In this document: in pieces, positions 1-34,673 of the stretch
Numbering within the stretch: position 1 is the stretch's first letter
Layout of the letters: each line of letters starts with the position of its first letter
From: a virus
Taxonomy: Duplodnaviria; Heunggongvirae; Uroviricota; Caudoviricetes
Virus record (IMG/VR): IMGVR_UViG_3300013121_000003
Coordinates: 1 to 34,673 of that record
Length of the DNA: 34,673 bases
Strand: one strand, 5' to 3'
The notes under the pieces: model-generated
Told to the model about the DNA's origin: nothing
Seen by the model: the letters and a program-made list of their open reading frames with translations, nothing else
Database searches by the model: none
Made by a program: the position numbers and the translations under genes

Positions 1-153
1 ACGAGCAATCCAATATTTTGTATTATCATTTAATTCATGATGATCTAATAATTTAGTTCTATGTTCATTAGTTCCACGACGAGCAATCCAATATTTTGTA
101 TTATCATTTAATTCATGATGATCTAATAATTTAGTTCTATGTTCATTAGTTCC
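1..153 (-). repeat. 78-bp tandem repeat (at least 2 units visible)
   Basis: ACGAGCAATCCAATATTTTG starts at both 1 and 79. Confidence 0.95.
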
Positions 154-270
154 ACCACTAGCAATCCAAGATTTTTCTTTATATGAAATATTAGGATTAG
201 ATAGACATTTATCTAACCATCCTGGATGTTTCATTTTAATAAGTTCAAGAGATGAATATTTATCTAACAT
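1..270 (-). CDS. 26-aa tandem-repeat (HEAT-like) protein, paralog of 19244..19804; runs off the window edge
   Basis: Manual translation from ATG at 270: MLDKYSSLELIKMKHPGWLDKCLSNPNISYKEKSWIASGGTNEHRTKLLDHHELNDNTKYWIARRG...; not in the ORF track because it is truncated. Confidence 0.9.
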   Translation of the reverse strand, partial: MLDKYSSLELIKMKHPGWLDKCLSNPNISYKEKSWIASGGTNEHRTKLLDHHELNDNTKYWIARRGTNEHRTKLLDHHELNDNTKYWIAR

Positions 271-458
271 TTTCGATCTATATACTCTTCACCAAAGATG
301 AATTCTCTATTAATTTTCTCTTTGTTTATTCGTGGAAATGCTATGACATATTGTTGTTGAGGTAGAAGATCAACCACGATTCCTTCCAATTGTCCAGAAC
401 CATAGAGTTTAACTTTATCTCCAACTGTGTATTTGAAACTAAATTCGGTATTGGCCAT
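264..458 (-). CDS. hypothetical protein (possible SH3-like barrel)
   Basis: 64-aa ORF overlapping neighbours in a tightly packed operon; VGDKVKL...GIVV pattern. Confidence 0.6.
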   Translation of the reverse strand: MANTEFSFKYTVGDKVKLYGSGQLEGIVVDLLPQQQYVIAFPRINKEKINREFIFGEEYIDRKC

Positions 459-807
459 TTTTCTGTTCTCCTAGTGGCGGAATGATGACAATAGGAATAC
501 CAATCTCTGTAGCAAAATCAATCTCTCTCCTTACACCAACCGACTTTTCCCAACCTGGGATGCAGTAAACATGCAACACTCTAGATAGTCTCAAGAAGGA
601 CATATTGAACTCGTCCCAAAATTTGGCGTCTGTTGGAAGATTATGCTTTTTGGCCAATTCATGACCATAAACGATTGGAGAAAAAGGAATTTGACCACGA
701 TTTATTAAATCAGAACAATACTTCATTACTAAGTGATATCGTTCTTCCATAACTTTATGTTCAGGATGTGAATAAGGTGAAGCAACGTATATAATGTTAA
801 TCTCCAT
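439..807 (-). CDS. DUF1937 / nucleoside 2-deoxyribosyltransferase-like protein
   Basis: IYVASPYS, FSPIVYGH and GWEKSVGVRREI motifs. Confidence 0.8.
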   Translation of the reverse strand: MEINIIYVASPYSHPEHKVMEERYHLVMKYCSDLINRGQIPFSPIVYGHELAKKHNLPTDAKFWDEFNMSFLRLSRVLHVYCIPGWEKSVGVRREIDFATEIGIPIVIIPPLGEQKNGQYRI

Positions 808-1159
808 AAAAAATTTTTTCTCTTGGCACTTGATATTTATACTTCTTCTTTAAAATTTTTCTTTGTTCATCTGTGCCATAATAATGTATTTGAAGAATAG
901 AATATATTTCTAAATGTTGATATTTCAAAAGAGAATCAAATATTTCTTTATTTCCCCAAAAAGACAAAAAATTTACAATTGAGGTTGGCAATTTTCTTTT
1001 TTCAATCAAATTAATCATCATTGGTTCATTTAAATATGTTCTAGAAAGTTGAACTAATTCTTCATGGGACAAATCAGTATTGTCTATACATTTATTTACC
1101 CATACATCATTTCTTTGTCTTATTAACAATCTTGACGAATATATATCTAATTTGGTCAT
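797..1159 (-). CDS. divergent member of the DxYSSxxLI helical-repeat family
   Basis: N-terminus KLDIYSSRLLIR; degenerate repeat IHYYGTDEQRKIL. Confidence 0.65.
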   Translation of the reverse strand: MTKLDIYSSRLLIRQRNDVWVNKCIDNTDLSHEELVQLSRTYLNEPMMINLIEKRKLPTSIVNFLSFWGNKEIFDSLLKYQHLEIYSILQIHYYGTDEQRKILKKKYKYQVPREKIFYGD

Positions 1160-1572
1160 TCTATGATCTCCACACCATCTCCATCCATTGTATAGACGAT
1201 GGAACGAATGTCAAATGTAGAAATAGCACTCTGGCAACCAAGACATGGTTTTGAAAGACCAAAAATCATCTTAGATTTATCAGAAGACGAATATTTCATT
1301 CTACATATATATAACGTTGATTTACTGATGTTATGAAGAGAAGAAGTCTTCAATGCGTTTTTGATGCAGTCTGTTTCTGCATGAAGAAATATCGAATCAG
1401 AGTTTTTCGAATATTGAGCCTGGAAAGGATGACTTTTCATTTGACAAATTCCAAATGAAAGAATCTCGTTTCGATGAACTAGACATGCGGCCATTCTAAC
1501 TTTTCGAACAGGCTCAATAGTCAGCGCAATCTTCGAAAGAAGATTGATGTACTTCAGATGCTTTTCGTCCAT
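1156..1572 (-). CDS. cytidine/dCMP deaminase-fold zinc protein
   Basis: HAE ... KPCLGC zinc-binding motifs. Confidence 0.85.
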   Translation of the reverse strand: MDEKHLKYINLLSKIALTIEPVRKVRMAACLVHRNEILSFGICQMKSHPFQAQYSKNSDSIFLHAETDCIKNALKTSSLHNISKSTLYICRMKYSSSDKSKMIFGLSKPCLGCQSAISTFDIRSIVYTMDGDGVEIIE

Positions 1573-1575
1573 GAT

Positions 1576-1785
1576 TTAGAATATTTTGTCTAATCTCAAA
1601 TCTTCAAGAATTTTACGAAGTTTTTCGATTTCATCAGCAGCTTCATCTAAAATACTTTGCTGAATTAAAATGTTTCCACCCATCATTGGATGACGAGTAT
1701 ACATACGTAATTTTTTAACAATGTCTGTTTGTTTAAGTTCGTCCATTGTTAAACTTTTTCTTTCGACCAATTGAATGCTTAACAA
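1576..1785 (-). CDS. hypothetical protein (true start probably MDELK)
   Basis: DIVKKLR...LDEAADEIEKLR pattern common in small phage proteins. Confidence 0.6.
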   Translation of the reverse strand: MLSIQLVERKSLTMDELKQTDIVKKLRMYTRHPMMGGNILIQQSILDEAADEIEKLRKILEDLRLDKIF

Positions 1786-2215
1786 CCAATTCCCATTGAT
1801 CTTTTTCTTTGGCAGAAATAATCTTGATCTTGTTAAGTTGGGCTCTATTTTCTTCCAAGTCTTCTCTATGAAGAAGTTCGATCAATCCCCAATCATCTAG
1901 AAGACAAGCAATCGTATTTCTTCTTTGAATGTCGTCAGGGGAAATTATTGTTTTCTTTTCTGTTCCATCTGGTAAAACGAACGTATCTCGACCTTCGAAC
2001 ATAAAGAGTTCTTTGAAATGAAAAATAGCGTACTGAGATTGTTTATGGAGAACGTGACAAGATTGGATTAGAGATTTTCCTTTTGGACCGACCTTATTAG
2101 GATCATAAGAAGCAATTCCCATTCTGGTTAGGGTTTCACGAACTTTCAAGAAGTCTTCTGATTTTTTTAGTTTAAACTTGGCACCATAACCATTAAAAAT
2201 ATCATCCATTATCAA
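1733..2215 (-). CDS. regA: RegA translational repressor
   Basis: DFLKVRETLTRMGIAS, QSCHVLHKQ, HFKELF and RRNTIA motifs; follows gp62. Confidence 0.95.
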   Translation of the reverse strand: MIMDDIFNGYGAKFKLKKSEDFLKVRETLTRMGIASYDPNKVGPKGKSLIQSCHVLHKQSQYAIFHFKELFMFEGRDTFVLPDGTEKKTIISPDDIQRRNTIACLLDDWGLIELLHREDLEENRAQLNKIKIISAKEKDQWELVVKHSIGRKKKFNNGRT

Positions 2216-2592
2216 CCGCCTCGAAATAGCATTTCCTTGATTTGTTCATATTGTTCTTCTGAAAGCATAAACGAAACTTCTTTTGCCTTCTTTACGTTGT
2301 ATTTATAAACTTCCATAATAACCGCAATTCGTTCGCTTTCTTTCTTCTTGGGATACTGGATAAATGGTCGCTTGGTCTTCTTAATCGAATTGTAAAGATA
2401 ATCATATTGCATCTTATTATCAGTCTTGTGTAGAATATTCATATCGTTCGCATAAAACAGTGTATCGATATGAACCGACAATGCTCGATTAACAACGAAC
2501 GGATAATAGACGCCTTCCTCAAATTCAGAATTATAATCATGACCAGAATCAGTCATGATGGACTTCACGTAATCAAATACAGTTTCACTCAT
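2212..2592 (-). CDS. 62: clamp loader small subunit gp62
   Basis: YYPFVVNRALS...ANDMN...QYDYL...RGG; synteny with gp44 and regA. Confidence 0.93.
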   Translation of the reverse strand: MSETVFDYVKSIMTDSGHDYNSEFEEGVYYPFVVNRALSVHIDTLFYANDMNILHKTDNKMQYDYLYNSIKKTKRPFIQYPKKKESERIAVIMEVYKYNVKKAKEVSFMLSEEQYEQIKEMLFRGG

Positions 2593-2601
2593 TTTAATCT
2601 C

Positions 2602-2766
2602 TCAGTAATGACCCTTACCGTTACATTTTTTACACTTAGACCAAATAATCAAATCAACAAGTAAAGTTAATCCAAATGTAAAAAATGCGAACGGCCAATT
2701 GATCTCAAACTTTTCACCGTTTCCTTTGCACTCTTCGCAAATTGTTACTACTTTTGCTTTTGTCAT
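2602..2766 (-). CDS. small membrane protein with split DnaJ-type zinc finger (54 aa)
   Basis: Manual translation MTKAKVVTICEECKGNGEKFEINWPFAFFTFGLTLLVDLIIWSKCKKCNGKGHY; two CxxCxGxG motifs. Confidence 0.7.
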   Translation of the reverse strand: MTKAKVVTICEECKGNGEKFEINWPFAFFTFGLTLLVDLIIWSKCKKCNGKGHY

Positions 2767-2872
2767 CTTTTGGTTTGATTTCCTTATCTACAAGAGTTCC
2801 TTCATAGAATACGAACACTTCGTCGTAATCTTCCTTTGGAACCACGATTTTTTCGAATACAGACTTGTTCAT
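2714..2872 (-). CDS. hypothetical protein (52 aa)
   Basis: Manual translation MNKSVFEKIVVPKEDYDEVFVFYEG...; ATGA overlap with the upstream stop. Confidence 0.55.
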   Translation of the reverse strand: MNKSVFEKIVVPKEDYDEVFVFYEGTLVDKEIKPKDDKSKSSNNLRRVQRKR

Positions 2873-3114
2873 TTACATTCTACCTTATTATTTTTTGAAA
2901 TTTCTGTTCTTTTTCCTAAAGAAAAGCATTCTTGGTTTTTTATCCAAAAATTATCATCTACTTTAGTAAAAAACATAAACTTTATAAACAAAAAAACAAG
3001 AATGAAAGAAATTAATATAACAATACCTGAAAATATACCACCAAAATTCATTAATTTAATTCCTTCTGATTTCTCCATGTTATCAATTGAAGAATATCTG
3101 AACAATTTTGACAA
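2869..3114 (-). CDS. small membrane protein (start probably MEKSEG)
   Basis: One hydrophobic helix; operon packing. Confidence 0.55.
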   Translation of the reverse strand: MSKLFRYSSIDNMEKSEGIKLMNFGGIFSGIVILISFILVFLFIKFMFFTKVDDNFWIKNQECFSLGKRTEISKNNKVECK

Positions 3115-3278
3115 ATCTTTACATTTTCCATAGAACCATCAGATTTCTTCATAGAAATTATATTTGGTTTAACTGCCCCATATTTAGTTTTGCACAATGG
3201 GCAACGGCGTCTGAAGATTTTATCTAATAAGATTTTTAGGATTTCCATTCTACATCCAACATCAATTCTGCAAAACAA
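3051..3278 (-). CDS. small zinc-finger protein (start probably MEILK)
   Basis: CPLC...CQNC. Confidence 0.55.
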   Translation of the reverse strand: MFCRIDVGCRMEILKILLDKIFRRRCPLCKTKYGAVKPNIISMKKSDGSMENVKICQNCSDILQLITWRNQKELN

Positions 3279-4186
3279 GCAGCATTGTTAATATCTTGAT
3301 CAGCAACTAACGATGCCTGATATTGATATTTAGCCAATGTCAAGACCAGTGATGGAATTGATTCAGAAGTCACGAACATATGCGATAGATCATAGAACTT
3401 CTTGTAAATCTCAGAAGTGTTCAGGTCTGAGTTCTCGTTGATCCATTCTCTGACCTTGGTAAAATTCTTGGACTTCATATGATCAATAAGAGTCTTCAAC
3501 CTTTCTTCTGTAAATCTAGCCAGAATTCCAACATCAATAATTCCAGTTGATTGGCCATATGTCTGAAGTTCACCAAGCATTTTTCTCATATCTGGATAAT
3601 GACGTTTGATGAATTCAACCAAGACCTTCTTGTCATACTTGATGTTCTCGACATCAAGTATAGACATCAGTCGATCATAAATTTGCTTGGCAACACTCTT
3701 GAAATCATCCTTGCTGAAACGAAAATCAATCACCGTGCATCGTGAGTGAAGAGGCTGGATGATCCTGTTCTTATAATTACAGGTCATGATGAAACTTGTA
3801 ACCGATGCAAACTCTTCCATGAACGCACGAAGAGCGGGTTGGAAGCTTGAGGGATTTAAATGATCTGCTTCGTCAAGAATGACGTATTTTCTCTTTCCAT
3901 CAATCGAAACTGATGAAGAGAAATTCATGATTTCAGTTCTTAGAGTATCAATATTTCCATTCAAAGATGCATTGATAACATGATATGTAGAACCAATCTC
4001 TTCAACCATAGCCTTGGCACAAGACGTTTTTCCGGTGCCCGAGGAACCTGCCAAAATCAGATTGGGAATGTTTCCAGAATCGACGAACGATTGGAATTGA
4101 ACTCTCAAAGAATCAGTCAGAATTGTTTCTGAAATTCTGTGTGGACGATACTTTTCAACGAACAAAAACTGATCAGCCTTATTCAC
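3236..4186 (-). CDS. 44: clamp loader large subunit gp44 (AAA+)
   Basis: VEKYRP, Walker A GSSGTGKT, Walker B ILDEAD and SRC motif. Confidence 0.97.
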   Translation of the reverse strand: MNKADQFLFVEKYRPHRISETILTDSLRVQFQSFVDSGNIPNLILAGSSGTGKTSCAKAMVEEIGSTYHVINASLNGNIDTLRTEIMNFSSSVSIDGKRKYVILDEADHLNPSSFQPALRAFMEEFASVTSFIMTCNYKNRIIQPLHSRCTVIDFRFSKDDFKSVAKQIYDRLMSILDVENIKYDKKVLVEFIKRHYPDMRKMLGELQTYGQSTGIIDVGILARFTEERLKTLIDHMKSKNFTKVREWINENSDLNTSEIYKKFYDLSHMFVTSESIPSLVLTLAKYQYQASLVADQDINNAACFAELMLDVEWKS

Positions 4187-4371
4187 ATTCTTCTCCTATG
4201 AACAAACTTTGATATCAACAAAAGTGGAAAAGTTACAATTACTAAGATTAGCCAGATTGCACTTCTATAGAATCCATACATTTTCATGAGGTTCCAGTAT
4301 CGTATCATCTCTATCAAGGCAACAACAGTTCCAAGAGTCCACAATACGATAACGACAACCATCAGTGACAA
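4183..4371 (-). CDS. small membrane protein
   Basis: Two hydrophobic segments. Confidence 0.6.
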   Translation of the reverse strand: MSLMVVVIVLWTLGTVVALIEMIRYWNLMKMYGFYRSAIWLILVIVTFPLLLISKFVHRRRM

Positions 4372-4383
4372 ATATACATCTCC

Positions 4384-5073
4384 CTAAAAATAATCTGGAC
4401 GCTTATTAAACGACTTATCAGAATCAAATGGATGCCAGTATTTATCTTTATCATATTCGAAATTAAATTCTGATGATTTAAAAAGAGAATTAATTTTAAT
4501 CATATATCCATTAAAAATACTAAACGGTTTATTTCCAATTTGAACTAAACAATACATATTGATATGTGGGTTTATGTCGAATTCAAAAAGAGAAACGTCT
4601 AGAACTCTATTGAGAGACGAACCAGAATTGAAAATATCATCAACAACACAAACAGGTAATGTTCTGTCTGGAATTCCATCAACAAAATTGAAAAGACCGT
4701 ATGCCTTTCTTTCTTTTCGAACACCATATGAATTTATAGATATACCCAATTTTCTCATAGCTGATTGATATGAAGCTATCAAAGGAAGAGAACCTGTTTC
4801 TAATCCAGCAAATTGAAATTTTCCATAATCATTATTCTTCTCTATTTGCTTAAGAAATAACATAGAAGCAGCAGACATCATGTCTGAATCGTGAATCAGA
4901 TTTCTGAGATAAAATTGCCAACTCGTTTTATAACCAGGATTTTTTCCAGGAATCTTTCCAGGAGGTAAATCAGAATGATATTGGATGTTTGGATCACACC
5001 TGAAAATACATTTCCTATCGATAAAATCGAACAGAATTTTCTTAAGTTCATTCGCCTCTGAATCAGTTATCAT
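4384..5073 (-). CDS. type I phosphoribosyltransferase (OPRTase-like)
   Basis: AGLETGSLP, RKERKAYG loop and PRPP motif VVDDIFNSGSS. Confidence 0.85.
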   Translation of the reverse strand: MITDSEANELKKILFDFIDRKCIFRCDPNIQYHSDLPPGKIPGKNPGYKTSWQFYLRNLIHDSDMMSAASMLFLKQIEKNNDYGKFQFAGLETGSLPLIASYQSAMRKLGISINSYGVRKERKAYGLFNFVDGIPDRTLPVCVVDDIFNSGSSLNRVLDVSLFEFDINPHINMYCLVQIGNKPFSIFNGYMIKINSLFKSSEFNFEYDKDKYWHPFDSDKSFNKRPDYF

Positions 5074-5659
5074 CTAAATCATCTCTCGTCAGAATAGAAA
5101 GTGCTTTGTGTGAACGACCAAGATAACGATCATAATATTCATGCTCTTCTTCATCAAAATGATTGTATCTATACTTGTTAAGAACAGCAAAAATACATGG
5201 AAGAGTTTCTAATTTAAGTTCCTTAGTTATCACGTTATGACAATGAATGAATGAGTTGGTAGAATTACAAAGATCGTCCACAATCAAAACGGGAAGACCG
5301 TTATAACTTCCTTCAACCCAATTATGAATTCCATATGTCTTCTTTTCACTTCTGATCATGAATGAGTTAATGCGTTCAAAGGCAGCATACTTTACATGTA
5401 AAGGCAAACATGTCAGGAGCGGAATAGATGACCATTCTCTTCCTGCAATCTGAAAATCCCAATGACCGATTTCGTCCTTGACGATTCGAACAAACTCTTC
5501 TCCGATCATTTCAAGCATATCTGTGTTATACAAGAGTTTCGATAGATAGAATTGGCTCTTGTATCTCGCACCAGGAAGTTTCCCAAGAAAGAATTCATCC
5601 TTCTTGGAATATTCGATGCAGTTCTTCTTTATAAAATAGGAGATACTTTTCTTACTCAT
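5063..5659 (-). CDS. type I phosphoribosyltransferase (OPRTase-like), paralog
   Basis: AGREWSSIP, RSEKKTYG loop and IVDDLCNSTNS. Confidence 0.82.
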   Translation of the reverse strand: MSKKSISYFIKKNCIEYSKKDEFFLGKLPGARYKSQFYLSKLLYNTDMLEMIGEEFVRIVKDEIGHWDFQIAGREWSSIPLLTCLPLHVKYAAFERINSFMIRSEKKTYGIHNWVEGSYNGLPVLIVDDLCNSTNSFIHCHNVITKELKLETLPCIFAVLNKYRYNHFDEEEHEYYDRYLGRSHKALSILTRDDLDDN

Positions 5660-6314
5660 TGAACGTAGACTTCATGTGAGCGGCTAACCAATATTCAACT
5701 TTTCCAGAATACAGATGTGCAAACTTGATCTTCGAAATCGTTACGTCATATTGACGTGGAAGAAAGACAAGTTTGTCTGATTCAAAGATCAGATTGAATT
5801 TCTTGTCGGTTTCTCCGATTTGAAGAGAAAAGCTATCTGCGGTTCCGTCCGTATTCCATGTCTTCAGAAGAAGCTTTCCTTCTTCCCCAACCACGCAAAT
5901 TCCAGAATGTGAAAGAACATTCATGGCCTTGATAGCTTGAGTAATCATATCAGGAGAAAGAACGAACTTCAGATAAACGTCCTTCTCATTGATATTCTTG
6001 AGTCTCTTGTCGGAATTGTGAATCATCTCTGGATCACAATATCCGTACTTGATACTCGAATTGTCATTCTTGAGTGTAAGATATCGTTCAGAGAACTCAA
6101 CATCACAATCTCTCATGAATGAAATAGTTCTGAGAAACTTATTCAAATCATATATTGCGAACGCTCTGTCAAATTCATTTGGAACAGTTGATTTGGCAGA
6201 GATTGTTTGTGTCTTGGAAGTTGTTCTGAGAACATTTCCTTCTTCGATTAAAATTGAAGGATTGATCTTCTGAAAGTTCTCAAGAATCTCGATAGTCTCA
6301 ATATCAAATTTCAT
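5652..6314 (-). CDS. 45: sliding clamp gp45
   Basis: ETIEILENFQKINPSI, FAIYDLNKFL and VEYWLA motifs. Confidence 0.95.
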   Translation of the reverse strand: MKFDIETIEILENFQKINPSILIEEGNVLRTTSKTQTISAKSTVPNEFDRAFAIYDLNKFLRTISFMRDCDVEFSERYLTLKNDNSSIKYGYCDPEMIHNSDKRLKNINEKDVYLKFVLSPDMITQAIKAMNVLSHSGICVVGEEGKLLLKTWNTDGTADSFSLQIGETDKKFNLIFESDKLVFLPRQYDVTISKIKFAHLYSGKVEYWLAAHMKSTFNE

Positions 6315-6317
6315 TTA

Positions 6318-6530
6318 TCACCATGAATCATAATCAGTTACATTTTTTTCTTTTTTACAATGTTTACATTTAACAACTACACCAGTTCCTATTCCATTTC
6401 CTCCTAATAATTTGACGATAATCTTTGGTCCTAATTTTTTGGTTTTCTTACATTGATGATTTAAATAGAAATCCCAAATATCTTTATTTTCTTGTTCAGA
6501 AAACATTTTGTTGTTTTCTTCCATGATCAT
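6318..6530 (-). CDS. small zinc-binding hypothetical protein
   Basis: HQC...GIG...KCKHC...NVTDYDSW. Confidence 0.6.
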   Translation of the reverse strand: MIMEENNKMFSEQENKDIWDFYLNHQCKKTKKLGPKIIVKLLGGNGIGTGVVVKCKHCKKEKNVTDYDSW

Positions 6531-7543
6531 TTTTTCTTATCTCTTGCCTTCTTAATGAGATTGACATCGGCTGTTGGGCTTGCGCCAAGAGCGGCAATAT
6601 CCACTAGAGAACCACCAAAAACATATGAACCAGTGTGTTCTAGCTTCATCCAAGGACAAATCCAAACGTGTAATCCAGCCTTCCTGGCAGCTTGACAAAA
6701 ATCATAATCCTCACTCAGATAACGCATTGAGGATTTTTTCATTCTTTCTGCTAATGAGCGGGCATCATTCGCTAATTCATCAATTGACTTTTTCTTATTA
6801 GCAATATTTGTCAAAACAGTTAAGGCATCGTCCCAATTAAAACCACGATCAATCGGACAGTCGAAATATGCCATGATCATGCGAGTGCCGTCAAACGCTT
6901 CTGTTCGAACATGATCAGGTTTATACCATCTTGAAGGGTAGGCAGCTTGGTATTTCTCAAAGGTGTTGCGTCGAATCATCATGAAGCCAGTTCCAGCTTC
7001 TAGAACTTCTACAGGCTGCATAACATTGAAAGAACTCATGCCTTCAGCCGGATTGAAAACGTAATCACCAACAAACTTAGAAAGGTTGTTTGGGTCTTCG
7101 TCAGCAAATCCCTTATCAACCGCTTGTTTGATCTTTTCCCATGAAATTGTTTTCTTGGGATATGGAGCACAAAGAACATCATACGTATTGTCTGGTGAAG
7201 ACGACATGGCTAATAGGCCAATTACATCGTTAGCCTGAAATCCAATGTCTGAGTCAATGAACATCATATGAGTTGCGTCGGATCGCATGAATTCATCTGC
7301 GCAATAATTTCTGGCTCGTGGAATCAAACTCTCATTGAATAGGAAATAAATCTGAAGAGGAATTCCATAATTCAAACAAAGCTGTCCAAGATCAATCATC
7401 GAACGGGAGAAAGAACCGTGACAAATTCCACCATACATTGGAACAGCAACAAAGAGTTTGTTCTTCTTTAGGTCTTCGACTTTTACTTGAAGGTGAAATC
7501 CTTTATTTTCTTCCTTAGTTAATTCTTTATTATCTTCACTCAT
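6527..7543 (-). CDS. GT-A fold glycosyltransferase-like protein
   Basis: ESLIPRARN, FIDSD (DxD), GTGFMMIRR and YLSEDY.FC motifs. Confidence 0.8.
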   Translation of the reverse strand: MSEDNKELTKEENKGFHLQVKVEDLKKNKLFVAVPMYGGICHGSFSRSMIDLGQLCLNYGIPLQIYFLFNESLIPRARNYCADEFMRSDATHMMFIDSDIGFQANDVIGLLAMSSSPDNTYDVLCAPYPKKTISWEKIKQAVDKGFADEDPNNLSKFVGDYVFNPAEGMSSFNVMQPVEVLEAGTGFMMIRRNTFEKYQAAYPSRWYKPDHVRTEAFDGTRMIMAYFDCPIDRGFNWDDALTVLTNIANKKKSIDELANDARSLAERMKKSSMRYLSEDYDFCQAARKAGLHVWICPWMKLEHTGSYVFGGSLVDIAALGASPTADVNLIKKARDKKK

Positions 7544-8010
7544 GCTTTCTTAATTCCTTTCACGGCCACTTCATTGAAACCACTTTCTGGAACAAATGTC
7601 GGATTTTGTGTTTCCAATTTATGACGATTTTTATTTGAATAATGAGCCATCATCATCAAAAAATGAACGGCTTTATATAAATCTTCATTATTATAACCGC
7701 CTTTCTTACCATAACGCAAGACATATTTTAGAACATTTCCAGACAGATAATCTAATGTCGATGCATTAGACATAACATATTCAACTGTCTGAATTCCTCC
7801 TGCATAATGTCCCTTATACGTTCCCTTGATGTGTTTTGATAATTCCATCAGGAAAGTATCTTCGCTATATTTGTAATCGTTAACACTAACATAATCTTTA
7901 CCACTTCCACCAGAACCACTCACTGATGGATCATATGAAGTATTTGAATAAATTTGATCACGTATTCCCATCGTTACTCCTAAAATCTGCATGTGTATAA
8001 TTGAAACCAA
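7540..8010 (-). CDS. DUF3310/SaV-like (T7 gp1.7-like) protein; start probably MGIRD
   Basis: HY..GIQ...GNVLKYVLRYGKK...DLYKAVHF. Confidence 0.75.
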   Translation of the reverse strand: MVSIIHMQILGVTMGIRDQIYSNTSYDPSVSGSGGSGKDYVSVNDYKYSEDTFLMELSKHIKGTYKGHYAGGIQTVEYVMSNASTLDYLSGNVLKYVLRYGKKGGYNNEDLYKAVHFLMMMAHYSNKNRHKLETQNPTFVPESGFNEVAVKGIKKA

Positions 8011-8488
8011 GCTTCTTGGCTTTCTTAATCAAAATATCTAATGTAATTCTGCTAAGTCCAGTTGTAATCAGTTTCCCTTCCATGTGTTCCATCTCATGAC
8101 ACATAATTCGTGCAGTCATTCCCTGATAGATTTCAGTTACCGTTTCTCCTGAAGGTAACGTAAACCGAATTCTGATCTTTAGTGGTCTATCTTTCTTGAC
8201 CGTAATTCCAGGAAGAGAAAGGCAAGCTTCATCGAGAACCATTGTCTGTGGAGATTGGTCTACAATGATCGGATTGAAGCAACACATGATTGGATCAGAG
8301 GCGACTACAAACGCTCTGTAGGGCAATCCTACTTGATTGGCAGACAATCCTACGCCATTCTTGGCCACCATCGTTTCAGCCAAGTCATGAGCCAATTGCT
8401 TCGGATCAATTGGTGGATTTGAAAAATCAAATCGTGGAAGCTTCTGATGTAGAAGAGGATTGGTAGATTTTACTAATTGATAAATCAT
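7958..8488 (-). CDS. def: peptide deformylase
   Basis: GVGLSANQVG, EACLS and HEMEH motifs. Confidence 0.92.
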   Translation of the reverse strand: MIYQLVKSTNPLLHQKLPRFDFSNPPIDPKQLAHDLAETMVAKNGVGLSANQVGLPYRAFVVASDPIMCCFNPIIVDQSPQTMVLDEACLSLPGITVKKDRPLKIRIRFTLPSGETVTEIYQGMTARIMCHEMEHMEGKLITTGLSRITLDILIKKAKKLGFNYTHADFRSNDGNT

Positions 8489-8781
8489 ATAAAATTACTC
8501 TTGATCAAATAAAGAACAACAATAAACGTAAAGAACGTTGCAACCGAAAAAAAAGCGTTTCTAGTTAAAAACTGAATGAACTTACATTCATGTGGATTCT
8601 TCGATGTTATTAAGTCATAGAGAAAAGCGTATGAAAAAATGAAAATTAGAAGTGGCCCTACTAACAGAAACGAGATAAACATAGGAAAACTCAAAACATT
8701 TTCTCTAGACCATTTTCCAATGAGAGCAAAGACCACAAAAGAACAAAGATTGAATACAAAATATGTCGTCCAAAAATCCAT
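8485..8781 (-). CDS. membrane protein
   Basis: Three hydrophobic segments. Confidence 0.6.
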   Translation of the reverse strand: MDFWTTYFVFNLCSFVVFALIGKWSRENVLSFPMFISFLLVGPLLIFIFSYAFLYDLITSKNPHECKFIQFLTRNAFFSVATFFTFIVVLYLIKSNFI

Positions 8782-10496
8782 TATGCACCTATCATTACAG
8801 AGAAGTTCTTATCCTTTTTGAATTCGATGACATGAGAAAACTTGTCGATTATTTGTTCGCTCTTATGAGAAATGACAAAGATGTTTGAGTTGTTTGAGAG
8901 TGCAGTGATGATCTTGACGAACTCTTCGGTTCCGCTTTGATCCAATGACGAATCCATAATCTCGTCAAGAATCAGTAGATTTGTGATTGAAGAATTTCTC
9001 ATTCTGGCGATCTCACGCCAAGTAAATAGAAGAGCAATATCGATTCTCATTCGTTCACCCTGGCTAAAATTCGCATAACTCATATCATCTCTATAGTTCG
9101 AACGAATAATTTCTTTGAAGTTTTCGTCAATTTCGAATTGACAAAAGAAATCCATTTGATCCAGATATTTATGAATCAGTTTGTTAATGATCGGGATATA
9201 CTGCTTGATAATTGTGGTTTTGATACCACCATCTTTAAGAAGTTGTGAAGCAACCACAAAGAGTTCTCTTTGATTGACCTTCTTCTCTTTCTTGACAACG
9301 ATTTTGCCTAGAACTTTCTTGTGGTTTTCTAGGTCAGAGGTATCAATCTCTTTCTTAGATTTCTCAAAATCTTTGATCTGTTGCTTTAGAAGTGAAATCG
9401 ACTTCTCATTGGCTTGGATTGATGATTCGTTCTTCTGGATTTCTTTGTTCTTGTCTGAGATTTGATTAGCGAGTTCGGTTGCTTTCTCAAGAGATTTGGT
9501 CAGCTTTGAAGCTTGGCGACTGAGCTTTTCTGATACCTCTATAACCTTCTCTCGCATTTCTTCTTGGACTTTAACAAGTTCGTTTTTGCGGGACTCGTCA
9601 ATAGGTTGTTGACATGTGGGGCAAGAGTCCATTTGCCGGTATTTTTCGGCCGTCCCCAGATACGATTTCTCTTTCTTTTCAAGACTTTTTTGGGTCGATT
9701 TCGTGTGTTCCAGTTTTGACCTAATATCGAGTAATGAAGCTGTTGATTTCTCTCCAAGTAACGAAATTTCATCTGTGATCTCTTTATTTTTTTGAACAAG
9801 CTGTTGAATTGATTCTGTAAGTTCATTGATAGAATTCTTTCGCTCTTCGATCATTGCTTGATTATTGATCTCTATTTCCTTGATATGTTTTTCGATCAAG
9901 GAAATTCTTGAGTTCAGTAGCTTTTCGTTGTGTTCAAGATCAGATATTTCGTCCTTGATCCGACCAATCGCATCCTTCAGGAGAACATTCATCTTACTGA
10001 AGATTTCAATATCAAGCAAATCTTCGATGATTTCTCGTCTCGTCTGTGCAGGAAGCAACATGAAAGGAACGAAGTTTGCTGAACCGAGAACTACAATTTG
10101 ACAGAACGTCTTGTAGTTCATCTTGAGAATGTTCTTCTCAAGATTATCCTGATAATCAAAAATATTTGCTGGTGGTGGAATCAGAGTTCCATCAACAAAA
10201 ATCTCAAATATGTTGGGTTTCATTCCTCGTCTAATAAGGAATGATCTTTGCCCAATATGAAATTCAACCTCCACTAACATTTCTTTGTCGTTGATGGAGT
10301 TGATCAGGTTCGGGAGATTTATATTACGGAATGGCTTCTTATAGAGGACATAAGTCAAGGCATCGATGCAACTTGACTTTCCACTTCCATTGATTCCACT
10401 TATACAAACTGTTGGATGTTCGTCTAATTGAATTTCGTTGAAGTGATTTCCAGTAGATAAAAAGTTCTTCCATTTCACATGTTTAAAATGTATTAT
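8781..10496 (-). CDS. 46: recombination endonuclease subunit gp46 (Rad50/SbcC-like); probable ATA start at 10496
   Basis: KNFLSTGN, GINGSGKS, CPTC hook, FSQGE and LILDE motifs; frame extends to (ATA)IHFKHVKW with GGAG upstream. Confidence 0.95.
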   Translation of the reverse strand: MIHFKHVKWKNFLSTGNHFNEIQLDEHPTVCISGINGSGKSSCIDALTYVLYKKPFRNINLPNLINSINDKEMLVEVEFHIGQRSFLIRRGMKPNIFEIFVDGTLIPPPANIFDYQDNLEKNILKMNYKTFCQIVVLGSANFVPFMLLPAQTRREIIEDLLDIEIFSKMNVLLKDAIGRIKDEISDLEHNEKLLNSRISLIEKHIKEIEINNQAMIEERKNSINELTESIQQLVQKNKEITDEISLLGEKSTASLLDIRSKLEHTKSTQKSLEKKEKSYLGTAEKYRQMDSCPTCQQPIDESRKNELVKVQEEMREKVIEVSEKLSRQASKLTKSLEKATELANQISDKNKEIQKNESSIQANEKSISLLKQQIKDFEKSKKEIDTSDLENHKKVLGKIVVKKEKKVNQRELFVVASQLLKDGGIKTTIIKQYIPIINKLIHKYLDQMDFFCQFEIDENFKEIIRSNYRDDMSYANFSQGERMRIDIALLFTWREIARMRNSSITNLLILDEIMDSSLDQSGTEEFVKIITALSNNSNIFVISHKSEQIIDKFSHVIEFKKDKNFSVMIGA

Positions 10497-10507
10497 TTTC
10501 CACTCTC

Positions 10508-11098
10508 CTATTGACCTTTTTTTAAATTATCTTTCCATGGTAATATTTGTAAATTTTCAACTAAAGACAATTCTTCAGGAGACATATTATTGTGAAAACC
10601 AAATCTTATAGAAATTATATGATCGAGTTGATATCCACCTTCGATTCCACATTTCGTTCTAGGAAAATTATTTGGATTAATTATATTCTTATATTTTTCA
10701 TATGTTTTAGAACTTAATCTATGAACTCTATTAACAAATCTTTTATATTCTGGTGTTGATTCACGTTTTAATGAATTTCTATAAACCTCTGTTTGCATAT
10801 ATGATTTGTCCATATTTTTTAATTTATTTAAATATTCTTCGCATGAATGCATACATTTTCTTGAACAATATATTGAATCTAAACTAGGAACAGTTTTGAA
10901 CGATTTCAAACAAACTTTGCACTTTTTATTATAAGAAGATATTATAGTTCCTGGTTTCATACCTCGTTTTTTAGGTTTAATTTTCCATCTTCTTCTTAAA
11001 ACTCTAATATATTTAAACGATAAATTTACTATTTTAGATATTTCTTTGTCAGTTTTACTATTATCTGATAAAAGTTTTATTAACTCTTCTTTTTCCAT
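10508..11098 (-). mobile_element. free-standing HNH homing endonuclease
   Basis: N-terminal HTH-like segment, CxxC...YCSRKC, C-terminal YQLDHII...NLQILPWKDNLKK; inserted between gp47 and gp46. Confidence 0.82.
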
Positions 11099-11127
11099 AG
11101 TAGTGATTCCTTTTATCACTACTTATC
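11099..11127 (-). promoter_or_regulatory. late-promoter-like GATAAGTA plus 9-bp hairpin around the RBS of the HNH gene
   Basis: Minus strand AGTAGTGAT-AAAAGGA-ATCACTACT-ATG. Confidence 0.55.
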
Positions 11128-11156
11128 TTTCTTCCATCTGACTTTAGAGAAATGAA

Positions 11157-12179
11157 TCATTCTAGAAGTGAAGCCTGTTGATATAGATTAATCATGACCT
11201 TTTCTAATTCTTTCTTATTCACATTCACATCAATCTGTTCGATATATTTCTTGATGATCTCAGGAGTTGTTTCAATACCCGAGAATACTTCTGTGTCAAT
11301 TTCTAGAGATTGTTGTTCTACAATCTTGATATCATGAGGTTTCTTTGATTGAACTTTCTCTAGAAATTCTTCGAACTTTGACTGTGAAGATTTGTTTCTC
11401 ACAACGATTTTGACATAGCAGTTTTCAATCAGTTCTGGAATGAACGATTGCTTCTCTTCGTCATAATCAAGCTGATAGAACAGTGTATATGGATTGTCGA
11501 TGAAAGTCAATCGGTTAGTCTTGGTATCGAGGATATGAAACCCTCGATCCGTTCCATAATCTCCCCAATTGAAAGCAAACGGAGCACCCAGATAATGAAT
11601 GTTTCCTCTTGAAGACTTAGAATGATAATGTCCAGAAAAGACCATTCCTAAATGTGCAAACTCGATAGGATCATCGCCATGCTCCGCAATGATTCCTGAA
11701 TTCATCTTGAACCCAGACAACTCAAGATGACCAAAACAATATTGTGCTCTTGAATCCTTGATGATTTTGAACGATTCTTCTCGATTGTCGGAAGTGATCC
11801 AAGGAACATAAAGAAAATCATCAACGTGCTTGGGCTTCTTGGTAATCAAATTGAAGTTTTTATATGACTTCAGAAGTTCATCAAGAGCATTCAACGAATT
11901 GGTCATTCGATAGGCAACATCGTGATTGCCAGCAACAATCGTGACAACCTGATTTCCAAGACGATCAAGGAAATCTGTCTTCATACGATTGAGAGTATTG
12001 AAGTTGATAAACTTCCGTCTATCAACTAAATCTCCAAGATGGATAACTCTATCGATCTTTTGTTCTTCTAGAGTTGGGAAGAAGACGTTATCAAAGAATT
12101 CCTTCTGCTTATCCAGAAATGAAATCTGATCATTTCTCACGCCGAAGTGAGTGTCAGTAATCAAAGCTATTTTAGTCAA
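11157..12179 (-). CDS. 47: recombination endonuclease subunit gp47 (Mre11/SbcD-like)
   Basis: DTHFG, GDLVD, GNHD, GHLE and SGHYH phosphoesterase motifs. Confidence 0.97.
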   Translation of the reverse strand: MTKIALITDTHFGVRNDQISFLDKQKEFFDNVFFPTLEEQKIDRVIHLGDLVDRRKFINFNTLNRMKTDFLDRLGNQVVTIVAGNHDVAYRMTNSLNALDELLKSYKNFNLITKKPKHVDDFLYVPWITSDNREESFKIIKDSRAQYCFGHLELSGFKMNSGIIAEHGDDPIEFAHLGMVFSGHYHSKSSRGNIHYLGAPFAFNWGDYGTDRGFHILDTKTNRLTFIDNPYTLFYQLDYDEEKQSFIPELIENCYVKIVVRNKSSQSKFEEFLEKVQSKKPHDIKIVEQQSLEIDTEVFSGIETTPEIIKKYIEQIDVNVNKKELEKVMINLYQQASLLE

Positions 12180-12181
12180 TA

Positions 12182-12613
12182 TTATTTACTTCCTTTCCAC
12201 TCATTTGATAACTTAATTGATTCGATGAATTGTTCGTAAGTCATATGTTTTTCGGCTAGAAATTTGGCAAGAATCTTAACTCTCTCTAACCAATATTGAT
12301 GGCCAATTCCATTCCACTTGTATGGTTGTTTTTCTTCATTCTCCCAATAACACAATCCATTATGTGAATGTCTATCACAAATGAGATTATGAAGTTCAAT
12401 AGCCATGATCTTGTGTGGATCAGACTTCTCTAGTTCTTTTTGTTTCTTCTTCAACTCCTTGAGATATTCTTCGGTAGCTTCTAGAGCTTCTTCGACATTT
12501 TTTTCGTCGATTGTTACGATCAATTTCCTTTTTCTTCTGGTGCAATCTGGTTTGGTGCAGTCTTCATATTCGTACCGTTCCCTTCCACAATAACATCCAC
12601 GATCATGAGACAT
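12182..12613 (-). CDS. hypothetical protein
   Basis: 143-aa ORF with Cys-rich N-terminus. Confidence 0.65.
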   Translation of the reverse strand: MSHDRGCYCGRERYEYEDCTKPDCTRRKRKLIVTIDEKNVEEALEATEEYLKELKKKQKELEKSDPHKIMAIELHNLICDRHSHNGLCYWENEEKQPYKWNGIGHQYWLERVKILAKFLAEKHMTYEQFIESIKLSNEWKGSK

Positions 12614-12615
12614 AA

Positions 12616-12822
12616 CTATTCCTCATTAGTGTTGATTAAAATCATTATTGCAAATATAGTTGCCAAAAATGTAAATGTAAAAGATAGTCCGGCTGCATCT
12701 TTATTTACTGGAACCCAACCAGTTATTGCAGAAAATGGAACTGCTAGAAAATGTAAAAATGCAATAAAGACTATTGTCCAAGCAACAAATCTCGCCTTCT
12801 TCATTATATACTCCTGATACAA
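12616..12822 (-). CDS. small membrane protein
   Basis: Two hydrophobic helices. Confidence 0.6.
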   Translation of the reverse strand: MYQEYIMKKARFVAWTIVFIAFLHFLAVPFSAITGWVPVNKDAAGLSFTFTFLATIFAIMILINTNEE

Positions 12823-12826
12823 TTGT

Positions 12827-12860
12827 GGCTCGATGCTCCTGGATTATAGAGCATCGAGTC
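12827..12860. promoter_or_regulatory. intergenic stem-loop
   Basis: GGCTCGATGCTC-N10-GAGCATCGAGTC; no U-tract. Confidence 0.5.
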
Positions 12861-12868
12861 AACTCAGA

Positions 12869-13117
12869 TCAATAGTCAACTTCCGTAACGTCGGTGACGA
12901 ACAAACGAGTGAGTTCGAAAACACCAACTGACGTTGTATCTGGGGATTGTTGTTCCATTAAATCTTTAGCATATTCGACTGCTTCTTCTTCAGTATCTCT
13001 AGTTTCGATATGTTCATAGGATTCATATCCAATTGAAGGTAACATACCATCTCTTGGATCACTATCCATTGGAATAACAACAAAAACCTTCTTTGTTTTT
13101 GGCTTAGCCATTATCAA
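12869..13117 (-). CDS. hypothetical protein
   Basis: 82-aa ORF in a packed operon. Confidence 0.6.
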   Translation of the reverse strand: MIMAKPKTKKVFVVIPMDSDPRDGMLPSIGYESYEHIETRDTEEEAVEYAKDLMEQQSPDTTSVGVFELTRLFVTDVTEVDY

Positions 13118-13299
13118 ACCTTTCTATTTGATTGTGATGCTTTGAATTCTGTGATCGCTTTGGCACAAGAGTCACGAATATTTTCAAGAATTAAACAAGC
13201 CGTGTCTCTCTGAAACCTGTTATATCCAGGTTCACTTAGCTTATCGATGTACTGCTTAACAATCGGTGGAAGCTGATTGTTCTTCTCTTCTTTCGTCAT
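13114..13299 (-). CDS. hypothetical protein
   Basis: 61-aa ORF with overlapping start/stop. Confidence 0.6.
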   Translation of the reverse strand: MTKEEKNNQLPPIVKQYIDKLSEPGYNRFQRDTACLILENIRDSCAKAITEFKASQSNRKV

Positions 13300-13441
13300 T
13301 CTCCAATTCCTTGATTAAAAATTGAACTTGTTCTAATGCTAATTCCACATTTCTTTTCCAAAGTATTAATGTTGCTGATTTTGGTGTTTCTAAAAGACCT
13401 TCTATATCTTTCAGATACAAAATTACATCTGACTTATCCAT
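13256..13441 (-). CDS. hypothetical protein
   Basis: 61-aa ORF with AGGA RBS. Confidence 0.55.
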   Translation of the reverse strand: MDKSDVILYLKDIEGLLETPKSATLILWKRNVELALEQVQFLIKELENDERREEQSASTDC

Positions 13442-13450
13442 TTAAAATCC

Positions 13451-13702
13451 TTACGCATTATATTTTTCGAAAATACTTTTTTCTCGTTTCTCAAATAGTT
13501 TTCCTTCTAGACCACAAAGTTCTTCTGAATCTCTTACATCGTGGCAATATCCTAAGAAACTTGTTGTTTTATATTTTTCACCAGTTACGATATCAGTTTT
13601 TTCTTCGACCTTTCTCGCATAACATAAATGTTGGTTTTTTTTCCATTTTCCATGTATATCATAGATATGATGCTTGCAGTCTTTACAAATTTTTTCTGAC
13701 AT
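13451..13702 (-). CDS. Cys-rich hypothetical protein
   Basis: CKDCKH...C...C...CGLEGKLF. Confidence 0.65.
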   Translation of the reverse strand: MSEKICKDCKHHIYDIHGKWKKNQHLCYARKVEEKTDIVTGEKYKTTSFLGYCHDVRDSEELCGLEGKLFEKREKSIFEKYNA

Positions 13703-13715
13703 GATTATCTAATTC

Positions 13716-14033
13716 TTAGACACAGTGATCCAAAATATCTTGCAATTCTTCTTCATCATCTGGAACATCCCACCATTCTCCATCAGTTCCAGTTGGATGT
13801 TTCATACTGATTCCACCTGTATTGGCATAATCAGGTTTGATTCTATTTTCATATTGAAATAGATCATAATGAGCCAATACTTCACAAATTTTCTTACCTT
13901 CTTCTATTGACTTAACAGGAACATAAAATGTTGTTTCCAACATCTTAATTTTATACAATGTTGGTGCTTGGCCAATTTGAGGAATCCACCAAACTCTAAA
14001 TTCAATTTGTGATGTTTCTGGTTTCATACCCAT
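13716..14033 (-). CDS. P22 gp17-like superinfection-exclusion-related protein
   Basis: RVWWIPQ...FYVPVKS.EEG...LA.YDLFQYENRIKPDYAN.GG, recognised from memory. Confidence 0.7.
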   Translation of the reverse strand: MGMKPETSQIEFRVWWIPQIGQAPTLYKIKMLETTFYVPVKSIEEGKKICEVLAHYDLFQYENRIKPDYANTGGISMKHPTGTDGEWWDVPDDEEELQDILDHCV

Positions 14034-14233
14034 TACCTAACTTTGAGATCGTATATATGTTCTTCAAGATTCTTTACTTTATTCTCTAGTTCTTCTATTT
14101 GTTTTCGGAGTTCGTCTATATAATCGTCCTTCTGACGAAGTTTCATTTGAAGTTCATCTCTACTTCCTTGATAGAGAACCAGTCCATCAATACTAGAAGT
14201 TCCACCCATTTTCTCGTCTCTGGTTTTACTCAT
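14033..14233 (-). CDS. coiled-coil hypothetical protein (start MSKTRD)
   Basis: The 5' extension in the ORF track overlaps the tRNA; AAGGG RBS precedes the ATG at 14233. Confidence 0.6.
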   Translation of the reverse strand: MSKTRDEKMGGTSSIDGLVLYQGSRDELQMKLRQKDDYIDELRKQIEELENKVKNLEEHIYDLKVR

Positions 14234-14250
14234 GTATTTCCCTTGATGAA

Positions 14251-14327
14251 TGGAGCCGGTAGCATGGACTTGAACCCGCAACATCTTCCTTACAGGGGAA
14301 GCGCTCTAACCATTGAGCTATACCGGC
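14251..14327 (-). tRNA. tRNA-Thr(TGT), atypical
   Basis: GCCGGTA/TACCGGC acceptor, D arm, CTTCC-CCTGTAA-GGAAG anticodon arm, TTCAAGT loop, encoded CCA. Confidence 0.8.
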
Positions 14328-14950
14328 TTTTTAGTAAATTTTCTTCCACAAATCCACCCATCTGGAATATATTCGTTGTTTTTTAGTTTTTTATTTTCTA
14401 AGCCATTCGTTATCCAGAATGTTCCATATTGAGAATTCTTAGTTCCTTTTAATTTTGAATTTGCAATTCCAATTTTTCTTTTTGTTTCTTCAGAGTGATT
14501 TTTTCCTGTCCAATTAAAAGGTTTTATTTTTCCTTCTCTATTAAAACGTTTAAATTTTTCAGAATTAACTTTCCTAGATTGTGGTAATTGTCCTGCATTA
14601 TCTACATTATATAATTCAAACAATACTTTGTCTGCATTTTTTCTACCAAGAGATGTATTACATAATCCAGTTTGGTTTACATATCCCCATCCACCTTTAC
14701 CACCAAAACAAATATTATAACTAGATTCTTCTAAAATAACAAGTTCTTTTTCTTTATTATTCATTTCTTCTTCAGAATCAAAAATATGAAGAATTTCTTT
14801 TGTAAAGTTTTCTATTCCATATTTTTTAATTGCTATCTTCAACAATTTACCAGAACCAAAATATCCATCATTAAGATTTTTTGTTTGGTGTTTTCCGATA
14901 TAATATTTTCCATTTAATTTATTTGTAATTTTATAAATTGTATAAAACAG
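14318..14950 (-). mobile_element. GIY-YIG (Seg-like) homing endonuclease with NUMOD3-like motif; probable CTG start
   Basis: Frame extends upstream of the track ORF: (CTG)FYTIYKITNKLNGKYYIGKHQT...YFGSG; HSEETKRKIG motif; in-frame TAA at 14963-14965. Confidence 0.88.
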
Positions 14951-14957
14951 TTTTGAT

Positions 14958-15013
14958 GTTCCTTACTTGACTAATAGGTCTTATGTATATGCCTACTTAG
15001 TCAAGTAAGGAAC
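14958..15013 (-). promoter_or_regulatory. 17-bp perfect inverted repeat sequestering the endonuclease RBS, with late-promoter-like CTAAGTA
   Basis: GTTCCTTACTTGACTAA (14958-14974) / TTAGTCAAGTAAGGAAC (14997-15013). Confidence 0.75.
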
Positions 15014-15019
15014 TCTATG

Positions 15020-15090
15020 AGCGGATAGTCGGAATCGAACCAACGTCATCTGCTTGGAAGGCAGTGGCTCTACCATTGAGCTATATCCGC
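15020..15090 (-). tRNA. tRNA-Gly(TCC)
   Basis: GCGGATA/TATCCGC acceptor, CTGC-CTTCCAA-GCAG anticodon arm, GGTTCGATT; CCA not encoded. Confidence 0.93.
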
Positions 15091-15096
15091 AGTTCT

Positions 15097-15423
15097 TTAC
15101 TTATGAAGCTTATAGACTCTCTTTAGAGGAAGAACGGCATATCCATCGTTCTTTGTACCATAGTCATACTTTCCACTTTCAGAATTGTATGTAACTCTAT
15201 GTCTCTCCACTTCTAAGACCTTAACCGCCACGATGCCTTCGTTCTTATCATACCCAACCTTCTCACGATTCCAAGTCAAAATTTCACCGATGTAAACACC
15301 AGCGAACTTTCCAACCTTGGCTCTAGTTGATTTCCACGAAGTTCCAATATAAAGAACTTCATCACCTGGATAAATCGTCTGATCAACTTCATTAACAAAT
15401 GATGTTTCTACAAATCTAGACAT
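15097..15423 (-). CDS. hypothetical protein
   Basis: 108-aa ORF. Confidence 0.65.
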   Translation of the reverse strand: MSRFVETSFVNEVDQTIYPGDEVLYIGTSWKSTRAKVGKFAGVYIGEILTWNREKVGYDKNEGIVAVKVLEVERHRVTYNSESGKYDYGTKNDGYAVLPLKRVYKLHK

Positions 15424-15656
15424 TATGCTCTCGAATTTTTCGCTATTATACTGATGATTTCTTTGTCAATTTCTTTTCTGATTTCATCTTCAAGAATTTT
15501 GACTTCAGTAGAATTGTATTGTTTTTCGTATTCTTCTTCAGTAATATCTTCGTATCCATGAAGGAATTCGTAAATTCTTACAAAACCTTTTTCAACTGGT
15601 GGTTCGTTAGGTTCTAAGTCTTTTAGATTTCCATGTTTTCTAATCATAGTTCCCAA
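15423..15656 (-). CDS. hypothetical protein
   Basis: 77-aa ORF. Confidence 0.55.
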   Translation of the reverse strand: MGTMIRKHGNLKDLEPNEPPVEKGFVRIYEFLHGYEDITEEEYEKQYNSTEVKILEDEIRKEIDKEIISIIAKNSRA

Positions 15657-16135
15657 ATCTTCACGTTTACATCAGCTAGACGATGTTTGATGATTGCTTC
15701 AATGACTTCCCAATTTCCTCCACCCAAACCAGCGCCAATCTTGGGCATCGAAATAGAACTTTTAAATTTATGTTCTTTAAGAGGTTTTAATTTATCATAT
15801 AAATTTAAAAATTTACTAACATATATCATACATTTATCGACCGAATCATATGAAACTTGCTTAGAACCATCCGAACTAAAATTCAATTGAGTAAAACAAT
15901 TTATAATTGTTTTGCCTTCAACTTCAACTGATAAAACTTCCCCAAGTAATTCAGATTTATTTTTAAATTCAGAACAAAGTTCTTTATAATCTTCGAATAC
16001 TTCAGGATAAAGTGTTTTGACTTGTAACGCAACGCCAGCACCCATGACCCCTTGTGCATTACAGCCATGGGCAATGAACAAATCAGGAGTCGAGAAAAGG
16101 TCGCCTTTGTGATACGTTAGCATGTTCAATTTCAT
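15644..16135 (-). CDS. macrodomain (ADP-ribose processing, T4 Tk.4-like) protein
   Basis: AHGCNAQGVMGAGVA and MPKIGAGLGGGNW motifs. Confidence 0.92.
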   Translation of the reverse strand: MKLNMLTYHKGDLFSTPDLFIAHGCNAQGVMGAGVALQVKTLYPEVFEDYKELCSEFKNKSELLGEVLSVEVEGKTIINCFTQLNFSSDGSKQVSYDSVDKCMIYVSKFLNLYDKLKPLKEHKFKSSISMPKIGAGLGGGNWEVIEAIIKHRLADVNVKIWEL

Positions 16136-16292
16136 CCTTTAAGAACTCGATTTCGTTTTTAATTTCATCTAATTTATATTCAATTTCGTCTAAATCTTTT
16201 AATAGAACTTCTGTAATATACGTTATTTTGATTCCGAACCAAAACAAAAACACATTAGTAAAAATCATCAAAATTAGAAGAAAGATTTCCAT
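16083..16292 (-). CDS. small membrane/coiled-coil protein
   Basis: Hydrophobic N-terminus. Confidence 0.55.
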   Translation of the reverse strand: MEIFLLILMIFTNVFLFWFGIKITYITEVLLKDLDEIEYKLDEIKNEIEFLKDEIEHANVSQRRPFLDS

Positions 16293-16295
16293 ATT

Positions 16296-16649
16296 TCACC
16301 TTTTTGATGTGCGTGACAAACGAAAACGATTGTTCATCTTATCATTTAATTTTTTTATAACTTCAGAATTTCCAAATCTTTCTATAAGATGTCTTAACTC
16401 ATAATCAATTTGTAATTCCTCTATTATTCGTAAAAGAATATCTTGTTCGCTATATCTACATAAACAATATTTTGTGTTGTAATCAAAATCTTTATGATTT
16501 TTTATTAATTTAAGTCTTTGATCGTGTGTAGCATAATAAGAAATAAAATGCTTTACTGAATTCGGTAATTCTTTTTGATTTAACATTTTTTCAATAAACC
16601 CAGGAAAATTTATCCTAATTAATTCACAAGATGAATATACATCTAGCAT
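16296..16649 (-). CDS. divergent member of the DxYSSxxLI helical-repeat family
   Basis: MLDVYSSCELIRINFPG; internal NTKYC matches the repeat consensus. Confidence 0.75.
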   Translation of the reverse strand: MLDVYSSCELIRINFPGFIEKMLNQKELPNSVKHFISYYATHDQRLKLIKNHKDFDYNTKYCLCRYSEQDILLRIIEELQIDYELRHLIERFGNSEVIKKLNDKMNNRFRLSRTSKR

Positions 16650-17179
16650 TTCTTCTTCCCGCTGATCTTGTGTTTGACCTCATAGTCCCGAACGAACTCT
16701 TGGATGTTATCATACATCTCATTCTGTTCAACCCCCAAGATCATGTTAGGATTGAGTTGGTCTTCGATCATCTGGTTCATGGAATTCTTGTAGAGCAAAT
16801 ATTGTTGTCTCTTCTCATAATTAATTCTTCTGACAAATGCCCACCAGATTACTTTTGTCAGATACGCAAAAGCATTTGGTTTGCCAGATTGTGTTGGTTT
16901 GGTTGGATCATAATTGTGAAGATACAAACAAACATTCTCAATTGCATCTGAAATCATTTCGTCTAAAAAACTATATGAAGAAAAACTTCTTTTGGTAGCA
17001 ATTCTATTTGTCAATAGAAGAATTGCTTGCCCAACATATTCTGGAATTCTAGGAAGTTCTTCACCAGCCTCTTTGGCTTTAAAATAAGCTTCTCTATAAA
17101 CCTTTAGATGTTCACAAAGTTCTTGATTATTAATATAGTTTACTGACTTACGTTTTTTCTCAATCAACTTGTCACTCAA
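16643..17179 (-). CDS. 55: late-transcription sigma factor gp55
   Basis: NYINN, FSSYSFLDEMISDAIEN and NAFAYLT...AFVRRI..EKRQ motifs. Confidence 0.96.
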   Translation of the reverse strand: MSDKLIEKKRKSVNYINNQELCEHLKVYREAYFKAKEAGEELPRIPEYVGQAILLLTNRIATKRSFSSYSFLDEMISDAIENVCLYLHNYDPTKPTQSGKPNAFAYLTKVIWWAFVRRINYEKRQQYLLYKNSMNQMIEDQLNPNMILGVEQNEMYDNIQEFVRDYEVKHKISGKKKC

Positions 17180-17201
17180 TAAAAATTTCCTTTATCTTTC
17201 A

Positions 17202-17229
17202 ATTGTATGGAGTTGCTGTTTCAAGTCAA
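17202..17229 (-). promoter_or_regulatory. sigma70-like promoter toward gp55
   Basis: TTGACT-N16-TACAAT. Confidence 0.55.
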
Positions 17230-17276
17230 GTGAAATATTCTGTAACATAATTTGAACACAATCGTTCATTTTTCTC

Positions 17277-17304
17277 TTGACAAACTCGGAATTGTGGATA
17301 TAAT
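17277..17304 (+). promoter_or_regulatory. sigma70-like promoter
   Basis: TTGACA-N16-TATAAT. Confidence 0.65.
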
Positions 17305-17453
17305 AAGGCTTGTGCCGTTATATGTGGAGGTATATTATTATTACTATTATTATTGTTATTAACTGTTATTAACTGGACGAAGACTCGTTAAGAGACTGGT
17401 CTTGGAGCGAAGCGACATTTCCCGTAGGGAAAGCTGTTATAGGTTATTTATTC

Positions 17454-17636
17454 ATGTCAAAAAAAGATGTTAAGTGGAAAACGAAAATAGGAAAATGTGT
17501 CTGTTGTCATAAATGTAAAATTTATACTGAAGGACCAATGATTGGTAGATGTATTTATGGTGGTCCATTTAGAGGCTATTGTGATGAAGATGGTAATGAC
17601 ATTTCTATAAATATTGAAAAACAAGAAATTAAATAG
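17454..17636 (+). CDS. small Cys-rich hypothetical protein
   Basis: 60-aa ORF. Confidence 0.5.
   Translation: MSKKDVKWKTKIGKCVCCHKCKIYTEGPMIGRCIYGGPFRGYCDEDGNDISINIEKQEIK
17606..17613 (+). promoter_or_regulatory. T4-type late promoter
   Basis: TATAAATA about 30 nt upstream of the 17643 ORF. Confidence 0.75.
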
Positions 17637-17642
17637 GAATCA

Positions 17643-19247
17643 TTGATGCTATCTTTTAGTCAGTTTGCTTTATTACTTGAAAATCGAATTGAATATCTCA
17701 AACAAAATTCTGGTGTCCATCCAGACATTATTGATAAGTTAGCAGAAATTGATCCTTCTGAAAATAAACAATATACACAATGGCTTGTTAAACAACATAA
17801 ACTTGGACATGTTCTTCCTCAACACGAAAACCATAAAGAATTTATAATTCCAAATTCAGATAATTCTATAACTACATATAGCGAAAAAGGAAGTAAAAGA
17901 CTTCATAATTTAGTTCTAAAACATTTTCAGCATCCTAATGTTCAAAGACAAATGTCTGAAAAAGGATTGTCAAGAGATTTAAATTCATACAAAAACATTC
18001 ATGAATTACATTCTAAAATTAGCAATATTGATGAAAATGCTCCATCTGAAAAAGAAATGAAAAGAAGAGCAATGGAAGGTTCTGAGAAAATTCACGAAGA
18101 ACCTGGATTGAAAGTCTATAAAGTAACGACTCCTGAAGCTGCTAAAATTCATGGTAAAGGAACTAAATGGTGCACGGCATCAACTAATCCAGATTATGCC
18201 CATCATGCCGTAAACTATTTGAAAGCTGGCCCATTATACGTTTTCCATCAATTTGAAGATGCTGAAAACAAAAAACCATCTGGTAGAAAAGTTCAACTTC
18301 ACATTTCTGATTCACGTCGATATGAATTTAAAAATGAACTGAATGATAATGGAGATTTAGACCATTTTGTTTTTAACCATCCTAGTTTAATTGAACATCC
18401 TGAATTTAAAGGAAAGCACGATGCTTTCCTGGAACCAAAAGAAAGAATTGAAAAATTACTTGGTAACAACAGATATAGAGAAGCTGTTTACAAATATCGT
18501 GCTCACTTGATGCCTGAATTTTCTAATAGAATTTGGAGAAAAGCTAAAGTTGATGAACATGTTGCTGGTGAAATAATTGGCGACACTGCTATTAATAAAC
18601 ATAATATGGATAAAAAAGAACATCTTAAATTGACAAATAAAATTATAGATGAATTTCATGATCATCCAAGTTCTGATATTAGAAATCAACTTTCACACAA
18701 TACTTCACAAAGAGGACTTGAGAAACTAGCTTCAGCTAAACCAGTTGGTAAAGGTAAAGATAGATTTTTAGATGAAGTTCATGAAGATATCCTGAATCGA
18801 GGAAACAAGAAAGTTCATTTGGCTGCCGCTCAATCACCAGATAAAATGCTTAGAACTAAAACAGTTCTGTCATCTCCCCATCAACATGAAGTTCATGAGG
18901 CTTTCATGAACAGTCATTATAATGATCATGAATCACATACATATAGTCTTGATCCTCATGCTGGTCATTCTGTATCTTCGATGTTGGCTGGACGACAAGA
19001 ACATGCAGAAGAACATATTGCTCGGGCTGGACATAAACCTCACCTTGACAAGTTAATTCATCATGATAACCCTTGGGTTCGTGCAGAAGTCATGAAACAT
19101 GGCCATGACGATCACCTTAGAGTTGGAATGAATGACGACAACGAACAAGTTCGTGCCGTTGTTGCCAGTCATCCAAAGTTTGCTCACTTAATGCTCAATG
19201 ACAAGTCTCAATTCGTGAGAGACAAAGCCAAGGCAAACATGCGATGA
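17643..19247 (+). CDS. putative internal head protein: capsid-targeting-like leader, TKWCTAS domain, His-rich HEAT-like C-terminus
   Basis: MLSFSQFALLLE leader; paralog of 23736..25592; DNPWVRAEV / DNEQVRAVV / DKSQFVR repeats. Confidence 0.7.
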   Translation: MMLSFSQFALLLENRIEYLKQNSGVHPDIIDKLAEIDPSENKQYTQWLVKQHKLGHVLPQHENHKEFIIPNSDNSITTYSEKGSKRLHNLVLKHFQHPNVQRQMSEKGLSRDLNSYKNIHELHSKISNIDENAPSEKEMKRRAMEGSEKIHEEPGLKVYKVTTPEAAKIHGKGTKWCTASTNPDYAHHAVNYLKAGPLYVFHQFEDAENKKPSGRKVQLHISDSRRYEFKNELNDNGDLDHFVFNHPSLIEHPEFKGKHDAFLEPKERIEKLLGNNRYREAVYKYRAHLMPEFSNRIWRKAKVDEHVAGEIIGDTAINKHNMDKKEHLKLTNKIIDEFHDHPSSDIRNQLSHNTSQRGLEKLASAKPVGKGKDRFLDEVHEDILNRGNKKVHLAAAQSPDKMLRTKTVLSSPHQHEVHEAFMNSHYNDHESHTYSLDPHAGHSVSSMLAGRQEHAEEHIARAGHKPHLDKLIHHDNPWVRAEVMKHGHDDHLRVGMNDDNEQVRAVVASHPKFAHLMLNDKSQFVRDKAKANMR

Positions 19248-19804
19248 AATTCGATAAATATTCATCTGTTGAACTTATTAAAATGAATCATCCAGGATGG
19301 TTAGATAAATGTCTATCTAATCCTAATATTTCATATAAAGAAAAATCTTTGATTGCTATAAATGGAACTGATGAACATAAAACTAAATTATTAGATCATC
19401 ATGAATTAGATGATAATACAAAATATTGTATTGCTCGTAATGGAAATGATGAACATAGAACTAAATTATTAGATCATCATAAATTAGATGATAATACAAA
19501 ATATTGGATTGCTCGTAATGGAACTGAAGAACATAAAACTAAATTATTAGATCATCATGAATTAGATAATAATACAAAATCTTGTATTGCTCGTCATGGA
19601 ACTGAAGAACATAGAACTAAATTATTAGATCATCATGAATTAAATGATAATACAAAATATTGGATTGCTCGTTTTGGAACTGAAGAACATAAAACTAAAT
19701 TATTAGATCATCATGAATTAAATGATAATACAAAATCTTGTATTGCTCGTCATGGAACTGAAGAACATAGAAATAAACTAATGAAAATGGGATTCATATT
19801 ATAG
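19244..19804 (+). CDS. 26-aa tandem-repeat (HEAT-like) protein
   Basis: Five full units plus one partial unit of GTxEH[K/R]TKLLDHHELxxNTK[Y/S][C/W]IARx. Confidence 0.92.
   Translation: MKFDKYSSVELIKMNHPGWLDKCLSNPNISYKEKSLIAINGTDEHKTKLLDHHELDDNTKYCIARNGNDEHRTKLLDHHKLDDNTKYWIARNGTEEHKTKLLDHHELDNNTKSCIARHGTEEHRTKLLDHHELNDNTKYWIARFGTEEHKTKLLDHHELNDNTKSCIARHGTEEHRNKLMKMGFIL
19364..19771 (+). repeat. 78-bp tandem repeat, about 5.2 copies
   Basis: Units start at 19364, 19442, 19520, 19598, 19676 and 19754. Confidence 0.97.
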
Positions 19805-19846
19805 ATAAATATTCATCTGCTCAACTCATTGATAGGATTTTTTTAA

Positions 19847-20392
19847 TTGACTACTAATCCAGAATCACCAACGGCCTTAAGTTCTGTTCCGACTAATCCA
19901 AATTTACTTTCGAACGCAGGATTTAAACTTGTTATTCGAAAATCACCACATATAAATTTCTTTTGTCAACAAGTAAATATTCCTGCTCTTGCTCTAAATG
20001 CAGTTCCTAAAAGTAATCCATTTGTCAAGTTAAATTATACTGGCGATCACATTGATTATTCTCCATTGGCAGTTACTTTTAGAGTAGATGAAGAATTAAA
20101 GAATTGGTTAGAAATTCATGATTGGATTAAATTAACTGGATTTCCAAACAGATTTCAGGAACGTGCTGAAATTGAAGCTGAAGATAAAGTAATTGGTCGG
20201 AATATCGAATCCGACATTTCTCTTTTCATTCTTTCTTCTCATAGAAATCCTAAGATTGAAGTGATTTTTCGAGATTGTATTCCAGTCTCATTAACTGAAC
20301 TTGAATTTGATTCAACTAATACTGAAGTTGAGTATTTCGAGGCCACGGCTATTTTTTATTATACGTCTTATAAGATTGATCGTGTTACCTAA
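19847..20392 (+). CDS. 3: tail completion / sheath stabilizer gp3-like protein
   Basis: NLLS..GFKL....P.INFFCQQVNIP, GDHIDY and F.VDEEL.NW.EIHDW motifs; synteny with uvsY and uvsW; GATAAATA upstream. Confidence 0.85.
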   Translation: MTTNPESPTALSSVPTNPNLLSNAGFKLVIRKSPHINFFCQQVNIPALALNAVPKSNPFVKLNYTGDHIDYSPLAVTFRVDEELKNWLEIHDWIKLTGFPNRFQERAEIEAEDKVIGRNIESDISLFILSSHRNPKIEVIFRDCIPVSLTELEFDSTNTEVEYFEATAIFYYTSYKIDRVT

Positions 20393-20401
20393 CACAAGCT
20401 C

Positions 20402-20430
20402 TTGAAATCTATACATCTATATGCTATATT
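20402..20430 (+). promoter_or_regulatory. sigma70-like promoter with extended -10
   Basis: TTGAAA-N17-TATATT preceded by TG. Confidence 0.55.
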
Positions 20431-20475
20431 GTTCATCAAGGGAGCGATGTTCGCTTCAATGAATGAGAACAAACC

Positions 20476-20688
20476 ATGAGCAAATTTACTGAACAGTTCA
20501 ATGTCATGATCGACGATGATATCAAGACGATGATATCAAAGTTGAGAGTTCAATCAAATGAAGTTCAGATCATATCTGCTTCTTCATTAGTGAGAAGATT
20601 GATTTTGGAATCATTCGAGAAAAGATTTGGAACAGACGAAGAATTCAAAGAGTTGATAAAACGTTCAAAAGAAAAGGAAATGTCATGA
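20476..20688 (+). CDS. ribbon-helix-helix-like small DNA-binding protein
   Basis: QFNVMID strand, helix, then SASSLVRRLI helix. Confidence 0.55.
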   Translation: MSKFTEQFNVMIDDDIKTMISKLRVQSNEVQIISASSLVRRLILESFEKRFGTDEEFKELIKRSKEKEMS

Positions 20689-20939
20689 GTAATCAAGAAA
20701 TTCTTACTCTTCTCAATCTCAAGAAAGAAGACATTGACGAATTTTTATCTGCTGTCTTGATTAGTGATGATGAATACATCTCAATCTTGACAAGATCGGG
20801 GGGTTCTAATAGGACCAGATGCTATGAATCAAACGAACGCCTTCGGCAGCATGAACTGAACGTCTCAGACGAAGATGTTGATGATGGAGTTTGTTTGGCC
20901 CAATTTATCTTCCTTAATCCCCAAAAGAAAAAGGTCTGA
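20685..20939 (+). CDS. hypothetical protein
   Basis: ATGA overlap; TRSGG.NR motif. Confidence 0.6.
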   Translation: MSNQEILTLLNLKKEDIDEFLSAVLISDDEYISILTRSGGSNRTRCYESNERLRQHELNVSDEDVDDGVCLAQFIFLNPQKKKV

Positions 20940-20940
20940 C

Positions 20941-21216
20941 ATGTCACTCCTGCATGGTTCGATCAAATCTGGTGCAAAAGTATCTTTCGCCGGATTTCAT
21001 GATGATGATAATAATCCACTTAAAATTAAGTTTGGAATGAAGGGAACTGTTTTAAAAGTTATTTCCGAGAATGTTGCGATCATCGATTGGGACGATGTTC
21101 GAATTCCTTGTGATCAACAGGAATACGTTTTTGGTTCTATTAAAGTGGAAGAACGAGCTTTCGATTTCACCAGGGAACCGGCTCAAAGAAAATCATTCTA
21201 TATTCCAAAGTTCTGA
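20941..21216 (+). CDS. hypothetical protein (start MSLLH)
   Basis: ATG at 20941 after AAGG; SH3-like GMKGTV...IDWD. Confidence 0.6.
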   Translation: MSLLHGSIKSGAKVSFAGFHDDDNNPLKIKFGMKGTVLKVISENVAIIDWDDVRIPCDQQEYVFGSIKVEERAFDFTREPAQRKSFYIPKF

Positions 21217-21219
21217 ACA

Positions 21220-21483
21220 ATGAAACTGGACAAATATTCTTCAGCACTATTGATTAGAAAATTGTATCCAGGATACACAATAAATGTATTGAAAAAGGAT
21301 GAAATTTCAGAAGAAGAAATTTTTTGGATTTGTAGATATGGTTCCGAAAAAGAAAAACAAAAACTGTTAGATAAATTTGAACTGAATGTTGAAGATTTGA
21401 AATATTTAATTTTTTGGTCAGATCATGAAACTAGAGAATTATCAATGAAAAAATTGAGTAAAATATATTATGGAAGAAAATAA
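21220..21483 (+). CDS. short member of the DxYSSxxLI helical-repeat family
   Basis: MKLDKYSSALLIRKLYPG; WICRYGSEKEKQKLLDKFEL matches the repeat. Confidence 0.78.
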   Translation: MKLDKYSSALLIRKLYPGYTINVLKKDEISEEEIFWICRYGSEKEKQKLLDKFELNVEDLKYLIFWSDHETRELSMKKLSKIYYGRK

Positions 21484-21898
21484 TTTAATAAAAGAATGGG
21501 CGAACGATTCTAAAATAGGAACCGACTTAGAACAAGAATCAATTAGAACTTCAACTCTTCATGCTAAGTGGATTAAAATATTAGCTACTGAAAGTATGAA
21601 GTATCACAAACTTAATATGGAACACAGAAAACTTAAATATGATTTGAAGGTTCATATTGATGGTCCGAACAAAACATCACAACAGAAATATTCAGACATA
21701 AGCGACGAAAGAAAGAAACTAAAGAAAGACTTCAACTTCTATCAAGAAAATTATCCAGCATTGGCCGATAGCCAATACGAACTTGATAAGCAACAATCCA
21801 AACTAAGATTCATAGAAGAAGTAATTCGTTCTATCAATCAGCGAACATATAATATCAAGAACATCATTGAGTATAAGAAGTTTGAAGCGGGGTTTTGA
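21470..21898 (+). CDS. uvsY: recombination mediator UvsY
   Basis: W..DSKI, LHAKW and QRTYNIKNIIEYKKFEAG motifs. Confidence 0.9.
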   Translation: MEENNLIKEWANDSKIGTDLEQESIRTSTLHAKWIKILATESMKYHKLNMEHRKLKYDLKVHIDGPNKTSQQKYSDISDERKKLKKDFNFYQENYPALADSQYELDKQQSKLRFIEEVIRSINQRTYNIKNIIEYKKFEAGF

Positions 21899-21916
21899 CG
21901 TTCCATAAGTAAATTT

Positions 21917-23341
21917 ATGGAACTGATTATATCAAAGATTGACAACACATTCATAAAAATTGACGCTGAACCTGGAATCCTTCGTGATCTTCAGGATCAT
22001 TTTTCATTTAGCATTCCAGGTGCCAGATTCATTCCAGCTTTTAAAAGGGGTTGGGATGGAAAAATTCGGCTATTCAAAATTGGACCAAAAACCATCTATG
22101 CTGGACTATATCATAAGATAGTCGAATACGCAGAATTCAATGGGTATTCTGTATCTGGGTATGAACCTCCTTTAAAATCAACAGAAACCGCCCAAATTTC
22201 ACGCTGGGTTGAAAGTTTAACACGTCCAGGTATCCAGGTACGTGATTATCAAATTTCTTCTCTGGAACGCTGTATTCAACGGGAAAGGGCATTGATCCTA
22301 AGTCCAACAGGAAGTGGTAAGTCTTTCCTAATTTATATGTTAATCAAACATTATCAGAAAAGAACATTGATTGTTGTTCCTACGATCAACCTGACAAGTC
22401 AGATGGAGAGCGATTTTCGTGATTACGGTTTTGACGGTTCTATTCATACGATACATCATGGGAAAGAAAAAGAAGTAGACGCTCAAGTTCAGATCGGAAC
22501 TTTTCAATCTCTGTCTAAGATGCCCAAAGAATGGTTCAAGAAATTTGATATGTTGATTGTTGATGAAGCTCATTTGGCTACATCGAAATCCATCACGTCT
22601 ATTGTCGAGCAAATGAATCATGTCGAATTGAGATTTGGTTTCACTGGAACCATTGAAGATTCCAAATGCAATGCAATGATCCTTGAAGGATTGTTTGGAG
22701 AAATTTATAGAACGTCATCGACTTCAGAATTGATCGAGAAGAAAATTCTCTCTGATCTGAATATTGAATGTGTGACGTTTAAGTATACGGACGAAGAAAG
22801 AAAGCTATGCAAGACCTTGACTTACGCAGAGGAAGTTGATTTTATAGTTAGACACGAACGAAGAAATAATATCATCAAACAACTGGTTCTTGGTCTAAAA
22901 GGAAACAGTCTTCTTCTTTTTCAATATGTAGATAAGCACGGAAAAGAACTTTATGAAATGTTAAAGGATTGTGGAAGACCAGTTTATTATATTTCTGGTG
23001 AAATTTCAGGTCAAGAAAGAGAGAAAATAAGGAAATCGATAGAGTCAGATAATAATGCTATTCTCATTGCATCTGTTGGAACAGTTTCAACTGGTGTGAA
23101 CATAGTTAGCCTAAAGAATATTATCTTTGCTTCTCCGTCGAAATCAAAGATCAGAGTTCTCCAATCGATTGGAAGAGTTCTAAGAAGATCGAGTAACAAA
23201 GATAGATCAGTTCTATTCGATCTCTCTGATGATCTTTCTTGGAAATCAAGGAAGAACTATACACTCAAGCATTTTATACATAGGTTAAAGATTTACAATC
23301 AAGAAGAATTTCAATATAAAATTAGAACCATAAAAATTTGA
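21917..23341 (+). CDS. uvsW: SF2 helicase UvsW
   Basis: WDGKIRLF, RDYQ, SPTGSGKS, DEAH and LQSIGRVLR motifs. Confidence 0.97.
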   Translation: MELIISKIDNTFIKIDAEPGILRDLQDHFSFSIPGARFIPAFKRGWDGKIRLFKIGPKTIYAGLYHKIVEYAEFNGYSVSGYEPPLKSTETAQISRWVESLTRPGIQVRDYQISSLERCIQRERALILSPTGSGKSFLIYMLIKHYQKRTLIVVPTINLTSQMESDFRDYGFDGSIHTIHHGKEKEVDAQVQIGTFQSLSKMPKEWFKKFDMLIVDEAHLATSKSITSIVEQMNHVELRFGFTGTIEDSKCNAMILEGLFGEIYRTSSTSELIEKKILSDLNIECVTFKYTDEERKLCKTLTYAEEVDFIVRHERRNNIIKQLVLGLKGNSLLLFQYVDKHGKELYEMLKDCGRPVYYISGEISGQEREKIRKSIESDNNAILIASVGTVSTGVNIVSLKNIIFASPSKSKIRVLQSIGRVLRRSSNKDRSVLFDLSDDLSWKSRKNYTLKHFIHRLKIYNQEEFQYKIRTIKI

Positions 23342-23739
23342 AGGAGAATATCTTGGAGAACGTAAAGCATTTTCGTTTAATCAATGGGGAAGAAGTTCTA
23401 GCTGAAATTTTTGAAGAGAATAAAACAAACATCATAGTCAAGAACCCAATGCAGGTTATTGATAATTCTGGATCAATCGTCTTGACTAAGTTTATCCCAT
23501 TTTCGAAAGATCAGCTTCTAAACTTTGACAGATTTCATGTTATTACTATTTCTGATCTTCATGATGAAATGGTAAGATATTACAACAATTCTATTCTTAT
23601 TTCTATGAATGCAACGGAGAAATCAATTGAGGGAATTTCTAAGGTTAATGATATGATGGAAGATTATATTCACAATTCAAGCGATCCGTCTGATGATTTT
23701 TTTGCTATGATCCAGCCTTCATCCAATACGATTCATTAA
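23338..23739 (+). CDS. Sm-like protein conserved downstream of uvsW in T4-like phages
   Basis: FRLINGEEVLAE...VKNPM motif; synteny. Confidence 0.7.
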   Translation: MKENILENVKHFRLINGEEVLAEIFEENKTNIIVKNPMQVIDNSGSIVLTKFIPFSKDQLLNFDRFHVITISDLHDEMVRYYNNSILISMNATEKSIEGISKVNDMMEDYIHNSSDPSDDFFAMIQPSSNTIH

Positions 23740-25592
23740 TTTTTCTTTTTGTAATATTTTGTATTCTTGGCATGAAACATAACATTGTTATTTTCGTCAT
23801 TCGATAATTTGTCTAGGACATGATCAGGAGTATGTTGGTTTTGCGCAACTCTTCCTCTTATTTGAGGAAGATGATGTTTCGACATGGCTTCTAAAACTTC
23901 TGGATCGTGTGAGAACGTTGCTGCGGCCATGTGTAATTCTATATGTCTTGAATTGGCTGCGGCTCGATGATTGTCTTCATCGAACATAATTCCTTTATGT
24001 GCAATTTGTTGGGCTAACCAACCTGAATCACTTTTTGGACGCTGACTCAAATCTTTTATCATATGAGTTATGTGTCTATTTTCACAATTAGGATTATCAA
24101 GAATTTGTTTCTTGATATTATTAGAATCGTGGTGAATCATTTTATCAATGACGTTTGTATCACCAAATCTTGCAGCAATTGCCTTTGTTCTTTCTGGTTG
24201 ATGAACATCAGTAAACAGATGTGGATACGTGTATGCCAGTGAAGAACGAACAATTTCTGAAGAATCGTCTTTCAGTTTATGAACATATCTTTCTGGTTCA
24301 GAATCAGCGGCATATTTTCTCATTTGTTCATCAGGATGAACTGACATTTTGTCTAAGAGTTTATGTTTTCTGTCATCATCTAAATTACTGGAAATTCCAG
24401 CTAAATGTTGTGCTGTATGATATGAACCAGTAGGTTTATGTTTGTCGAGAACTTTATTAGCCAGATGAAATTTTTCACCATGTTCCATGTCATCTCTGTT
24501 TAAAACTGACATAAGAGTATTGGAACGAATATGTGAAGATTCGTCTTCATCAACTAATTTGTGAAGGAACTCTTTTGGTGTTTTTGGGTTTGTAGACAAT
24601 CCTTCACGAACTTCATTTACGTCATGGTAATTATCAATTAGGTCTTTGATAATTCCAGGATGAACTGCATGTTCAGCAACATGTCCTTTAACTTCATCAT
24701 CGTCATCATCGATAAATTTACGATGAACACGATCACGATGATTGTAACTTCTTTCGGATTCTTTATCTATAATAGCTTTCTTCACTTCTGCACTTGCATC
24801 ATCATAAAGATGTGGAAAATCATGATGTGCAGAATGGGTTTCAACAGCTTCAACTCGATCACTTTCATTATGAGAATGAACTAAGTCATAAATTTGTTGA
24901 TGAATATCATGTTCATCTTCTTCCTCGGGAGAATGATGACTGTAATGAGCTTCTTTGAAATCATCCCAACCATGAACATTTTTGACGGCAGGATGACGTT
25001 GTTCTAATTCATGAGGTTCGACTTCATTATTATTAATATCTTTTAGTTCTGGAACCTTACCTTTTCCACCTTCGAACCATTGATATTTTTCTTCTGGATC
25101 ACCCGTATGAAGAATTTTTAATCCTCCTGCTTTCAAATAACTTGCAACGTGACCACTATTTCTTGATGCCGTACACCATTTAGAATCACGTCCATGATAT
25201 TCTGCCTGTTCAGGAGTTTTAGCAGAATATACTTTAATTCCATCTTCATCGAGAATTTTATTACCAACGAACGGATGAATAGAATTGTTCAAATCTTCAA
25301 TAGATTTATACTGATTAATATCAGTTTTTCCACCAAGAAAATGCTTATGATGCGTTTTGATCTTATCGAAATGATCTAGAGTTTCACGGTTTTTTGCATT
25401 GATAAATTCGTTTCCCAATAAAGGAAATTCGCCTTTCTTATGTCTTTTGATCAACCATTGAGTATAGACTTTACTTTCTGTTGGATCAGCTTGAGCAATC
25501 TTATCAACATCATCAGGGTGTAATCCAGATGTTTTCTTAAGATACTCAATTCTATTTTCAATAAGAAAGACGAATTCAGAAAACCTAATCAT
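23736..25592 (-). CDS. putative internal head protein: capsid-targeting-like leader, SKWCTAS domain, HEAT-like repeats
   Basis: MIRFSEFVFLIENRIEYLKK...ADPTESKVYTQWL; paralog of 17643..19247. Confidence 0.7.
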   Translation of the reverse strand: MIRFSEFVFLIENRIEYLKKTSGLHPDDVDKIAQADPTESKVYTQWLIKRHKKGEFPLLGNEFINAKNRETLDHFDKIKTHHKHFLGGKTDINQYKSIEDLNNSIHPFVGNKILDEDGIKVYSAKTPEQAEYHGRDSKWCTASRNSGHVASYLKAGGLKILHTGDPEEKYQWFEGGKGKVPELKDINNNEVEPHELEQRHPAVKNVHGWDDFKEAHYSHHSPEEEDEHDIHQQIYDLVHSHNESDRVEAVETHSAHHDFPHLYDDASAEVKKAIIDKESERSYNHRDRVHRKFIDDDDDEVKGHVAEHAVHPGIIKDLIDNYHDVNEVREGLSTNPKTPKEFLHKLVDEDESSHIRSNTLMSVLNRDDMEHGEKFHLANKVLDKHKPTGSYHTAQHLAGISSNLDDDRKHKLLDKMSVHPDEQMRKYAADSEPERYVHKLKDDSSEIVRSSLAYTYPHLFTDVHQPERTKAIAARFGDTNVIDKMIHHDSNNIKKQILDNPNCENRHITHMIKDLSQRPKSDSGWLAQQIAHKGIMFDEDNHRAAANSRHIELHMAAATFSHDPEVLEAMSKHHLPQIRGRVAQNQHTPDHVLDKLSNDENNNVMFHAKNTKYYKKKN

Positions 25593-26599
25593 CCAAGAAG
25601 TTTCTTTGCTGTTAATGATTTAATCAGTTCAATGTGTTCACCATATAATTTCTTTTGAAATTTTTTATTTGCTTTTCTGGTATATCTATTTCCACGTCTT
25701 TGTTTATACCAAGACATTTCATTATAACGTTTGTTTGCAATTTTAACATGTTCTGGTCTATCATAAATCGAAGGACTACTATCAATATATTTTTTTAGAA
25801 TAGATGGATTATCTGTTCTACTTGCAACAATGGATTTTACTTCAGGAGAAGGATGATCATGAAGCATCATTAGTGTTTCTTCATTTCCATGATTAGCAAT
25901 ATGTTGAAGTAATCTGTGAGCATTTCTTCTTTCTTCAAACGAATTTGAATCATTATCTATGTGTGCAATTGCTCTATGAGCAATGTGCTGTCTAAGAAGT
26001 TCTGGTCCATTTATAATGGACTGATATGGATCACGACCAGCATTTAAAATCGCATGTTGATGAATTGGATTTTTTCTAAATCTATCTGGATGTAGAGAAG
26101 GTGGAAGATTGTTTCTTTCCATAAACTCTGCATGTTCGTCATGCTCTTCTGGCTCTTCCGGTTCATCATGAAAAACAGCATGATAAGGAACATGTCTAGA
26201 CGGTTCAGTTGGAAGACGTGGTTCGAAATATTCACGTTTCCTTTGTGGAACTAATTTAGAAGGTTCAGCTTTTACAATTTCTTGTTTTCGTTGTGGTTCT
26301 CTATAAAAATCTTCAGGAGGTTCAGGGTCAAAGTAGTGTGTTGAATGATTAACATCTGGTTTGTGTGAAGTTACTGGTTCATGTTGAGGAAGTTCATAAA
26401 CACGTTTATTTGATTTAGGTTGTTTTTTAGCAGAAAAAATATCTTTTACGAGTGCAGTTGCCAATTCTTCTCTAGCTCTTGGAGAAGTTAATCTTCCAGC
26501 TTCAGCAGAAACACTATCTCTCATATTTTTTGGAATTAATACTCTTTTGACTGGTCTATTTGTTTTTTTAGAACCAATTCCTGATTTATTTTTTGCCAT
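25589..26599 (-). CDS. late His/Pro-rich protein with HEAT-like C-terminal segment
   Basis: IANHGNEETLMMLHDHPSPEVKSIVASR; late promoter upstream. Confidence 0.65.
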   Translation of the reverse strand: MAKNKSGIGSKKTNRPVKRVLIPKNMRDSVSAEAGRLTSPRAREELATALVKDIFSAKKQPKSNKRVYELPQHEPVTSHKPDVNHSTHYFDPEPPEDFYREPQRKQEIVKAEPSKLVPQRKREYFEPRLPTEPSRHVPYHAVFHDEPEEPEEHDEHAEFMERNNLPPSLHPDRFRKNPIHQHAILNAGRDPYQSIINGPELLRQHIAHRAIAHIDNDSNSFEERRNAHRLLQHIANHGNEETLMMLHDHPSPEVKSIVASRTDNPSILKKYIDSSPSIYDRPEHVKIANKRYNEMSWYKQRRGNRYTRKANKKFQKKLYGEHIELIKSLTAKKLLG

Positions 26600-26631
26600 G
26601 AATTTCCTCTGATTATTTTATGGTTATTTTG

Positions 26632-26639
26632 TATTTATA
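26632..26639 (-). promoter_or_regulatory. T4-type late promoter
   Basis: TATAAATA on the minus strand. Confidence 0.75.
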
Positions 26640-26695
26640 AGTATCTGAAATTAATATCTGTTGCCTTAAGATCACATTCCTCTCACTGTCTCTTT

Positions 26696-26703
26696 TATAA
26701 GTA
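26696..26703 (+). promoter_or_regulatory. late-promoter variant upstream of tRNA-Met
   Basis: TATAAGTA. Confidence 0.45.
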
Positions 26704-26750
26704 CATAGCCGTCTTGCCTTCCATGAGCTATCGATGTAAGGTCAAAGAAT

Positions 26751-26829
26751 AGCGGGATAGAGAAGTTCGGTCGTTCTCGCCTGTCTCATACGCAGGAAAT
26801 CGAAGGTTCAAATCCTTCTCCCGCTACCA
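26751..26829 (+). tRNA. tRNA-Met(CAT)
   Basis: AGCGGGA/TCCCGCT acceptor, CCTGT-CTCATAC-GCAGG anticodon arm, GGTTCAAATCC, ACCA end. Confidence 0.9.
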
Positions 26830-26859
26830 TTAAACTTTATCTTCAGCAAAGAGTGAAAG

Positions 26860-27790
26860 ATGGCAAAGCTAAACCAAATCCTAGCAGTTGAAAAAGGTGT
26901 TAAACCAAAAGTTTATGCCGAAGTATCTGAACTTTATAAGATCGTGCAAAAGCCTGATCTTTTTAATGGAATTTCTCGTCAATATGTCAAGAAGAATGAT
27001 GACGACGAAGACCTTCCGGCAGAAAAGAAGCGAGTTCAGGTTCTTTCAAATGAAGTCCTCAATCGTGCTGAAAGAATTCTTTCTGATCTTTTTCAGGTTG
27101 AAGCTAGGAAGGATTGGTCGAATTGTCTGGCTATGGCAACGATTTCCGTTGATGGAAAGCCAATCCTTGAGAATGTTCCTGTCACTTATTTGCTGTTCCT
27201 CGAAAAGCAAGTAACGGATATCAGGACACTCTATGCAAATCTTCCGGTCTTGGATGATGCAGACGAATGGAAGTTCGATGCTGATTCAGGACTCTATCGA
27301 ACCGAACCAAGAAGGTCCAGAAGCCTTTGGTTCTGTATCATGCAACAGAAACGCACCCTGCACAAACTCAGATGATCACTGAGGATGTTGTTGTTGGCTG
27401 TTGGGAAACGGTCAAGCAATCAGGAGCTATTCCCAAGACAATTAAGTTGTCAAAGTTGGCCAAGATTGATAAGCTTCGAAGTCCTTCCAGTGCCGCCTCA
27501 TGGGCAGACTTCTGTGCGGTCCGTCGCTCATGGCGAGCTCTCCAATGTCATATTACTAGTATATAATTGGTGACAATGTCAAATTTTTTCCCGCCATGAC
27601 GTTTTTGATTGCGTAAAGTATTGAATATCGATACTTTATGCACATGAACTCAGGATCACGTCCGAATGCCCGTAGCTACCTAGAGCGACTCGCCACCAGC
27701 GGGCGCTATCAATTGAATGTTCGGAACTAATTTCCCCAATTATTGGTTCATCGGCAATCGCAATCGATTTTTGGGGATACTTAATCCGTT
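26860..27790 (+). pseudogene. conserved hypothetical (MAKLNQILAVEKG family) gene, frameshifted and interrupted by an insert
   Basis: Track ORFs 26860..27375 and 27327..27566 join as ...YRTEP / KKVQKPLVLYHATETHPAQ...; the C-terminus is broken near 27476. Confidence 0.7.
27476..27712. other. GC-richer, apparently foreign insert: divergent promoter region with two truncated gene starts
   Basis: Minus ATG at 27531 (MSDGPHRSLPMRRHWKD, GGAGAG RBS); plus ATG at 27638 (MHMNSGSRPNARSYLERLATSGRYQ); inverted repeat 27611-27641. Confidence 0.55.
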
Positions 27791-27794
27791 ACTT

Positions 27795-28214
27795 AGTCAC
27801 TCTTTGGAAAGGGTGATTGGTATTCGGATATACCAAGCTCAAGCTAACAGGTGAAGTTCAAAAAACATCGTGTAGGTTCGAATCCTACTCCCCTCACCAA
27901 TGTATGGGGGGATGCCGGAATGGTAGACGGAACCGAGACAATCGGATTGATGTTTCAAGCTGAATCTATCCTTAACAGCCTGAGTATTCGACCACTAGAG
28001 GCAATCAACGTGTATGGTTGAGTGTTCGAACATGTGAGTTCAAGTCTCACCCCGACCTCCAAAACCTATGGTCGGGTCGAATAATGGTAATTCGTTCGTT
28101 CTCAGAATAAGACCATACATTAAACGTCGTGTCTCTTGCGAATTGTGGTCATTTGATAGCTGGTTTAGGGGAGACTTGCTCGATTGGATATGCGGGCAAT
28201 GTTCTCCCCTAAAC
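27795..28214 (+). ncRNA. large structured RNA with two circularly permuted tRNA-like modules (YrlA/Y-RNA-like)
   Basis: T arm > acceptor 3' strand + NCCA > linker > acceptor 5' strand > D arm at 27872-27930 and 28027-28098; nested long stems; no ORF. Confidence 0.75.
28163..28214. terminator. strong terminal hairpin between convergent units
   Basis: GTTTAGGGGAGA ... TCTCCCCTAAAC 12-bp stem followed by TTTATT. Confidence 0.6.
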
Positions 28215-28215
28215 T

Positions 28216-28539
28216 TTATTCTTTGATAAGTGATGGTTGATATTCGGGATCAAATTCGTGGAACGGGAGATAGTTTCTATATCTCCATTCACGAACGTTT
28301 TGTTTATTTGTTCCGCATCTAGCAGCAATAGTTCTATCTGTTAATCCCATTTTATAGAACATTGGGAAATGCTCTGAAATTCTTTGTTTTTTAGAAGGAA
28401 GTCCCATTCTTAATCTATGTGTTGTAATTGTGCACACGGATAATTCGAGTTCGTATGCAATTTGTTTATCTAACCAACCTTCTTCATTTCTTTTTTTAAG
28501 AAATTCTAGTTCCCACTTTTCCATAATTACCTCTTGCAA
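28216..28539 (-). CDS. tandem HTH protein
   Basis: DKQIAYELELSVCTITTHR and DRTIAARCGTNKQNVREWR. Confidence 0.75.
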   Translation of the reverse strand: MQEVIMEKWELEFLKKRNEEGWLDKQIAYELELSVCTITTHRLRMGLPSKKQRISEHFPMFYKMGLTDRTIAARCGTNKQNVREWRYRNYLPFHEFDPEYQPSLIKE

Positions 28540-28736
28540 GTAATTTTCATAGACTTATAGATATCATGAGTTACCGTTAAGATATCTTTGTTCCAGATAT
28601 GAGAAACCATAGTTGCAGTAACCGATGGCCGCAAATCATCTTCTTTCATTAGTTTAAGTTTTTTTAAATCTTTTGGAACCCATGAAGTATCGTCCATATC
28701 TGCAATCCAGTCGATTGCATCTTTGTAAGTGGCCAT
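28527..28736 (-). CDS. hypothetical protein (start MATYK)
   Basis: GAGGA RBS before the ATG at 28736. Confidence 0.6.
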   Translation of the reverse strand: MATYKDAIDWIADMDDTSWVPKDLKKLKLMKEDDLRPSVTATMVSHIWNKDILTVTHDIYKSMKITCKR

Positions 28737-28854
28737 ATAAATCCTCATGTCTGTTAGGATTTTTTATTTGGAATTGTTCGTTTGAAGACAAATCCTCATG
28801 AATGTAAGGATTGTATCTTTGGCTACTCCATAACAGACTTTCGGTGTCTTTGCA

Positions 28855-28972
28855 ACAGAAAACCCCAGAACTCCTAGTGCGGGGAGAGTTCTGGGGTTCT
28901 GTCAAACAAGAGGACTACTAGACGACGCCAACTTCAACACCGGAGGGAGTGACCAATTTCCATCAGCGTCAT
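28855..28972 (-). ncRNA. candidate sRNA or attenuator leader
   Basis: Lies between a sigma70 promoter and a 13-bp terminator stem; 5' hairpin contains CACTCCCTCC. Confidence 0.45.
28856..28898 (-). terminator. rho-independent terminator
   Basis: AACCCCAGAACTC-loop-GAGTTCTGGGGTT followed by TTCTGTT. Confidence 0.7.
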
Positions 28973-28976
28973 GGTC

Positions 28977-29005
28977 TTTATAGCTAAATCGTTAATAGAA
29001 GTCAA
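28977..29005 (-). promoter_or_regulatory. sigma70-like promoter
   Basis: TTGACT-N17-TATAAA. Confidence 0.55.
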
Positions 29006-29020
29006 GCATCTTTGGTGACG

Positions 29021-29188
29021 TTATTGTGACGAATCCTTGGCATTCAATTTCTTGTAGAGTTCATCCAAGTAAGCTTTGGCAGCTTCCTGAGAATCGAAGA
29101 TCTGGGGGAGTGAACCGTAGTAGATGACCCACCTGATTTCGTTATCGATGATGGTTGAAACTATCTCAACCCCTTTGTAGATGGACAT
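29021..29188 (-). CDS. hypothetical protein (55 aa)
   Basis: Manual translation MSIYKGVEIVSTIIDNEIRWVIYYG...; AAGGAG RBS. Confidence 0.65.
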   Translation of the reverse strand: MSIYKGVEIVSTIIDNEIRWVIYYGSLPQIFDSQEAAKAYLDELYKKLNAKDSSQ

Positions 29189-29220
29189 GACACTACTCCT
29201 TTCACGAATAATGTATCATA

Positions 29221-29715
29221 TTAATTATCATGTGTCAAATACTTGTGCCAGTCATCAAAATGATCTGCCACATGATACACAAGACCAAAGGAATGTGTTT
29301 TTCCTTCAAGACGATCTTGATTAACCCGATGATTTCCATCAACAAGATAATAGATTCCTTTGTGATGAATAAACCAAGGATATTCTGGTTCATGTTCTCT
29401 CCACTTTCCGAGAATTTTTTGTTGAACAACATCTTTAGAAACTGTTGATTGACCAGACACAATTTTATGAATAGGAACGTGTTCTGGTTTATCGTTCACA
29501 TGTTGGAAATATCTTTCCATCATTGGATAAGTTATATTCGGTCTTTTATTAGTTCTAGGAATCGTGTTCATCATTTGATCTGATTGATCTTTTCTCAATC
29601 TACTAGAATATTTTGAACCGGGTCTTCTTTGTCGAGCATGAATATAATCAGCCAATTTGACTGCTCTTTTTTTATCTCTGGCAACTTCGATTAAGAACTC
29701 TGAAAAACTTAACAT
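29221..29715 (-). CDS. ParB/Srx-fold protein with capsid-targeting-like leader
   Basis: MLSFSEFLIE; VPIHKI.SGQ and YYLVDGNHRV motifs. Confidence 0.75.
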   Translation of the reverse strand: MLSFSEFLIEVARDKKRAVKLADYIHARQRRPGSKYSSRLRKDQSDQMMNTIPRTNKRPNITYPMMERYFQHVNDKPEHVPIHKIVSGQSTVSKDVVQQKILGKWREHEPEYPWFIHHKGIYYLVDGNHRVNQDRLEGKTHSFGLVYHVADHFDDWHKYLTHDN

Positions 29716-29716
29716 A

Positions 29717-30346
29717 CTAATCTATCTTGTAAATTACGTCTGCGAATGATTGATCTGCTTTAGAATATCCAATAGGGAAGAGAAAGTTTTCGATGTCGTT
29801 TCCACCACGTTCACATGCGATCACTGGTTTGAATTTCTTAATATGTTCTTCAGCACCTTTCAGAACATTTAATTCATATCCTTCAACATCTAACTGAAGA
29901 AGGTCTAGATGATTAAGATGGAACGAATCTAGTTTGAGTTGTGGAATATTTCCCATTTGCGGAATGACTTGATTCATTCCACGATTATTTTCTACTTGAA
30001 TTTTCATTTGAACCGTCGTGGCTTCATCACCTAAAGCAGCATTGATTTTGATAATATTTTCTGATTGGCAGTTATTTACTAGACAGTAAAAATTAAGAGG
30101 ATCGGGTTCGAACGTATAGACTGTCTCGAATAGACGACCAAAGAGTCTAGGATACATCCCTTGATTACCACCAGCACAAACAACCATCTTTCTTCCTTTA
30201 AGATATTGAAGATATTTGGTCATATGTGATAGTTCCCAATCATGCTTGGGTCCATTCCATGCACCAGTTTCATCAATGATCCAAGTCCAAGGACCGATAT
30301 CATCAACTGTTTCTGTTCTGGTATATGTCTGGTTAGCAAAAGTCAT
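29717..30346 (-). CDS. FkbM-family SAM methyltransferase
   Basis: AGGNQG, FEPDP.NF and LDVEGYE..VLKGA motifs. Confidence 0.9.
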   Translation of the reverse strand: MTFANQTYTRTETVDDIGPWTWIIDETGAWNGPKHDWELSHMTKYLQYLKGRKMVVCAGGNQGMYPRLFGRLFETVYTFEPDPLNFYCLVNNCQSENIIKINAALGDEATTVQMKIQVENNRGMNQVIPQMGNIPQLKLDSFHLNHLDLLQLDVEGYELNVLKGAEEHIKKFKPVIACERGGNDIENFLFPIGYSKADQSFADVIYKID

Positions 30347-30843
30347 TTTTTCTTTCTATCATATGGATGTATATAACCTTTTGGAATAGGAACGTATTCA
30401 TCTTTTTTTCTATCATAATGTCTTTTATGTTTAGAATATTGGTAGTAGATTTCTTCGTCGTCCGGTCCATAACCTTTATAACTAACATCTTTAAAAAATT
30501 TCATTTTTTGTGGTGATCTTGCGCCATTAGTATTTAATGCATCATAATGTTTTCCATTTAAATATATCCATGCATGGTTGTTATCATTTAAATGAGAAAA
30601 TTCTGATACCTTCAATGAATGACCAAGTTCTTCTGCTTGACCTCTTGTCCAAGAAGCAGAATCAATTTTATGTGGTTTGTATCCATGAGCAACTAAATTA
30701 TCATGAAGTTTATCTCTAAATTCATAACATCTTCCACCAGAACAATTTGCATCAGCAGTAAAACCAGAATTTTTTAAGGTTTCTTTAACTATTGAAGATA
30801 TACTTTTCTTTTCTTCTAATATGAATTCTTTGAATGATAACAT
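30343..30843 (-). CDS. putative papain/transglutaminase-fold protein with capsid-targeting-like leader
   Basis: MLSFKEFILE; GRCYEF...HAWI...HYDA (C-H-D). Confidence 0.6.
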   Translation of the reverse strand: MLSFKEFILEEKKSISSIVKETLKNSGFTADANCSGGRCYEFRDKLHDNLVAHGYKPHKIDSASWTRGQAEELGHSLKVSEFSHLNDNNHAWIYLNGKHYDALNTNGARSPQKMKFFKDVSYKGYGPDDEEIYYQYSKHKRHYDRKKDEYVPIPKGYIHPYDRKKK

Positions 30844-31172
30844 CAGTTCATTTTCTTTGATGGTTTAGACTTAAGTTTGTATTTTCCTGGATTTCTTTCA
30901 ACATCAGGCTTAACATGTAACTTCCGTTCTTGGCCAGTTTTCTTATGAACCATAACCAGACTGATATGTCTCTTAGAAATTTCATTATTGGGACCAAGGT
31001 CTTTGGAACCATATTCTGTAGAAAAATATTCCCAATCATTCTTGGGGTTCATACCTCTATTAAACAGTTTCTTTTGAAGATTACCAATACGTTTATCATC
31101 AACATCATTGTATTGATTGATCCATTCACTTTTCTTTTGTTCTTCGATAATAAACTCTAAAAAAGATAACAT
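30843..31172 (-). CDS. small protein with capsid-targeting-like leader
   Basis: MLSFLEFIIE; late promoter upstream. Confidence 0.65.
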   Translation of the reverse strand: MLSFLEFIIEEQKKSEWINQYNDVDDKRIGNLQKKLFNRGMNPKNDWEYFSTEYGSKDLGPNNEISKRHISLVMVHKKTGQERKLHVKPDVERNPGKYKLKSKPSKKMN

Positions 31173-31202
31173 ATCTAAAACCTTTGTTGTTGTGTATTAT
31201 GA

Positions 31203-31210
31203 TATTTATA
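31203..31210 (-). promoter_or_regulatory. T4-type late promoter
   Basis: TATAAATA on the minus strand. Confidence 0.75.
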
Positions 31211-32072
31211 TTTGTTCTAAATTTTTTAGTTCTTGACCTTTTTCAGTCAGTTTTACAGCTTTGAATTTCTTGTGTGAACCTCTACAAAGATTAGATTGAT
31301 CTAACCCATACTGTTTACAAAATTCATTGAGATTTTGAATATTTTCAACTTTGCCGTTTGGATGTGTTACAGACCACCATGCGGAATTAACTTTTTTAAC
31401 AATATCTTTTTGTCTTTGTGTTTGTTTTCGTCCAATTTGAGATTCACTTATCTTTTTTTTGTGTTCGGCTGAATGAAGTTTTCCAATTTTAGAATTACTC
31501 AAATTTTGACGATGTTCTTCAGAGAATATTCTACCTTTTAAGGATTTACTCAATTTTTTCGATTTACTTTTTTGGCTTTCTTCAGACAAAATAATTTTCT
31601 TACCTTTATTACAGTTTGGTATTCCTCTTCTACTGTTATTATATTCAATTCGTTTTTGACGAAGAACTTCTTTCCATTTTAGTCCTGCTTCTGATTGGAA
31701 CCACTTCTTTCTTCCTTCTGAAATTCCTTGTTTGTGTTTTTCAGAAGAAATATAACCATTTGTTCCATCTCCACCAATTGTAGAATTATATCCGTGTTTA
31801 TAGGAATCATGAATTTTAATTTGTTCAATTTCATGATAATCAACATTATTTTCGTCACATTCTAAAATAATTTCTTTTTTCCATGTTTCTGGTGGATATT
31901 TGTTAAATGCATGGTGAAGTTTATATGTAAGGTTATCTCCTTCATTTAACTGTTTCCATAGGGTAATGTGTTGCTGAAATCTAACTTCTAAATCTTGTTT
32001 CGTTTTTCCGATATAAACATTTCCAGATGGTGATGTAAGTTTGTATATAATCATTTTATAGTCCTTTTTCAA
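31206..32072 (-). mobile_element. GIY-YIG (Seg-like) homing endonuclease with NUMOD3 repeats; start probably ATG at 32054
   Basis: IIYKLTSPSGNVYIGKT, GYNST.GGDG and SEEHRQNLS/SAEHKKKIS motifs; downstream of gp23; CATAAATA at 32108-32115. Confidence 0.9.
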
Positions 32073-32120
32073 AATGTGAATGGAGAATGAGGATTAGCAA
32101 TCATATGTATTTATGTCAAG

Positions 32121-32145
32121 AAAAAAAGGAACCGAAGTTCCTTTT
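32121..32145 (-). terminator. gp23 terminator with cUUCGg tetraloop
   Basis: AAAAGGAAC-TTCG-GTTCCTTTTTTT. Confidence 0.9.
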
Positions 32146-32169
32146 AATCCGACAACAAATAGTCTGTAC

Positions 32170-33498
32170 TCACATTAAATTTGTGATAATTGTACGGCGA
32201 TAAAAAACATTTGAGTCTTTTACCAGTGCGCCAAGTCCTTGTGTAGAACCTTGGGCGAATGGATTGGCGACAACGGCATAACGTGTCTTGTAACCAATCT
32301 TGGGTTGGAAGGTATTTGGATCAACCGCACGAACCATTTGTAGTGGAACGTATGGGCAGTAATAAAGTCCAGCGTCGAAAGCTTGCTGACCCTTATAACC
32401 AACTACGCAATAGTTTCCGCCAGTGACGTATGGATCGATATAAACTCGGATTCTGTTATTCAGAACACCTACGAATGTATGACCAGTATCATCAACTTGG
32501 AATTGGTTTCCAGCGAGTGCAGGAGCATAATCAAGCTCACCAGCAATTGAAAGAGCCGAAGCCACGTCTGAAGAGCAAATCATGAAGTTGCCCTTGCCTC
32601 TACGGGTTTCTTTTGCGATCTGGTTACATTCTTTATCAAGATGGAACATTAGACCCTTGAATCTTTCAACTGACCAACGGCCATTTGAGTCTGTATCAAG
32701 ATTGAAGATTCCGGCAGTCGTTGTATCGGTTTGTGAACCTTGAACGGCTGTTACATAAATTGTACGAACGATTTCACGATTTAACTCTGCCATGATTTCA
32801 GTTGAAAGCCAGCCAGCCAATTCTGATTCAATGTCCAGATTGTGGATTGCCTTAACGTCTTGGGCGAGTTCCATCGTGTATTCTGCTTTTAGGCCACGCT
32901 CTTTAGCTGTTGCGCTGAATTTCTCGATTGAGAAAGCCATTTCTGGGAAAGCAACAGTTGAGTTTCCGAGTTCTTCACCAACTGCCGTGGACATACCACC
33001 AGCGAAGTTGTAAAGACCTGTAGAAGCAAGGTTTGAAGTCTGAGTTGTGTTACCAGGAAGTGAACCAACGTGCTTTAAACCAAGTGTGTTAGCGCCAGAT
33101 ACGACTGTAGAGAAAGCAGTATTGACTTCGTTATAGAAAGTTTCAGTTCCAGTCTGTGAAGAGTAACGAACTCTTAGAGCGAAGATCAAACCAGTTGGAC
33201 CAGTCATTGGCTGAACGCCGCAGACATCATAGGCCATAAGGTTTGGCATTGCACGACGAACAAGCGTCATCATAACTGGATCGAAAATATCGATATTACC
33301 ATCACCATGAGTTGAGCTTGAAGCACCCATGTAGTTAGCATGTGGAGTTTCAGTTAAGAGTTGCTGTTTATAAGCAGTAGCAACGTTCTCAAGCATCAGA
33401 GCCGTAACGTTACGGCGATGATTATCGTGAATTTTAGGGAGTCCAGGATGATCTAGAACCGACTCCCACTTCTTTGTAATTTCTGGTTTTGCAAACAT
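32170..33498 (-). CDS. 23: major capsid protein gp23
   Basis: DPV...LVRRAMPNL, GVQPMTGPTGLIFA, YCPYVPLQM and FQPKIGYKTRY motifs. Confidence 0.99.
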   Translation of the reverse strand: MFAKPEITKKWESVLDHPGLPKIHDNHRRNVTALMLENVATAYKQQLLTETPHANYMGASSSTHGDGNIDIFDPVMMTLVRRAMPNLMAYDVCGVQPMTGPTGLIFALRVRYSSQTGTETFYNEVNTAFSTVVSGANTLGLKHVGSLPGNTTQTSNLASTGLYNFAGGMSTAVGEELGNSTVAFPEMAFSIEKFSATAKERGLKAEYTMELAQDVKAIHNLDIESELAGWLSTEIMAELNREIVRTIYVTAVQGSQTDTTTAGIFNLDTDSNGRWSVERFKGLMFHLDKECNQIAKETRRGKGNFMICSSDVASALSIAGELDYAPALAGNQFQVDDTGHTFVGVLNNRIRVYIDPYVTGGNYCVVGYKGQQAFDAGLYYCPYVPLQMVRAVDPNTFQPKIGYKTRYAVVANPFAQGSTQGLGALVKDSNVFYRRTIITNLM

Positions 33499-33552
33499 TA
33501 TTGTTAAACTCCCTGTATTTTTTTATTGGGCTTTATTTTTACTTAGCAAAAA

Positions 33553-34512
33553 TTAATTTTTGATAGTTCTGGAAATAGTATCCATAATATCTTTCATTGG
33601 GTCTTTTGCTGTTTTAGTATTCTTTTCATCAAGATCGTCTCCTTCAAAGGTATCTTCTATAGTTGCCTTTACAGGATTTTTAGTGATGAAGCTTTCACGA
33701 ATGGTTTTTAGTTTCTTTTTGAATAAATCAATATCACCATCCATTGAAATATTTTCGGTCAATTGCTTTAGCTTGACCTTTTGTGAAAGAGCTAGTCCTT
33801 CAGAAATTTCTTCCAGTGCTTGTTCTCTAGAGAATTTTTCTAGTTCAGATTCTTTTTCGATATTTTCATTGATAATAGTGCTGAGCTTATCTTCAAGTTC
33901 ATATACTTTTTCGGATAAGGCTTCGACAATATCAACTTTATCTTCTGGAATTGAAACATAATGCTCGCTAAAGAGTTGGAACATTCCTTGAATAAAACCT
34001 TCAGCTAATTCAGTTCTGATAGTATTATGAATTTCAAGTTTGTTTTCTTTAATGTAATTTTTAGCAACGTAAGTTAGATATTGATCTACATGCTGAAGAT
34101 ATTTGTCATTGATTTCATCGATCTCTTCATTGAGACGTGATTCATAGAGTTCTTCGATTTCAGCGGTTTTGACTGAGACTTGTTGAGAAACAGCAGCTTC
34201 GAAAAGAACAGAAGCCTTGGACTTGAATTCTTCAGAAAGAGTTGTGTCTGATCCTAAGATTTCAGAAAGCTCTTCTTTGATAGCTTGGTTTGAATTTGTG
34301 CTCTTAAGATTTCTGTCGGCAGTTCCATCTGGAATCTGATCAGCTTCGTGTCCAATAAGAGCCATGGCTTGATTATGCCAATCTGTTAAATCCATCTGAG
34401 ACATTCTACCCATTGCATCTAAAACGTTAGCCATCATAATAGCTTTAGATGTTGCTTCTGTTGGGAAAGCCTGGGGCGCTTCTGCCTCACTAATTACTTT
34501 CTTCTTTGCCAT
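33553..34512 (-). CDS. 22: prohead core scaffold gp22
   Basis: LSEEFKSKASVLFEAAV, VDQYLTY and LFSEHYVSIPEDKVD motifs. Confidence 0.93.
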   Translation of the reverse strand: MAKKKVISEAEAPQAFPTEATSKAIMMANVLDAMGRMSQMDLTDWHNQAMALIGHEADQIPDGTADRNLKSTNSNQAIKEELSEILGSDTTLSEEFKSKASVLFEAAVSQQVSVKTAEIEELYESRLNEEIDEINDKYLQHVDQYLTYVAKNYIKENKLEIHNTIRTELAEGFIQGMFQLFSEHYVSIPEDKVDIVEALSEKVYELEDKLSTIINENIEKESELEKFSREQALEEISEGLALSQKVKLKQLTENISMDGDIDLFKKKLKTIRESFITKNPVKATIEDTFEGDDLDEKNTKTAKDPMKDIMDTISRTIKN

Positions 34513-34553
34513 AATAATCTTCTCCTTGAAGGTATTTTCTTGATATTTATTGT

Positions 34554-34673
34554 TTATAAAGATTTAATGAATTGTTCGAATAATTTTAGCTTCTGTTCTT
34601 CTAATTGCTTAGCTGAAAGTTGCTTAATTTCTTTCTTAACTTCTGTGGCTTTTTCGGCTAGGTAGAAACCACG
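34554..34673 (-). CDS. 21: prohead protease gp21, C-terminal end (partial)
   Basis: Manual translation ...KQLEEQKLKLFEQFIKSL*; position upstream of gp22. Confidence 0.7.
   Translation of the reverse strand, partial: RGFYLAEKATEVKKEIKQLSAKQLEEQKLKLFEQFIKSL

What the first reader, a model, noticed from the sequence alone, without database searches (positions are those of the whole stretch)
19244..19804. 78-bp repeat array with only non-synonymous variation: a possible programmable 26-aa repeat code
Seen: the five full units here and the two units at 1..153 show no synonymous difference. Every change alters an amino acid and falls at a few fixed positions. The last codon before GGA (including the leader half-units) is AAT, CAT, TTT, CGT or GGT (N/H/F/R/G). 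The pair four to five residues earlier is YC, YW, SC, SW or SL. The rest are T/N, D/E/N, K/R, E/K and D/N toggles. Most variable sites have A as one allele, and the hypervariable codon is AAT>NNT, which resembles DGR adenine mutagenesis, but no reverse transcriptase is in the window. Inference: these are helical-hairpin solenoids with a homogenised scaffold and diversified specificity residues, like TALE RVDs or PPR codes. They may be a phage system generating variable binders of nucleic acid or host defence proteins.
Basis: partly seen in the sequence, partly recalled or inferred. Interest (0 to 1): 0.85.

Follow-up and report, generated by a model that had tools for sequence, protein, structure and literature searches.

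The report
Shuffled helical-repeat binder family in phage
A large uncultured bacteriophage carries 21 related small repeat-protein genes, and three of them swap nearly identical 26-amino-acid units that differ almost only in protein-changing letters, likely giving varied binding surfaces for a host protein rather than a DNA-reading code.

Summary
The array is real: five 78-bp units in a 186-aa ORF, with 0 synonymous among 13 variant alleles in the window. Genome-wide (three young paralogues) it is 1 of 19. The protein is predicted to be a two-helix-per-repeat solenoid related to LRV/HEAT-like repeats, one of 21 paralogous ORFs in a 163-kb T4-like phage. Units are recombined within and between genes. 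Core positions never change. The variable positions on the predicted exposed helix are also the variable ones in 11 arrays from other genomes.

The lack of silent changes is weaker evidence than it looks. Third codon positions are about 95% A/T, and a null that keeps substitution types gives P=0.27 (0.11 with leaders). The fitted dN/dS is about 4; 0.5 or less is rejected, but 1 is borderline.

A DGR is not supported: no reverse transcriptase, Avd or template repeat was found, and silent adenines are invariant. A nucleotide code is neither supported nor excluded.

Best reading: a phage counterpart of fungal HNWD repeats (concerted evolution plus a diversified binding face), likely binding host proteins. 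The target is unknown and there is no read support.

The parts
19244..19804 (+). Gene A, 186 aa: leader + five 26-aa units + C-terminal half unit; predicted 14-helix solenoid
   Evidence: GC3 0.06, lowest of 129 ORFs of 150 aa or more in the genome
19244..19363 (+). Leader (N-cap) with the family's D-K-Y-S-S start, ending in a diverged half unit; start overlaps the upstream stop (ATGA)
19364..19753 (+). Five full 78-bp units; amino-acid variation genome-wide at unit positions 2,3,6,7,14,16,17,18,21,22,26; none at 1,4,5,8-13,15,19,20,23-25
19754..19804 (+). C-terminal half unit and stop
19801..19857 (+). 18-codon remnant of a second family leader without a start codon; holds ATAAATA at 19805, a possible T4-type late promoter (motif recalled) for the next gene
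1..270 (-). 5' part of paralogue B (93% identical to A over 267 nt), cut by the contig start; its 3' part lies at G000:C1:162845-163167
17643..19247 (+). Upstream 534-aa gene with weak 24-aa HEAT/LRV-like C-terminal repeats and an N-terminus resembling T4 capsid-targeting sequences (resemblance recalled, not tested)
   Evidence: (HEAT E 0.002, under cut-off)
19847..20392 (+). Downstream tail-tube-like gene (context)
   Evidence: phrog_45 E 6e-39
797..1159 (-). Older diverged paralogue, 120 aa
16296..16649 (-). Older diverged paralogue, 117 aa
21220..21483 (+). Older diverged paralogue, 87 aa

Best explanation
Gene A is the youngest member of a 21-gene phage family of 26-residue repeat proteins, predicted to fold as LRV/HEAT-like helical solenoids, whose units are shuffled within and between three genes, likely by recombination, and likely kept diverse by selection on one helix face that would bind a changing host protein such as a defence factor. 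Shown: the repeats, the paralogues, mosaic units, an invariant core, and the same variable positions in other arrays. Predicted: the fold and the face. Inferred: unequal crossing-over or gene conversion as the engine, diversifying selection, a protein ligand, and a counter-defence role. No reverse transcriptase is needed.
For: 21 family frames genome-wide. 14 of 21 biallelic site pairs show all four combinations; units differ about as much within genes (6.25 nt, 16 pairs) as between genes (6.83 nt, 29 pairs). Fitted dN/dS 4.4 (units) and 3.8 (with leaders); 0.5 rejected (2dLL 7.3 and 12.2); 1 gives 2dLL 2.9 and 4.5. Recent changes fall where 19 units of older paralogues vary (rho 0.52, p 0.007). 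In 11 homogenised arrays from other genomes, mismatch is 0.66 at positions 17,18,21,22,25,26 versus 0.25 elsewhere; correlation with this phage's profile rho 0.48, p 0.02. In 22 sister units of Vibrio phage vB_VmeM-32, pN at 17/18/21/22 is 0.65, pS 0.57 and core pN 0.11. Model: helix 57-66 = unit positions 17-26; the wheel puts 17,18,21,22,25,26 at 0-180 degrees and invariant 19,20,23,24 at 200-340. Atlas structure neighbours are LRV/HEAT clusters, TM up to 0.77; 5 of 32 scanned relatives pass the Pfam LRV cut-off. The spacing matches the variable positions 18,19,22,23,26 of HEAT-like alphaRep protein binders (PMC3754942, passages; register aligned by eye).
Against: Type-conditioned null P=0.27 for units and 0.11 with leaders; only 19 alleles. 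Codon 26 is not a significant hot spot (P=0.086). Several toggles (positions 2,3,6,7,14,16) are conservative and lie off the proposed face; position 25 is invariant here. The VmeM-32 sister repeats have abundant synonymous change (pS 0.57), so the no-silent pattern is not family-wide, and face pN roughly equal to pS also fits relaxed constraint. Gene A has no Pfam LRV or HEAT hit. No ligand, host or expression data. No close relative was found to replicate the DNA test.
Confidence: 0.5

Rival explanations
1. Ordinary young repeat expansion: the solenoid core is under purifying selection and the surface is simply free to drift. Silent changes are missing because third positions are already A/T-saturated, so G/C-to-A/T changes can only be non-synonymous. 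No adaptive diversification.
For: GC3 5-8% in A, B and C versus a median of 29%; p(synonymous)=0 for every G- or C-origin substitution type, and 10 of 19 alleles are of these types; type-conditioned P=0.27; dN/dS=1 not rejected for units alone (2dLL 2.9); face pN close to pS in VmeM-32.
Against: With leaders, dN/dS=1 gives 2dLL 4.5 although core positions have no amino-acid change, which implies faster-than-neutral change elsewhere; six amino acids at position 26 among 10 full units; alleles held at intermediate frequency across three loci despite homogenisation.
Confidence: 0.33
2. Programmable nucleic-acid code: each 26-aa unit reads one base through residues 17/18, 21/22 and 26, as TALE, PPR or PUF repeats do.
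For: Best Foldseek TM-scores are to PUF domains (0.53-0.54; none with E<=0.001); VIA Z 10.2 to a PPR and 9.0 to Puf4; weak Pfam PUF match (E 3.7e-5, 23.8 bits, cut-off 26.3); aromatic, Arg, His and Asn side chains at variable sites.
Against: All fold scores are under the Z 13 bar for helical repeats and Armadillo proteins rank first; the PUF match covers profile positions 21-32 only; most paralogues have 1-3 repeats, too few to specify a site; pI 6.8, net charge about -1.
Confidence: 0.07
3. DGR target: adenine-directed mutagenic retrohoming from a template repeat makes the variation.
For: A is one allele at 13 of 15 variable sites; codon 26 is N-N-T.
Against: No RVT_1 (0 of 1 genome; control rang in 4 of 14) and no bAvd in a genome rated complete; no non-coding copy of the unit; in a hypothetical all-A template only 13 of 41 adenines vary and none of the 11 with a silent alternative shows a silent change; two variable sites have no A allele.
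Confidence: 0.03
4. Assembly artefact: mosaic units come from mis-joining reads across similar repeats.
For: The contig breaks inside gene B; the 47-bp terminal repeat occurs four times, all in these arrays; no reads were examined.
Against: The longest exact repeat among the arrays is 77 bp (none of 80 bp in the genome) and 48 bp within A; A has unique flanks and an open frame; mis-assembly would not spare synonymous and core sites; similar arrays occur in other genomes.
Confidence: 0.05

Closest known systems
Fungal HNWD/NLR repeats with high internal conservation (Podospora het-d, het-e; PMC1805685 abstract, PMC11761791 passages)
   Same: Multi-gene family, near-identical repeats exchanged within and between loci, a few variable residues on an interaction face. 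This is what it works like.
   Different: Phage, not fungus; stand-alone 26-aa alpha-solenoid with no NACHT or effector domain; positive selection only borderline here; no ligand known.
LRV (PF01816) / HEAT-like repeats, parent type of alphaRep binders (PMC3754942 passages)
   Same: Two helices per repeat; variable positions with the same spacing on one helix; 5 of 32 scanned relatives pass the LRV cut-off; Atlas TM up to 0.77.
   Different: Gene A has no LRV or HEAT Pfam hit; 26-aa unit with a His-rich linker two residues longer than the 24-aa sister repeat; family-specific leader.
24-aa 'HEAT repeat protein' paralogues of Vibrio phage vB_VmeM-32 (KU160494, e.g. ALY07043)
   Same: T4-like phage with several paralogues of a sister repeat, same scaffold and same variable positions.
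   Different: Older arrays with many synonymous differences (pS 0.57); 24-aa units; 27% identity to A.
TALE / PPR / PUF code proteins
   Same: Helical repeats with a uniform scaffold and a few variable residues.
   Different: Shorter unit, few repeats per protein, variation over 11 positions, no significant sequence or fold match.
Diversity-generating retroelements (PMC3240598 abstract)
   Same: Targeted amino-acid diversity in a phage gene.
   Different: No RT, Avd or template repeat found; silent adenines unchanged.

Membership tests
DGR | Reverse transcriptase in the element | tested here: not met
   PF00078: 0 matches at E<=1 in G000, rated 100% complete; control 4 of 14
DGR | Accessory Avd protein | tested here: inconclusive
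   PF22296: 0 matches, but no control genome passed the cut-off
DGR | Non-coding template repeat differing from the target at adenines | tested here: not met
   blastn hits with E<=0.006 lie in family ORFs or the leader remnant
DGR | Variation confined to and spread over template adenines, silent ones included | tested here: not met
   13 of 41 adenines vary, no silent change at 11 eligible ones, 2 of 15 sites lack A
LRV / HEAT-like repeats | Profile match to PF01816 or PF02985 | tested here: not met
   No hit for gene A at E<=1; 5 of 32 relatives pass LRV
LRV / HEAT-like repeats | Two-helix repeat stacked into an alpha-solenoid | tested here: met
   Predicted model, 14 helices, pLDDT 89.7; Atlas neighbours LRV/HEAT, scores under the bar for naming a family
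HNWD-type concerted repeat repertoire (mode of evolution) | Repeat exchange within and between paralogues | tested here: met
   14 of 21 four-gamete pairs; within- and between-gene distances alike; recurrent mutation not formally excluded
HNWD-type concerted repeat repertoire (mode of evolution) | Positive selection at interaction-face codons | tested here: inconclusive
   dN/dS about 4; value 1 at 2dLL 2.9-4.5; type-conditioned P 0.11-0.27
HNWD proteins (family membership) | WD40 repeats with NACHT and effector domains | tested here: not met
   186-aa all-helical protein, no such Pfam domains
TALE/PPR/PUF code proteins | Profile match above cut-off | tested here: not met
   PUF 23.8 bits versus cut-off 26.3; no TALE or PPR hit
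TALE/PPR/PUF code proteins | Fold specific to the family | tested here: inconclusive
   Z 9-10 to PPR/PUF, 11-12 to Armadillo, all under the bar for helical repeats
TALE/PPR/PUF code proteins | One repeat reads one base | not testable with these tools
   Needs binding assays

The most novel reading that the evidence does not exclude
The phage carries an RT-free, recombination-programmed recognition code: 26-aa units are shuffled among loci, and each unit's residues 17/18, 21/22 and 26 read one base or one epitope element, making this the smallest modular code repeat and a phage counterpart of TALE/PUF proteins.
Probability: 0.07. Interest if true: 0.85.

Novelty: new variant of a known kind. 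Interest (0 to 1): 0.45.

Why it matters
If the best reading holds, a lytic T4-like phage keeps a self-renewing library of small binding proteins by repeat shuffling plus selection, as fungi do for non-self recognition, without a reverse transcriptase. The variable face marks where to look for the host target. Related repeats are fused in other phages to proteins that look head-packaged, so the family is a candidate source of counter-defence factors and of a compact 26-residue binder scaffold. Four literature searches found no description of such a phage family. If the neutral rival holds, it is an unnamed LRV-like paralogue expansion and a caution that all-non-synonymous variation can arise from A/T saturation.

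Tried and rejected
Close relatives: none in viral contigs with gene A, paralogue D or three relatives as queries (the 24-aa type), none in metagenome contigs. Four viral DNA-pattern hits and 37 tail-tube loci held no family member (0 of 41 loci). Of 5 pattern hits in GTDB genomes I read 3; one (L065) is a real but old 24-aa array. So no second young array could be tested at DNA level.

Pfam Acyl-CoA_dh_N passes its cut-off (27.4 bits) only by summing short repeat hits with no significant stretch: rejected. NCBIfam SurE and SpbR are far below cut-off. PHROGs gave nothing better than E 0.002. The PDB sequence profile hits only designed Armadillo proteins. No LRV chain appeared among the listed PDB fold matches; that is inconclusive.

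A shared mobile promoter cassette was considered because A, B and C hold GATAAATA in their leaders. Most older paralogues have GACAAATA or other letters and share no upstream motif: not supported. The sigma-70 scan was at chance level (20 versus 17.4).

The core-avoidance P of 0.002 uses a core list I chose after seeing the data, so I rely on the older-paralogue and other-genome comparisons instead. The circular join through gene B was not used for the statistics. PMC5512222 and PMC7824862 (term searches only) do not describe this family. Not obtained: read data, the viral fold-library search and the alignment-based second model.

Full report
Observation. Gene A (19244-19804, +) encodes 186 aa: a 40-aa leader, five 26-aa units (19364-19753) and a C-terminal half unit. 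A second gene, B, starts at 270 on the minus strand and is 93% identical over 267 nt. Among the in-window units there are 13 variant alleles and none is synonymous.

Setting. The window is the start of a single 163,167-bp viral contig, 36% GC, rated complete. Its major capsid protein is 63% identical to that of Stenotrophomonas phage DLP_6 and at most 57% to the other 14 listed records, so it is an uncultured T4-like phage without close relatives; tail-tube relatives reach only 41%. An iterated profile finds 21 frames of one family across the genome, most beginning with a D-K-Y-S-S-like leader and carrying one to six units; the two ends of B count as two of these frames. They sit between other phage genes on the same strand, often overlapping a neighbour's stop, with a cluster of six at 86.3-89.1 kb. 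A, B and C (105.5 kb) are near-identical in their units; the rest are diverged. The contig breaks inside B. The 47-bp terminal repeat occurs four times in these arrays, so B's unit number is unknown. No exact repeat in the genome reaches 80 bp, and the longest within A is 48 bp. No reads were examined.

Is the lack of silent change more than chance? Over 10 full and 2 partial units of A, B and C there are 19 alleles, 1 synonymous; the leaders add 10 alleles, 1 synonymous. A flat null gives P=0.015-0.094 for units. But these genes have 5-8% G+C at third positions, against a genome median of 29%; A is the lowest of 129 ORFs of 150 aa or more, a set that includes shadow frames. Every change from G or C is therefore non-synonymous by construction, and 10 of the 19 alleles are of that kind. 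Keeping substitution types fixed, P is 0.27 for units and 0.11 with leaders. A Poisson fit with transition and GC bias gives dN/dS 4.4 and 3.8. Values of 0.5 or less are rejected (2dLL 7.3 and 12.2), while 1 gives 2.9 and 4.5, about p 0.09 and 0.035 on one degree of freedom by my conversion. The count treats each allele as one event and ignores import by conversion. Codon 26 has the most alleles, but the clustering is not significant (P 0.086). So ordinary purifying selection is excluded; diversifying selection is likely but not established.

The scaffold is constrained. No amino-acid change occurs at positions 1, 5, 9, 10, 15, 19, 20, 23 or 24. Recent changes fall at positions that vary among 19 units cut from 13 of the 17 older frames (rho 0.52, p 0.007; one unit is visibly out of register). 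Units are mosaics: 14 of 21 pairs of biallelic sites show all four combinations, and units are about as similar between genes as within them. This points to unequal crossing-over or conversion within and between loci (inferred).

Fold. AlphaFold2 from the single sequence gives 14 helices, two per unit, pLDDT 89.7 for the best model; two of five models agree at that level. Unit positions 17-26 form one helix. On a wheel the invariant 19, 20, 23, 24 lie on one arc and 17, 18, 21, 22, 25, 26 on the other; I had no coordinates, so surface exposure is inferred. The Atlas model's neighbours are LRV/HEAT clusters (TM up to 0.77, under its bar for naming a family). PDB searches give generic solenoids: no Foldseek match at E<=0.001, best TM 0.53-0.54 to PUF; VIA Z 12 Armadillo, 10.2 PPR, 9.5 alphaRep, 9.0 Puf4. 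These do not discriminate protein from nucleic-acid binding.

Family. A profile search of 1.84 billion representatives returns 118 proteins, including about a dozen from this genome. Others carry the same 26-aa unit or a 24-aa sister; 5 of 32 scanned pass the Pfam LRV cut-off. Four relatives (P0003, P0008, P0017, P0018) are each on record from one contig of 6,375 bp, probably the same one, suggesting a second paralogue cluster. In P0010, P0027, P0052 and P0069 the repeats follow an N-terminus resembling T4 capsid-targeting sequences; in the first three the domain between looks like that of the gene upstream of A, by eye. That resemblance is my recollection; PMC9026906 (passages) describes such propeptides and the anti-restriction internal protein IPI, but I did not test the motif. 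Gene A lacks it. Of 110 proteins not from this genome, 11 have homogenised arrays (at least two units, 55% identity); their mismatch is 0.66 at positions 17, 18, 21, 22, 25, 26 and 0.25 elsewhere. Cultured Vibrio phage vB_VmeM-32 has several paralogues of the 24-aa type. Its 22 units show core pN 0.11, pN 0.65 at 17/18/21/22 and pS 0.57, uncorrected. This confirms the variable face but shows plenty of silent change, so the no-silent pattern belongs to the young A/T-rich arrays only.

DGR. No RVT_1, no bAvd (weak control) and no non-coding template. In a hypothetical all-adenine template, 13 of 41 adenines vary, none of the 11 with a silent alternative changes silently, and the Cys/Trp toggle involves no adenine. 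This conflicts with adenine-directed retrohoming (PMC3240598, abstract).

Mechanism. I commit to a recombination-shuffled binder family. Homogenisation spreads one scaffold, point changes on the exposed helix are shuffled among units and loci, and selection likely keeps variants that bind a changing host protein. A protein ligand is favoured because most members have 1-3 units, net charge is near zero, and the variable spacing matches alphaRep positions 18, 19, 22, 23, 26 (PMC3754942, passages; register set by eye). The counter-defence role is the weakest step. Confidence 0.5; drift on a free surface 0.33; nucleotide code 0.07; artefact 0.05; DGR 0.03.

Comparison and novelty. It works like fungal HNWD repeats, which are exchanged within and between ten genes and have four positively selected residues on the interaction surface (PMC1805685, abstract; PMC11761791, passages). 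It is not a member of that family. Structurally it is an LRV/HEAT-like offshoot without a Pfam hit of its own. Searches of the open library found no account of this phage family; subscription papers and supplements were not seen. Two earlier AI notes report the same kind of pattern in phage beta-solenoids; I did not check them. Verdict: real, new variant of a known kind, interest 0.45.

Noticed in passing
window 19801-19857: Remnant of a second family leader directly after gene A's stop; its D-K-Y codons spell ATAAATA about 40 nt before the tail-tube-like gene, so the family's start motif overlaps a possible late promoter. The same heptamer is in the leaders of A, B and C.
   Followed up: partly
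L002 1000-1221 (G000 105499-105720, minus): Paralogue C ends early; its tail resembles A's C-terminal cap out of frame, suggesting a recent small deletion.
   Followed up: partly
window 17643-19247, 23736-25592, 29221-29715, 30343-30843, 30843-31172; G000 155763-157115: Six ORFs share an M-L-S-F-x-E-F-like N-terminus resembling T4 capsid-targeting sequences (recalled); the two at 17643 and 23736 share a central domain and end in weak LRV/HEAT-like repeats.
   Followed up: partly
L008 (G000 126554-127007, minus): One paralogue starts just downstream of tRNA-Leu; relative P0078 begins with a stretch that looks like a translated tRNA 3' end, hinting at the same position in another phage.
   Followed up: no
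L006 (G000 86349-89127): Six paralogues in two tandem groups flank a 312-aa gene that resembles T4 gp5 by recall.
   Followed up: no
window 26860-27573: ORF 26860-27375 and overlapping frames to 27573 look like one gene broken by a frameshift, next to tRNA-Met at 26751-26829.
   Followed up: no
L065 1117-1683: A 244-kb contig in a Gammaproteobacteria MAG carries a 24-aa sister array among phage-like genes; its leader matches P0046. Possibly a mis-binned phage.
   Followed up: partly
P0082: A 2126-aa relative joins LRV repeats to an ADP-ribosyltransferase domain of polyvalent proteins.
   Followed up: no

Follow-up and report, generated by a model that had tools for sequence, protein, structure and literature searches.

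A two-headed, circularly permuted tRNA-mimic RNA linked to DUF7873 genes in phages and bacteria

The window analysed here, the first 34,673 nucleotides of a complete phage record of 163,167 bases with direct terminal repeats, encodes a predicted RNA that belongs to a real and so far undescribed class of non-coding RNAs with a dedicated protein family, DUF7873 (PF25283). The RNA carries two tRNA-like heads in permuted order and, in many soil bacteria and phages, is found together with the DUF7873 gene. An earlier note on this DNA had proposed a conserved tRNA mimic with the T arm-acceptor-D arm order of YrlA RNAs and an upstream protein beginning with MAKLNQ as its partner. The conserved mimic and its tight linkage to the MAKLNQ family are supported: the helices and the tertiary pair 15:48 covary among homologs, and the MAKLNQ family proved to be DUF7873. 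Comparison of the homologous sequences establishes the structure, the selection on a tRNA-like L-shape, the presence of two distinct head types and the co-occurrence of gene and RNA. We found no published description of this RNA in the literature accessible without subscription; the available part of PMC10690425 mentions no permuted form, but parts of the RNA could be among the 10,006 candidate models of that study.

The RNA and its locus in the phage

The phage is T4-like, as marked by genes for the gp23 capsid protein, gp44/gp45, UvsW and UvsY (Pfam). The features of the locus are collected in Table 1, and all motifs listed in the earlier note were found in place when the sequence was re-checked. 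A descriptor for permuted heads, applied to both strands of the 163-kb genome, recognised only these two sites, compared with 5 hits in 10 one-strand shuffles, and the region 27795-28170 folds with a z-score of -2.89 (0/100 shuffles as good), indicating that the two heads did not arise by chance. Head 1 scores 80.3 bits with covariance model R1, of which this sequence is a training member.

Table 1. Features of the RNA locus in the phage (window coordinates) and of stand-alone homologs.
Feature	Position	Strand	Remarks
Ordinary tRNA-Met(CAT) gene	26751..26829	+	ARAGORN; Rfam tRNA 58.8 bits; directly upstream of DUF7873 gene
Broken DUF7873 (PF25283) gene	26860..27482	+	profile split over two frames, 1-152 and 153-214; 215-244 lacking
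Foreign DNA replacing 3' end of gene	27478..27731		right end approximate, 27711-27731
Predicted whole ncRNA, ~420 nt	27795..28215	+	ends inferred from 5' and 3' hairpins; fold; homologous layout
5' hairpin	27796..27817	+	fold; differs among homologs
Hexamer tract A	27835..27859	+	ARNYUN units at 27835, 27841, 27854 and one intervening 7-nt unit; predicted protein-binding array
Head 1, permuted class II, tRNA-Leu-like	27863..27955	+	motifs, descriptor, covariance model
Head 1, neck	27863-27869/27949-27955	+	
Head 1, T arm	27872-27888		
Head 1, acceptor 3' strand	27889-27895		A73 27896; CCA 27897-27899; then 6-nt linker
Head 1, acceptor 5' strand	27906-27912		7-bp acceptor
Head 1, D arm	27915-27930		
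Head 1, small 4-bp hairpin	27933-27945	+	anticodon position
Hexamer tract B	27957..27986	+	units at 27957, 27963, 27977
Arm 2, interrupted stem	27990..28150	+	helices 27990-27995/28145-28150, 27997-28003/28130-28136, 28012-28019/28111-28118
Arm 2, conserved loops	28004; 28120	+	ATCAAC; TTAAACG
Head 2, permuted class I	28027..28098	+	no anticodon loop; anticodon-position stem continues into arm 2
Head 2, T arm	28034-28050		
Head 2, acceptor 3' strand	28051-28057		U73 28058; CCA 28059-28061; then 8-nt linker
Head 2, acceptor 5' strand	28070-28076		7-bp acceptor
Head 2, D arm	28079-28093		4-bp D stem
3' hairpin	28162..28215	+	loop GGATA 28186-28190, then T-rich run; family motif GGMYA
Herpetosiphon stand-alone RNA gene	L328:2849-3013	-	
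Herpetosiphon stand-alone RNA gene	L329:2803-2965	-	

Three structural claims of the earlier note needed adjustment. It had described both heads as devoid of an anticodon loop, which is true of head 2, whereas in head 1 a small hairpin occupies the anticodon position and the long stem departs from where a variable arm would be. The long interrupted stems were confirmed for the neck and arm helices, whose own strands pair better than strands exchanged between homologs, but not for CTCAAGCT/AGCCTGAG, a stem that is present in the MFE fold and does not covary (native -6.66 versus swapped -6.65 kcal/mol in 35 sequences). The discriminator followed by CCA was retained in both heads of this phage, but encoded CCA is not general in the family, occurring in 23/64 heads 1 and 27/64 heads 2.

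The RNA in the window had no match in Rfam at gathering or E-value level and hence no ordinary full-length match to a known family; the best weak scores were 21.9 of 47 bits for tRNA-Sec and 11.1 of 47 bits for tmRNA_permuted. Rfam searches with 16 and 12 related loci also gave no match. As Rfam missed single heads adjacent to TROVE genes as well, its silence is weak evidence. A canonical tRNA order with a 7-nt anticodon loop is absent from both heads, and neither ARAGORN nor Rfam made a call on them.

Contigs from runs X3 (27799-28051) and X6 (27779-27953), both from one other study, are identical to the window with 0 differences. A contig of run X4 covers 27831-28456 with 26 substitutions, including a compensatory swap from G-C to A-U at 28000/28133. 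An exact search for the head-1 pattern returned no further viral contig, and the sequencing runs listed for this stretch include no RNA run.

Several neighbouring features were recorded. Two His-rich ORFs of 618 and 336 aa on the minus strand (window 23736-26599) have no Pfam match; the longer one starts with MIRFSEF, as do internal head proteins of T4-type phages. Genes for a peptide deformylase, a Macro domain protein and an FkbM methyltransferase lie at window positions 7958-8488, 15644-16135 and 29717-30346. A long hairpin-like stretch at 28228-28296 overlaps the 3' end of a convergent HTH-like ORF (28216-28539), and run X6 contains a 38-nt partial match to it in a different context. Near 127235-127250 of the phage record (G000 C1), 230 nt from a tRNA-Leu gene, there is a T-arm-like match with no tRNA call.

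Distribution and linkage to DUF7873 genes

When the regions downstream of MAKLNQ homologs were gathered, as the earlier note had advised, covarying homologous RNAs were found. Protein-led searches yielded 205 loci from phages, Myxococcota, Actinomycetes, Chloroflexota, Cyanobacteria, Deinococcus and others. Among the 197 loci with at least 600 nt of downstream sequence (duplicates kept), a stretch of 900 nt contains two heads in 130, one in 51 and none in 16. Head hits numbered 312 in 177 kb downstream of DUF7873 versus 29 in 839 kb elsewhere. In 141 Actinomycetes sampled blind, the gene was present in 8, and 7 of these had the RNA according to the covariance model (E<=1e-8), while a head-1-less RNA was recognised by eye in the eighth; none of the 133 genomes without the gene contained the RNA. 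The head-1 model gave full-length hits in 24/24 carrier bacteria (weakest E 4.7e-4) and, at several loci, recovered RNAs overlooked by the descriptor. About 2200 stored genome stretches match DUF7873 protein patterns, and the gene is present in 75 cultured-phage records.

Head 1 follows the stop codon at a median distance of 89 nt, and the median head-to-head spacing is 151 nt (162 in this phage). Such proximity, together with the lack of a promoter-like site on the plus strand at 26600-28400, would suit a 3' element that acts in cis on the DUF7873 mRNA, for example as a signal for processing or stability, or tRNA-gene relics. However, in two Herpetosiphon genomes the RNA lies far from the DUF7873 gene, with no DUF7873 within 6 kb, preceded by promoter-like hexamers and followed by a terminal hairpin; there, the next gene starts about 150-230 nt 3' of DUF7873 and no RNA is present in the gap. 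These stand-alone copies argue for a discrete, trans-acting RNA. At L157:4594-4761, L032:3752-3935 and L097 near 5679, the RNA is on the opposite strand (L157 and L032) or 1.3-2.4 kb away from the gene. Relics of tRNA genes are contradicted by the pairing between heads: head 1, through its 5' acceptor strand, forms a mean of 4.3/7 pairs with the 3' acceptor strand of head 2, compared with 6.9/7 for each head's own pairing, indicating that the heads are not halves of one normal tRNA. We therefore regard both the cis-element and the relic as very improbable, and transcription as a discrete RNA as highly probable.

A tRNA gene is found within 2.5 kb of 42/78 viral loci versus 16/80 cellular loci. 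Cellular copies of the RNA are mostly single and chromosomal, and so do not point specifically to a conflict with phages. In the record of Klebsiella phage FBKp24, a 'tRNA-Sup-TTA' is annotated between the heads of this RNA (L202:3518-3597), which is probably a misannotation.

Covariation and identity of the two heads

Head counts refer to 64 dereplicated RNAs, with L196 left out as misparsed. Nearly all of them (63-64) retain U8 and A14. The tertiary pair 15:48, which lies outside the descriptor criteria, is A:U in 61/64 and G:C in 2/64 heads 1, and A:U in 49/64 and G:C in 14/64 heads 2. Conservation at these positions indicates that an L-shaped elbow is under selection. Among 31 sequences of the head-2 domain, two-sided changes were found in 29/31 predicted pairs, a count that ignores relatedness, and 94.8% of the cells are paired; shuffles reach 65.7% and slid controls 40-44%. 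The rows were picked by a pairing descriptor, which biases these values for the head helices and leaves the arm helices free of bias; in the two arm helices, 6/6 and 9/9 pairs have two-sided changes. The closing stem P1 is weakly supported, a median of 0.44 of swaps being equally good. Pairing of the hexamer tracts with each other showed no covariation and was ruled out.

The two heads differ in their identity features. Head 1 exits via the variable-arm position, has 13:22 unpaired in 64/64 and A73 in 50/64, and its D-arm pattern is found in 121 ordinary tRNAs of the fetched loci, 116 of which are tRNA-Leu; A73 and this Leu-type pattern occur together in 39/64 heads 1. Head 2 exits via the anticodon stem, has a class I variable loop and paired 13:22 in 54/64, and its discriminator is U73 in 38/64, G73 in 22/64 and A73 in only 4/64. 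These features, and the small part that the anticodon plays in recognition by LeuRS and SerRS, would be in line with an aminoacyl carrier, in which LeuRS would charge an opened head 1 and a G73/U73 synthetase head 2, for extra-ribosomal amino-acid donation or as a sensor of charging. The freely varying acceptor base pairs, the 14/64 head-1 discriminators other than A and the dispensability of head 1 speak against it, GlyRS and CysRS normally require the anticodon, and we noticed no transferase gene next to the inspected loci. Overall we consider charging of the heads unlikely, and we give still less credence to the more elaborate version in which a DUF7873 oligomer would fix two charged ends for amino-acid transfer or extra-ribosomal peptide-bond formation.

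C74 is kept in 53/64 heads 1 and 61/64 heads 2, and the linkers between the acceptor strands range from 5 to 74 nt. Variable linkers and a kept C74 would fit linker removal followed by CCA addition. U at position -1 was found in 25/64 and 39/64 heads, compared with 408/767 ordinary tRNAs, which does not amount to a special RNase P signal.

A short hairpin takes the place of head 1 in at least 6 Streptomyces loci, which retain the scaffold and head 2. Variants of this kind, with the hexamer scaffold and head 2 preserved, were seen at L067, L108, L111, L112, L114, L115, L188, L333 and L334; the census comprises 1 locus by strict and 6 by looser criteria, and many one-head counts are descriptor misses. 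Loss of head 1 in some lineages indicates that two heads are not essential.

Hexamer tracts and terminal hairpin

Tract A contains 196 ARNYUN units in the 64 RNAs versus 16 in shuffles, and a hexamer tract was found within 600 nt downstream of the gene at 134/197 loci versus 0/201 upstream controls. An RNA-first scan of viral contigs gave 121 loci, 84 of which were tandem tRNAs and 15 true permuted heads. Hexamers accompany 9/9 of the heads that follow a DUF7873 gene (3 of the 9 already known from the protein search) and 0/6 of the others; L279 was dropped because its D arm belongs to an ordinary tRNA. Three of five hexamer-less heads that were tested sit 0.4-1.2 kb from a TROVE gene. The restriction of hexamers to DUF7873-linked heads marks a family separate from YrlA-like RNAs and suggests that the tracts are likely the site of the protein; we hold binding of DUF7873 at the hexamers to be probable on this comparative evidence.

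The ARNYUN units vary at positions 3 and 6 in a way that resembles codon pairs, and a tmRNA-like or peptide-coding RNA could use them as codons for alternating basic and Leu residues, read after a head has entered the ribosome. The RNA shares with permuted tmRNA (RF04321) the order of T arm, acceptor, CCA, intervening segment and acceptor, the lack of an anticodon arm and a dedicated protein partner, and according to the accessible part of PMC11915505, permuted (two-piece) tmRNA is opened by tRNA processing enzymes. The hexamers were rejected as codons because the spacing in tract A is non-triplet in 18/64 RNAs and tract B has a 13-nt step in 42 cases. Unlike permuted tmRNA, the RNA has two heads, full D arms and no conserved reading frame, and the alanine identity pair G3-U70 is absent from the window and present in only 2/64 and 3/64 heads of the family. 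The only conserved codon-like tracts, with their non-triplet spacing, offer no tag frame, ARAGORN calls no tmRNA, and the weak RF04321 score given above stays far below the gathering threshold. A relationship of this kind to tmRNA is thus very improbable.

A terminal hairpin with a GGMYA loop is present in 48/63 RNAs versus 1.1 in shuffles. The 3' hairpin in the window carries the loop motif and failed a strict test for 8 of 8 pairs owing to a bulge. Pairing of the GGMYA loop back into the RNA was considered and discarded, as a complement was found in 13/48 compared with 0.33 in swaps.

The DUF7873 gene and protein

The PF25283 profile matches the phage gene in two frames with 189.2 and 54.4 bits (cut-off 27). 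An intact frame of ~244 aa is absent, with a frameshift near 27297 and a replaced 3' end. Run X7, from another study, contains a near-identical gene with 19 extra bases at 27297 and a different continuation after 27477. The gene of this phage is thus broken by a 19-nt deletion and a foreign insert and is intact in a relative. Contigs X1 and X2, which bridge the left junction and the lesions, possibly come from the source study itself. Run X5 contains 27534-27711 in a different context and run X14 has 27732-27958 in common with the locus of this phage; the contigs of X4 and X14 do not cover the gene and have no bearing on its state. The minus strand of the insert resembles an alphaproteobacterial gene start with its upstream region (83.9% identical to L327 across 56 nt), which hints weakly at the group of the host. 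The insert also contains a TGACA...TGTCA inverted repeat upstream of the L327-like gene start and an imperfect palindrome at 27610-27642. A broken gene beside an intact RNA suggests that the RNA was recently orphaned or is served by a copy of DUF7873 in the host.

The structure model of the intact homolog L005 (pLDDT 85.5, pTM 0.69) shows long helices together with a long beta-hairpin at residues 152-195. Three copies modelled together reached an ipSAE of 0.53 versus 0.01 for the best control, with contacts agreeing to at least 63% and a partner pLDDT of at least 79; the ipSAE mark is reached by 20/30 solved pairs and 1/23 single chains, a calibration that is only rough for three copies. Residues 35-45 are predicted to form an inter-subunit beta-sheet with residues 185-198. 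The prediction supports self-association of DUF7873 and is silent on RNA binding. The homologs have no net positive charge (30-35 K+R versus 31-35 D+E). A sequence search of the PDB found no solved relative, and a search of viral folds in BFVD with the model returned none at E<=0.001. Among PDB representatives, the best match (Z 8.1, rmsd 5.3, 130 aligned residues) was one of several generic helical bundles with no standout. PHROGs, PADLOC and the ESM Atlas gave nothing informative, and the Pfam search gave no SmpB match for DUF7873. Kinship with DUF6847/DIP1984 found no support, the hhalign probability being 0.17% in what is, with one sequence only, a weak test.

The periodic hexamers, the predicted inter-subunit sheet and the head-1-less variants would also be expected of a structural scaffold or cage, in which DUF7873 and the RNA form a higher-order particle and the heads would do no more than protect the RNA from nucleases or provide contacts between RNAs. 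Nuclease protection has been proposed as one role of the tRNA module of YrlA in the accessible part of that work (Chen 2014). Mere stability would not require that the heads keep different discriminators and D-arm classes, and we judge a purely structural role to be rather unlikely.

Relation to YrlA and other known RNAs

GOLLD, ROOL and raiA are large structured RNAs that are often found in phage tRNA clusters. The RNA described here is likewise large and structured, but smaller than these and strictly tied to one protein family. With red-algal permuted tRNA genes it shares the closed acceptor loop in the precursor, as far as the accessible part of 10.1101/312249 describes them; it differs in having no anticodon halves for ligation and in heads that remain embedded in long arms.

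One of the closest systems is YrlA with Ro60/Rsr, judging from the accessible parts of PMC4201824 and 10.1101/312249. Both RNAs present a T arm, a closed acceptor and a D arm in this order with no anticodon loop, tRNA-like tertiary contacts including a compensatory 15:48 pair and a long stem towards the protein-binding part, and both occur in bacteria and phages. YrlA has one head on ~100-150 nt, a TROVE partner and the motif GNCGAAN0-1G, whereas here two heads of different class on ~330-420 nt are combined with DUF7873, hexamer tracts and the GGMYA hairpin. The 7-bp acceptors with common C74 contrast with most YrlA acceptors, which the accessible text describes as poor RNase P substrates; the YrlA of M. 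smegmatis with a 7-bp stem is, according to the same part of the literature, cleaved by RNase P and then receives CCA (PMC4201824).

A divergent Y RNA that is bound by host Ro60/Rsr in trans, with DUF7873 as effector, would explain the shared order and would be compatible with the silence of Rfam. TROVE is encoded elsewhere in the genome of 21/34 carrier bacteria, where Ro60 may bind the RNA in trans. However, TROVE was not found in 13/34 bacteria and 12/14 viral records, and in the 11 genomes with both positions given it lies more than 100 kb from the RNA. The earlier note had seen no Ro60 in the window, and the TROVE search it called for was negative within ~4 kb of the RNA and over the complete phage. 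The motif GNCGAAN0-1G is absent 5' of head 1 in the window and present in only 16/130 homologs, and a Y RNA identity accordingly seems quite improbable.

Other permuted heads came to light. L245, L251 (both at about 1298-1355) and L314 (204-261, minus strand) are phage heads beside TROVE with more T-arm modules nearby; they are YrlA-like and score below the Rfam gathering threshold. L235, L282, L304 and L332 have permuted heads with no DUF7873 or TROVE hit nearby, TROVE having been tested for L235 and L282 (fragments) and the L332 genome, and are possibly further tRNA-mimic families.

Proposed function and significance

We tentatively favour, at somewhat short of even chances, a DUF7873-coated ribonucleoprotein with a two-headed tRNA decoy or tether opened by RNase P. 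DUF7873 oligomers would coat the hexamer tracts, and host RNase P would open both acceptor stems, followed by 3' trimming and CCA addition. Opening of the acceptors appears moderately probable by analogy with YrlA. Once exposed, the tRNA-shaped heads might bait or tether tRNA-recognising enzymes; a role as decoy or tether towards tRNA-targeting nucleases, toxins or synthetases has about even chances. In this phage, the RNA would be orphaned or reliant on a host copy of DUF7873.

To our knowledge, large structured classes of bacterial non-coding RNA with a protein of their own are rare, and we know of essentially two tRNA mimics with a dedicated partner, tmRNA-SmpB and YrlA-Ro60. The pair of this RNA and DUF7873 is widespread, its two heads are under different identity constraints, and nature provides head-1-less and stand-alone variants. 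Culturable carriers such as Herpetosiphon aurantiacus, Streptomyces, Arthrobacter phage Racecar and Rhodococcus phage NiceHouse make the system directly testable. If the heads were charged after all, two-headed aminoacyl carriers would exist in thousands of soil bacteria and phages. The pair bears on what tRNA mimics do and on why phages carry tRNA-related cargo.
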